Below are positions 1 to 51,684 of a stretch of 51,684 nt of DNA, piece after piece (position 1 is the stretch's first letter; every line of letters starts with the position of its first letter). The notes beneath the pieces were generated by a model, which saw only the letters and a list, made by a program, of their open reading frames with translations, did not search any database and was not told where the DNA came from. Both the position numbers and the translations under genes were made by a program. This DNA is from Bdellovibrionota bacterium FG-1 (lineage in GTDB: Bacteria; Bdellovibrionota; UBA1018), in NCBI GenBank assembly GCA_051382295.1, contig JBBCAW010000112.1:1-51684 (forward strand), given 5' to 3'.

Positions 1-242
1 GTTGCCGATGGGGTGGGTGGTGCTGTAGGGCCGGGGCCGGGCGTTACAGTGGGCGAGACCGTTGGTGTCTGAGACTCTGGCGTTTGTGATGAGGTTGATG
101 GGGGTGCGACGGTCGATGGCTGATTGGTCCCGACCATCGAGGCGGCGCCTAATGTGGCATCCGTATTACAGCCCCAAAAAGGGATGGCCAACGCTCCTAA
201 AAATAACGGAGCGAGCAGCGTCCTGAATTTTTTGTTTCTCAT
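1..242 (-). CDS. Lipoprotein with Pro/Thr/Ser-rich linker, N-terminal part only (runs off the window start)
   Basis: Manual translation from ATG at 242: MRNKKFRTLLAPLFLGALAIPFLGCNTDATLG...TPTVSPTVTPGPGPTAPPTPSA. Basic N-terminus, hydrophobic stretch, lipobox FLGC. Not in the ORF track. Confidence 0.75.
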   Translation of the reverse strand, partial: MRNKKFRTLLAPLFLGALAIPFWGCNTDATLGAASMVGTNQPSTVAPPSTSSQTPESQTPTVSPTVTPGPGPTAPPTPSA

Positions 243-481
243 CTACTTTTTTCCTTTTCTTCAGGGCGCAGCCGTGCGCTGAGGACAAAGGTCTGCGTCA
301 ACCGCGCGCGGCGGCTCTCAGCGGACAGAGTCCTCAAAACAATGCTGTTACCTAGATTTCAGGTTATGAAGCCAAAGAAGCTTCGTGCGAAAAAACGCTA
401 TCATGCATTTTGAGAAATGCGAAACGCAATTTCAACAGAGCGAGTGTAATATGTGCGTTATTGAGCGAGCGACTTAGTCGC

Positions 482-1036
482 TCAACCCAAAAGGCCTTTT
501 TTGAGTGATTCGTTTGGCGGGTTTTCCCCGAGCCAAATGCGAAGAAGCGTTTTAGAAAACTCTGGATTTTCTACTTTTCCGGCGGACACGCCGCGCAAAA
601 ATAATTCGACCCCGTTTGGGAAAAAGCGAAGAGCCATGGATTCGCCTTTTTTCATGTCGGTCGTCATAAGGGCTTTTAGTTTGTCGAGTGAGGAGGCAAG
701 CACTGCACAGTTGATTTTGCAGTTTTCTTCGAAGCCTTTATTCCAAGCCTTGGAAATATCCTTGGCATCAACGTTGCGCATAAAAATCATTTCAAGGTCT
801 TTTAGGGAGTCTGAACCAAGAATGGCAGCGGCGTCATGAGAAAGGTTCTCGAGGTATAAGGCGCCTGCATAAACATTGACGCGAAAAATCGTGGCCTGCC
901 TGAGACCGACCCCATTGAGCTTGAGGGTTTTATCCTGGATCTTCACTTGATCCGGCAGCTGAACGCCGCTGATCTCCGCTGCGAAAACGGAAGTGCTCGA
1001 AAGGATGACTAAGGCCAAAGCGACGATGACTTTCAT
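482..1036 (-). CDS. Chalcone isomerase-like periplasmic protein
   Basis: Signal peptide; LKLNGVGLR, VYAGALYL and C-terminal LLRIWLGENP...LKKGLLG motifs typical of bacterial chalcone isomerase-like proteins. Confidence 0.85.
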   Translation of the reverse strand: MKVIVALALVILSSTSVFAAEISGVQLPDQVKIQDKTLKLNGVGLRQATIFRVNVYAGALYLENLSHDAAAILGSDSLKDLEMIFMRNVDAKDISKAWNKGFEENCKINCAVLASSLDKLKALMTTDMKKGESMALRFFPNGVELFLRGVSAGKVENPEFSKTLLRIWLGENPPNESLKKGLLG

Positions 1037-1456
1037 GGGTTTGATATTCCTTTTGATAAGTCGCTAAAAGACCAGAGATTGGGTCCCGAGTAAAGTGAAG
1101 AACTACGGCCGTTGATTATAGGGTTCAAAAATGTCATAGATGAATTTCAAAAAAAGAGGTTTCCAGATGTTTCTTGAAAGCTATTTTTCAAAAGTGATCG
1201 TAACGCTCCTCGGGACAGCCGTTCTGTTATCCGCTATTTTGGGTGGAGCTTATTCTCTTTATCGGGTGGTCACCTTTTTGGGGAACTAGCCCTAACTTAC
1301 TATGTAAGTGCATGTTTTTATTAAGATATGGTTGTTTGATTTTTCTTTTGAACTCGGCAATTCTTGCCGCGTTGGCATTTCAACCTCAGAGCGTTGATTC
1401 TATGTACGAATCTTATTGTTTTCACGTAAGATAATATCCTACGGAGATTCTTATTT

Positions 1457-3448
1457 ATGATGATGCGGCACAGCTCCTTGGCTCTTTCTGCGTGGCTTTT
1501 CTCCTTTATTCTGGTCGGCACGGCTCAAGCCCGTCCATTGCAGTGCGCCGACTTGCCTCAGTTGTTTGATGCGTATTTACGCAACCACTACGCCTATCAT
1601 AAACTGACTGATGAAATTAAGACGCGTACGGTTGAGCAGTTCATCAAGATCCTTGATCCCAGTAAAACTAATTTTTTCGAAGACGATGTCAAGATACTCC
1701 GGCAGTCATTAGGAGGCGCGTTTACTGAACTCCAGCAGGGCAATTGTGGTGCCATCGAGGCCGCCAATCAGCGTTTGATCAAGCGAATGAAAGAAAGCCT
1801 CCAATTTGTGGATGGGCTTTTGGGCCCTAACTACAAGTTCAACGAAAACACAGAGCTCGTAATCAACCCCGACCTTAGAAATTACGCCAAAACCCCCCAA
1901 GAGCGTGATGTCTATCTGACCAAGATGGCCCATTTTCAGGTGTCCAGTTACTTGCTTACGGATACTAAAATGGATGAAGCCAAACGGTTACTCAAGAAGC
2001 GTAACAAGCTTGCCGTCAAGCGTGCCGAGGACCGAAAAAACAGTGAGGTCCTTGATTTTTGGGCCGAGGCCTTCTCGCGCGCGTTGGATCCTCACTCGAG
2101 TTATATGTCACAGGACACTCTTGAGGATTTTCAGATTCAGATGCAGCTTTCCCTTGAGGGCATTGGGGCTTCGCTCACATCGGAAGATGGGTATACGGTT
2201 ATTGAAGAGCTGATTCCAGGGGGGGCGGCTGATAAATCAAAACAGCTCAAACCCAAAGACAAAATTATCGCGGTGACCCAAGATGGTAAGCAACCCGTCA
2301 ATGTCATTGATATGGATTTGCGTGACGTGGTTAAGCTCATCCGTGGGAAAAAAGGCACAAAAGTGCAGCTCTCCATCTTAAGGCAGGGAGATGCGGCTCA
2401 GACTTTCAAACTTGCGCTGGTTCGGGATAAGGTCGACCTCAAAGAGCAGGCCGCCAAGCTTTCCTTTGAAGTTCGAAAAGTGGATACAAAAACTTACAAA
2501 TTGGGGGTGATCGACCTCCCTTCCTTTTACGGAGGAGGAAAGGGTGAAGGACGCTCGTGCTATCAGGACGTCAAAGCGCTCCTTCGCCAAGCAAGAGACG
2601 CCAAAGTGGATGGACTTGTGTTGGATCTTTCCCGTAACGGAGGCGGCTTACTTGACCAAGCCGTCCAAATTGGTGGCCTGTTTATCAAAAAAGGTGGAAT
2701 CGTTGCCACCAAGAGTGCGGATGGTCGGGTCGAAATCCTTGAGGATCAAGATCCGGAAACCTTTTATTCCGGCCCCCTGGTTGTTCTGACTAGCCGGCTC
2801 AGTGCCTCTGCCTCCGAGATTTTGGCGGGTGCTCTTAAGGACTATCACCGTGGGGTCATCATCGGTGGGGATCATAGCTTTGGTAAGGGGACCGTGCAGG
2901 TGCTGGCTCCCCTGCCCGACAATCTTGGCGCCATGAAAGTAACCACTGGAATGTTTTTTATTCCCAGCGGCATTTCCACCCAACACTTGGGCGTGGCATC
3001 TGACGTTATTTTACCGTCAATCTTAAATTCGAACGAAATCGGCGAAAAGAAGCTGGATTATTCACTGAGCCAGCAAAAAATAGACACATTCGTTTCCCGC
3101 GAGGCCGACTCGGATGATCCGGGCCAACACTGGGTTCCCATTAATGCAGGCTTAGTAAAAAAGATTGCGGATAAAGCCGCTGAGCGGGTCACGGCGAGCG
3201 CGAAATTTGCGCAGGTTCGCAAAGAAGTCGAGGAATCCGAACACAACAAAGGCGTGGTTCGGTTAGCGGAGATTAGAAAAAAGGTAAGCGAAGACAAGAA
3301 AAGCGGCAAAACGAAGAAGGACGAAAAGAAAAAGAAACTTCATGAAATAGATGAAGACAGCCCATTTTTACAAGAAAGTGAAAACATCCTCGTTGACCTT
3401 GTCGAGGCGGAGCGTGCGACAGAAGGGCCGCGACAAGCCGCGCGGTAG
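1457..3448 (+). CDS. prc: Carboxy-terminal processing protease (S41A, Prc/Tsp-like) with PDZ domain
   Basis: LDPHSSY, LEGIGA (PDZ), LDLSRNGGGLL, SASASEILAGALKDY and FGKGTVQ motifs. Confidence 0.92.
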   Translation: MMMRHSSLALSAWLFSFILVGTAQARPLQCADLPQLFDAYLRNHYAYHKLTDEIKTRTVEQFIKILDPSKTNFFEDDVKILRQSLGGAFTELQQGNCGAIEAANQRLIKRMKESLQFVDGLLGPNYKFNENTELVINPDLRNYAKTPQERDVYLTKMAHFQVSSYLLTDTKMDEAKRLLKKRNKLAVKRAEDRKNSEVLDFWAEAFSRALDPHSSYMSQDTLEDFQIQMQLSLEGIGASLTSEDGYTVIEELIPGGAADKSKQLKPKDKIIAVTQDGKQPVNVIDMDLRDVVKLIRGKKGTKVQLSILRQGDAAQTFKLALVRDKVDLKEQAAKLSFEVRKVDTKTYKLGVIDLPSFYGGGKGEGRSCYQDVKALLRQARDAKVDGLVLDLSRNGGGLLDQAVQIGGLFIKKGGIVATKSADGRVEILEDQDPETFYSGPLVVLTSRLSASASEILAGALKDYHRGVIIGGDHSFGKGTVQVLAPLPDNLGAMKVTTGMFFIPSGISTQHLGVASDVILPSILNSNEIGEKKLDYSLSQQKIDTFVSREADSDDPGQHWVPINAGLVKKIADKAAERVTASAKFAQVRKEVEESEHNKGVVRLAEIRKKVSEDKKSGKTKKDEKKKKLHEIDEDSPFLQESENILVDLVEAERATEGPRQAAR

Positions 3449-3455
3449 AGTTCCT

Positions 3456-5192
3456 ATGCGTCTTCGTGGGTGGCTGGTTCTTTCGTTCATATCGTTGTCG
3501 GCCATTGCATTACATGCCGACACCCTCAGTTATGGGGGCGACAGCTATCAACGAGACCTCATGGCAAAGGCCATGAGTGGCGCGGGATTAATTTTCGAGC
3601 CCCACCCCGAAGGTAAGGTGATTGAGCGGATCGTGGTGGTTCCTTTTGACGTGATCTTGCCTGAAGAGCCGTGGCCAAAATTTGCTAATTGGTTTCACGT
3701 TACCACTGTTCCGGCGGTGATACGACGGGAGCTTTTATTTCGGGAAGGCGACCCGTGGAACCAGGCGCGGGCGGATGAAACCGCTCGAAATTTACGTAAT
3801 TATCTTTTTCTAACTTCGGCAGCCATCACCCCCTGTCAGGGCACCGCTCCGGATCGAGTCATTATTTTGGTGGTGACCAAGGATCTCTGGAGCCTGCGAC
3901 CTAATCTGGATTTTTCGTTTGTGGGGAGTCGTTTCGAGCGGCTCGATATGGAGTTGTCCGAGCACAACCTTGCAGGTCATATGAAGCAAGGAACAATCGA
4001 CCTGGGAATGGATCTCGCCACTTGGCATCTGGGGCAGCAATACCGAGATGCGCACTGGGTGGGCTCAGATTGGTCGCTTGCTGAACAAGGGGACCTCATT
4101 TGGAATCGCGAATCAGGTCGGATGGAGGGGGGGGTGGCGAGTCTTGCATTCGAACACCCGCTTCTGACGCTCGATACTCCATGGGCCTCGGCGGGATCTA
4201 TTCAGTATCGTCGAGATATTTTTCGGTATTTCTCAGGCGGCGAAATCGCCTCGGTGAGCTCCGCGGCCACAGGGGAGTCGCTTCCCTATTCTTTGGATCG
4301 GCGTTTGCTCGAATTGAATTTTGGCTTCACTCGATCGTTGGGGCGTGAACGTAAAAACAACTTTTCGTTCGGTTATAGAGCGTTTGTCCATCAGTTTGAC
4401 CTTCCGGCCGCGGTGAATCCGGTCCGCCCTCAAACCATTGAGGAGGTTGCTTCGGCAATTTTGCCACGCAGTGAAAATGCTGGGATGCTTTATGCGAAAT
4501 ATCATTATTACTGGGCTGAATTTCACGAATTTTTAGACATCGATACGTTTGCCCTGAGCGAAGACTATCGTCTTGGACCCGACCTTTCTGCTGAACTCCG
4601 ATACGCGAGTCGTGGCTTTGGATTTTCATCCTCTTTTGTCGAGCCGATGGGTGTCGTTTCATGGACCGCGTTGAAGTCAGATGACCTTTTTAGCGTGGCC
4701 GGGACCTTCGATATTCGCTATCAACCTGAGGCCTTAACCGAATCAGCGTGGGTGGATGGCGTCGCGGGATTAAGAGTTCGAAATGTGACGCCGAAACTCG
4801 GTTTTTTTCGTTTTCATTCGGTAGTTCAGGCCACCCGACGCTACAACAGTCTTGATCGCGAGTTTAATACGTTGGGCAGCGATTCTAATTTGCGTGGTTA
4901 TCCTTCAGGGTTTTTTCGGGGTGCCGATATGTGGGCGGCCAACTTTGAAGCGAGAACGATTCCGCTGGCGCTGTCCACTCTCCATTTTGGTCTTGCTGGG
5001 TTTTTCGATGTCGGGGATGCGTCGGATTCTTGGTCAACCTTAGGAGCCCATGAGTCAACGGGACTAGGGCTGAGAGTGGGGCTACCCCAATTTAACAAAG
5101 TGATTTTGAGAATAGATCTTGGATTTCCGCTTGAGTCGGGCCCGGGTATCAGTCCCACCTATGTCGTTGCCCAGTGGGGCCAAGCATTCTAG
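3456..5192 (+). CDS. Omp85/BamA-TamA-like outer membrane protein with one POTRA domain
   Basis: Signal peptide from ATG 3456; TTVPAVIRRELLFREGD...ETARNLRN (POTRA); LRGYP motif; C-terminal ...QWGQAF. Confidence 0.75.
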   Translation: MRLRGWLVLSFISLSAIALHADTLSYGGDSYQRDLMAKAMSGAGLIFEPHPEGKVIERIVVVPFDVILPEEPWPKFANWFHVTTVPAVIRRELLFREGDPWNQARADETARNLRNYLFLTSAAITPCQGTAPDRVIILVVTKDLWSLRPNLDFSFVGSRFERLDMELSEHNLAGHMKQGTIDLGMDLATWHLGQQYRDAHWVGSDWSLAEQGDLIWNRESGRMEGGVASLAFEHPLLTLDTPWASAGSIQYRRDIFRYFSGGEIASVSSAATGESLPYSLDRRLLELNFGFTRSLGRERKNNFSFGYRAFVHQFDLPAAVNPVRPQTIEEVASAILPRSENAGMLYAKYHYYWAEFHEFLDIDTFALSEDYRLGPDLSAELRYASRGFGFSSSFVEPMGVVSWTALKSDDLFSVAGTFDIRYQPEALTESAWVDGVAGLRVRNVTPKLGFFRFHSVVQATRRYNSLDREFNTLGSDSNLRGYPSGFFRGADMWAANFEARTIPLALSTLHFGLAGFFDVGDASDSWSTLGAHESTGLGLRVGLPQFNKVILRIDLGFPLESGPGISPTYVVAQWGQAF

Positions 5193-6361
5193 CGATAGAG
5201 ATAATTGCGAATTCCAAAATAAGCGACGTTGCTGGCCAAGCCGGAACCGAGCTGTAATCCAAGGACCGCCATGGCGCCGGTCCCCGAGGGGTACAGACAT
5301 TCCAGGCCCATCAGTAGATCGTAAAGGGCGATATGAAAGGGTGCGTAACCAGCACTCCACCCTAGATTATATTTAAAGCGGTCAAGCGCGCCGTCTTCTT
5401 TCGTGGGCAGCGGGTGAGGGCCCGCTGGCTGGCTCAAATAGTAAATCGTCGCATCGCCTCCGGAAAAGGCCGCGCCCACTCCTCCTAAACGAATCCAACG
5501 CAAAATAAATTTCCCCTGCAGCCCAACCACTTTCGAGCCCGCAAGGCTATTCATAGCTTCAAAAGCAAGATCAAAGGGCATGCTATTCCAATCCACTTCA
5601 CTTGATCCCGCCGCGATCACCGCACCACCCACGGTCATGGCTTCGTCAATCCCGAGTTGCAGCAAAAGGTAGCGGATGTTCTGGAGCCGAACTTGTGGAG
5701 GTGGCATCGCTCTGCGGCACTCACTCATGCCGTCGAGCCAGCGTGAAAGTTTTCTGGGGGCGCTTTTGAACCCCACGGGTGGCTTTTCCAGCGCATCCAT
5801 TGCATCCATGGATGCGGGATCAGTCGCGTGAGTCTTCCCCCAGGTCGCTTTTTTGGCCTTTACCCCGTTTTCGGGGCTCGCTTCAAAAAAGGGTACGGAG
5901 TTGGCATCCCAGTCGCCGTTCCATCGAGGATTAATTCGAAATTCCTCCGAAACCATTGAACGTAAATATATTTTTTGTTGGGAGGTCAGCTCCTGGGACC
6001 CTCTGTTTTCGGTTTGTTCTATCATTCGTTCCTGGAGTTTTTGAAGACGATTTTCGAGGTCATTACGCAAGGGTTGAAACTCGGGTACGTCGAGCTTGGC
6101 GCGCATTTGCTCAAAAGAAGCCGAAGGGCCGACGACCCGATCCATGATCATTCGGCCTTCGATGGTTTCCGTAAAAACGAAACGGAACAGGGTGTTTTCT
6201 AAAAATGAATCAGGAATCGGCCCTGCCCAACCCGAGGGGCAAGAGAAAGCCATGACCGCCATAAAAACGGTTATGACGATGATTCGATTGCGTATTTTAA
6301 AGTAAATCCAAAGCCCCATGAGCGTGAACACTCCCCTAAAAATCGTGCTGTACCGTGTCAT
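5189..6361 (-). CDS. Hypothetical exported/membrane protein
   Basis: 390-aa ORF with signal-like N-terminus and hydrophobic C-terminal segments. True start uncertain. Confidence 0.55.
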   Translation of the reverse strand: MTRYSTIFRGVFTLMGLWIYFKIRNRIIVITVFMAVMAFSCPSGWAGPIPDSFLENTLFRFVFTETIEGRMIMDRVVGPSASFEQMRAKLDVPEFQPLRNDLENRLQKLQERMIEQTENRGSQELTSQQKIYLRSMVSEEFRINPRWNGDWDANSVPFFEASPENGVKAKKATWGKTHATDPASMDAMDALEKPPVGFKSAPRKLSRWLDGMSECRRAMPPPQVRLQNIRYLLLQLGIDEAMTVGGAVIAAGSSEVDWNSMPFDLAFEAMNSLAGSKVVGLQGKFILRWIRLGGVGAAFSGGDATIYYLSQPAGPHPLPTKEDGALDRFKYNLGWSAGYAPFHIALYDLLMGLECLYPSGTGAMAVLGLQLGSGLASNVAYFGIRNYLYR

Positions 6362-6631
6362 ACCGGGTTAATTAGCACTAGTCAATAGGGCGTATTGAAA
6401 ATAGATGGGTGGCGCTCGGGCATTTGTTGCCTACTGTATTGATAACCAAACATATTTACATTTTGTGTAACATCAGTGGCGAACTGGCGGTACGTATGTA
6501 CTAAAATTGGTGCGGTTTTGGCTGTTTTATTCGCACTTTAGGTGGCCCGCGCCTTGCGTAACTAAGCCGTGCGATCTTGAACCGTCGCAAAATAAATGAG
6601 CTGTATTTAACGTCGCTCAAGGAGGACTGGC

Positions 6632-7372
6632 GTGAGTTTACAACACGGGCGCATTCGTGCGTTTTCTTGTCTTGTGAGTCTAGTTATGGCTTTTTCGGGC
6701 TGCAATTCGGATCTTTTAGGCCTGGATTCGATCAGCCCTACGGGGGGTGGTGGCGCTCCTTCGGGCGGGGCTGATGGAGGTCCAGCCCCCACGCCCTCGG
6801 GTTCGCCCATCGGGCAAAAGGAGTCGGTTTGCGTTTCTTCAGACCCCAATCATATCTGCTTGGGGCTGAAGCTCGTCTCCTATATGGATGCTCTCGGCGT
6901 TCCGACGGTCAATCGAGCCGATGCCACTAGCTTAGTGGGTGAGATGAATCAGATTTGGAGCGCGTGCAATATCGCTTTTCAATTAGACGAGTATGAGGCG
7001 GTGGATCCGACCGTTTCAGGCCTGTCCTATGGGAGTCAATCCGAGTCGGAACTCTATGACATTCGTAAAATATATGGAGACGCCGTTACGATGTTAGTGA
7101 CGGTGACCGGACCTTGGGTGGGAAAAACCATTGCTTGGACGACCATGCCTGGAGGGGGGCCATTTGGAACCATTGTGGAGGCTCAATATGGACACAATCC
7201 CATGACAGTCGGGCACGAGCTGGGTCATTATCAGGGTTTATACCATATCAAAAATTCGACCAATCTCATGAGCCCTTACATCGGGTCAAATACAAGCGGA
7301 CTGACCGTGAGTCAATGCGACATCGCCCGCCAAACCGATGAGCAGGATTGGCAGGCGATGATGCGCAAATGA
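6632..7372 (+). CDS. Lipoprotein zinc metalloprotease (metzincin/matrixin-like)
   Basis: Lipobox FSGC, Gly/Pro linker, HELGHYQGLYH (HExxHxxGxxH) and Met-turn NLMSP. Confidence 0.8.
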   Translation: MSLQHGRIRAFSCLVSLVMAFSGCNSDLLGLDSISPTGGGGAPSGGADGGPAPTPSGSPIGQKESVCVSSDPNHICLGLKLVSYMDALGVPTVNRADATSLVGEMNQIWSACNIAFQLDEYEAVDPTVSGLSYGSQSESELYDIRKIYGDAVTMLVTVTGPWVGKTIAWTTMPGGGPFGTIVEAQYGHNPMTVGHELGHYQGLYHIKNSTNLMSPYIGSNTSGLTVSQCDIARQTDEQDWQAMMRK

Positions 7373-7387
7373 TGCGTTTAGGAATGA

Positions 7388-7783
7388 TTAATAACGACGA
7401 CAGCCTAGATCTCGGCAGGGTCCACTGGATTGATACACGCAGTAACTGTGTACGTCCTGTTGAACCCACCGAGGATCATAGCCGTGGTTCCAGTAGCTGC
7501 GGCCGTAAACATCCTCTGATCCACATTCAAAAGCAACCGGTTGAGGGGGAGGCACCGGGTGTGGATGTGGCTGTTGAGGTGGATAGTACGGAGGATAATG
7601 AGGCGGAGGTCCGTGATGCTCCTGCGCTGAGAGGTCATCTGGTACGGCCGAAGAATCCAATCCATAAAGCGCCATGAGCTCTTCAGCAGGGCGCAGTTCA
7701 TCTTGATCAGACGCCTCATCACCGGCCCAGGCTGAAAAACATGGGACAAGTAAGACGGCAAAAACAAATAGGAAAGTCTTCAT
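7388..7783 (-). CDS. Small secreted protein with Pro/His-rich linker and 4-Cys C-terminal domain
   Basis: SD GGAG before ATG 7783; signal peptide; HHGPPPHYPPYYPPQQPHPHPVPPP; four Cys. Confidence 0.65.
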   Translation of the reverse strand: MKTFLFVFAVLLVPCFSAWAGDEASDQDELRPAEELMALYGLDSSAVPDDLSAQEHHGPPPHYPPYYPPQQPHPHPVPPPQPVAFECGSEDVYGRSYWNHGYDPRWVQQDVHSYCVYQSSGPCRDLGCRRY

Positions 7784-7870
7784 GAGTTCTCCTTGTTTGT
7801 CATCGAAAAGCAAATGACGGGTAGGTTCGTGCAGCCATCTTATCCTGATGTTACCCGTTCGTAAAGCGGC

Positions 7871-9292
7871 CTACTTTCGAGATAGGTCAATCAGAGTGTC
7901 GACGACCTTCGCCAAAGGTTGGGGGGTTGGCATTTTAACATTGGCTCCTTTAATCAATTCGTCGGTTGAATATGAAGCGGCTTTGATCGCTGCGGGGAGC
8001 CAGCCTGACGGTACGGGCGAAGAGCCATTCCACTCGGTTTTAACATCAAAATCACCCACTGAGTAGGCTTTGACTCCTGGCGGCACCAGCCAAATCACAT
8101 CGGGGTGCTGGTACTCAACTTGCTCAACTAGCGTCGGGGCCGCTGAGTCGTCGAATTCGCGCCACTCTCCCCCGATAATGTCGCCGGCCTGATTCAGTTC
8201 AAGGTCGTATTTGGTCGTATAGGTTAAGTTTTTATCAAACGAAGTATTATCGGTGGCTTCATGATTGGGCCCATTTTCTTTTCCGTAAAAAAAAGTGGCT
8301 TCCACCCCGACGAGCGAAACAGCATTGGGTGAACGGAAGTGACGATACGGATCCCAACCGTCTTTCACGGGAGTCGTTGCGTCCTGAAGGCTCATCCCTG
8401 GATTGGCGTGACGGTCCGTGACGCGAAAATATCTAAACCGATAGGCCCAAACCGGTTGGTTTTGCACCTCGGATTTATAATTTCTATCCATGATAAAGCC
8501 ACGATGGTTGAGTCCAATTTGATTCACAGTTGTGAGGTGCAGGAATGCAGGATTGACATCAAAGCATCGGGGATCCACCAGGCGTCCAAACTTCGTCCCT
8601 CGCGCTCCACTTTGGCATTGATAGCCCTCAACTTTAGCAGAGGCTTGTACTGCAGACTTTCCCCACAAAAACGAAGCAAGGCCTTTAACGTCGGCAGGAT
8701 AAAACGTGATTTGCCGACCAATGGGGGACATCACTTGAAAACTGTGTTTTGGACGTGGAAGCATCAATGAGGCGGGAGACCAGCCGTGGCAAACCCCTGA
8801 CCAGCTTGCAAGAAGATTGACACCACCGCGGGTATCCACCATGTCAACGACATTACGAGTGAGCGAAAAGTCTTTATCTCCCACGAGGAGATCATATTTT
8901 TCCGCGGGCGATAGCACATCGATTTCGTCCTGAGATACATCTCCAAAAAATAAGCGGTAATGAAGATCATCACGATTTGCCACGAACTTACGATTCAAGC
9001 TCCACCAAAGCGGATTTGCCAAAAAATGGCTTTCAGCATAGGGGTAGGCAATGGAGCCCTTGACGTCAGGCCAAAACGTGTCGGACCAGGGACGATGCTC
9101 TGTATCCAGGGCGGACTCGTTGAGTCTCATTGCATCCATCGCAATGATATTTGTTAACGTTTGGTGAGTATCTTTTTGGCTAACAAAATTTTTGAGTTTT
9201 GCTATCTCGCCCCATTGTTCGGCAAATGCAGTGTTTTGGGCGCAGCTTAAAATGCCCACAAGGCTCAGCATACTCGCGACTTTCTTTTTCAT
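7871..9292 (-). CDS. Secreted transglutaminase-elicitor (GP42-like) family protein
   Basis: PWSDTFWP, SPAEKYD, WSGVCHGW (putative catalytic Cys), NQPV and YDLELN...IIGGEW motifs. Confidence 0.75.
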   Translation of the reverse strand: MKKKVASMLSLVGILSCAQNTAFAEQWGEIAKLKNFVSQKDTHQTLTNIIAMDAMRLNESALDTEHRPWSDTFWPDVKGSIAYPYAESHFLANPLWWSLNRKFVANRDDLHYRLFFGDVSQDEIDVLSPAEKYDLLVGDKDFSLTRNVVDMVDTRGGVNLLASWSGVCHGWSPASLMLPRPKHSFQVMSPIGRQITFYPADVKGLASFLWGKSAVQASAKVEGYQCQSGARGTKFGRLVDPRCFDVNPAFLHLTTVNQIGLNHRGFIMDRNYKSEVQNQPVWAYRFRYFRVTDRHANPGMSLQDATTPVKDGWDPYRHFRSPNAVSLVGVEATFFYGKENGPNHEATDNTSFDKNLTYTTKYDLELNQAGDIIGGEWREFDDSAAPTLVEQVEYQHPDVIWLVPPGVKAYSVGDFDVKTEWNGSSPVPSGWLPAAIKAASYSTDELIKGANVKMPTPQPLAKVVDTLIDLSRK

Positions 9293-9486
9293 AAGCGGCG
9301 TATCTCCATGATCAATAATTTTTAAAACGCAGCGCGTTATAACAGGAGAAAGAAGACTTAGCTAGTCATGTTTTTAATTTAAACACGCTATACAGAGTCG
9401 GGCGCAATAGTTTAAATATATTAATAATTTGCTAAGTAGGGGGCCCAATATCTGCGGCCAACTTTTCTTGCTCGCTAGTCCACTAA

Positions 9487-10245
9487 ATGATACGTCGCAT
9501 ACAAGAAATGGTTTTAGCGATTCAAGTCTTTGCATTGTCGCTGTGTATGTTCACGTTCAGCGCGGGGCCGTTGTATTGGTCAAGAGTGCAGAGGCATTCT
9601 CGTGCGCTATTTCTAGTGGGCACAGGCGCATTATTGGGGATTTGTGTTTTTGATTTGGTTCCGGATGTTTTTGACCTAGGTGGTCGTAACGCATTAATTT
9701 TGACGGGCGTGGTCTGGGTTGCCTATTCGGCGGTTCATTCGATGCATTATTGGGGCGGGCACTCAACCCCCGGAGATTTGGAGATTGGGGCGGTTTTGGC
9801 CGAGCCCAAACGGTTCTTCTTTTTCTTGGGGCCTCTCCTTGCTCATGGGTTTGCTAGCGGGATGTTGCTGACGGTGTCTCAAGGGTTTGCGGCCCGAATG
9901 GCCGCCAGCATATTTTTAGCGCTCATCACCCACAAAGTTTACGAATCCCTTATGCTCTCGACGTTATTACAAGCGGTACGGCGGCCCATGGCGTGGCGTT
10001 TAAAAGTTGTAGCTGCGTATTCATTGGCTCTGCCCGTGGGAGCCCTCTTAGCGGTAGCCTGTCACGGTCTCATTTCAAACGCTGTGGTGGTTCTCATCAG
10101 TAGTCTTGCGGTAGGAACTTTGCTCGGTTGCCTCGTGTTTGATTTTGTCATTCCCAGTTTTCGTCAACTGAAAACTAGTTTTTGGGGTTGGACTTGGATC
10201 AGTGTGGGCCTTCTCTTGAGTCGCGCCGTAATTTCCCACCTTTAA
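9487..10245 (+). CDS. ZIP family divalent metal transporter
   Basis: Multiple TM segments; GALLGICVFDLVPD, AHGFASG and ALITHKVYE motifs. Confidence 0.7.
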   Translation: MIRRIQEMVLAIQVFALSLCMFTFSAGPLYWSRVQRHSRALFLVGTGALLGICVFDLVPDVFDLGGRNALILTGVVWVAYSAVHSMHYWGGHSTPGDLEIGAVLAEPKRFFFFLGPLLAHGFASGMLLTVSQGFAARMAASIFLALITHKVYESLMLSTLLQAVRRPMAWRLKVVAAYSLALPVGALLAVACHGLISNAVVVLISSLAVGTLLGCLVFDFVIPSFRQLKTSFWGWTWISVGLLLSRAVISHL

Positions 10246-10450
10246 GAAGATCGAGAAATACCGGGAGAATATTGGGGCAAAATGCCTCGCATTTAAATGG
10301 ACTTGTCTCACCTCCGACATGCGGTGTGTGAAGACCTCGTCAAAACCCGATAATAATCGCAACAAGAAACACGGTTTCGTTTGGCACAGGGGATGCTCTA
10401 TTGATGTTCAGCTTGTGCAACACCCCACCCATTCAACGAGGAAATCGAAC

Positions 10451-11221
10451 ATGTTTAAAGGTCAAATCGCCTTAATCAGCCTGGCCATTTTTGGTCTATT
10501 TGCTTCCCTTGGGGGGGCCTCCGACTTTCCAAAGCCGGAGCTTGTGCGAGTCGCTTCCGAACGTATTTTTGCACCTCCCGGCTTTGATGACAACGACAAC
10601 GCGCAGCTCGTGGTGCATGGCAATCTAATCAATACCTGTTACAAAGCGGCATCCCCCGCAGTGGAAGTCGATCAACAACAGCGTAAGATTAGCATTACAC
10701 CCCAGTCTTACGTTTACTTTAGCTCTTGGTGTCTCAATGTAACCGTTCCTTTTACGCAGACGATTGATTTAGGGGTTCTGCAGGCTGGCACCTACCAGAT
10801 CGTCGAAATCAACCGTCAAGATCAAGAAATTCCGCGAGGCACGCTATCCGTCGCTCCCGCGAGAAGCGCGAGCGCAGATGATGTTCTTTATGCGCCAATT
10901 AAAAACGTCCGCGTGGAGAAAGTTGGCTTAACCGCGGAAGTGATTATCAGCGGTGTGATGTCCAATCGTTGTATGTTTGTTCAAAAGGTTAAAGTCCTCA
11001 ATCGTGTCCAGGGAATAATCGAAGTCCTTCCTATAGCGGGTTACAGGTCAGGGATGGCGTGCCAAGGCAATCCCCGACCGTTTGAGGCAAGTGCGCCCCT
11101 CCCCGAGGGAGCGAGCGGCAATACACTAATTCATGTTCGCTCGCTGAACGGGCAGTCAATCAATGATGTAGAAGAGTTGGGTGCGCTTGTTGCTTCTAAT
11201 ATCAATAGCCGGGAGAAATGA
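10451..11221 (+). CDS. Secreted hypothetical protein (PPGFDDND motif)
   Basis: Signal peptide from ATG 10451; FAPPGFDDNDNAQLVV...CY and HVRSLNGQS. Resembles a Bdellovibrionota hypothetical family, from recollection only. Confidence 0.6.
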   Translation: MFKGQIALISLAIFGLFASLGGASDFPKPELVRVASERIFAPPGFDDNDNAQLVVHGNLINTCYKAASPAVEVDQQQRKISITPQSYVYFSSWCLNVTVPFTQTIDLGVLQAGTYQIVEINRQDQEIPRGTLSVAPARSASADDVLYAPIKNVRVEKVGLTAEVIISGVMSNRCMFVQKVKVLNRVQGIIEVLPIAGYRSGMACQGNPRPFEASAPLPEGASGNTLIHVRSLNGQSINDVEELGALVASNINSREK

Positions 11222-11225
11222 AGTT

Positions 11226-12224
11226 ATGACCCAGACCACGAAAGACAAGCGGCTACTCATCACTTGGGCGGTGGATCCCTTTTCAAAAGATGGAGGCCTG
11301 CATCGTGAAGCGGTGAGGAGTCTTGTGCAAATCATCAAGCGGCAACCGGTTTTGGTTCGACCTGTCTATATTGTAGAAGACGATGCGCAATATGTACCTG
11401 AAATCACTCACCACGAGCTGGAAGACCGGGCGACCGAGGTGGTGGCGGCCGGGCTCGAGGCCTTGGTTGGAAAGCTGGACCGAGAATTTTTTTTACCCGT
11501 GCGAATCGTGCCGGCGGGACATTCCTCGATTCGGGCTAAGGTGCGCACCTTAGTCAAGGACGCGCGGAAGGCCCAGTCGGATTTGATCGTAGCTACGACG
11601 CATGCTCGAAGCGGGGCCGCTCGATTTTTTCTGGGCAGTTTTGCGGAAACCCTCAGTCTGACCAGCACTGTACCCATTCTATTGATTAACCCGCAGTGGA
11701 ACGGGCAAGAAATTTTTGAGCATATCTTATTTGCGACGGATCTTTCCCCTGATTCTTACGCAGTCTTCGGGCAGGTGATCTCATTCGCTCAAGCGATGAA
11801 AAGCCGATTGACAGTCTATCACAAGACTGACGGCGCCCCAGCACCGCAGTGGGAGTCCTTGTTAACGCCAGATTCGATTACTCATGATCAATGGTTTGAA
11901 CAACGGTTGGAACGACGAAAACGAGTGGATCGTTGGACCAAAGAGGCCTGTTTGGCTGGGGTAGACGCGATTTCTTTGATTGATGAGGCGCCTCAAGTTT
12001 CTGTTACCGACGCCATTTTGGCGCAGGCGGTGGTCCGACCTGGAATTGTCGCCCTTGCCGGACAAAGTTCAGGGACAGACACAGCCCTTTTAGGCAGTAC
12101 CGCACGTCGCCTAATTCGGGAGGCCACTTGTCCTGTGTGGATTCTTCATTCACAACCTTATTTTGGAGAAGCTTCTAACGTCGAGTTCTTGGAGGATGAC
12201 AACCAAGAGGCTTGGTCGCCCTGA
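11226..12224 (+). CDS. Universal stress protein with tandem USP domains
   Basis: DLIVATTHARSGAARFFLGSFAE, ILFATDLS and LLGSTARRLIREATCPVW. Confidence 0.85.
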   Translation: MTQTTKDKRLLITWAVDPFSKDGGLHREAVRSLVQIIKRQPVLVRPVYIVEDDAQYVPEITHHELEDRATEVVAAGLEALVGKLDREFFLPVRIVPAGHSSIRAKVRTLVKDARKAQSDLIVATTHARSGAARFFLGSFAETLSLTSTVPILLINPQWNGQEIFEHILFATDLSPDSYAVFGQVISFAQAMKSRLTVYHKTDGAPAPQWESLLTPDSITHDQWFEQRLERRKRVDRWTKEACLAGVDAISLIDEAPQVSVTDAILAQAVVRPGIVALAGQSSGTDTALLGSTARRLIREATCPVWILHSQPYFGEASNVEFLEDDNQEAWSP

Positions 12225-12235
12225 TGTTATGAGAT

Positions 12236-12402
12236 TAGCTAGTCAGCCTTCAGCTCACAGGCGTCAGCTAAGACGAATAAAAACGAATACTTATAAAACC
12301 GTCTGAGGCAAATTTAGAAAAATTACATTCGTCTAACTACAAGGCTTATCTTTAGAATTCTTTTAAAAAACTGATGGCTGTTAGCTGAAGGCTGACTAGC
12401 TA
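12236..12402. repeat. 167-bp element bounded by 32-bp imperfect inverted repeats (MITE-like or invertible segment)
   Basis: 12236-12267 TAGCTAGTCAGCCTTCAGCTCACAGGCGTCAG matches the reverse complement of 12371-12402 at 29/32 positions. The 103-bp interior is AT-rich. Confidence 0.8.
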
Positions 12403-12449
12403 CAAAAAATATTCTCAACTCTTTGGAAACAGAAGACGAAACGTTTAAT

Positions 12450-13283
12450 ATGAGTGGTGCGTCTTCAAAACACGATCTGGGTCCGATGGTGTTTCGGCGG
12501 GGTGAAGTGATCTATAAGGCCGGAGATCCGGTTCGTTTTGTCTATTTAGTACAAGCGGGCCTAGTTTCGCTTCGTCTCCCCCACGGGGGAGTGCATGTGG
12601 AATACGCTCAGGTAGGTGCCTCTCAATTGTTGGGCGCAGAGGTCTTTTGGGGTGTCACCCGTTGGAGTACCACGGCAGTAGCTAACAACAATGTTGAGGC
12701 TATTGCTATTCCCGTGGCCGAGGCAATGGCCGTCCTCCGAAGCGGCAGCAGTTTGGTTAAGCTTTTCTCCAAAGGCGTGATCGAAAAGCTACGGGCGTCA
12801 TCGGATAATTTAATCAGTATCAAAATTGATGCCGACCACTCACCCTGCGGGCCGGAGCGAATCGTCAAACTCTTTGGATCCCTCCATACAGCCGCGAAAT
12901 ATACGGGGAAAACGAAGGACGGCGCAACAACCGTGGTTTGGGCCGCCTACAAAAAGTATTGTCAGCGTACGTTTCTGGAGTCTCCCGTCAGACTCGAGCA
13001 TGCCATAAAAATATTAGTCAAACTCGGTCATGCGCGCATTCAATATGCCGAAATAGAGGACGAAAAATCTGACGAACCCGAAGATATCGAGTTCATTCAT
13101 TTTAAGGATCTCGAGCGAATCAAGGGGTTTTTCGAATTTTACCGAGCCCATTTTTATGGGGCCAATCGACACCTGCCCCCTGTGGGCGAATACGCTTATT
13201 TGGTCCTTTTGCACGAAATTGAACAATGGAACGCTACTGGTACGGTTTTGATGAACGAGGAGCCCGATCATGTCGCGGCCTAA
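12450..13283 (+). CDS. Cyclic-nucleotide-binding (Crp/Fnr-like) protein
   Basis: FRRGEVIYKAGDP..VYLVQAGLV...LGAE cNMP-binding domain; paralog of the next gene. Confidence 0.8.
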   Translation: MSGASSKHDLGPMVFRRGEVIYKAGDPVRFVYLVQAGLVSLRLPHGGVHVEYAQVGASQLLGAEVFWGVTRWSTTAVANNNVEAIAIPVAEAMAVLRSGSSLVKLFSKGVIEKLRASSDNLISIKIDADHSPCGPERIVKLFGSLHTAAKYTGKTKDGATTVVWAAYKKYCQRTFLESPVRLEHAIKILVKLGHARIQYAEIEDEKSDEPEDIEFIHFKDLERIKGFFEFYRAHFYGANRHLPPVGEYAYLVLLHEIEQWNATGTVLMNEEPDHVAA

Positions 13284-14493
13284 CTTGTCCACGTTTTCAC
13301 TCAAAGCGGGCGAAGTGTTTCTTAAGCCGGGGGACAAGATCAAAAGCGTCTATCTCATTCAGGCAGGACGCCTTTCCATTTGCCAGGCCCGCCCCGGAAA
13401 GATGATCGAAGTAGCCCAGCTTCGGGCGCCGGAGATGCTCGGCGAGGAGCAGGTTTTTGGTGCTTCGCCGTGGCAACTGACGGCTCTCGCGATTCGGGAC
13501 ACGGTGATTGTGGAAATTCCACTCCAAATGATCCAGGCTGAACTCAATCACGAAAGCCCGCGGAATAAACTGATTTTGAAAGGCATTTCGGAGCGTAGCA
13601 AGGCGGTATTTAATGAATTTCGCGCGCTCCAAAACAGCCGCGAGGTTTTGCCCTGTCCTCATGAATGCACCGCCAAGGCTTTTGGCGCAGTTTTCCATGC
13701 CGCACACGCCGTAGGGCAAAAAAAGGGCGCCATCATCGAAGCCGAATGGAATGAGCTTAAGAAATTCGCAATTGAAGTTTTTGAGGAGCCGGTGGTTCGG
13801 CTTGAAGATGTCGTAAAAATCCTGGCTAAGCTGGGTTTTGTCACCTTTGATGGTCGGGTCATCGAATTGGGCCTGCTCAATCAGCTCGAGGGGTTCTTTG
13901 ATTTTTACGGCAATTATTTTTTCAAGGGTGGTCACGCTGAATTGCTTAAAACCAACGCCAAAATGCAAAAGATGACCGAGGAGCTTCTTTCGCTCGAAAA
14001 ACAATTCCCCGCGGATCGTGCGGGGTTTGCTCATCTTCCCTATTCGCTGACCATGGATGCCCTGAAAGTTGCCATTGGCGTCACCTTTGATCCTAATCAA
14101 CTCTTTAGGCTTGAGCAAAAAGGGCTTTTTTTGAAACGGCAAAATATTGAAGGCGGTACGGTGTTGTCGTTTTACAAACCCGACTTTGAACAAATGCTCT
14201 GGAACTGGAATATCCTTCGCGAGGTCGAGCTTTGGAATGAGCGTGGATATGTGGACGGCGAAGGGCTAAAGATTCCTCTCGATGCTCCGGCTAACCCGGA
14301 ATCAGAACGCAAACGGTGGGCCCAAATTCTTGCGGACTGGAAGCCCCTGGCCCCTATCCAAGGTGTGCCGGCCCTCCGCCTGGGCGAAAAGTCCGTAGAC
14401 GAAATTTGGTGTCATGTCTGCATGAGCGTTGTGCAAAAGGATCAAAAGTTCTGCGAAATATGCGGGACCGGTCTTACGACGCAGGTGGCGTAA
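13270..14493 (+). CDS. Cyclic-nucleotide-binding protein with C-terminal zinc ribbon
   Basis: LKAGEVFLKPGD..VYLIQAGRL...LGEE; C-terminal CHVC-x10-CEICG. Confidence 0.8.
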   Translation: MSRPNLSTFSLKAGEVFLKPGDKIKSVYLIQAGRLSICQARPGKMIEVAQLRAPEMLGEEQVFGASPWQLTALAIRDTVIVEIPLQMIQAELNHESPRNKLILKGISERSKAVFNEFRALQNSREVLPCPHECTAKAFGAVFHAAHAVGQKKGAIIEAEWNELKKFAIEVFEEPVVRLEDVVKILAKLGFVTFDGRVIELGLLNQLEGFFDFYGNYFFKGGHAELLKTNAKMQKMTEELLSLEKQFPADRAGFAHLPYSLTMDALKVAIGVTFDPNQLFRLEQKGLFLKRQNIEGGTVLSFYKPDFEQMLWNWNILREVELWNERGYVDGEGLKIPLDAPANPESERKRWAQILADWKPLAPIQGVPALRLGEKSVDEIWCHVCMSVVQKDQKFCEICGTGLTTQVA

Positions 14494-14851
14494 AAAGCAG
14501 GGGTTCGGCCTCTTCGGGTGAAATCTTACCCTCAGCCACGCCTCGAAGTACGGTGAGGCGCGCCTGTCGAAGATCCAGTTCAACTTTAGTGATTTCTGGG
14601 GATACTTGTGGTGCAAACCCAGTAAATGCAGCTGTTTGTCCAGCCATTAAAGCCATCAGCTTTTCCCGAAAACCAGGTGGAAGCGCCTTGTCAAACTCCT
14701 CGGTCTCTTTTCGAACGTCAAAGCCCGCCATCGAATTATGCATAATCGATTGCATGCGGGTCACCATGTCCGATGGCAAGGTTTGAATCAGTCGAGAGAG
14801 CTCCATAAGGACTTTGGGGTCCATCTTGCTGGGGTCAAATTGAGGAAACAT
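14474..14851 (-). CDS. Hypothetical protein
   Basis: ORF from ATG 14851 (MFPQFDPSKMDP...) ending ...VAEGKISPEEAEPLL. Confidence 0.6.
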   Translation of the reverse strand: MFPQFDPSKMDPKVLMELSRLIQTLPSDMVTRMQSIMHNSMAGFDVRKETEEFDKALPPGFREKLMALMAGQTAAFTGFAPQVSPEITKVELDLRQARLTVLRGVAEGKISPEEAEPLLFTPPAS

Positions 14852-14935
14852 AAACTCGCTTATATAGACGATGCCCTGCAAGAGTCAATAAATTGAATTG
14901 TCGGCAGGAGCTCCCCGACGTAGAAGGGGGGCACT

Positions 14936-17287
14936 ATGGAAATCCCAACAGTAGCCGTTTCCCCTGAACAGCCCATGCGCAAAATTAAAGTCGTTGTTGC
15001 GACTTCCGTCATGCTCTCATTTATTTCTTTTTGGCGGGCCGCCGCGATTGTGCTGAACGACTTGGGGTCATCCGCTTTTTACGCAGGTGGGATCGCAGAA
15101 CAGGCGGCTGGACACTCCGCGCCTTGGTTTATTTTAGGTATCATGTTGTTTTCGTATGCCGTTCGCGCGGTCTACGTCGAGTCCTGTGCGATGTTTACCC
15201 GGGGCGGCGTCTATCGCGTCGTTAAAGAGGCCATGGGGGGCACGCTCGCCAAGATTTCGGTTTCCGCGCTGATGTTTGATTATATTTTGACCGGTCCAAT
15301 TTCCAGTGTTTCAGCGGGGCAGTATATTGTCGGACTGATCGCCCAAACGGTCAGTTACTTGGGGCACCCTTGGAGCCCGAGTAAGGGTACGATCAATTTT
15401 TTGGCCGCTGGAATTGCAGTGGTTGTCACGATTTATTTTTGGTGGCGAAATACGCGGGGCATGCACGAATCTTCGGATGACGCGCTCAAAATCATGAAGG
15501 TTGCGACGGTCATGATCGTTATTCTGATTGGCTGGAGTGTCGCGACCCTGATTTCTAAACCCGAGACGCAACGTCTTCCTCCTGCGCCAGTGGCGGCAAA
15601 TCTCTCTTTTAATCGAGATGCGGTGGGATGGATGCCCCGGCTCGCACCCGATAAGTTCGAGACGCTCTCTCAGGAATCTATTCCCGCCGCAACGTTGGGT
15701 GAGGCCACCCCACCGGAAGCTCACCTCGGAATTGCCGGTGGTGCAGGCAAACTCTTTGGATTGATCGGGATCTTGATCGCCTTTGGGCATTCTTTCTTGG
15801 CGATGTCGGGCGAAGAGTCGCTCGCCCAGGTGAATCGAGAGCTCGAGTACCCTAAGCACAAAAACCTCATGCGCGCGGGCTTTGTGATTTTTGTCTATTC
15901 TTTGCTATTTACTTCATTGGTCTCTTTTTTCGCCTACGCGATTATTCCCGATGGAGTGAGGGCTCATTATTATGACAATCTCATCAGCGGGATTGCGATG
16001 TACCTCATCGGCCCGATGTCGTTGCGCCTGGCCTTTCAGGCGTTTATCGTCATTGTAGGGTTTTTGATGCTGGCCGGGGCGGTTAATGCCGCGATTATCG
16101 GCTCCAACGGCGTGTTCAATCGCCTCAGTGAGGACGGTGTTTTGACGGATTGGTGGAGGGTTCCCAATAAAAAGTACGGCACAACCCATCGAATCATCAA
16201 TCTGATCGTACTTCTTCAGTTGATCACGATTGTCTGCTCTCGCGGCAACGTCTACGCTCTTGGGGAAGCCTATGTGTTTGGGGTGATTTGGTCCTTTGCT
16301 TTTAAGGGTCTGGCGATGTTTGTTCTCAGATTCAAAGACCGTTCACATCGAGAGTGGAAAGTTCCGCTGAACTTCCGAATTCGCTCGGTTGAGATTCCGT
16401 TGGGATTGATTGCGATCACTCTCGTCATGTTTTTGGTCGCTGGAATCAACCTAGTGACGAAACAAGTGGCAACCGTGAGCGGCTTAATTTTTACGGTGGT
16501 TTTTTATCTTATTTTTTGGGTTTCTGAGCGCGAAAACAAGCGACGTCGTGGCCTGCGTCCTCATATTAACATGGATCAATTTAGAGTATCGCCTAAGGAG
16601 ACGATTGATGCGCCTACCATTTCGGTTCGCCCCGGAAATGTCCTTTGTCTAGTGCGGGATTATAACACGTTAGATCACCTCAAGTGCGCGCTCGAGTCAG
16701 TGAATACCGCAAAAAAGGATCTTGTTGTTTTGACGGTTCGAAAACTACTGGGGCCAGATACCGGCTATGAAAACATCAGTGAAAACGAGTTATTTACGGA
16801 TTATGAACAGCTCCTTTTTAGCAAAGTGGTGAGCGTTGCAGAAAAAGCGGGTCGCCATGTTGAACTTTTGGTCGTGCCCTCCTCGAATATTTTTCAAGCA
16901 ATTGCCATGACTGCGGCCCAGCTTGAGTCCTCTGAAATCATTGCGGGCAAATCCAATGTCCTTACCCCCGAAGAACAAGCTAAATTTGTCGGTCAAGCGT
17001 GGGAGGCGATACCGCTGAAACCAGAACGTCCTCCCCAGTTTAAGATTTTTAATTCGGAGGGAGAGGGCACCGTCTACACCTTAGGGGTTCATGCACCGGA
17101 TTTATCCGCCGCGGATCTTCAGCTCATTCATCGACTCTGGTTAGATCTCAATAATGAGGAAGGATTCCAATCACTTCATCACAGGGACGTAGTGAGTTAT
17201 GCTTTGATTATGCTGCAATCGGAGTTAAGTAGCCCCCATCGAAAAGCGGTATTAAAACAGCTTGGCAAAGGTGCCGGTGGGCGATAA
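14936..17287 (+). CDS. APC family amino acid permease with cytoplasmic C-terminal domain
   Basis: Many TM helices; DLGSSAFYAGG, GGVYRVVKE, DYILTG and AMSGEES motifs. Confidence 0.85.
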   Translation: MEIPTVAVSPEQPMRKIKVVVATSVMLSFISFWRAAAIVLNDLGSSAFYAGGIAEQAAGHSAPWFILGIMLFSYAVRAVYVESCAMFTRGGVYRVVKEAMGGTLAKISVSALMFDYILTGPISSVSAGQYIVGLIAQTVSYLGHPWSPSKGTINFLAAGIAVVVTIYFWWRNTRGMHESSDDALKIMKVATVMIVILIGWSVATLISKPETQRLPPAPVAANLSFNRDAVGWMPRLAPDKFETLSQESIPAATLGEATPPEAHLGIAGGAGKLFGLIGILIAFGHSFLAMSGEESLAQVNRELEYPKHKNLMRAGFVIFVYSLLFTSLVSFFAYAIIPDGVRAHYYDNLISGIAMYLIGPMSLRLAFQAFIVIVGFLMLAGAVNAAIIGSNGVFNRLSEDGVLTDWWRVPNKKYGTTHRIINLIVLLQLITIVCSRGNVYALGEAYVFGVIWSFAFKGLAMFVLRFKDRSHREWKVPLNFRIRSVEIPLGLIAITLVMFLVAGINLVTKQVATVSGLIFTVVFYLIFWVSERENKRRRGLRPHINMDQFRVSPKETIDAPTISVRPGNVLCLVRDYNTLDHLKCALESVNTAKKDLVVLTVRKLLGPDTGYENISENELFTDYEQLLFSKVVSVAEKAGRHVELLVVPSSNIFQAIAMTAAQLESSEIIAGKSNVLTPEEQAKFVGQAWEAIPLKPERPPQFKIFNSEGEGTVYTLGVHAPDLSAADLQLIHRLWLDLNNEEGFQSLHHRDVVSYALIMLQSELSSPHRKAVLKQLGKGAGGR

Positions 17288-17297
17288 AACTTTTTCA

Positions 17298-17972
17298 ATG
17301 ATCGACTCAACGCCCTCGAGTTTTGTTTTTGGCAGGACCGCAATCGGACTGCCCATTCCTGCCTATCGATGGGAACGGGGGGGGCCGGAGATTTTGGTTT
17401 TGGGTGGAGTGCACGGCGATGAAACTGAGGGCGTCGCATGCGCCTATGGGGTCTTTGAGGAATTCAGCCAAACCTTTTCTTTTCAGCTGAATTTGACCTT
17501 AATTCCCGCCTTTAATCTAGACGGCGTATTAACTAAAAATCGTCTCAATGGCCGCGGTGTGGATCTCAATCGCAACCTCCCCACCCAGGATTGGAATCCT
17601 CAGGCGTTTAATGAGCGCTACCCCCCTGGTCCAACGGCCAACAGTGAGTCCGAGAGTCAAGCGTTGGTTCAGTATCTGAACATTAGAAAACCGCGTTTTG
17701 TCTTAAGCCTGCATTCTTGGACGCCGCTTTTAAATACCAACGGCGATTGTCAGGCCGAGGCGCTTGCGATTCAAGCGCTCACGCATTATCGAATTGATCC
17801 ATCAATCGGTTATCCCACCCCGGGTTGTTTAGGAACCTACGCCGGAATCGAGCGAGGTATTCCGACGTTAACTTATGAGATTGAACGTGGGCTGGCTTTG
17901 CCCGATGTCCTCAGAGTTCATGTTCCAGCCGTGATAGCAGCTCTAGGTGTTTCCCAAAAAAGGACCTCATGA
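17298..17972 (+). CDS. mpaA: Murein peptide amidase A-like M14 zinc carboxypeptidase
   Basis: GGVHGDE (HxxE), NGRGVDLNRN, LSLHSW, GYPTPGCLGTY and LTYE. Confidence 0.78.
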   Translation: MIDSTPSSFVFGRTAIGLPIPAYRWERGGPEILVLGGVHGDETEGVACAYGVFEEFSQTFSFQLNLTLIPAFNLDGVLTKNRLNGRGVDLNRNLPTQDWNPQAFNERYPPGPTANSESESQALVQYLNIRKPRFVLSLHSWTPLLNTNGDCQAEALAIQALTHYRIDPSIGYPTPGCLGTYAGIERGIPTLTYEIERGLALPDVLRVHVPAVIAALGVSQKRTS

Positions 17973-18811
17973 AAACAAAAAATCCAGAGCTTCAGGCTTT
18001 TCAGTCCACCATTGAAAGTGCCTTTGGGGGAAAAGAATCGAGTGACACGCCACAAGTTCTCCTCGCGGTAGAAAATGTCGTAGAGAGGTTGGACCAGGGA
18101 AAACTCAGGGTTGCGACTCCCGGTGTTGACGGCGCATGGACTACTCATGAATGGATTAAAAAGGCGATTTTGTTATATTTTAGAATTCACAAAGTCGTGC
18201 CTAGTGCTGCGGGGGAGATGACCTTTTTTGACAAAATTCCGTTAAAAAAGTGGCAGGGCCGCGATGGCGTGAGGGTGGTTCCTCCTGCGGTCGCACGTTA
18301 TGGTGCCTATGTGGAGCCTGGCGCTATCTTGATGCCCAGTTATGTGAACATTGGTGCCTATGTGGGCGAAGGAACGATGGTCGACACCTGGGCCACGGTC
18401 GGCTCTTGCGCTCAAATCGGCAAGCATGTCCATCTTTCCGGGGGTGTCGGCATCGGGGGAGTGCTCGAGCCGGTGCAGGCCAGTCCCGTTATTATCGAAG
18501 ATCATGTTTTTATTGGAAGCCGGTGCATTATTGTTGAGGGAGCGGTGATTGAGGAGGGTGCCGTGCTTGGCGCGGGCGTGGTGATTACCTCAAGCACTCG
18601 AATTATGGACGTGAGTCACCCCGGGGCCGCCCGTGAGCTTCGTGGTCGGGTCCCTCGTAATAGTGTGGTGATTCCTGGCGTTATGGAGCGGGAGTTTCCG
18701 GCCGGAAAATTTGGAGTCCCTTGTGCTCTGATTATTGGCAGGCGGACCGAAAAAACAGATCGCAAAACTTCGTTGACGGCGGTTTTGCGAGATTACCACG
18801 TTGCGGTCTAG
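17969..18811 (+). CDS. dapD: 2,3,4,5-tetrahydropyridine-2,6-dicarboxylate N-succinyltransferase
   Basis: EWIKKAILLYF, FFDKIP, RVVPPA, MPSYVNIGAYV and DTWATVGSCAQIGKHVHLSGGVGIGGVLEP. Confidence 0.96.
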   Translation: MKTKNPELQAFQSTIESAFGGKESSDTPQVLLAVENVVERLDQGKLRVATPGVDGAWTTHEWIKKAILLYFRIHKVVPSAAGEMTFFDKIPLKKWQGRDGVRVVPPAVARYGAYVEPGAILMPSYVNIGAYVGEGTMVDTWATVGSCAQIGKHVHLSGGVGIGGVLEPVQASPVIIEDHVFIGSRCIIVEGAVIEEGAVLGAGVVITSSTRIMDVSHPGAARELRGRVPRNSVVIPGVMEREFPAGKFGVPCALIIGRRTEKTDRKTSLTAVLRDYHVAV

Positions 18812-18924
18812 GTCAAGTGAAAGTTTTTTTATATCAATCATGCATAAATTTTTTTTCGCGGACTATCTTAGGAAAAGTTTCACTTTTTTTTGGCAATTCA
18901 TCTACAATTAACACAGGAGATTGA

Positions 18925-19356
18925 ATGACGCAGACGCCGGGAGCGCCTTGGATTCGGGCTAAAGATTATGCTGAAACCACAATATGGTTTTCGGCCACGA
19001 ACTCGACCACCAACACGCCCATTACTCAAAAAGCGCAAGCCGAACTGACAGAGGTCTCATCCAAGGGCATGACCCTTAAGCTTCCGAATAATTCGTGCGC
19101 GGTTGGGCATATGCTTTTGCTTTCTATCCATAAGGAAAAGAAAGTCCTTAACAAAAATGCTAAAACCGAGATCAAGGGCGCGGGGGTCATACCGCTTACA
19201 GCCAAGGTGATTGAGGTTGAGCCACTTAATGAAAGCGCTAAGATCGTGACGCTGCAGTTTTATCAATACGACGAAGAAATTTGGAAAAGTTTTATAAAAG
19301 AATTTGCGGAGCGACAAGAAGCCGTCAATCAAATTGTTCGGGATATTAAGGATTAG
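18925..19356 (+). CDS. PilZ-like domain protein (atypical, no RxxxR motif)
   Basis: SD AGGAG; LTEVSSKGM resembles D/NxSxxG; ends TAKVIEVE...LQF. Confidence 0.5.
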   Translation: MTQTPGAPWIRAKDYAETTIWFSATNSTTNTPITQKAQAELTEVSSKGMTLKLPNNSCAVGHMLLLSIHKEKKVLNKNAKTEIKGAGVIPLTAKVIEVEPLNESAKIVTLQFYQYDEEIWKSFIKEFAERQEAVNQIVRDIKD

Positions 19357-19364
19357 GGCGGAAA

Positions 19365-20684
19365 ATGGCGGCACCAAAAACTCCCGAAGAGCAACTTTAT
19401 CCGCACATTCAGAAATTGGAATTTCTGGTTGCCGATCCCTCTTCGAGTCGTAAAAGTATCCGGCAATTACTGAGTCAGTTAGGGGCGAAACCGCACCAAG
19501 TGCATGTCGTTGAGAAGCTCGGGGACGCTAAGGAGCTGATTGCAGTCAAAAAACCGCAAGTGATCTTTGCCGACTACGAAATGCTCGGTTCCTCTGGGTT
19601 TGAGCTGGTTGAAATCCATCAAAGAGAGGTGCCGGCGAACCTTCCTCGTTTGTTTTTCTTGCTCACCTCAAAAGACTCCAATATGGTAGCGAGCAGCGCG
19701 GCCGAGGACTCGGTCGATGCCGTTCTGGTTAAACCCTTTACGTTCGATGCGCTCAAGACCGGGGTCGTTGACCTTCTGCAAAAAAAGATTAATCCCACGC
19801 CTTTTCAAAAAACGATTGAGGAGGGCAAAAAGTTTATCCAACAAAAACAGTATGACGAGGCGATTGTTCATTTTAGGAAAGCCAAGGGGTTAGATCCAAA
19901 ATCCCCCTTGTCCTATTGCGGGGAGGCAGAAGCCCTGGTTTTGCAAGGAAACCCGAAGGAAGCGATGCAGGCCTTTTCACAGAGTCTCACCAAAAACCCG
20001 ATGCATTACCGGACGTTGATGGGTATTTTGGATCTTCTGTTGGAAGAAAAAGATTACGTCAAGGCTTATGAAATCGGTCGTCGGGTTGCGGCTAATCACA
20101 CTGTTCCTTTGCAGAGAATTCCTGATTTGATCCGTCTTTCCGTTCTGAACCTAAAATTCGAGGATGTTCTCGAGTTTTATAAATTTGCGGACGCCATCAC
20201 CGAGGCTGAGGCCAATGTTTCCGTTTATCTTGCCGCCGGACTGGTGGTCTGCGGGCTGTATTTTTTGAACAACGGCAATCAAGTGGCGGCCGTCGATGCT
20301 TTTAGAAAAGCCGAGGTCGCAGCCAAAAGTTCGCCCAAAATTGTCAAACGCATTTTGGTTGCGTTGATCAGCGAGGGCCTGGAATCCGAGGTTCAGGTTT
20401 TACTAGCGCGGGCTTCGGACGAAGTGAAGGAATCCGTGGATCTTAAGATCGCTGAAATGGAATACCTCTGCAAACAGGGTAAAATTCAGGACGCATTGGG
20501 TTTAGCCGTGGAGATGATGAAGCACAGAGTAAAAGATGCGCGCGTGTATCATATGGGCATCAATCTTTCGTTGGATGCCCATCGAAGCCCGGAAATTATC
20601 GAAGATATGATTGCCCAAGCTCAACAAAATTGCTCAGGGCAGGGGCAAGCTTTTGAAGAGTACAAGAGCAAGTTGCGGCATTAA
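19365..20684 (+). CDS. Response regulator receiver fused to TPR repeats
   Basis: REC features (IFADYEM, LLTS, VKPFT) followed by TPR-like helical repeats. Confidence 0.8.
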   Translation: MAAPKTPEEQLYPHIQKLEFLVADPSSSRKSIRQLLSQLGAKPHQVHVVEKLGDAKELIAVKKPQVIFADYEMLGSSGFELVEIHQREVPANLPRLFFLLTSKDSNMVASSAAEDSVDAVLVKPFTFDALKTGVVDLLQKKINPTPFQKTIEEGKKFIQQKQYDEAIVHFRKAKGLDPKSPLSYCGEAEALVLQGNPKEAMQAFSQSLTKNPMHYRTLMGILDLLLEEKDYVKAYEIGRRVAANHTVPLQRIPDLIRLSVLNLKFEDVLEFYKFADAITEAEANVSVYLAAGLVVCGLYFLNNGNQVAAVDAFRKAEVAAKSSPKIVKRILVALISEGLESEVQVLLARASDEVKESVDLKIAEMEYLCKQGKIQDALGLAVEMMKHRVKDARVYHMGINLSLDAHRSPEIIEDMIAQAQQNCSGQGQAFEEYKSKLRH

Positions 20685-21355
20685 AGAATACGACTTAAGA
20701 GCTGAGCCTTTTGAGCTTGTGAAATACTTCTAAACTGCACGCCGATACCAGGGAGATGTCCGGAGGTAACGCCCCACTTGAGGTTCCATCGCACTTCAGC
20801 CTCAATCGGGGTGAGGTCGGTAAACTCTTGAACGGTGAAGCGAATGATATTTCCAACCGGATGGTTTCTTGAGTCGATGATGAAAAGCCCTTCGGGTGAA
20901 ATATTGTAGGTGTTAGTCAAAACGGACTCGTTATTCATCCCTTGGAGGACCACATTCAAGTGGACGATCAAGCGCCGGTGCATTCGCACGCCACGCGCTA
21001 AGAAGGGACGACAACGATCTTGGATGAAGCGCTCAAAAATATCGGCTCCTTCTAGGTTTAAGTCCTCCACGATTCCAGAAACCTTGACGCCGGGCTCGCA
21101 ATGAATGATCCGCAAAAGGGGAAACGAGCCCTCGACATCGGCTAAAAACGCTTTCTCTGCCGCTTCCGAAGAGAGAATCGACTTGAAGTCAATCACGACC
21201 CCAGAAAACTGGTCCACGCCCGAGTTTCGCTTGAAGTCGAGGAGGTTGGCAAAGGTGCGGGAACTCGCCCCCGCTATATCGATTTGACTCGAAAAAAAAT
21301 TCCGAGAGGTTTCATTTTTTGAAATCACGGCAAGTTGCGGCTTATTGCGGTTCAT
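20681..21355 (-). CDS. PilZ domain protein, putative c-di-GMP receptor
   Basis: RMHRR (RxxxR) and NISPEG (D/NxSxxG); AEVRW...GIGVQF. Confidence 0.8.
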   Translation of the reverse strand: MNRNKPQLAVISKNETSRNFFSSQIDIAGASSRTFANLLDFKRNSGVDQFSGVVIDFKSILSSEAAEKAFLADVEGSFPLLRIIHCEPGVKVSGIVEDLNLEGADIFERFIQDRCRPFLARGVRMHRRLIVHLNVVLQGMNNESVLTNTYNISPEGLFIIDSRNHPVGNIIRFTVQEFTDLTPIEAEVRWNLKWGVTSGHLPGIGVQFRSISQAQKAQLLSRIL

Positions 21356-21420
21356 AAGGGTAAATATTATAGCGCAAAAAGATATGAGTCAACAAAATGG
21401 CTCTTAGTGAGAGAATTGTG

Positions 21421-21448
21421 ACGGCCCGAAGTGGGTGCTTCGGGCCGT
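21421..21448. terminator. GC-rich hairpin after the porin stop codon
   Basis: ACGGCCCGAAG-N6-CTTCGGGCCGT, an 11-bp perfect stem. The U-tract on the minus strand is weak. Confidence 0.5.
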
Positions 21449-21453
21449 TTCTA

Positions 21454-22683
21454 TCAGAATACGTGGCGCATGCCTAAGCCAAGGGCCTCTGGATCTTGGC
21501 CATTGACGGTGCTTAATGAATTTACACCATTGATGATGAAGTTGTACGTGCCATTTGGATTCCAGACTTTGGAAGCCACCAGATACACATCGGTGCGTTT
21601 GCTGAGGCTGTAAGAGCCACCCAAACTGGCGAGTGTTCCACCCAAGCCGGAGATATTGCAAGCCACACCGGAGGCTAAGGCGCAAGTGCCATCGGTGGCC
21701 ATTGCAAAGCCTGCGCGAGCCGTGAAATCGCTGATTTTCTGAGTTGCAGTGAGAGCAAAAGCGGCACGACTGTAGGTCGAGGCGCCTGCGCTATCCGTGA
21801 GGCTGTAGCTCAAATTAGTGTAGATCAAGCCAATCATTGTTGTGTCCATCGGGCGCACACCTAACACTGCTTTGTAGCCACGATCTTTACTGTTAAAGGA
21901 TTTGAGGCCACCGATGATGGGGTTGACATTATTGACAAGCATGTCGTCGTGTTGTTCAACGGCTAATCCTCCGACGAACATTCCTTCATCATAGGTCACC
22001 GAGGCGCCAAGGAGATCTGGATTGTTGCCGGCACCCGAAAGTGGGGCGCCTGTAGCAATCAAATTGCGGTCAATATTGTTTGAGTACATCGCACGAGCTG
22101 TAACGCCCGAAATTTTCGGCGAAATATATTGAATAGAACCGCCTTGACGACGATTGAAGCTCGTCGCATCTCCAATGCTTGCCGTTGCTGCACCAGCATT
22201 ACCTTCCCCTGCGGCGGCTGAGTCCATCGAGGTAGCGCCGAGGCCGATGGTGTCGGTGATTGCCGCCATGTAGCCGACGCCGGTGCCGTAGAAAGGCTCA
22301 ACAGGGTTGTTGAGGATTTTGAATGGGGTGTCCCATTTTGAATAAGCGAACGTACCATACGGGGTTTCAAGACCGAGCATTGAATTGCGCAATGCTGGTG
22401 AAAGGATACCCGACGAAGGGTTCAAAGAAACTTCGAGCTGGGCCAAGGCTTTGAGGCCATTGCCGAGGTCTTCACTTCCCTTAATGCCGAAGTTGGATGA
22501 ATTGGAGACCAAGCGCTGGCGAGCCAGGTAATTAGTTTTCCCTGGGTCCGTCGCGGCAAAAGAGTCTACTGTTTCGAAATCGAGATTCAAGACGCCGTAG
22601 ATGCCCACATTGGGTCCGTCCGCCCGAGCACCCGCGCTCAATGCGAAAATAGTTGTTAATAGCGTTAAATAAACTTTTTTCAT
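21454..22683 (-). CDS. Gram-negative trimeric porin (Neisseria/Burkholderia type)
   Basis: SD GGAGG before ATG 22683; signal peptide; VGIYGVLN, SNFGIKGSEDLGNGLKALAQLE, YSLSKRTDVY; C-terminal GMRHVF. Confidence 0.88.
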   Translation of the reverse strand: MKKVYLTLLTTIFALSAGARADGPNVGIYGVLNLDFETVDSFAATDPGKTNYLARQRLVSNSSNFGIKGSEDLGNGLKALAQLEVSLNPSSGILSPALRNSMLGLETPYGTFAYSKWDTPFKILNNPVEPFYGTGVGYMAAITDTIGLGATSMDSAAAGEGNAGAATASIGDATSFNRRQGGSIQYISPKISGVTARAMYSNNIDRNLIATGAPLSGAGNNPDLLGASVTYDEGMFVGGLAVEQHDDMLVNNVNPIIGGLKSFNSKDRGYKAVLGVRPMDTTMIGLIYTNLSYSLTDSAGASTYSRAAFALTATQKISDFTARAGFAMATDGTCALASGVACNISGLGGTLASLGGSYSLSKRTDVYLVASKVWNPNGTYNFIINGVNSLSTVNGQDPEALGLGMRHVF

Positions 22684-22825
22684 TTTCAATCCTCCCATGG
22701 ATGGTTTTGAAAAGAGCTTGAAGTGAAATGATTTAAACCTCAAGTTTTTTCTAATCCCCTTAGGTTGATTGGCCCGGATTAATTCAATACTATAAAACCA
22801 TAATCGACGATTACTAAAACATTCC

Positions 22826-22853
22826 TTGCGCCCCCCCCCCCCCAATTTATCAT
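22826..22853 (+). promoter_or_regulatory. Putative sigma70 promoter whose spacer is a poly-C tract
   Basis: TTGCGC (22826-22831), 16-bp spacer, TATCAT (22848-22853); C13 run at 22831-22843. Confidence 0.55.
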
Positions 22854-22893
22854 TCATATTTACGCCTAAAAACAATCTCTAGGGAGACCTCTT

Positions 22894-23265
22894 ATGTTCA
22901 ACAAGTACATTCTTTCATTTGGAGCGATTGCGCTCCTTTTCCAAGCCCATGCCTACGCTGGCGAGTGCACCCTTTCCGTCACCCGCGATGCCTGCCCTGG
23001 ACAAGACTCCGAGTCCTTGTCGAAATGTGATGGCAAAAAGTCTTGCGACGAATCCAAAAAAACAGGAAGTGCGGAGGCTTGCGCTAAAGAAGCCATTAAA
23101 GCCTGTCAAAACAAAAGAACGAACGTTACGAAATCTAAAATCGTCATCGCCAAGTTCGGTGGTCAACCTGTCGAAGGCGGAAAAGATTTCTGCAAAACCA
23201 AGGTAGATGGTCTTTACGATCCCGAAAAGGATTACCCATTCCGCGACAAGGCCGACTGTAAATAA
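22894..23265 (+). CDS. Small secreted Cys-rich protein
   Basis: SD GGAG; signal peptide ending AYA; 8 Cys in the mature part. Confidence 0.75.
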
Positions 23266-23297
23266 GAATTCAACTCGGACTAAAAGGTGGGGACGAA

Positions 23298-24899
23298 ATG
23301 TTAAAAAAACTCAGTGCTAAGCTCGAACGGTTTCCATTAAAAACCAAACTCTTCGTCTCCACCGGTCTGTTTTTATTTACGACACTAACCATCGGAGTCG
23401 TGAGCCAGCTAGTGATCCGCTCTCTCACAATATCGGTTTATAGCCTGTCCTCTTCCTCGGCCTCTGCCGACTGGCTAACCCAGGCTTCTATTACCAAACC
23501 CGAATTACTCCAATATCTCTGGACGGCCGCATTTGATTACGATTTTGGAAAAAAAACGCCAGACGCCGCCATTAAAGACATCTTAACCACTTCCAGAAAC
23601 TTCGAAGAGGCGATCAAGAAGTACTCAGTCGAAGCCCCGCTCAGCCCAAACGAAAAAGTTCTATACGAAAAACTGGAAAAAGCCTGGTCCCCCATTCAGG
23701 CAAGAGTGAAGGTATTGACTCAAATACTTAAGGAAGCGACGGTAACTCGCGCTGAAATCAGCAAACAGGTGAGCTCACTCACCGATGATTGCCTCGCTTT
23801 AAGCGACGCTCTTTCTGAGCTTGGAGCGCTCGTAAAACAAAAAGGAACAGTGGCCGCAGACCAGTCCGCCGCGCTTGAAAGAAAAAATACTCTATTTGCA
23901 ATTACAATTACGATCTTCGGACTTGCCGTGGCGGCTATTTCTTTCGGCCTGGTCTCGAGCATCTCGAAATGGCTAGGGGAACTTGCCAAGAGGCTTGTTT
24001 GCGAAGCTGGAGAGATCGCATCAGCCTCCACCGCAATTGGAGAATCCGCAAATAAACTCTCGGCGGGCACGACCCAGCAAGGGGCAGCGGTTCAAGAAAC
24101 CGTTGCCGCCCTCGAGGAGGTCAGCTCAACCTTAGAAAGGAACGCCGAAAACACTACTCGATCCAGTGAACGGTCTGGGACCTGTTCTGAGGCCGCAGGC
24201 CGTGGAAAACAGGCTGTAGAAAAGGTGATTGGTTCCATGGATGAGATCAATCGGAGCAATGCCGAGATCATTGAACAGGTTGAAGCCGGCAATCGGGAGA
24301 TCTCCGAGATCGTAAAAGTGATCGCGGAAATTGGCAATAAAACCAAAATAATCAACGACATCGTATTTCAGACCAAGCTTCTTTCTTTTAATGCATCGGT
24401 GGAAGCCGCACGAGCGGGGGAGCACGGAAAAGGCTTCGCGGTCGTGGCTGAGGAGATTGGAAATCTCGCGCAGATGAGCGGAAATTCCGCCAAAGAGATC
24501 TCAGAAATGCTGGAAACCAGCATTAGAAATGTCGAAAGTATTATTACAAAAAGCAGAACCCGCGTTGAGCAACTCATCGTCGGGGGACGGCAAAAGGTCG
24601 AAGCAGGAATCCAAACGGCAAAGGATTGCGGAACGGTTCTCGATAATATCGTGGTGAATGTGGACGAAGTCAACCAGATGATCACCCAAATCGCTACCGC
24701 CACGCATGAGCAATCGCAAGGGGTCAGTCAAATTAAACAAGCGATGAATCAAATCGAGCAGGCCACGAATCAGAATTCCGATGTTTCGCACCAATCTGCT
24801 GCCATGGCCAAACAGTTAACCAGTCAATCGGAGTCCCTCAATGTGATCGTCTCCGATCTTGAAAAAATGGTTCATGGGACGGAGAGGCCACAAGTTTAG
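23298..24899 (+). CDS. Methyl-accepting chemotaxis protein
   Basis: Two TM helices, periplasmic helical domain, and signalling hairpin [33 protein letters not shown]. Confidence 0.95.
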
Positions 24900-24950
24900 C
24901 CCTACTTCTCCGCCGGGCACGCATAGTCGATCTCTCGCTTACACATAAGT

Positions 24951-25030
24951 TACTGAAATCACGCCGCTATTTCAGTATTCTCAAACTATTTTACACAAAA
25001 CTTGCTAAAATGTGTGGTTTTTGGTATCTT
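24951..25030 (+). promoter_or_regulatory. Putative promoter and operator palindromes of the toxin-antitoxin-like operon
   Basis: TTGCTA-17 bp-TATCTT; inverted repeats TACTGAAAT-N9-ATTTCAGTA and ACACA...TGTGT; SD GAGGAGG follows. Confidence 0.5.
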
Positions 25031-25050
25031 GATTTGAGGAGGATGACCCC

Positions 25051-25452
25051 ATGATTGGAGAAACCATAGATAGCACTTTAGAAGTAATGGGGCTGTCCAA
25101 CAGGGCACTCGCTCGACTCATCAAAGTTGACGTTCATACGATCACCGAGAACAAGACCAAGCGATGGGAAGACCTTACGCCAAACACCTTGAAAAAGTTG
25201 GGCGGCATCTGCTTTCTGGTCACCCAGGAATATAATTTGTATCGGTCATCGGTCATCTTAGAAATTCTCAATCAGCATGTATTCAAGGATACAGACAATA
25301 AACGGTATTCCGTTCTGACAGCAATGATCAGCGACAAATTCGACTTCGAAACTGTGGTCTCCATCGGCAGAATGGCGCGAGACTTTTATAAGGAAAAAAT
25401 GTTGAAATCGGCGCCCTCTGTGCCAACATTGCCGGATGCCCTTTCAGCCTGA
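25051..25452 (+). CDS. HTH-containing putative antitoxin/regulator
   Basis: GLSNRALARLIKVDVHTI resembles an Xre-type HTH; overlaps the toxin-like ORF. Confidence 0.55.
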   Translation: MIGETIDSTLEVMGLSNRALARLIKVDVHTITENKTKRWEDLTPNTLKKLGGICFLVTQEYNLYRSSVILEILNQHVFKDTDNKRYSVLTAMISDKFDFETVVSIGRMARDFYKEKMLKSAPSVPTLPDALSA

Positions 25453-25735
25453 GTATTCCAATTTTATAAAAACTGAATTAGCACGTCTTGATGGGGGCAG
25501 TGCGACCGAAAAAAAACGGGCGCAAACGGTTCGTCTAAAAGTATCGGCAGTATGTCAGGCTCCATTCAGCCCAACTTATACCAAAGATTTGCCAGAGCAT
25601 TATGGGGCCGTTGCTGCTACTGGCCGTTTCCGACTGTTTTTCAGAGTTCATCCAGAGCACGAAATCGTGTTCTTCGCATGGATGAACGACGAGCGAAATA
25701 TTCATACAAGCGGCGCGGCCAATGATCACATATGA
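25436..25735 (+). CDS. YhaV/RelE-like toxin, possibly truncated at the C-terminus
   Basis: GRFRLFFRVHPEHEIVFFAWMNDE resembles the YhaV-family RLFFR...I..AW.NDE motif; the ORF stops soon after. Confidence 0.6.
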   Translation: MPFQPEYSNFIKTELARLDGGSATEKKRAQTVRLKVSAVCQAPFSPTYTKDLPEHYGAVAATGRFRLFFRVHPEHEIVFFAWMNDERNIHTSGAANDHI

Positions 25736-25862
25736 CCTTTATTTGATAACGGCAAACATTGAGAAAAGCCGACATATGCTTTTCAAGTTCAATTTCGAGC
25801 AAGGCGCGGCGGATTCTGAGGTTGAACTATGGGCAAGAGCACCGAGGCAACGATAACTGGAA

Positions 25863-26153
25863 TCATTTTTGGCGCATATGCCCTCCCCTTCTAACCTCCA
25901 AATGCGGGGTTCGGGTGGCGCTCCGATTTCTGGGGTGTGAAGGGCTTGCGGTTTTTTCAGGCTGAAGCGCCTGCTCGTATTCTTGAAAAAACTTCCCAAA
26001 GAGGACCGAGAGATCCGGCGCCACCGCCCCTCTCCATCGAACGGCGAAAACGATACCATCGGGGATAGCGTATTCTCGCACCTCATTGAGCTTAGAACGA
26101 GTCACATGAACGGTATATTGAGAGGTGTTTTGACCGGAGGTCACACTTCGCAA
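25863..26153 (-). pseudogene. DUF2844-like fragment
   Basis: VREYAIPDGIVFAVRWRGAVAPDLSVLFGKFFQEY; no signal peptide or good start; ends just after GGHMR. Confidence 0.6.
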
Positions 26154-26202
26154 GGCACGGCTGTCTGATTTAAGTGCATCTCGAAACTATTGTTTCACAA
26201 GA

Positions 26203-26251
26203 AAACGGACCGAAGTAGCGTGATTTTGCTCCCTTCGGTCCGTATTTTTTT
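26203..26251. terminator. Bidirectional intrinsic terminator-like hairpin
   Basis: ACGGACCGAAG...CTTCGGTCCGT stem flanked by an A-run and a T-run, just past the stop of the 26266 gene. Confidence 0.65.
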
Positions 26252-26265
26252 AAACTAGAGACGTT

Positions 26266-26748
26266 TTAGAGCGTGGAGGCTCCTGGAGGATGTGGATCTT
26301 TTTTGAACTCACAAACGCCATCTAACACGTCATTGCGCTCGCCTGGAAGGTTGATACGAAGGGCAGCCGTAAACGATCCGTGCATGTGATTCCAATCGAG
26401 ATCATCAACTCGGATTTGTGGATTGCCATCATGTCCGATAAAGAGGGTTTCCGAGTCTCTATCGTGGCCGACGTCAATGGTGAGACCATCACTGTAAACC
26501 ACAAACCCATCGCATTTGATGGTCATGTGATTGTCCCGATCGTCCCCGCGTAGATGGCCCCCGTCTGGTTTTTCCGCATCAAAGGTTCCGAGCGCAATGC
26601 AGCGATCTTGGCCGATGAACTTGGGTTCATGGAACCGGCAGACAAATGTGGCGTCTTCACGAGGTTTTGGACCATTGTCATCAGCGAAAACGTTGGCACC
26701 AAAAGAAACCGCCGCAAGCATCATCAACAAAGAATATTTAATGAACAT
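26266..26748 (-). CDS. Secreted hypothetical protein
   Basis: SD AGGAG, signal peptide, four Cys. Confidence 0.65.
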   Translation of the reverse strand: MFIKYSLLMMLAAVSFGANVFADDNGPKPREDATFVCRFHEPKFIGQDRCIALGTFDAEKPDGGHLRGDDRDNHMTIKCDGFVVYSDGLTIDVGHDRDSETLFIGHDGNPQIRVDDLDWNHMHGSFTAALRINLPGERNDVLDGVCEFKKDPHPPGASTL

Positions 26749-27023
26749 TCGCAAATCTCCTATACCATGGGTTGAGCTAATTAATTAACCGGCGTTCGAA
26801 CGATGAACACCGGTTGCTTCATTAGGTAGGCTAGCTGCGAATGAATCAAAAGATCTTTTTTTCAAAAAAATTGAGAGCGCCTGAATTCAGTGGGGTCTCG
26901 TTGCAAATTAAAAGATTTTGCACTGCGCGTTTGAATTCGGCAAACTGTTTTTAGGCTCAAAGCGTTCGAAATGCAATGTCCGAGCAAGGACCTTTTAGAG
27001 CTAGGGTGCGAAAAAAATTCGCC

Positions 27024-27854
27024 TTAATACGCCATCCCGCTATAACTGGAGGGTGAGTAGTCTGCGCTTCCTACCCACTCGGAGTCACCGCCGCCTGAAA
27101 GAGTTTTACTTCGTCGGCCAGTGGCTTGAGGAAAAAAATCACGATTGCCCGTAATCGTGATGGTGCGAGTTTGCTTAAAACCCCAAACCTGCTCTTGCAA
27201 GGGGAATGAATTTCCTGCGAACGAATAGCATTCCGCCTTTTTAAGGTTGAGCGGTTCTCGCACGTCGATCGAGCGTTCTTTTCGGCTTAAGATTTCGTAT
27301 TCGACGTTTTCTTGCGTAGCGATGCCGGTATAGATGAGATGATTCATCGAATCTCGGTGATAGCGGCCCGGCGCTGCGGCAGGGATTTCAAAAGTCGTTT
27401 GAAACCGGTTATCTGTTGGGAGCGCTTTGCGGCCATAGGCTTCACTCAGTTCTTCATAATCAGAAGATTCGTAGGGATCATGTTTCCCTGCGGCTGGGTC
27501 CAGGGGAATGTCATAGGTGTGAATTCGGGTGAGGCGACCATCATGGGCTTGGTACACGGTCATCCGCGAAGGGCCCCACTGCTCCGGCGTTTCGGAATAA
27601 GCAGTATAACTGGCCTTTTTGAGGCGTTCGGTTTCTGAGACCGTCGTATAGTAACGATCATAAAAGAATTCCAACTTACGATGAGATCGACTGTCAGTAA
27701 TTTTTTGCAAACGCCCCGCTTCATCGTATCGGACATCGACCCCAATAGGAGTCGGACCCTCGCAGCTTTCATTCGCAAGTGACAGCTGAGCATTCAAAGT
27801 GAAGGCACTTGCTGCCAAAAATAAATAGCTTAAATTTTTCATCTGGCTCTTCAT
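27024..27854 (-). CDS. Secreted hypothetical protein with one YD-like repeat
   Basis: SD GGGAG, signal peptide, YDEAGRLQKITD motif. Confidence 0.6.
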   Translation of the reverse strand: MKSQMKNLSYLFLAASAFTLNAQLSLANESCEGPTPIGVDVRYDEAGRLQKITDSRSHRKLEFFYDRYYTTVSETERLKKASYTAYSETPEQWGPSRMTVYQAHDGRLTRIHTYDIPLDPAAGKHDPYESSDYEELSEAYGRKALPTDNRFQTTFEIPAAAPGRYHRDSMNHLIYTGIATQENVEYEILSRKERSIDVREPLNLKKAECYSFAGNSFPLQEQVWGFKQTRTITITGNRDFFPQATGRRSKTLSGGGDSEWVGSADYSPSSYSGMAY

Positions 27855-27980
27855 AAAAACTCCCTTAGACCGGTAGCAGCAAGGTTTGAGCCAAGGGGTG
27901 ATCTTTAAGAAATAGTCAATAATATTGACGTAGTATACAATACCGTCAGGAAGTGGCCGAGATAAAAAGCTGTCTAGGGA

Positions 27981-30680
27981 TTAGCCAGGATTTCGACGAA
28001 TAGTCACCGCCGTCACCTTATACTCGGGAGTGTGGGTCACCGAATCGCGGCCTGCACCGGTGACATGATTCACCATCGCCTCGATGTCGTGAAAGGTCGA
28101 AAAAAGCTCACCTTCGCGAACCCGATCCGTGAGCCAGGCACGACCCACAAAACGTCCATACTTGCTTTCCACTTCGACTGGCACGTGCTGATCAATACCC
28201 AGGCGGAGGGCGTCAGTGGGATTAATCTCAATCAGATCGTCAGCCTGAAGTTCGCGGTTACGCGTCCTGCCCGACATCGTAGCTGCATTGAAATGGTAAA
28301 GAGACCGTCCGGTATTGAGCAGAAATGGAAACTGACTGGATACCACACTCGCGCTTGGACGATACTCCAATATCTGGAAACTTGCGCGTGGCCCAATCGG
28401 AAAAGAGGTTTGGTGAAGGACCCGAGTTCCCGGATGATCCTTTGTGGGACATGGCCACTGAATCCCTCCGTCCTCGAGGCGCTGGTATGAAATACCTGCG
28501 ACCGCAGGCCACACTTGCCGCACTTCATTCCAGATGGCTTCCGCGTCTTTGAAGGCAAACGAAGATTCAAAACCCATGCGTTTAGCTAGTAAGCAAAGGA
28601 TATCGAAGTCGGTCTTGGCGTCGCCACGGGCAGAAATCGCGCGCCGGACCCTTTGGATTCTTCGCTCGCCGTTCATGAACGTGCCATCTTTTTCAAAAGC
28701 GCTGGCGGTCGGTAAAAAAATCGTACCGAATTGTTTAGCGGTTTCATTCATGAACATATCAACCACGATAACGCTTTCTAACGCGCGAAATGACTGGGTC
28801 GTCGCGTGAAGATTGGGATGACTCAAAAGAACATCGTAGCCGATGACTAAGAGCGCCTTCATGCGCTGGGCAGTGGCGGCGTCCAGCATTTCCACGAGGT
28901 CGAGTCCAGGGTTTTTGGGAAGGACGCAGCCCCACACTTTTTCATGAAGTTCACGAACCGCCTCGAACTTCTGGTAACCCGTTAGCTTTGACGGCTCACA
29001 GCCCATGTTAGCGGTGCCTTGCACATTATTTTGTCCCCGAAGGGGATTGACCCCCGCCCCGGCATGCCCCAGGTTGCCGGTGAGCATCGCCAAATTTGCC
29101 AATGCCATGACACCCTCCGTGCCCTGGATGTGTTCAGTAATGCCAAGACCATGAAGGCACATTGCGGGTCTGGAGGTTGCGTAAATTCTTGCCGCGTCAA
29201 CGATATCCTTGGCTTCGACCTGGCAAATTTGAGCGGCATATTCAGGAGTCCATTTTTCGAGTGATTTTTTGAACTCCGAAAAAGCCAAAGTCCGATTTTG
29301 AATAAAGCTTTGGTCTTCGAGGCCTTTCTGAATAATCACGTGAGCGATCGCATTCAGAAGCGGGATGTTCGTGCCTGGCTTAGGTGCTAAGTGAGTCGTC
29401 GCTAAGCGGGCGAGCTCTGTTTTACGGGGGTCAATCACCACGATTGGGATACCGGCTAACACGCGCTGCTTGATGCGCGCGCCGACAATGGGGTGGTTTT
29501 CGGTGGGGTTGGAGCCAACCAGAAAAAAGGAGTGAGCCTCTTCGATATCGTCAAAACCGTTGGTCGCCGCACCTGTGCCAAATACAATGCCTAGGCCTGC
29601 CGCGCTTGGACCGTGACACACGCGGGCGCAGCAATCGACATTATTGGTGCCCACAACAACTCGGGCAAATTTGTTGGCCAAATAAGAGTCCTCGTTAGTG
29701 GCACGTGAAGACCCCAGGACACCGATCGCATCGGATCCGTGATCCTTTTGAATCCGAGTCAATGTTTTGGCGGTCTCATCCAGGGCCTCATCCCAGCTTA
29801 CTTTTGCCCAAGTTCCATTTCTTCGAATCATCGGGGTCGTGATTCGATCGGCCGAATCCACATACCCTGCCCCGTAGCGCCCCTTCACGCAGAGATGCCC
29901 CTTACTCGCGGGAGCATCCAAAACCGGGCGCATGACCACAATGGCGTCATTCTTGACGCCCACATTGACCTCACACCCCGTGCCACAATAAGCACAGGTC
30001 GTGCGAACCCATGTAGTCGGATCACCCGCAGCGACGAGCGAGGCATCCTCTAGGGCACCGGTCGGGCAGGTATCTACACATGCGCCACAGCTCACACAGC
30101 TACTTTCGAGCAGCGTGGTTCCGGCATTGGGGACAATTTGAGTGTTGGCCCCGCGATTGACCCGCTTCCAGACAAATTGCCCTTGCAGGTCCTCGCAAAT
30201 ATAGACACAGCGGTAACAGTGAATACAACGATTCATATCCATCTGAATATAAGGATGCTTAAAATCGGTGGGGTCCGAAGTCTTCTGAGGCTCAGTCCCC
30301 AATTCAATTCCGTATTCCTTTAAATGCTTATGAAAGAGCCGCGACGGAAACTGTTCTACCGCCTTTTTGGGGTAATTTCTCGCCAAGAGGGCAAGAGCTG
30401 AGCGACGGAATTCCTCGACGACAGGAGCGTGCGTTTGAATCGCCATCTTGTCTTCTACTGGCGTCGAGCACGCGCAGACTAAGCGGTCTTGACCAACCAC
30501 CTGGACTTCGCAGATTCGACAGGAGGCGGCCGGCGCCATTCGTGAATCATGGCAAAGCGTAGGAACCTCAAATCCGGCAAGGCGAATGGTATCGAGAATC
30601 GATGTACCGGTGGTGACTTGGACGGCTTTTCCATTGATCTCGACACGAACTGGGTTCAAGGGGTTCTTTTTTGAGGTCAT
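27981..30680 (-). CDS. fdhF: Formate dehydrogenase alpha subunit (molybdopterin, 2Fe-2S and 4Fe-4S domains)
   Basis: VPTLCH..CRICEV (2Fe-2S); CIHCYRC and CVSCGACVDTCP; CAYCGTGC...LCVKG; active-site CARVCH; PLRGQNNVQG; TPEYK. Confidence 0.9.
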   Translation of the reverse strand: MTSKKNPLNPVRVEINGKAVQVTTGTSILDTIRLAGFEVPTLCHDSRMAPAASCRICEVQVVGQDRLVCACSTPVEDKMAIQTHAPVVEEFRRSALALLARNYPKKAVEQFPSRLFHKHLKEYGIELGTEPQKTSDPTDFKHPYIQMDMNRCIHCYRCVYICEDLQGQFVWKRVNRGANTQIVPNAGTTLLESSCVSCGACVDTCPTGALEDASLVAAGDPTTWVRTTCAYCGTGCEVNVGVKNDAIVVMRPVLDAPASKGHLCVKGRYGAGYVDSADRITTPMIRRNGTWAKVSWDEALDETAKTLTRIQKDHGSDAIGVLGSSRATNEDSYLANKFARVVVGTNNVDCCARVCHGPSAAGLGIVFGTGAATNGFDDIEEAHSFFLVGSNPTENHPIVGARIKQRVLAGIPIVVIDPRKTELARLATTHLAPKPGTNIPLLNAIAHVIIQKGLEDQSFIQNRTLAFSEFKKSLEKWTPEYAAQICQVEAKDIVDAARIYATSRPAMCLHGLGITEHIQGTEGVMALANLAMLTGNLGHAGAGVNPLRGQNNVQGTANMGCEPSKLTGYQKFEAVRELHEKVWGCVLPKNPGLDLVEMLDAATAQRMKALLVIGYDVLLSHPNLHATTQSFRALESVIVVDMFMNETAKQFGTIFLPTASAFEKDGTFMNGERRIQRVRRAISARGDAKTDFDILCLLAKRMGFESSFAFKDAEAIWNEVRQVWPAVAGISYQRLEDGGIQWPCPTKDHPGTRVLHQTSFPIGPRASFQILEYRPSASVVSSQFPFLLNTGRSLYHFNAATMSGRTRNRELQADDLIEINPTDALRLGIDQHVPVEVESKYGRFVGRAWLTDRVREGELFSTFHDIEAMVNHVTGAGRDSVTHTPEYKVTAVTIRRNPG

Positions 30681-30722
30681 TCTTTATTTATATCGTATGA
30701 TTTCTTGCAGGGGGAACATTAT

Positions 30723-31796
30723 ATGATGTCAAAGGGATGCCTGCTGAGGCAGGTCTTGTTATGCCTTGTGTTTGGTTTGTCAGTGGTGTCCGGCGCACAA
30801 GCCCAGGGGGCTCAAGGAGTTTCAGGACGTCACTGGAAAGAAATTAAGATCGATGGCGCGTACTGTGGCGACGGCGCTGGATATTCCGTTTTTTTGAGTG
30901 AGGGGGCTTCCCGCAAAATCGCCTTTGATTTAATGGGAGGAGGAGCCTGCTGGAGTGCGAGCACGTGCTATGGGCTGCCAGAATCCTGGATTCACCCCCT
31001 GCCTGGGGTTTTCCAACCCAGCGGTTTTGTATCCTCAAACCCTGCGCTTTCGCCCGTGGCGGACTTCACGCTCGTCTACTTTCCCTATTGCACAGGGGAC
31101 GTTCACCTGGGGCGCCACGTGGCCACCTATCAGGGAGGCATGAAGGTCCGGCACGAAGGTCGCCTGAACTTCGAAAAATCCGTTACACAATTGATCGCCC
31201 AGGGACTGATTGAATTACCCCTGGCCGAAGAATTTGTCATGACTGGCTTCTCAGCTGGCGCATTGGGCGCCCTTCTTCACTCAACTTATGTGGCGCCACT
31301 CATTAAGAACGTTCCGGACAAAACCCTCATCTTGGATGCCCCGGGCCTACATTTTGGACAAAAATTTTGGGATAAATTCCCAAAGGAACTCATCGATGAT
31401 TACGCCGACGCACTCCAAGCAGTTGGGTTTGCATTAGCACCGGGAGAGGGCAATATCGCGGGTGTTATTCCACTCCTGTGCCAGCGCTTACCGGGTTGGC
31501 GTGTTGGAGTGCTGCAAGGAAGTCGCGATGTCGTTATGTCCGGCGTGTTTGGCGCGATTAGCCCGGAGGAACATGAAAAACTAGTGTACGGCCCCGGCGG
31601 ACTAGAGGCCCTCACGCAGGATGCAACGGATAACTGCGCGGCTTGGGTGCCGAGTTCAGAGATGCACACCTTTTTGGTGACCGACGAAACAGCTTCGATC
31701 AAGGCCAATGACGGCACAAGTGCGATGGATTTTGTACGTGAGCTGGTGAGTGGTACTTGGCGCGGTGGACGAGCCGCTGGACCGAATCATCTTTAG
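30723..31796 (+). CDS. Pectinacetylesterase/Notum-family secreted hydrolase
   Basis: CGDG, GGGACW, PYCTGDVHLG and GFSAG nucleophile elbow. Confidence 0.8.
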   Translation: MMSKGCLLRQVLLCLVFGLSVVSGAQAQGAQGVSGRHWKEIKIDGAYCGDGAGYSVFLSEGASRKIAFDLMGGGACWSASTCYGLPESWIHPLPGVFQPSGFVSSNPALSPVADFTLVYFPYCTGDVHLGRHVATYQGGMKVRHEGRLNFEKSVTQLIAQGLIELPLAEEFVMTGFSAGALGALLHSTYVAPLIKNVPDKTLILDAPGLHFGQKFWDKFPKELIDDYADALQAVGFALAPGEGNIAGVIPLLCQRLPGWRVGVLQGSRDVVMSGVFGAISPEEHEKLVYGPGGLEALTQDATDNCAAWVPSSEMHTFLVTDETASIKANDGTSAMDFVRELVSGTWRGGRAAGPNHL

Positions 31797-31811
31797 GATC
31801 TGAGCACCGGA

Positions 31812-32438
31812 TCACCTCAGCATTTTTGCCCAATAGGTCCGCACGGTGTTTCTTGCTAATTCGCACTGGGCAGACGAAAGATCTCGTGAACGCGAATAGA
31901 TAATAGAACTCATGACATCGTTTTCATCGGGAAAATGATAGAGATTGAGGTAATGTCCTAGTTCGTGCGCAATAATATTGCCAAAAGCCCCCACCCCTTG
32001 TTCTAAAACGATCCCGAGGGGTCTTGAGCCTGGCATCGTGGTCCACGCATTGGCCGTGGTTTTTCCAAGAGCGGATGACCGATCCCAAGCGGCAGTCGTG
32101 ACTACCAAGAGGCTTCGGTCGGAGCCAAAGGTGTTTCGAACGTGTTCAAGGTCGGAAAAATCAGCCGCCTGGTAGCGTAAGCCAAAGTCCAAAGGTTTGA
32201 CCTGCAAAAATTCGTCAACCTGAAAGGACAAATCGCAGCGTTTCCAAATTAGATTGACCAATTTCAGATTGTTTTCGGCTATTTTATGGTCGATTTCAAT
32301 GCGGCCATTTAAACCTTGGTAAACGACGTATTTGACGCCAAGACAGATTTGTCTCGAATCATCCGAATGACATGATTCAAATGCCTGGACGAAGGGACTT
32401 CCTAGTACAAAAAAAATCAGAAATAGAAAAAGAATCAC
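31812..32438 (-). CDS. Secreted metzincin/matrixin-like metalloprotease, paralog of 6632-7372
   Basis: HELGHYLNLYH; shared ICLG.K.V.Y and AWTTMPG motifs. Confidence 0.78.
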   Translation of the reverse strand: MILFLFLIFFVLGSPFVQAFESCHSDDSRQICLGVKYVVYQGLNGRIEIDHKIAENNLKLVNLIWKRCDLSFQVDEFLQVKPLDFGLRYQAADFSDLEHVRNTFGSDRSLLVVTTAAWDRSSALGKTTANAWTTMPGSRPLGIVLEQGVGAFGNIIAHELGHYLNLYHFPDENDVMSSIIYSRSRDLSSAQCELARNTVRTYWAKMLR

Positions 32439-32481
32439 TCAGCCAAGGTTACTCAAAATGGAATGATAAGTTCAATAGTAT

Positions 32482-34152
32482 TTAACGGCGCTTGAGAATA
32501 AGACTTAAGAGCAGGAGTCCACCCATTCCTAGGAATATGACCGAAAGGAGAGGATACTCACCAATGGATTTTTCGGAGGAGTGCTGAAGCGCGAGGCTGC
32601 TGGAAATGAAGAGGCCAGAAATGAGAATGCTTAAACTCATTCGCCGCCCGTTTAAATCCATTTGTTTTCGAATATCGACCAATTCGGGAAGTTTGATTTC
32701 GAAAGCAAAGTCGTTGCTGTTGAACTTTCGAAACATCCAACGAATTTGCCTCGGCAAAATCTGAAATAGCGAGGCCACATCTTTGGCCACCCATAAAAAA
32801 TCCTTGGATAACCGTTGGATCGAATACTGGTCCTTGACGATGTCCTTAATGAGATCTTGCCCCATTGATAGCAGGTCAAAGGTGGGGTCCAGCGTCCGGC
32901 CCATTCCTTCGATGGTCAAGATTGCTTTAAAAACAAGCATCCAGTCGCCTGGCACCTGAATCTGATAATGGGTGGCAATTTTAGTGGCCTCGATCAGGAT
33001 TCGCCCCGCATTCAGATCCGCTAAAGATAAGCCGAGATAAGGGGCTAAAGAATTTCGGACTTCGCGTTGAAACCCATCAAAGTCAATAGAAGGCGGGGCA
33101 GCGCCCAGCTCGGCGTATTGGTAGCAAAGCATTTCGTAGTCCTCGGTCAGAAGTGCCATGACCATCGACGCAAGCTGATCCCTGGATTTTTTGGAAAGGC
33201 GGCCGACAATGCCAAAATCGATGATGCCTAGGCGATTGCCGGGCAAAATAAAAAGATTTCCGCCATGAAGGTCGCCATGAAAAAGGCCATCCATCATGAC
33301 GGATTTAAAAAAGGCGCGAGCCCCTATTTCGACAACCTGTTTTCGATCAATCCCCGCGCGATCCAGCGCCTCAGTGTCGTTGACCCGAATACCCTCTAGG
33401 CGCTCTAAGGTTAGAATTCGATGGGTGCTGAGTTCCTTATACACTTTCGGGATGACCACTTCCGGGATGGTGGCCAGGTTTTCGGCCATCTTGGTCATGT
33501 TGTTCGCTTCGACTACAAAATCGAGCTCATAGGACAACGTTCGAAAGAACTCGTTGACGATAATCTTTGGCCCGATAACACGGCTTTCTGGAACATATTT
33601 TTCCAAAAGACCGGCCATAAACGCCAGAATGGAAATATCGGTATCGATAATTTTTTCGATTTCAGGGCGCTGAACCTTGACGACAACTTTTTCGCCCGAC
33701 TTCAGCAAGGCTGTATGGACCTGACCGATGCTGGCCGCTCCAATCGGAACGGGATCAAATGAGCTGTAGGCTTCTTCGAGTTTTTTCCCGAGCTGTTCTT
33801 CGATGATCGTCTTGACCGTCTCAAACGGCAACGGTTGTACGCTATCTTGGAGTCGCGTAAATTCTTCGATATACGATTCAGGAAGTAAATCGGGGCGGGT
33901 TGAAAGCAGTTGGCCTAGTTTCACAAAAGTGGGCCCCAGCTCTTCAAAGGCAAGACGCAACCGTTCAGAAATGGTTTTATCGGCCTGTTCTTCGGCGAAA
34001 GTCGCTAACCGCTTGGGGAGAAATTTTCCAAGGTTCATGCGATCGACAATGTCCGCAAAACCATGTTTGGCAAAAACTGAGATAATCTGGCGCAGCCGCT
34101 GCACGTTTTTGACCGCTTGCCCCAGCTGCATGCCTTTTTTGATCCATCTCAT
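32482..34152 (-). CDS. ubiB: ABC1/UbiB family atypical kinase
   Basis: LGPTFVKLGQLLSTRPD, AASIGQVH, VVKVQRP, FHGDLHGGN and DFGIVG. Confidence 0.9.
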   Translation of the reverse strand: MRWIKKGMQLGQAVKNVQRLRQIISVFAKHGFADIVDRMNLGKFLPKRLATFAEEQADKTISERLRLAFEELGPTFVKLGQLLSTRPDLLPESYIEEFTRLQDSVQPLPFETVKTIIEEQLGKKLEEAYSSFDPVPIGAASIGQVHTALLKSGEKVVVKVQRPEIEKIIDTDISILAFMAGLLEKYVPESRVIGPKIIVNEFFRTLSYELDFVVEANNMTKMAENLATIPEVVIPKVYKELSTHRILTLERLEGIRVNDTEALDRAGIDRKQVVEIGARAFFKSVMMDGLFHGDLHGGNLFILPGNRLGIIDFGIVGRLSKKSRDQLASMVMALLTEDYEMLCYQYAELGAAPPSIDFDGFQREVRNSLAPYLGLSLADLNAGRILIEATKIATHYQIQVPGDWMLVFKAILTIEGMGRTLDPTFDLLSMGQDLIKDIVKDQYSIQRLSKDFLWVAKDVASLFQILPRQIRWMFRKFNSNDFAFEIKLPELVDIRKQMDLNGRRMSLSILISGLFISSSLALQHSSEKSIGEYPLLSVIFLGMGGLLLLSLILKRR

Positions 34153-34196
34153 CGGTACCTAAGAGAATCTCAAGACCTTGCGCAAGTGTCACTGGG

Positions 34197-36467
34197 CTAA
34201 TTTTGCCGCCTTTTTTGTTTTCTCTGTTTTTGCGAATTGCCTATTGGCCCTCGTGGCCGTTCCTTTATTTTTGGAGACGGGCCGCCACGAGTGCCACCCT
34301 GAGTACCCCCTTCGAGGAGCTCAAAATCAACCATCCGCTTGTCAATATCCGCGCGTGCGACCCGGACTTTGACTCGATCCCCCATGCGAAACGTTCGTCT
34401 CTTGCGGACGCCATAAAAAACCATGTGCTCGTCATCAAAGCGATAAAAGTCATCCTGAAGCGTTTCTTTGAGGACCATTCCTTCCACAAAGGGATCATCC
34501 AAAACGACGAAAAATCCGTTTTCCGTCATTCCATTGACCTTTCCAGCAAAGTCCTCACCCAGGTGCGCCCGCATGAGTCGCACCTGCTTGAGACGGATGG
34601 CATCTCGTTCCGCATCCGTTGCGAGGCGTTCACGGTAGCTGCAGTGTTCAGCGATGTCCGTGAGTTCTTTTTCAAGGAGTTGCCGGGCCCGTTCGTTGAG
34701 TTTTTTCTGGGTCCCGTTATCGGCCCTGAGGATTTGCCGGATCAGCCGATGAACGACCAGATCCGGATATCGGCGAATGGGACTGGTAAAATGGGTATAG
34801 CCTTCGGAGGCCAGGCCAAAATGGATTCCATGCACCGCGCTGTAAGCCGCCTGTCTCATCGATCTCAAGAGTGCGACACTGAGGAGGTCTTTAGCGGGAT
34901 GTTTGTCGAGCTCGCGGACGAGCTTAGCCATCACTTTGGGCGAAGCATCGCCGATCGAAAAGGACACCCCAACATTGGCGGCTAAGGTTTGAAATTTTTG
35001 CAGAGCCTGCATCGCGGGCACGTCATGCACCCGGTAAATAAAGGGCCAACCGTGAGCCATCGCCCATTGGGTGACGGCTTCATTCGCCGCGATCATGAAT
35101 TCCTCGATCAATCGATGGGCATCCAGGCGCGCGCGATTTTTGATCGAAATGACTTCGCCGGTTTTTTCGACTAGCAATTCAGCCTCTGGAAAATCAAAAT
35201 CGATTGAACCTCGCGCTGTTCGGCTTCGTCGAATCAACCCATAAAGTTCAAAGTGAGGCTTGAATTCCCAATGGGGATCCATTGCGGATTTTAGGTACTC
35301 TTCTTGAATTTGATTATAGGTTGCGCGACGCTTACTTTGAATGACCGCTTCCATCAGCACGGTTTGGGTGCGTTCGCCTTTTTTATTGTATTCCATCCGC
35401 GCCACCAAGGTCAGACGAGGCTCGTCGGGCCGCAACGAACAAAGGTTTTCGGAGAGTGCGCGCGGCAACATATGGAAGGCCCGCTCTGGAAAGTATACGC
35501 TGGTGCCCCTCGATCTTGCGGAGTCGTCTAGAGGCGTGCCAGGCTGAACATAGTGACTGACATCCGCGATGGCGACCCAAAGGATATGGCCATTTTTGGT
35601 GGCCTCAACATAAATAGCATCGTCAAAGTCTCGGGCCGTCTCGCCGTCGATGGTGATAAACGGGGTCTTCCGCAAATCCACCCTGCCTTCAAGGTCTTTC
35701 CCTGGAATCTCTAGGGTCATTTCCCGGGCTTGGCGTTCTGCTGCCTCCGGATGCTCTTCAACCAAGCTATACTCGTGGGCGATCATGGACACATCCGCCC
35801 TGGGTGGGAGGTCAGCGCCATAGCATTCTATGATCGTAGCGGTGACCAGGTGTTCGCCTGTTTCATGAAACTCGAGTTTGCACCGAACCCAGTCCCCCTC
35901 CTTTGGCGCAGGAGTTCCCGGGACCGCATAGTCGGGAATATAAACTTGTTCGCGGTTCTTTTTCCGTTCGTAGACCACCGAGCCACTGCGGGTGCGGCCG
36001 GTGGGATGGGGCACAAAGTGGCCCGTTAATTCTTGGAACCGGTGTTGAATCACCTTGATCGATTGAACCTCACCGCGCTTGGCGAGGGTAACTTCGACGC
36101 GATCTCCGTGAAAAAGGGCAGCCGCCTGGCGGGGCGGGACAAAGGCGTCTTCGACATCACGGTTTTCAAAGGAAAGAAAGGCAAAGCCCTTACGGTTTTT
36201 GTCGACGGTGGCCTTGAGGCACAGCGAAGGCCTGCTGGGTGTGATGCGCCGAACGCGCTCTTCTGATCGTCCGTAATCCATGGAGTGCGAAGTCGGAGTG
36301 GGCGGTATAAACTCTCTAGGAGCTTGAACCGGCTCTTTGTCCCGCTTTTTGATCGCATGGACTTTGCCACTTCGATCCTTTAAACCGAAGTCCTTTGGAC
36401 CAGAGTCTTTTGGACCAGAATCCTTTATACCGAAATTTCGTGGACCACCGTTGTTTTTTTTCTTCAT
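34197..36467 (-). CDS. rnr: Ribonuclease R
   Basis: Cold-shock domain, TIDGETARDFDDA, HFTSPIRRYPDLVVHR, S1 domain and basic tail. Confidence 0.93.
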   Translation of the reverse strand: MKKKNNGGPRNFGIKDSGPKDSGPKDFGLKDRSGKVHAIKKRDKEPVQAPREFIPPTPTSHSMDYGRSEERVRRITPSRPSLCLKATVDKNRKGFAFLSFENRDVEDAFVPPRQAAALFHGDRVEVTLAKRGEVQSIKVIQHRFQELTGHFVPHPTGRTRSGSVVYERKKNREQVYIPDYAVPGTPAPKEGDWVRCKLEFHETGEHLVTATIIECYGADLPPRADVSMIAHEYSLVEEHPEAAERQAREMTLEIPGKDLEGRVDLRKTPFITIDGETARDFDDAIYVEATKNGHILWVAIADVSHYVQPGTPLDDSARSRGTSVYFPERAFHMLPRALSENLCSLRPDEPRLTLVARMEYNKKGERTQTVLMEAVIQSKRRATYNQIQEEYLKSAMDPHWEFKPHFELYGLIRRSRTARGSIDFDFPEAELLVEKTGEVISIKNRARLDAHRLIEEFMIAANEAVTQWAMAHGWPFIYRVHDVPAMQALQKFQTLAANVGVSFSIGDASPKVMAKLVRELDKHPAKDLLSVALLRSMRQAAYSAVHGIHFGLASEGYTHFTSPIRRYPDLVVHRLIRQILRADNGTQKKLNERARQLLEKELTDIAEHCSYRERLATDAERDAIRLKQVRLMRAHLGEDFAGKVNGMTENGFFVVLDDPFVEGMVLKETLQDDFYRFDDEHMVFYGVRKRRTFRMGDRVKVRVARADIDKRMVDFELLEGGTQGGTRGGPSPKIKERPRGPIGNSQKQRKQKRRQN

Positions 36468-36502
36468 GCAGAGTCGAGCCTCAGCTCAACTCTAACCTAT
36501 CC

Positions 36503-37303
36503 TTATTGACAGGTATAGGTCTTACCGCTTGAATCAAAGCAACGGGTCACATGTAGATCGGTAATGACCAAGCTGACGCAATTATCGGATTCAATCGGTG
36601 CATTGAAGCCAAATTTAAGTTGGCCCATATTGTTGATCGTTCGTTGAGTGGCTCCAGTAATCGGGAAAATCTCGGTTCCGTCGGTCGCATAAAATCCAGC
36701 GGGTTGCCCCTGATTGGTTGTTCCGCTTCCCGCCATATCGATTTGATTGCAGTCGAGCTTGGAGCTCACCACGTTGATCAAGCCACCCAAATACTGGGTG
36801 ACTTTCATGCTCATGCTGCCCCAGCCGGCCCCACCTACAAAATGCAGCTGATCGCCAGGGAAGACCTGAATTCTAGGGTTATAAGCACTCACGCCAGTGA
36901 TGTCACCAGGGACCAGGTAGGGAAAAGGTCCCGTCTTATTGTAAAGAAAGATCCCTTTGAAAGGATAGGTGGTGGTCCCGTAGCCGGTGCCATAATTGAG
37001 AGTTTGGACGAAACGGCAGACCTGAACTCCTTGAACCACAGTCATCTGGCCATTTGAAGCGTAACAAGCACTATTGATGTCCGCAAAGCCGGAGGCACAT
37101 CCACCCACCAGCGGAAACTGCCCAGCGGGACATCCCACAACCACTGTCGGAGTTGGCGTCGGAGTTGGGTCCGGTGTCGTCACGGGAGCCGCCGTTGCGA
37201 CCACAGGGGCCGTGGGGTCTGGTGCCTTACCGCAGGCACTCAGAAGAGTGGCCGGGGTTAAAATCAAAGTCATTACTCCGATAAAACGCGTGGTTTTTTT
37301 CAT
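36503..37303 (-). CDS. Lipoprotein with Pro/Thr linker and Cys-rich domain
   Basis: ATG 37303, lipobox LSAC, TPDPTPTPTPT. Confidence 0.7.
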   Translation of the reverse strand: MKKTTRFIGVMTLILTPATLLSACGKAPDPTAPVVATAAPVTTPDPTPTPTPTVVVGCPAGQFPLVGGCASGFADINSACYASNGQMTVVQGVQVCRFVQTLNYGTGYGTTTYPFKGIFLYNKTGPFPYLVPGDITGVSAYNPRIQVFPGDQLHFVGGAGWGSMSMKVTQYLGGLINVVSSKLDCNQIDMAGSGTTNQGQPAGFYATDGTEIFPITGATQRTINNMGQLKFGFNAPIESDNCVSLVITDLHVTRCFDSSGKTYTCQ

Positions 37304-37547
37304 AGCTAACGACGAATACTTCACGCTTTGTGCCAACGCACTCGGAGGACAAAAGAATGGCGGTCTTGATGGATAGTCTGAAAAACACATTTATTTTCAA
37401 TAGTTTGCGAGCTGGTGTTTCGTTTGTCAAAACTAGGCTTATTTCCTACCCTATTGGGATAGGTGTCTAAGACTTTGTCGACTGGCTAGCAGAAACAGTA
37501 CCAAAAACGGCTTTTCCAGGATATACGCATCAGAGAAGGCCTCCTGT

Positions 37548-37586
37548 GCCCGGGTGGTGGAATTGGTAGACACACTCGTTTCAGGG
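37548..37586 (+). pseudogene. 5' half of the disrupted host tRNA-Leu(CAG), attL side
   Basis: GCCCGGG-TG-GTGGAATTGGTAGACAC-A-CTCGT-TTCAGGG, then unrelated sequence. Its acceptor and anticodon stems pair with 47076-47120. Confidence 0.92.
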
Positions 37587-37606
37587 TTTTATGGTTCTAA
37601 AAATAT

Positions 37607-37691
37607 GCGGGCGTGGTGGAATTGGTAGACACGTACGATTCAGGGTCGTATGCCGCAAGGTGTGAAGGTTCAAGTCCTTTCGCCCGCACCA
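37607..37691 (+). tRNA. tRNA-Leu(CAG), intact and island-borne
   Basis: GCGGGCG/CGCCCGC acceptor stem with ACCA end; anticodon arm TACGA-TTCAGGG-TCGTA; long variable arm; GGTTCAAGTCC T-arm. Confidence 0.97.
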
Positions 37692-37704
37692 CTTTAGACC
37701 ATAA

Positions 37705-37717
37705 AATCAGGCAGTTA
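37705..37717 (+). promoter_or_regulatory. IHF consensus match
   Basis: AATCAGGCAGTTA fits WATCARNNNNTTR exactly. A one-mismatch copy, TTTCAACGACTTA, is at 46937-46949 near the other island end. Confidence 0.45.
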
Positions 37718-38132
37718 CAAAGTAAAGACTCTGCCGCCCCCGTCTGACGTAAGTTGAAAAACCGTGAGACCAAGTTCCCAACGGAGGAACGAATCTCATG
37801 AATGCAGTCAATCATCGTCAGGTACCTGGCGGAGTTCGAACGCTCAGTGATTCAGGAGCGGACTCGCGCCGGCCTCATCGCAGCCCGTTCGCGCGGTCGT
37901 CGCGGCGGGCGCCCCAACCTCATGGATGAAAAGAAAACTGCGCTTGCCCGCCGGATGCATGCGGACCCGGCAAACACCGCCGCCGACATTTGCTGCGCTC
38001 TCGGGGTCTTCCGGGCCACGATGTACCGGTCATTAAAAACTCGGGCCGAACTTCCCCCAGCATCCAAAACCCTATATCAAGACGTCAACTCAATTCCAGC
38101 TGAACTCTGACGGGCACGGCAGAGCATTTACG
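37718..38132 (+). mobile_element. 415-bp non-autonomous IS-derived mini-element, left copy
   Basis: 26-bp imperfect TIRs (37722-37747 and 38106-38131, 21/26). Contains the 3' half of a resolvase gene. Inverted copy at 46472-46886, with 4 substitutions noticed by eye. Confidence 0.85.
37802..38110 (+). pseudogene. C-terminal fragment of a resolvase/invertase-type serine recombinase
   Basis: LAEFERSVIQERTRAGLIAARSRGRRGGRP and HTH ICCALGVFRATMYR; the N-terminal catalytic domain is absent. Confidence 0.88.
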
Positions 38133-38211
38133 ATACCGCACCTTCGAGCAAGTTGTAGCCAATCGTGAACCAAGAAAGAAAAATTGCGCGGCGGACAAGG
38201 GCGGATTTCAT
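38133..38211 (-). pseudogene. N-terminal fragment of a CDF-like cation transporter, cut by the left mini-element
   Basis: Manual translation MKSALVRRAIFLSWFTIGYNLLEGAV; the stop codon is supplied by the element end. Confidence 0.65.
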
Positions 38212-38301
38212 CTCGATTTTAAGGGTAGCACGCGGGAGCCAAGATAATCCAAATTATGATGGCGATAATGTTGATTGGCGGGAACATATCCCTCCGCCAT
38301 T

Positions 38302-40581
38302 CTACCCCTTACCCAATCGTCCCTGACCGTCCATCGCCGCAATCGTCGCCATATTAACTACCTCGGTGACGGTTGAGTTCTGAGCCAAGACGTAAATCGG
38401 TTTCTTCATCCCGAGCAGGATGGGTCCGATGATTTCAGCTTTTCCCAGCTTTCCAAGGAGCTTGTAAGCGATGTTCGCCGATTGCAGGTCGGGAAAAATT
38501 AGAATGTTGGCGTTACCGGGAACCTGATTGAAGGGAAAACTGCTTATGGAAATTTCAGGGTCAAGCGCCGTGTCTACCTGCATCTCGCCGTCCACCACGA
38601 GTTCGGGATGCGCTTGGCGGAGCATGTCTGTCGCAGTCCTCACTTTTTTGGCAAGGGCATGGTCGTTCGATCCGAAATTCGAGAACGAAAGCATCGCTAT
38701 TCGGGGAGCGTCCATCATGAACTGCGACGCGAAGCTCGCGGTCTGAGCGGCGATCTGCGAGAGTTCTACCGCCGATGGGTCGATGTTGACTGTGGTATCA
38801 GCAAACCAGAGTATCCGCTTCTTGAGGATCACGAGGTAGACCCCGACCAGCTTCGACTCAGGCAAGACTCCGACCGTCTGAATCGCTGGGCGAATAGTCT
38901 CGGGGTAGCTTTGCGATACACCGTTGAGTAGGGCGTCGGCATCACCCATCTCAACCATCATCGGACCAAAGTAATTATTGCGCTGAATAAGCTCTCGCGC
39001 ACGAGTCAAGGTCACGCCCCTCCTTGCCCGAATCTTGACAAGACGTTCCGCATAGGTTTGCAGTCGCTCACTTGTTGACGGTTGAATGATCGGGACATCT
39101 CCCAGCGCATCTCCAAGTTCTAGCTCCTGAATCCGCCGTCGAATCTGACCCTCATCCCCAAGAAGGATGGGGTCTGCGATCTTTTCTTCCCGAAGGATTT
39201 GAGCCGCTCTCAAGATAGTCGGATTATCCCCTTCGGGGAAGACCAGCCGGTACGGATGACTGCGAACGGGAGAGTCCTTCAGCTTGTTTTTCACGTTTCG
39301 CATGAATGTGTAGCTCGACCCCAGCAAGCTCTCTAGCTGCTCTCGGTAGCGGTCGAGATCAAGTTTCCTTCGGGCAACGCCTGTCTTCATCGCGGCTTCA
39401 GCGACAGCCGGGGCGACCCACAGCAAAGCTCGTTGATCGAAGGGCTTTGGAATCAGGTACTCCCTACCGAAGTGAAACCGCTGTCCACCGTAGGCGCGAA
39501 CAACATTCTCAGGCATTTCTTGTTTAGCAAGTTGTGCAATCGCCCGAACAGCGGCGAGCTTCATTTCTTCATTGATCGTTGTCGCTCTTGAGTCGAGTGC
39601 GCCCCGAAAGATAAAGGGAAAACAAAGCACATTGTTTACCTGATTGGGGTAATCCGAGCGCCCTGTCGCCATGATCGCATCTTTTCTAACGGCGAGCACT
39701 TCCTCCGGCAACACTTCGGGATCGGGGTTTGCCATCGCAAAGATGATCGGGTCACGAGCCATCTTCCGAATCATCTCGCCGCTCAAGGCACCTTTGGCAG
39801 ATAATCCAACCACGGCGTCAGCCCCTTCCAGGGCTTGTTGAAGTGTCCGAAGTGGGGTGCTCCGAGCGAATGCGTTCTTGTACGGATTCATGCTCGCGGT
39901 GCGCCCCTCGTATATTACTCCATCGAGGTCGGTCATGATGAGGTTTTCCCGGCGAATACCGAGTTGCAGGAACATCTTCGCAGACGAGATGCACGCAGCA
40001 CCGCCGCCGACAAATACGCATTTCGCGTCTTCGATTCGTTTGCCGACGACCTCAAGCGCGTTAAGAAACGCAGCGCCGCAGATGATCGCTGTGCCGTGTT
40101 GGTCGTCATGGAAGACTGGAATCTTGAGGCGCTTTTTGAGTTCTTCTTCGATGTGGAAACACTCGGGAGCCTTGATGTCTTCCAAGTTGATTCCGCCGAA
40201 GGTCGGTTCCAATGCTTGACATACGCGGATCACATCATCGGCGCTCGGAGCATTGAGTTCGAGATCAAATACGTCGATGTCGGCGAACTTCTTGAACAGT
40301 ACCGCCTTGCCTTCCATCACAGGCTTCGCAGCGTAAGGACCGATATTGCCAAGCCCGAGCACTGCCGTTCCGTTTGAAATTACCGCAACGAGGTTTCCCT
40401 TAGCGGTGTATTCATAGATCAAGTCTTCTTTTTCAGCGATCATCCGGCAAGGTTCGGCGACGCCTGGAGAATACGCGAGGGACAGATCGTTTTGGGTGGA
40501 AACAGACTTCGAGGGAATGACCTCGATTTTTCCTTTTCGCCCCTTGGAGTGATATTCGATGGACTGCTTGTAGATGCTCAT
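38302..40581 (-). CDS. maeB: NADP-dependent malic enzyme with phosphotransacetylase-like domain
   Basis: DLSLAYSPGVA, NGTAVLGLG, GGINLEDIKAPECF, FHDDQHGTA, ATGRSDYPNQVNN and a C-terminal PTA domain; 759 aa. Confidence 0.96.
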   Translation of the reverse strand: MSIYKQSIEYHSKGRKGKIEVIPSKSVSTQNDLSLAYSPGVAEPCRMIAEKEDLIYEYTAKGNLVAVISNGTAVLGLGNIGPYAAKPVMEGKAVLFKKFADIDVFDLELNAPSADDVIRVCQALEPTFGGINLEDIKAPECFHIEEELKKRLKIPVFHDDQHGTAIICGAAFLNALEVVGKRIEDAKCVFVGGGAACISSAKMFLQLGIRRENLIMTDLDGVIYEGRTASMNPYKNAFARSTPLRTLQQALEGADAVVGLSAKGALSGEMIRKMARDPIIFAMANPDPEVLPEEVLAVRKDAIMATGRSDYPNQVNNVLCFPFIFRGALDSRATTINEEMKLAAVRAIAQLAKQEMPENVVRAYGGQRFHFGREYLIPKPFDQRALLWVAPAVAEAAMKTGVARRKLDLDRYREQLESLLGSSYTFMRNVKNKLKDSPVRSHPYRLVFPEGDNPTILRAAQILREEKIADPILLGDEGQIRRRIQELELGDALGDVPIIQPSTSERLQTYAERLVKIRARRGVTLTRARELIQRNNYFGPMMVEMGDADALLNGVSQSYPETIRPAIQTVGVLPESKLVGVYLVILKKRILWFADTTVNIDPSAVELSQIAAQTASFASQFMMDAPRIAMLSFSNFGSNDHALAKKVRTATDMLRQAHPELVVDGEMQVDTALDPEISISSFPFNQVPGNANILIFPDLQSANIAYKLLGKLGKAEIIGPILLGMKKPIYVLAQNSTVTEVVNMATIAAMDGQGRLGKG

Positions 40582-40623
40582 AGTAAATTCTCTCTCATTA
40601 CTCTCAGGGGCAAAACGCCCTGG

Positions 40624-40800
40624 TCAAGCCGACGTGCCACGATTGGGAATCCATCCTTGGGTCCATGCGAGCCAACCCATGACAAGCAGGAACGCAAAAC
40701 GTACGACAGTGAGCAAGATATAAAGCATGTAGGGGTGCTTCCACATGCTGCCTGTCCATTCGGGTTCAGATGCCGCAACTTTCTTCTTTTCAGCTTCCAT
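40624..40800 (-). CDS. 58-aa small membrane protein (below the ORF-track cutoff)
   Basis: MEAEKKKVAASEPEWTGSMWKHPYMLYILLTVVRFAFLLVMGWLAWTQGWIPNRGTSA; its ATG directly follows the upstream TGA. Confidence 0.6.
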   Translation of the reverse strand: MEAEKKKVAASEPEWTGSMWKHPYMLYILLTVVRFAFLLVMGWLAWTQGWIPNRGTSA

Positions 40801-41295
40801 TCAATTTGACCTCTGTATAGATAATTCAATTTCCAGGTAATCTCGGGCTTCCTCGACCGTTTCAAAAAAAGCGACACCGCCCTCTGTGCGCGGGGGAAAG
40901 CTCCGGCTGATTAGCTCGCTTGTCGCATCCTCCACGGGAACGACGACGAAGATCAGTTGAAGTGCTTTCGCCTTTTCCATCGCTGCCGAAAGCGCATCCC
41001 ATTCTTTGCTCACGGGGTTCAGGTGGTTATTGAGAATTAAGATGATCGCTTTGGCTTCCCGACCAGGGGATTTTGCGACCCAGCCGATAAAACTTTTGAT
41101 GTTCTCGTAAGACTGTGGCGAATCGCACGAATAGACGAATGCCCCTTTGGGTAATCTCTCACCGGACTGAGATTCGGCATAACTATCCGAAGCTGACCTT
41201 TTCTTAAAAAATCGCCCCGAACTCCAAAGGACGAGCACGATAGCAAGAGCATAGACAGGGAATAAGGGTAGCAAATGTGTCACGCCACTCACCAC
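40801..41295 (-). CDS. Membrane-anchored hypothetical protein with a possible STAS/SpoIIAA-like domain
   Basis: N-terminal TM helix; C-terminal VAFFETVEEARDYL. Confidence 0.5.
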   Translation of the reverse strand: MVSGVTHLLPLFPVYALAIVLVLWSSGRFFKKRSASDSYAESQSGERLPKGAFVYSCDSPQSYENIKSFIGWVAKSPGREAKAIILILNNHLNPVSKEWDALSAAMEKAKALQLIFVVVPVEDATSELISRSFPPRTEGGVAFFETVEEARDYLEIELSIQRSN

Positions 41296-41308
41296 TTTCT
41301 ACAGTATG

Positions 41309-42415
41309 TCATGGCTTCTCCCGTAGCCATGCGAGGACTCGTGCTTTCTCCGCCATGACATCTTTAAAACCAAGTTGAAGTAAACGCGAGGTATAGCTTT
41401 TTTCAAAAGCGAGATAGCTCAGGAGATCAGAACCATGATGCTCAGAAGCGCCAAGCCCCCGAAGAAAATGCCTGAGCACCCACGAGAAGCGCCTGAATTC
41501 ATCGACCGCAAGACGCCCCAAATCCTGCGATGGTCGGATCGCCAAGACGGGAATTCTGCGCAACTTCTCTGGGTGTTCCCGACGGTCCTCATCTGTTAAA
41601 AGGCTTAAAGTTTGATTTATCCTCATCATGCGCTCAAGATCGGAGTCCAGCGCATCCATGAACAGTGCGTTCAGCAGCACACCCGAAATATCTGCCAACT
41701 GCACCGAGCGCATCCGAAACGACTGATTCAACTCAAATGTTTCAATCGGGCTTCGGTGATACCGAACGCCAATGGCAATCACCTTGCTAGAACCCAGATG
41801 GATAGCAGGACTCAAAGGCGAGGTCATTCGCACGGCTCCGTCGCCATAATACGCGCCCTGAATCTTGATGGGTGGAAAGAGCAACGGAATCGCTGAAGAT
41901 GCAAGGACGTGCTTCAGGGTGAGGTTGGTACGCTTGCCTATACGATGGCTTCTCATCCAGGGCTGAAGGCTGGGCACGCCGTCGAAAAAAGTAACCGTAC
42001 TCCCAGTGCCGTAGTGTGTTGTGGTCATGGCGACGCCGTGGAGAAGTCCCGATTCGATGTGACGCTGGATTTGTCTAAAGTCTAATTTCTTGAGAAGATA
42101 ACGGACGAGTGGTGCTGTGCTAAGTAACTGCGTAGTTGGACGAGCGTTAAATATCCCGCCAAGTCCGAGTTGAAGAATGAGTTTAGATGCTGTTCCGAAA
42201 ATTCGGGCGCTACTTGCTTCCATCACGTCATCGAGCTTTATCTCATTCCAACTGCTCCATAGGTCTTGGAGTGCGTCAGGCATTTGATTCGCCCGTGAAG
42301 CCAAGTATGCTCCGTTGATGGCTCCGCCAGAAATACCGCAAATGATCTGAAACGCGGAACGCGCACCGCCTCCCGAGAGAACTAGACCGACCTTTTCCGT
42401 GCCCTTACGGTCCAT
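41309..42415 (-). CDS. Patatin-like phospholipase with an apparent in-frame internal deletion
   Basis: LVLSGGGAR, GISGG (GxSxG), ASSAIP and DGA motifs. The GGGxR and GxSxG motifs are abnormally close. Confidence 0.8.
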   Translation of the reverse strand: MDRKGTEKVGLVLSGGGARSAFQIICGISGGAINGAYLASRANQMPDALQDLWSSWNEIKLDDVMEASSARIFGTASKLILQLGLGGIFNARPTTQLLSTAPLVRYLLKKLDFRQIQRHIESGLLHGVAMTTTHYGTGSTVTFFDGVPSLQPWMRSHRIGKRTNLTLKHVLASSAIPLLFPPIKIQGAYYGDGAVRMTSPLSPAIHLGSSKVIAIGVRYHRSPIETFELNQSFRMRSVQLADISGVLLNALFMDALDSDLERMMRINQTLSLLTDEDRREHPEKLRRIPVLAIRPSQDLGRLAVDEFRRFSWVLRHFLRGLGASEHHGSDLLSYLAFEKSYTSRLLQLGFKDVMAEKARVLAWLREKP

Positions 42416-42650
42416 CACTACCTCGGTGTTCGTCGACGAGTTTATGAACGTCCTCGAAATCCTCGACTTTGTAGCGAGTACCGAGAGCCTTGTTAACCGC
42501 GTCCAAAAACTCTCGCGTGATCGGAGCGCGTACCTCAATCCAATTCAGTTGCCCCGCATACATCTGTGGCGTTCCATTTACCATCGGGCAGCGATGAAGC
42601 TCGCCGTACATCACAGCGACGACGCAACTAAACTCCGGCAAAATCTTCAT
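42405..42650 (-). CDS. Small hypothetical protein
   Basis: ATG 42650 overlaps the upstream stop (ATGA) and has SD GGAGGG; 81 aa. Confidence 0.55.
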   Translation of the reverse strand: MKILPEFSCVVAVMYGELHRCPMVNGTPQMYAGQLNWIEVRAPITREFLDAVNKALGTRYKVEDFEDVHKLVDEHRGSDGP

Positions 42651-43369
42651 CTCCCCTCCGTTCCCTGTGTCGAGGTCAACATGGACGTATTGGAGTCCAT
42701 GAGCGACCTTCTCAACGTCACAGCGGCGACGAAAACATTCTTTACGGTGAGAATGACTCCATCCGTGTGCTGCCACAGCCATCTTCTTGCGCTATCGGGG
42801 GTTGGAAACAGACGGAACTCCGAACGATTTTCTCGGAGGCATTTCGCAATATTTTTGCGTGATGGGAAGGAAATGACCGCCTGATCGGGTTGAAGCGCAA
42901 ACGCCTGATCGAACCCAAACCGAAGATGCACGGCTACCGGGTCGTCTGGACAGCGATATTCAATGCCGATTTTAGTGAGAAGAAGCGTCGGAACAACGAT
43001 GGCATCCAAGCCCGACTGCGCGTAGATGCGGCACTTCTCGCTATCCATCGGATAGGAAGTTTCTTGGAGCGTCAGCCCTGCTGTTGCAATGATGTTCTCC
43101 GCGCTATCTCGTTCAACCCCAGGAAGTTTACTCAGAAGATCGTCCAGCTTCTCGCGGGAATATCCCAGGCGTCGGGAGATAAGATCGAGGGATAGTGATT
43201 CGCCCTCGGCTAACCAATAGAGCAGGTTGAAAAGCAGGTGCTTCTCAAGTGGATCACGCGGAAAGTAAGCGATCAGGTGCTTAGAGAGTTCGGAGGCATT
43301 CACGCGCTTGACCTCCCCCTTGTGGACAACCGCTTTCAAGATGAGGATTTCGGCTACGTTTTTCGCCAC
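42647..43369 (-). CDS. Organomercurial lyase MerB-like protein lacking the catalytic cysteines
   Basis: LAEGESLS...ENIIATAGLTLQETSY...IYAQSGLDAIVVPTLL...RCP aligns by eye with MerB LAKGRPVS...GNIIGYGLTLRETSY...LYAWCALDTLIFPAL...HCA. Confidence 0.72.
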   Translation of the reverse strand: MAKNVAEILILKAVVHKGEVKRVNASELSKHLIAYFPRDPLEKHLLFNLLYWLAEGESLSLDLISRRLGYSREKLDDLLSKLPGVERDSAENIIATAGLTLQETSYPMDSEKCRIYAQSGLDAIVVPTLLLTKIGIEYRCPDDPVAVHLRFGFDQAFALQPDQAVISFPSRKNIAKCLRENRSEFRLFPTPDSARRWLWQHTDGVILTVKNVFVAAVTLRRSLMDSNTSMLTSTQGTEGR

Positions 43370-43468
43370 GACGAACGCCTCCGTTCGACTTTGACATATA
43401 GAGTAGCGATAAGATCAAGACGATGATCCCGAACCAGAGGATTTTCGGTCCCGTGGCGCTGCCTGACC

Positions 43469-43681
43469 TCATGATGACTTTGCTCCTGATCCGCTTTTAT
43501 GGTGGTCTGGCGGAAGGAAATCTTTGTGATGCGCGATAAATCGTTTGAGTGCTGTATTTGCCAGTTCCGAAACGGAGATGTGGCTATAGGACTCCATTGC
43601 CTTCAGTGTTGTGACCACCTGGGTTTCTAGCGTGACGGTGAGCTTCTTTGTCTTCCCTTTTAGGGGGTAATCGTCACGCAT
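43469..43681 (-). CDS. Small ribbon-helix-helix-like protein
   Basis: KKLTVTLE strand followed by helices ..SVSELANTALKRFI. Confidence 0.55.
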   Translation of the reverse strand: MRDDYPLKGKTKKLTVTLETQVVTTLKAMESYSHISVSELANTALKRFIAHHKDFLPPDHHKSGSGAKSS

Positions 43682-43703
43682 CTTGAGTCATCCCAGTTTC
43701 TAA

Positions 43704-44522
43704 TCATTGCTGTTTCACCATGCTGGTACTTTGAACGACCAGAATACGTTTGCAGTTCGGGCATTGTTCAATCGCTTTCGAGCGAGAAAGTTCATTTACG
43801 AACTGAGCCGGGAGAATCATATTGCATCCCGCACAGGAACTTCCGCACACCTGGACCACGGCAATCCCGCCCCGTGCTCCCGCGATTCTCTGGTAGGAAA
43901 ATAGGTATTTTGGCGGGATGAGGCACTGAATGGGCGCTTTTTGCGCTTCAACCTCTTGCACCGCCGACTCGATCTCCTTGTCCCTGACTTTCTTGAGAGC
44001 AGAAGAATTCTCAATTTCAGATTCAAGGGCTACACGTCTGTTCTCAAGGTCCGTGAGGCTGGCGCTAACTGTTACGGCGTCCGTCCTGATGCTCACTTCT
44101 TTCAGTTCCAGGCTTTCCTTAAATTTCTTGAGTTGGTCGATTTCTTTGATCGTCGCCTGAAAGACCTCAGGACTCTTAATGTCCTTCACTGCGGACTCGG
44201 CTTTCATGAGGCGTTGACGACAGGATTCCAAGGATGCGTTCGTCTGACCCCTGCTTAAACGCAGATCATCGAGCACCTTCTTCTTTTCCTGCTCCTGAAG
44301 TCGAATTCGAGCGAGTTCCTCTTGCTTGGCTTTGAGATCGGGAATGAAAAGCGCAGCTTCACGAAGGGCGATGATTTTTCGATCAAGTCCCTGAAGTTGC
44401 CAAAGGTGTTCTAAAATTACTTTCACAGAACTCAAAGACACCCCCTTATGTTCACGGCTCGCCTCCCGATGAGGGCGGCACTGGCGCGTGCTTAAATCGA
44501 AAATAGTTGCCTCCGTACTCAT
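43704..44522 (-). CDS. Coiled-coil protein with C4-type zinc ribbon (DUF164/CT398-like)
   Basis: LWQLQGLD, long coiled coil, CAGCNMILP...CPNCKRIL. Confidence 0.85.
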   Translation of the reverse strand: MSTEATIFDLSTRQCRPHREASREHKGVSLSSVKVILEHLWQLQGLDRKIIALREAALFIPDLKAKQEELARIRLQEQEKKKVLDDLRLSRGQTNASLESCRQRLMKAESAVKDIKSPEVFQATIKEIDQLKKFKESLELKEVSIRTDAVTVSASLTDLENRRVALESEIENSSALKKVRDKEIESAVQEVEAQKAPIQCLIPPKYLFSYQRIAGARGGIAVVQVCGSSCAGCNMILPAQFVNELSRSKAIEQCPNCKRILVVQSTSMVKQQ

Positions 44523-44926
44523 GCGACCGCCTCCAATTCGCTCAGTGCCTTCTGTACGCGACGAGCGACGAAAAAAACGTCAAACGCGGACATAAACCGT
44601 ACCCCTGGCATCCCTCGAAGAATGACTAGGCGGTGGTCCTGAGCGGAAGCGTTTGAAAATACAAAAATGGGAACCTGTGGAAAACGTGTGCGGACATCTC
44701 GGACAATGTTGCACCCTCCCAACGCCGAAAGCGCCAAATCGAGGTCGGTGATAAGAGCATCAAACGTCTGTGTAGAGCGAGCAAAAGTCAGCGCGTCCTC
44801 CGCATTGGAGAAGACGCAGACTCGAAACATTTGACCCAATGCGTTTTCCATCCAAAGGCGCAGAAGTGACGGGTCATAAACGAGAACAGCTAGAGGTTTT
44901 TCTTGCTCGTTTCTTGAGACTTTCAC
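44519..44926 (-). CDS. Single-domain response-regulator-like receiver (atypical)
   Basis: FDALITDLDL...PQVPIFVFS; conserved Lys not evident. Confidence 0.65.
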   Translation of the reverse strand: MKVSRNEQEKPLAVLVYDPSLLRLWMENALGQMFRVCVFSNAEDALTFARSTQTFDALITDLDLALSALGGCNIVRDVRTRFPQVPIFVFSNASAQDHRLVILRGMPGVRFMSAFDVFFVARRVQKALSELEAVA

Positions 44927-44948
44927 GGCACTCCCAGCAGGAAAACTA

Positions 44949-44999
44949 TTGATTTTGTCTTCCCTTTATTGGTATCATTTATTGCAACTGATTGCAATA
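44949..44999 (+). promoter_or_regulatory. Putative promoter with palindromic operator (Fur-family-like box)
   Basis: TTGATT-18 bp-TATCAT followed by TATTGCAA-CTGA-TTGCAATA (44980-44999). Confidence 0.55.
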
Positions 45000-45092
45000 G
45001 CGACCCGTGGCTTTAAGGCAAATGTCTTTACCACCACGACCGCAAGAAGTAATGGGAACGAACTCTTGCGACAACTTGTTTGGGAAATTGAG

Positions 45093-45809
45093 ATGGAGAT
45101 AGAAGCCCTGCAAAGAAAGCTCATTCCAGAGGAAAAAAAGACAGAGAGAATCAAAAAGCTCGTTGAAGACCTGCGCGGTGGGAGAAAGGTAACTGACTTC
45201 CGATTCGATCAGATTTATCCCTCGGCGATTCGCAAACTCTCCGAAACGCATTGGACGCCCGTTGAGGTCGCCATTCGAGCGGCTGAACTTTTGGTCACGA
45301 GCGGAAAGTCGCGGGTATTGGACGTGGGCGCGGGGTGTGGAAAATTCTGTACGGTTGCCGCGCTTTCGAGTCACGGGCACTTCATTGGAATCGAGCAGCG
45401 CCCTCACTTGTCTGAGGTCGCTCGTAAGACGGCTGAAGAACTTGGGGCAAATCAAGCGTCTTTCATTCAAGGGAACATGGCAGACTTAGATTGGTCGTTT
45501 TTCGATTCCTTTTACCTGTTCAATCCCTTTTACGAGAACAAGATGAAGTCGATTCGGATTGACGAAACCGTGTCCCATAACCAGGATAAATTTAATCGGT
45601 ACATCGAGATCGTGCAAACCAAGCTCCGGGTCGCTCGCCCTGGTACGCAAGTAGCGACTTATCATGGTTTCGGGGGAGATATGCCCGTAGGCTACCACCG
45701 CATGAAGCGGGAGCCGATTGGCACAAGCTATCTTGAGTTGTGGGTTAAGCTCGACTTGCCGAAACCCGTTCTGAAAAGAACCAGTGAAAGACCCTCGGCG
45801 GTAGTATAG
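45093..45809 (+). CDS. Class I SAM-dependent methyltransferase
   Basis: HWTP, VLDVGAGCGKF, GIEQR and YLFNPF motifs. Confidence 0.82.
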   Translation: MEIEALQRKLIPEEKKTERIKKLVEDLRGGRKVTDFRFDQIYPSAIRKLSETHWTPVEVAIRAAELLVTSGKSRVLDVGAGCGKFCTVAALSSHGHFIGIEQRPHLSEVARKTAEELGANQASFIQGNMADLDWSFFDSFYLFNPFYENKMKSIRIDETVSHNQDKFNRYIEIVQTKLRVARPGTQVATYHGFGGDMPVGYHRMKREPIGTSYLELWVKLDLPKPVLKRTSERPSAVV

Positions 45810-45826
45810 TTTATGGAACATTGTGA

Positions 45827-46279
45827 ATGAAAAGGCATAAGGATTTATTAGAAATTCTAAGGTCCAATAAGATGCGGATTACTCCCGCACGCCGTCTGCT
45901 TCTCCAATTCATCTTGGATAATAAGTCGCGCCAGATTTCAATGGAGGAAATTCAGGAATTCCTCGGCAAGCAACTTGTGGGCGTGGATCGTTCGAGTATT
46001 TATCGAAATGTTGATGTATTTCAAAAGCTGGACATCCTTCAAGAGCTAAACCTTCCGACCATTGGAAAGCGATACCAGTACGTCCTCGACCGCAAAGTTC
46101 ACCACTTTTACATCTGCAAAGCATGTGGAAAAGCTAATCGCGGCAACGAGGAACTGTTCAACAAAATTGAGTCGGCACTCAAGGACGTTCACGGTTTTTC
46201 CAAGGCGAACCTCTCGGTCGTGTTCTACGGACTTTGCGCCAAATGTGGGAACAACAACGGAAATGCGAAGCTGCCATGA
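45827..46279 (+). CDS. Fur family transcriptional regulator (Zur/Fur/PerR-like)
   Basis: RITPARR, SSIYRN, HHFYICKACG and FYGLCAKC. Confidence 0.9.
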   Translation: MKRHKDLLEILRSNKMRITPARRLLLQFILDNKSRQISMEEIQEFLGKQLVGVDRSSIYRNVDVFQKLDILQELNLPTIGKRYQYVLDRKVHHFYICKACGKANRGNEELFNKIESALKDVHGFSKANLSVVFYGLCAKCGNNNGNAKLP

Positions 46280-46471
46280 ATGGCGGCGCTTCTTTCTTTG
46301 TCAGACTCTCACGCGCCCTTAGCTCGAAGTGCCCTGTTTGTGGGCGGGGAAGGCTATTTGCGCAACTTCACCGAATGCATAAAGTTTCCGAGCTTCTTCT
46401 ACCTCTATCAAAGTGCGAAGTTTGCGGCTTTCGATTCGGACGGCAACCTGGATATTACTTCGGCGTTGTTA
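46276..46471 (+). pseudogene. DUF983-like gene truncated by the right mini-element
   Basis: ATGA overlap with the Fur gene; CPVCGRGRLF...CEVCGFRFGRQPGYYFG; the stop TAA lies inside the element end and the expected TM part is missing. Confidence 0.72.
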
Positions 46472-46886
46472 CGTAAATGCTCTGCCGTGCCCGTCAGAGT
46501 TCAGCTGGAATTGAGTTGACGTCTTGATATAGGGTTTTGGATGCTGGGGGAAGTTCGGCCCGAGTTTTTAATGACCGGTACATCGTGGCCCGGGAGACCC
46601 CGAGAGCGCAGCACATGTCGGCGGCGGTGTTTGCCGGGTCCGCATGCATCCGGCGGGCAAGCGCAGTTTTCTTTTTATCCATGAGGTTGGGGCGCCCGCC
46701 GCGACGACCGCGCGAACGGGCTGCGATGAGGCCGGCGCGAGTCCGCTCCTGAATCACTGAGCGTTCGAACTCCGCCAGGTACCTGACGATGATTGACTGC
46801 ATTCATGAGATTCGTTCCTCCGTGGGGAACTTGGTCTCACGGTTTTTCAACTTACGTCAGACGGGGGCGGCAGAGTCTTTACTTTG
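46472..46886 (-). mobile_element. 415-bp non-autonomous IS-derived mini-element, right inverted copy
   Basis: Reverse complement of 37718-38132; contains the same resolvase fragment (46494-46802). Confidence 0.85.
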
Positions 46887-47033
46887 CACCACGGGTGGAA
46901 CAAACTGGTGGTGGCTTGTACGTTTGGCGAACGTCATTTCAACGACTTAGCAACGTCATGATAGTTGTTCAAAACGCTTCAACCAAAGGAAAGCTCGGTC
47001 AAGCTTCTCTTTTGGTTTTAGTTAGTTAGTCCG

Positions 47034-47063
47034 TTGACAATGAATGCCCTGAAGATAGATACT
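47034..47063 (+). promoter_or_regulatory. Outward-facing sigma70-like promoter at the island right end
   Basis: TTGACA (47034-47039), 18-bp spacer, GATACT (47058-47063), ending 5 bp before the attR core. Confidence 0.5.
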
Positions 47064-47068
47064 TCTAA

Positions 47069-47120
47069 TTCAGGGGCGAGCGCGAAAGCAATGCTGGTTC
47101 GAGTCCAGTCCCGGGCACCA
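47069..47120 (+). pseudogene. 3' half of the disrupted host tRNA-Leu(CAG), attR side
   Basis: TTCAGGG-GCGAG-CGCGAAAGCAAT-GCTGGTTCGAGTCCAGT-CCCGGGC-ACCA. Confidence 0.92.
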
Positions 47121-47199
47121 TTACAATGCGAGACGAGCAAGATGCGGAAAGTGGGCTTTTATTAAAAACCAAAGGTCATCCCACCCTACAAATAAGCCA

Positions 47200-47343
47200 C
47201 TTCCCCTCGAAATCGCAAACGAGATGTATAAGTTTGCCTTTCTGTCGAAGCAACACCAGTTTGCTAAGAAGTTTCCCCACCTCACCAAAGAAGAGCTTCA
47301 TCAAAAAACGATCGCCTACTTCGTCGCTCTTCCCAAGGGTTGA
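47200..47343 (+). pseudogene. 5'-truncated small antitoxin-like gene, copy 1
   Basis: Frame LPLEIANEMYKFAFLSKQHQFAKKFPHLTKEELHQKTIAYFVALPKG* ends 2 bp before the nucleotidyltransferase ATG. Confidence 0.5.
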
Positions 47344-47345
47344 GT

Positions 47346-47834
47346 ATGCAAGGCCTAATCGACGCACTTCGAGACACAACCAATCGACTTCATGATGCAG
47401 GAATGGAATACTATCTCGTTGTCCAGATCAAATCCCTCCAAATACCAATTTTTCAAAAACTATTCGATGTCGAGGAATACTATTGCCCTCCCAAGGAGGT
47501 CATCACCGACGAAGTGATCCGGGGTGGGATGTTCAATCCGATCCACCAGGCCTCGGGAGTGAAGATTGACATCGTTCCACTCAAGAAAACTGAATTTGCA
47601 GAGTCGGAGTTTTCCAGGCGCAAGAAAATTGAAATCCTTCCTGGGCTCGAGGTTTACGTTGCCTCGCCGGAGGACATTATTCTCAAGAAGCTCGACTACT
47701 ATCGTGAAGGTGGATCCGATAAACACCTCATCGATATTCGAGGGATGCTTGCAGAGACGGCAATTGATCAGGCGTATCTCTAGAGTTGGATCGCTCAGCT
47801 GGGCCTTTCCTCGGAGTGGGCGAAGGTCAGATAA
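47346..47834 (+). pseudogene. Nucleotidyltransferase (DUF6036/AbiEii-like) pseudogene
   Basis: GVKIDIVP and VASPEDIILKKLDYYREGGSDKHLIDI. The GS...DxD catalytic segment is missing after YYLV. Premature TAG at 47781 where copy 2 has CAG. Confidence 0.72.
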
Positions 47835-48022
47835 ATAATCATTCCATCTAGTTACAACTTCCAACCCTCCTCATCCAGGGGGGGTTGACACTAACAGGTA
47901 CTGCGTCGCTCACCACGTGGTTAGATTCGCGCAATGGAGACACAGTGTCCACTCTGCCACGCTATTCATTTTCTACAAATAATAGATAATAAAGGAAGAC
48001 CATGTCCATTTAGGAGGCGTTT

Positions 48023-51000
48023 ATGCAGCGTTCTTTGTTAATAGCGATTTCTCTCGCAGCGTTAATCTTAACCGGTTGCAAGGCATCCCCCACTGAGTCC
48101 CCCACCGCACTCACTGCGGTTGACGCGAGCCCCTCACCCAGCGTTTCCGCAAGCGCGACTCCCAAAGCAAGCCCAACCGCACTACCCGGCGCCAGTCCGT
48201 CGGCCTCGGCCTCTGCATCTGCGACACCTTCTGCGATACCTTCTGCAAGTCCTACAGCTACGGCTACGGCCACACCGTCAGCAACTCCCACCGCGACCCC
48301 TACTTATTCGCTCGCGCTAGCGGTCAAAGCAGGAAGTTCAAATAGTATTACTGCCAATGGATCATCAACGACCGTTCTTCAAGCACTGGTCTTGGACCAA
48401 GACTTAAATCCAGGATCGGGTCAGTCCGTCACCCTTAATATTCCGGCAAGTGGCGGAACTACGTCCTCACCTGCCACCAGCAACGGATCAGGAATCGCTG
48501 AGTTTACGATTACGAGTTCGACCGTGGCCGGTGCTTATTCCTACACCGCTACCGCAAACGCCGTGACCTCAAGTAGTACCGCACTCACTTTTACGTCGGT
48601 TGCTCCGACACTCACAGTATCACCCATGATTAGTTTAGTTGGCCTCACAGAAACTGAAACTCTCAGTACGTCAGGAGGAACCGGACCCTATAGTTATTCG
48701 ATCGTGAGTGGCCCCGGTGATGTCAACGCAGCGTCTGGACTCTTCACGGCCTCCTCAGGGAGCGTGGGTGCTTATGTAAAAATCAAAGCCCAAGACTCGT
48801 TGGGAGCTGTGGGCTACGGAACGGTTAAACTCGGCATCGCGGCAGCTTCCTATAACATGTGCGCGGGTACCACGGCGACTTCCGCTTCTGGAACGCTTTA
48901 CGACTCAGGTGGTGCAGGCGCGGACTATAACCCCAGTGAAAATTGCGGATTTTTGATCAGCTCACTTGGAGACATCACGGCCAGCTTCGATTCTTTTGGA
49001 ACAGAAAATAACTATGACTTTGTTAGAATTTACGACGGCTCTAACGCCTCTGGCAGACTCCTTGGGTCTTTTTCGGGTTCGATCACGCCCGGCAATCAAA
49101 CCGCAACGAGTGGTCAGATGTATGTGGCTTTTACCAGTGATGGAAGCGTTCAAGGCACGGGCTTTGTCATGCATTGGACAACCACTGGTCCCACCGAAAC
49201 TAGTCCAGTCGTGGCCAACTTTAGCGTCTCGCCTTGGATCGGGCTCAGTGGCGCGCTTTTTAACTTCACGGATTCGTCTTCCAATTCGCCACGCACTTGG
49301 AATTGGAGCACCTCTACCCTTGCAAAAACAGCCAACCCCAGCAGCGCCTTAACTGGAGCAGGCTTAACGCCCGTATCCCTCACGGTTTCGAACGCTCTCG
49401 GGACCGACATCAAGACCAACAACGTTTATTTAGGACCCCTCGCCACAGATACCTTTAAGATGTGTACGGACACCACCGCGACCACAAGGAGCGGGATCTT
49501 GGTGGACTCGGGGGATACTACGGCCAACTACAACCCAAGCGAAAATTGCTCCCTACTCATTCAACCCGCCGAAGCCACGAGTATCACTCTTTCTTTTTCA
49601 TCCTTCGCAACTGAACCCAATTATGACCGTTTGCAGGTCTATGATGGCACAAATTCAAGCGGTACGCTTTTAGGCACGTTCTCGGGATCAACCGCGCCGG
49701 CACCGGTTACTGGAACGAGCGGAAGTCTGTATATCACCTTTACCAGCGATGGCTCCGTTCAAGCTGCGGGTTTCAATGCGTCGTGGACCAGCAGTGGCCC
49801 AGTCATTACTCCTGTCGCTAATTTTTTTGCAAGTCAGACCTCTGTTGTTGTTGGAGAAACCATCACCTTCAGAGATATCTCCAACTACGGTCCGACCTCC
49901 TGGGCCTGGGATTTTGAAAATACAGGAGCCACGGATTCCACTCAGCAAAACCCCAGTCACGCTTTCGCCACTGCGGGAGCAAAAACCGTAAAACTCACCT
50001 CAACCAATGCCGTAGGCTCAAACTCTAAAACCAAGACCGCGTATATTACCGTATCCAATTTTAGTAAGATGTGTACGGATACCTCTTCCAACGCGACCTC
50101 AGGGATTCTTTTCGACTCTGGGGGCCCGAGCGGAAATTACTCAGATAATGAAAACTGCGGGTTTCTGATTCAACTCGGCGCTGGACACACGGTTCAACTC
50201 GGTTTGAGTGCTTTTAGCCTCGAAGAAGGTGCCGACTTCTTGAAAATCTACGATGGGGCAGATGCGACGGGCACCCCCCTCCATACTGGAGCCGGATTCA
50301 CAGGCGGTAACCTTCCATCATCAGTGATGGCTCAATCTGGCTCCATGTACCTGGTCATGACCTCCGACTCGTCGGTAACTAGACCAGGATTCAAAGCGAA
50401 TTGGAGCGAGGTGGGTGTCGGTACCATTGCTAATTTGAGCCTCTGGCTAAAGGCCGACTCCCTCTCCTTGAATGAGGGCGATCCTGTCGCAACTTGGACT
50501 GACAGTAGTGGAAATAATCATAGTGCAACCCAGGCTGATGCATCCAAGCAGCCTACCTACTCGGGCACGGCGATTAACAACCACCCTGCCGTCAATTTTG
50601 CTGGATCGCCCCGATCCATGCGCATTGATTCAAATCTTTCCATCGCCAGGCCCTTTACTGCCTTCATCGTTAATGTTTGGCACGGCGGAGCCACAGGAAG
50701 AACACTGTCGAGCGTTTCCACGAACTGGTTGCTCGGCTTTTGGCAAGGAAATGTTGCCTTTTTTAACGGAGGATTTGTCTACCAAACTGCTGCCACCCAA
50801 AATGTCACTTATCTCTCCGAGGCGATTAACACGAACGCCTATTCAAAATATTTTGTGCATGGCGTACTCGCCGCAACGTCAGGGGCAGGAGGGGATCCCG
50901 GCACCCTCGAATTAGGAAGTTCTGTCTATAGCGAATATAACAATGGGGATATCGCGGAGGTCGTCATCTATAGCTCCGAACTTTCAGATAGTGATCGGGC

Positions 51001-51043
51001 CACTGTCGAAACCTATCTTAACTTGAAATATTCGATTTGGTGA
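48023..51043 (+). CDS. Large surface lipoprotein: S/T/P/A linker, Ig-like domains, 3 CUB, 2 PKD and a C-terminal LamG/ConA-like domain
   Basis: Lipobox LTGC; three repeats of C...SG.L.DSG....Y...ENC...D....YDG...TSD.SV...GF...W (CUB); ANF....FTD.S...P.TW.W (PKD); LWLKADSL...WTDSSGN...GDIAEVVIY. Confidence 0.85.
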   Translation: MQRSLLIAISLAALILTGCKASPTESPTALTAVDASPSPSVSASATPKASPTALPGASPSASASASATPSAIPSASPTATATATPSATPTATPTYSLALAVKAGSSNSITANGSSTTVLQALVLDQDLNPGSGQSVTLNIPASGGTTSSPATSNGSGIAEFTITSSTVAGAYSYTATANAVTSSSTALTFTSVAPTLTVSPMISLVGLTETETLSTSGGTGPYSYSIVSGPGDVNAASGLFTASSGSVGAYVKIKAQDSLGAVGYGTVKLGIAAASYNMCAGTTATSASGTLYDSGGAGADYNPSENCGFLISSLGDITASFDSFGTENNYDFVRIYDGSNASGRLLGSFSGSITPGNQTATSGQMYVAFTSDGSVQGTGFVMHWTTTGPTETSPVVANFSVSPWIGLSGALFNFTDSSSNSPRTWNWSTSTLAKTANPSSALTGAGLTPVSLTVSNALGTDIKTNNVYLGPLATDTFKMCTDTTATTRSGILVDSGDTTANYNPSENCSLLIQPAEATSITLSFSSFATEPNYDRLQVYDGTNSSGTLLGTFSGSTAPAPVTGTSGSLYITFTSDGSVQAAGFNASWTSSGPVITPVANFFASQTSVVVGETITFRDISNYGPTSWAWDFENTGATDSTQQNPSHAFATAGAKTVKLTSTNAVGSNSKTKTAYITVSNFSKMCTDTSSNATSGILFDSGGPSGNYSDNENCGFLIQLGAGHTVQLGLSAFSLEEGADFLKIYDGADATGTPLHTGAGFTGGNLPSSVMAQSGSMYLVMTSDSSVTRPGFKANWSEVGVGTIANLSLWLKADSLSLNEGDPVATWTDSSGNNHSATQADASKQPTYSGTAINNHPAVNFAGSPRSMRIDSNLSIARPFTAFIVNVWHGGATGRTLSSVSTNWLLGFWQGNVAFFNGGFVYQTAATQNVTYLSEAINTNAYSKYFVHGVLAATSGAGGDPGTLELGSSVYSEYNNGDIAEVVIYSSELSDSDRATVETYLNLKYSIW

Positions 51044-51224
51044 TTCAGCTGCTTTTTTGCCAATAATAGTTCGATTTTTCAACAAAATGGACACCCTATC
51101 ATTCACTCATGGGCTTTTCACGCGCTTGCGCCCGCCTTGGAACCCTGTTAATTGAAATGATGAGCCTGGTAGACACGCATGGTTCAGGGCGGTGTGCCGA
51201 AAGCCTCCGGCAGGACTCAATGTC

Positions 51225-51503
51225 CTTCCCCTCGAAATCGCAAACGAGATGTATAAGTTTGCCTTTCTGTCGAAGCAACACCAGTTTGCTAAGAAGTTTC
51301 CCCACCTCACCAAAGAAGAGCTTCATCAAAAAACGGTCGCCTACTTCGTCGCCCTTCCCAAGGATTGAGTATGCAAGGCCTAATCGACCCAGGATATCTC
51401 CAGAGTTGGGTCACGAAGCTGGGCCTTACCGCAGAGTGGGCGAAGGTACTATAAGCAATCATTCCAACTCGTTACGGCTCTCAACATCACCCCACCCAGG
51501 GGG
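51225..51503 (+). repeat. Second, internally deleted copy of the antitoxin/nucleotidyltransferase locus (direct repeat of 47200-47883)
   Basis: 51225-51388 is near-identical to 47200-47363 (164 bp); 51390-51503 is a more diverged match to 47769-47883; about 400 bp in between is absent. Confidence 0.85.
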
Positions 51504-51571
51504 CGCGATGTTTCTCCCTATTCCCAAAAAGACACCTTAAGTTTTCACCCACGTTTTCCTGGAGGCATGGA

Positions 51572-51684
51572 GGGCGCCTTTTCCTTGCGATTTACGGGGT
51601 AACGAAATTATCGTTCCCCAAATTGCTATATTTAACGAAAGGAAAAAGCGCCCATGGGTAAACTATTTTGCGGAATCGATTTTC
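51572..51684 (+). mobile_element. Probable IS110-family left end: structured non-coding region plus transposase start (runs off the window)
   Basis: ATG 51654 gives MGKLFCGIDF followed by a codon starting with C, fitting the RuvC-like GID motif. A long upstream stem-loop covers the ribosome-binding region. Only 10 codons are visible. Confidence 0.5.

What the first reader, a model, noticed from the sequence alone, without database searches (positions are those of the whole stretch)
37548..47120. Host tRNA-Leu(CAG) split at the anticodon loop by an island that supplies a whole foreign tRNA-Leu(CAG) instead of repairing the target
Seen: joining 37548-37586 to 47076-47120 gives a complete 84-nt tRNA-Leu(CAG). 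GCCCGGG pairs with CCCGGGC, CTCGT pairs with GCGAG, and it ends in CCA. Only the 7-nt loop TTCAGGG is duplicated. Twenty bases inside the left junction is an intact tRNA-Leu(CAG) with different acceptor, anticodon, variable and T stems. Established: tRNA-targeting tyrosine integrases usually carry a copy of the displaced tRNA half so the gene is rebuilt, and a 7-bp anticodon-loop overlap is a known crossover class. Inference: this element destroys the target and complements it with its own same-anticodon gene, placed behind the host tRNA promoter. If it is the only Leu-CAG gene, imprecise loss of the island would be costly, which could stabilise it and amount to tRNA gene replacement. I recall a similar strategy in some actinobacteriophages, so the novelty may be the lineage and element type rather than the principle.
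Basis: partly seen in the sequence, partly recalled or inferred. Interest (0 to 1): 0.92.

Follow-up and report, generated by a model that had tools for sequence, protein, structure and literature searches.

The report
Decayed island replaces split leucine tRNA
A piece of mobile DNA cut this uncultured bacterium's leucine tRNA gene in two and supplies a different complete copy right at the cut, a trick already published for some phages that turns out to recur in many bacterial genomes and may explain why related bacteria carry swapped versions of this gene.

Summary
Observation confirmed. Window 37548-37586 joined to 47076-47120 is an 84-nt tRNA-Leu(CAG) of the type most relatives carry. Only the 7-nt loop is duplicated, and the whole gene at 37607 is the assembly's only Leu-CAG. 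The 9.5-kb island has no integrase. Two inverted IS66-type mini-elements bracket metabolic cargo and sit where the integrase should be, while the right arm is homologous to arms at this genome's Leu(TAG) gene. It works like published tRNA-dependent lysogeny (PMC10865867; Leu-UAG cases in Sinorhizobium, PMC11476347) but is not a phage. The layout 'host half + short arm + whole same-anticodon tRNA' occurs in 89 of 120 GTDB hits, and this scan found it before on other DNA. Added here: the island tRNA is 85/85 identical to the chromosomal gene of a relative, and congeners carry wholly different Leu-CAG genes at one locus, which suggests gene turnover. The stabilising role is weaker than proposed because Leu(TAG) is present. 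No reads were available. New variant of a known kind.

The parts
37548..37586 (+). Orphan 5' half of host tRNA-Leu(CAG), ending in the 7-nt loop (attL core 37580-37586)
   Evidence: 39/39 identical to the 5' half of intact genes in G002, G009, G018, G039
37587..37606 (+). 20-nt AT-rich element arm; 37587-37601 is an imperfect inverted repeat of 37693-37706
   Evidence: p about 0.01 against shuffles; not general, 2 of 61 loci
37607..37691 (+). Whole element-borne tRNA-Leu(CAG), the only one in the assembly
   Evidence: 85/85 to G081, 75/85 to the host's Leu(GAG)
37705..37717 (+). IHF-site-like motif, one mismatch (consensus recalled; weak)
   Evidence: background 0.97 per kb in the window
37722..38131 (+). 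Left IS66-type mini-element: GTAA ends, internal deletion, C-terminal remnant of a serine resolvase
   Evidence: sibling element on C86 carries a DDE_Tnp_IS66 match
38302..46472 (.). Cargo: malic enzyme-PTA fusion, 164-aa ORF, patatin, MerB-like protein, DUF6364-like ORF, CT398-like zinc-ribbon protein, receiver-like ORF, methyltransferase, Fur, DUF983-like ORF cut by the IS
   Evidence: Pfam; second copies of host genes; same cluster in G079:C190, malic enzyme 82%
46473..46882 (-). Right IS66-type mini-element, 99% identical inverted copy with the same deletion
46883..47068 (+). attR arm; homologous to arms beside orphan Leu(TAG) halves on C21 and C12; contains a sigma70-like site TTGACA-18-GATACT (47034-47063) pointing across the core
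   Evidence: score 72 against shuffle maximum 32
47069..47120 (+). attR core (47069-47075) and orphan 3' half of the host tRNA with CCA; one extra A after the variable stem
   Evidence: extra A absent from the 53 host-type genes listed (read by eye)
47135..47838 (+). Flanking module outside the island: small ORF plus AbiEii/DUF6036-like nucleotidyltransferase, here with a 60-bp deletion
   Evidence: follows the intact host-type tRNA in G018 and an island-type fragment in G079
51111..51503 (+). Third, decayed tRNA-Leu(CAG) fragment (51168-51202) with a deleted copy of the flanking module: scar of an older integration

Best explanation
This is the relic of an integrative element of the 'split and replace' kind. 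Shown: the host tRNA-Leu(CAG) is cut at its 7-nt anticodon loop, neither junction rebuilds it, and a whole Leu(CAG) gene with different stems lies in the element's arm 20 nt from the crossover. Inferred: a lambda-type tyrosine integrase encoded just inside attR recombined the 7-bp loop, which put the element's tRNA directly behind the host tRNA promoter. The orphan 5' half becomes a leader removed by normal 5' processing. In the free circle the sigma70-like site in the other arm would drive the same tRNA. Different stems keep the spare gene from being a good target and make recombination with the orphan half non-productive (hybrids keep only 4 of 7 acceptor pairs). Later, IS66-type mini-elements removed the integrase and most of the element and left an 8.3-kb metabolic cassette between them, so the spare tRNA is now in effect the host's gene.
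For: Rejoined tRNA and exact 7-bp duplication. Host-type gene intact in 53 of the 96 Leu(CAG) rows from 94 of 116 genomes of the order (counted by eye). In G018 the intact gene is followed by the same right flank; rnr lies divergently upstream in G026, G034, G086, G091. The attR arm is homologous to arms at Leu(TAG) in the same genome, where a 438-aa tyrosine recombinase lies next to the tRNA. Same layout in 89 of 120 GTDB hits and 1 of 3 metagenome hits with a full host-like half. In 7 of 10 Flavobacteriaceae genomes searched, the 3' half lay 51-115 kb downstream (distances by hand), rejoined to a tRNA, and an inward-pointing integrase ORF began 128-243 bp inside attR (6 of the 7 scanned, all with integrase domains). 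The window's IS starts 186 bp inside. Promoter-like site: 10/12, within 30 nt of the core in 0.6% of 20,000 shuffles (chosen after the fact). Published precedent: PMC10865867, PMC11476347.
Against: No integrase or remnant in the island, so the enzyme is inferred. No close relative gives a true empty site with both flanks; 0 of 115 other genomes of the order show the adjacent half-plus-whole layout. The nearest relative by the neighbouring ABC1 gene (G091, 79%) carries an island-like gene (74/85), and a third Leu(CAG) type lies decayed at 51168, so which type was ancestral here is uncertain. No target duplication flanks the IS pair. No host promoter consensus was found upstream of 37548. Expression is untested.
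Confidence: 0.8

Rival explanations
1. Two ordinary restoring elements, one duplicating the 5' half and one the 3' half, integrated in tandem and left two orphan halves around a whole tRNA, as appears to be the case at this genome's Leu(TAG) gene.
For: At Leu(TAG) an orphan 5' half (C12), a whole gene and an orphan 3' half (C21) coexist, with arms homologous to the window's attR arm. The locus is a hot spot with older scars.
Against: Restoring halves must match the host's: at Leu(TAG) the whole gene's 5' half is identical to the orphan. Here both halves of the whole gene differ from the orphans (61/85) while pairing with each other, and the orphans pair with each other; half-hybrids keep 4 of 7 acceptor pairs.
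Confidence: 0.07
2. Misassembly or strain mixing in the metagenome-assembled genome joined pieces from two organisms or hid a larger element behind the IS repeats.
For: Contamination 5.0%; cargo genes duplicate host genes; the first 107 bp of the IS occur on four other contigs; no reads could be checked.
Against: The deleted IS form was seen only in these two copies, so the path attL-IS-cargo-IS-attR is forced apart from the orientation of the cargo (inference). A chance join would not give an exact 7-bp loop duplication with complementary halves. The layout recurs in complete isolate genomes.
Confidence: 0.06
3. The insert is an intron-like or split-gene arrangement: the two host halves still yield a working tRNA by splicing or by annealing in trans, and the second gene is incidental.
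For: The cut is in the anticodon loop; a promoter-like site would start a transcript at the 3' half; the two halves pair through the acceptor in a co-fold.
Against: Rfam finds no intron in 37300-51684; introns do not duplicate the loop (recalled); the co-fold does not give a cloverleaf; the 3' half has an extra base seen in none of 53 host-type genes, which suggests decay.
Confidence: 0.03
4. On function only: the spare tRNA works as an addiction module that holds the island in place.
For: Sole Leu(CAG); CTG is 17.6% of Leu codons in 1,945 long ORFs; a whole Leu(CAG) was found in 94 of 116 genomes of the order; lethality without the phage tRNA is shown for mycobacteriophages (PMC10865867).
Against: tRNA-Leu(TAG) is present and can wobble on CUG (recalled); precise excision restores the host gene; the IS pair lets everything but 135 bp at the left end be lost without touching the tRNA, and the integrase was in fact lost.
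Confidence: 0.2

Closest known systems
tRNA-dependent lysogeny of actinobacteriophages (Fionnbharth K4, cluster L, Cain, Gaia; Guerrero-Bustamante & Hatfull 2024, PMC10865867; read: abstract and parts 1, 2, 4, 5 of 8)
   Same: Short common core (8-17 bp there, 7 bp here), target not rebuilt, element supplies a same-anticodon tRNA of different sequence; Gaia does so at tRNA-Leu(CAA) with an 8-bp core.
   Different: No phage genes and no integrase here. The spare gene sits 20 nt from the crossover behind the host half, whereas Fionnbharth's overlaps gene 37 and has its own promoter. Anticodon CAG; requirement for viability untested.
Lo5R7ANS-like prophages of Sinorhizobium meliloti AK21 and RU11/001 (PMC11476347; passages read)
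   Same: Integration in the central part of a tRNA-Leu gene inactivates it; a prophage-borne Leu(UAG) gene, 80.6% alike and closer to other species' genes, replaces it. The authors call this substitution and diversification of tRNA genes.
   Different: Intact prophages, anticodon UAG; the passages read do not give the position of the spare gene. Here a non-phage relic whose spare gene matches a member of the same family.
Classical tDNA-targeting genomic islands (Islander, PMC4383910, part 1 of 3 read; anticodon-loop sublocation class of Williams 2002, recalled, paper not held)
   Same: tRNA gene target, 7-bp crossover in the anticodon loop, arm DNA of about 130-190 bp at each end.
   Different: Classical attP restores the gene and the island encodes an integrase; neither holds, so Islander's signature would miss it.
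IS66-family insertion sequences and composite transposons (family features recalled; Pfam PF03050)
   Same: GTAA terminal inverted repeats, OrfA-like start, IS66 transposase match in a sibling copy; two inverted copies enclose cargo cut mid-gene.
   Different: These copies are 410 bp, lack a transposase, carry a resolvase remnant and show no target duplication.

Membership tests
tRNA-dependent lysogeny | Temperate phage | tested here: not met
   No phage gene among the island ORFs scanned; 0 hits in IMG/VR for two patterns; no phage record covers 80% of the junction
tRNA-dependent lysogeny | Element-encoded tyrosine integrase | tested here: not met
   0 of 27 PF00589 matches in the genome lie on this contig; present in the 6 analogous Flavobacteriaceae ORFs scanned
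tRNA-dependent lysogeny | Short core, host tRNA not rebuilt at either junction | tested here: met
   7-bp core; ARAGORN calls no gene at either half
tRNA-dependent lysogeny | Element encodes a tRNA of the disrupted isotype | tested here: met
   37607-37691, Leu(cag)
tRNA-dependent lysogeny | Disrupted gene is non-redundant | tested here: inconclusive
   Only Leu(CAG) in a 97.7% complete assembly, but Leu(TAG) is present
tRNA-dependent lysogeny | Element tRNA is required for survival of integrants | not testable with these tools
   Needs genetics
Classical tDNA island (Islander definition) | Target gene restored by an att-borne fragment | tested here: not met
Classical tDNA island (Islander definition) | Integrase gene inside the island | tested here: not met
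IS66 family (the two inverted copies) | GTAA-starting terminal inverted repeats shared with an element carrying IS66 transposase sequence | tested here: met
   (end motif recalled; the paper search found nothing)
IS66 family (the two inverted copies) | Intact transposase genes and 8-bp target duplication | tested here: not met
   non-autonomous derivatives at best
Group I/II intron or trans-spliced split tRNA | Ribozyme core or splicing motif at the junction, no loop duplication | tested here: not met
   Rfam; 7-nt duplication

The most novel reading that the evidence does not exclude
Elements that carry a whole tRNA inside their attachment arm are a general vehicle of tRNA gene turnover in bacteria, and this locus is a half-finished swap. 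The spare gene is dropped behind the host promoter, the element decays, and a 59-bp deletion between the two gene starts (shared TGC) would leave a scarless replacement. That would explain why members of one genus in this family carry wholly different Leu(CAG) genes at the same locus (G077/G078 64/87; G100/G102 72/85), why element-borne genes are identical to sole chromosomal genes elsewhere (window/G081 85/85; L271/G058 86/86), and why gene type is scattered on the tree of the neighbouring ABC1 gene. Capture by the element from such hosts, or conversion from the Leu(GAG) paralogue, are not excluded.
Probability: 0.35. Interest if true: 0.75.

Novelty: new variant of a known kind. Interest (0 to 1): 0.5.

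Why it matters
The principle is published for phages. This case and its relatives show a compact non-phage form, with the spare gene built into the attachment arm, at many loci that standard island finders miss because they look for a restored tRNA plus fragment. If the turnover reading holds, tRNA-Leu genes are swapped whole between lineages in place, so they are poor markers of descent, and the process can be tested in cultured Flavobacteriaceae that carry intact elements.

Tried and rejected
Reads: no sequencing run was listed for 37300-47250 and no RNA holder was listed, so junctions and expression were not checked. Intact sister element with integrase: none found by a metagenome pattern for the island-type tRNA behind a loop (0 hits), by two IMG/VR patterns, or by the attR arm against 116 genomes (only two short matches at E 0.002-0.005 outside G000). 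Composite-transposon insertion with target duplication: not found. Flanking inverted repeat as a general processing stem: rejected, p at most 0.01 in 2 of 61 loci and in 2 of 48 ordinary tRNAs of the genome, one being this gene. Scars of host-type halves in genomes with replaced genes: none in G005, G080, G081, G115 (exact 14-nt pattern) or G058, G075, G078, G091, G100, which counts against recent replacement by this route. Synteny of G058's tRNA with three congeners: no shared genes. The careful tree did not finish; the quick tree was used. My own integrase profile hit only 5 of the 62 long GTDB loci within 10 kb of attL, and it is weak on Bacteroidota integrases. The unknown lipoprotein gave only a 0.78 lead in the Atlas. 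Paper searches with no hit; one search gave only eukaryotic papers. Williams 2002 is not held. Supplements of the papers were not read and may list more non-restoring elements.

Full report
Observation. Joined in a script, 37548-37586 and 47076-47120 give an 84-nt tRNA-Leu(cag) by ARAGORN; the two junctions share only TTCAGGG. The gene at 37607-37691 is the only Leu(CAG) among the 48 tRNA genes of the assembly, which also has Leu TAG, TAA, GAG and CAA. The two Leu(CAG) sequences share 61 of 85 positions.

Which one is the host's. A pattern search of 116 genomes of the order found whole-looking Leu(CAG) matches in 94 genomes (96 rows). By eye, 53 rows have the anticodon stem of the split gene. 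The rejoined gene is 82/84 identical to G086 and 80/84 to G002. The locus is conserved next to rnr and an ABC1 kinase, and in G018 the intact gene is followed by the same nucleotidyltransferase module that follows the 3' half here. So the split gene is host-type and in its usual place. No relative was close enough to show both flanks at once. The nearest relative by ABC1 (G091) has an island-like gene, so the deeper history is not settled.

Anatomy of the island (9,489 bp between cores). There is no integrase: none of 27 PF00589 matches in the genome is on this contig, and Pfam shows metabolic and regulatory cargo. Two 99% identical inverted copies of a 410-bp element lie at 37722-38131 and 46473-46882. 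They have GTAA ends and the same internal deletion; a longer copy with a resolvase lies on C58 and a sibling on C86 carries IS66 transposase sequence. The family assignment rests on that match and on recalled end motifs. The cargo repeats host genes (malic enzyme 69%, Fur 64%) and is part of a cluster found in the relative G079 between succinate dehydrogenase and complex-I-like genes (malic enzyme 82%). Its last ORF is cut by the right IS. Only 135 bp on the left and 186 bp on the right lie outside the IS pair. The right arm aligns over 124 columns with the arm beside an orphan Leu(TAG) 3' half on C21 (score 72, shuffle maximum 32) and more weakly with the arm beside an orphan 5' half on C12 (49 against 32). 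It is therefore an attachment arm of a tRNA-Leu-targeting element family present in this genome. It also holds a sigma70-like site (10 of 12) that ends 5 nt before the core; in the circular form it would precede the island tRNA (0.6% of 20,000 shuffles, chosen after the fact).

How common the layout is. Of these, 95 have a full D-arm in the half; 89 are followed by a whole gene with the same anticodon (TAG 54, CAA 25, GAG 5, TAA 4, CAG 1; the CAG case spans an assembly gap and is an artefact); 88 of 89 differ from the half in acceptor or anticodon stem; they form 61 distinct types. The other 31 rows were not counted. Most titled records are Flavobacteriaceae, with Alphaproteobacteria, Acidobacteria, Bacillota and others. 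I looked for the 3' half in 10 Flavobacteriaceae genomes and found it in 7, 51-115 kb downstream (by hand). All 7 rejoin to a tRNA and have an inward-pointing ORF starting 128-243 bp inside attR; 6 were scanned and all carry integrase domains, one being split. A TraG/D-like gene lies inside 3 of 5 of these islands (positions compared by hand), which points to conjugative or mobilisable elements. The window's right IS begins where such an integrase would start, so loss by IS activity is the simplest account (inference). In the window's own order the adjacent layout occurs only in G000 (1 of 116). A metagenome scan for the CAG form gave 3 contigs, one with a full host-like half.

Where the spare gene comes from. 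It is 85/85 identical to the gene of G081 and 82/85 to those of G005 and G080, which lie at the conserved locus without halves. G079 has an intact host-type gene and a 69/69 fragment of the island type. The element-borne gene of metagenome contig L271 is 86/86 identical to the only Leu(CAG) of G058, whose congeners carry the host type in 15 of 16 genomes with a match, though synteny was not shown. Within two genera, congeners share the locus but not the gene: G077/G078 64/87, G100/G102 72/85. On a quick ABC1 tree (34 rows, 30 labelled; the 30 best hits plus 4 earlier loci) host type versus other needs 9 changes, matched or beaten by 88 of 300 shuffles, and a single host-type clade is rejected (p-AU 7e-6). 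This shows repeated replacement or a paraphyletic ancestral type, on one marker with many open forks. It does not show direction or mechanism. The island type is also 75/85 like the host's Leu(GAG), so recruitment from that paralogue is a live source. No scars were found in nine genomes with other types.

Mechanism. Shown: split, non-repair, sole spare gene, arm homology, IS brackets. Inferred: tyrosine-integrase crossover in the loop, co-transcription of host half and spare gene, later loss of the integrase. Hybrids made by recombination between the half and the spare keep only 4 of 7 acceptor pairs unless the crossover falls in the first two bases, where both genes follow TGC; a clean 59-bp deletion there would finish the swap. 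Dependence on the spare is plausible (CTG is 17.6% of Leu codons) but Leu(TAG) can wobble on CUG (recalled), so an addiction effect is doubtful.

Known systems. tRNA-dependent lysogeny has the same logic and includes Gaia at tRNA-Leu(CAA) with an 8-bp core; the paper also cites Lactobacillus prophage Lj965 (PMC10865867, parts 1, 2, 4, 5 of 8 read). Two Sinorhizobium prophages inactivate Leu(UAG) by central integration and supply a replacement (PMC11476347, passages). PMC12429752 (passages) reports no such case in its prophages; PMC9897764 (passages) covers ordinary fragments; Islander defines the restoring class (PMC4383910, part 1 of 3). Searches listed no description of the arm-embedded non-phage form; supplements were not read and subscription papers are not held. 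Earlier notes of this scan describe the same design at CAA and TAA anticodons in other bacteria; they are unchecked AI notes and were seen after my own scan.

Verdict. Real, and a new variant of a known kind: it works like tRNA-dependent lysogeny but fails membership on phage and integrase. This copy is a decayed instance. Its added value is the CAG anticodon and the family-level hint of whole-gene turnover. Interest 0.5.

Noticed in passing
window 51111-51503; L188 (G079:C77) 327-1236: Third, decayed Leu(CAG) fragment preceded by about 60 nt that also precede an island-type tRNA fragment in G079; both are followed by the same nucleotidyltransferase module. Suggests a second element family at this tRNA that crosses over near the D-loop.
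   Followed up: partly
G000 C12:1-440 and C21:112662-121721: At tRNA-Leu(TAG) an orphan 5' half with duplicated upstream DNA, a 438-aa integrase, a whole gene and an orphan 3' half 7.5 kb on: probably two tandem restoring elements, so the working gene may be element-derived in both halves.
   Followed up: partly
L112 (Aquimarina MAG): Two successive 5' halves before the next gene start: probable integration of a second element into the first element's spare tRNA.
   Followed up: no
L195 (G051:C5 5779-6063) and L194 (G120:C114 184-1015): A 5' part of Leu(CAG) followed after 162 nt, or after about 700 nt, by an identical-type whole gene: small 5'-duplicating relics.
   Followed up: no
window 38132-46472: Cargo between 99% identical inverted repeats could invert by homologous recombination; its orientation in the assembly is not secure.
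   Followed up: no
window 43704-44926 and 42647-43369; L218: A mobile cluster of Fur, methyltransferase, receiver-like protein, CT398-like zinc-ribbon protein, MerB-like protein and malic enzyme recurs as extra copies in G079 and in part in G098; function unexplained.
   Followed up: partly
window 48023-51043: 1006-aa protein with Big_1, three CUB and PKD domains between the two copies of the nucleotidyltransferase module; probably cargo of the older element.
   Followed up: no
The host lineage was not otherwise determined.
   Followed up: partly
G000 C72:11342-11438 and C5:10882-10955: ARAGORN calls a 97-nt tRNA-Pro(GGG) and a tRNA-Gly(ACC), both unusual.
   Followed up: no
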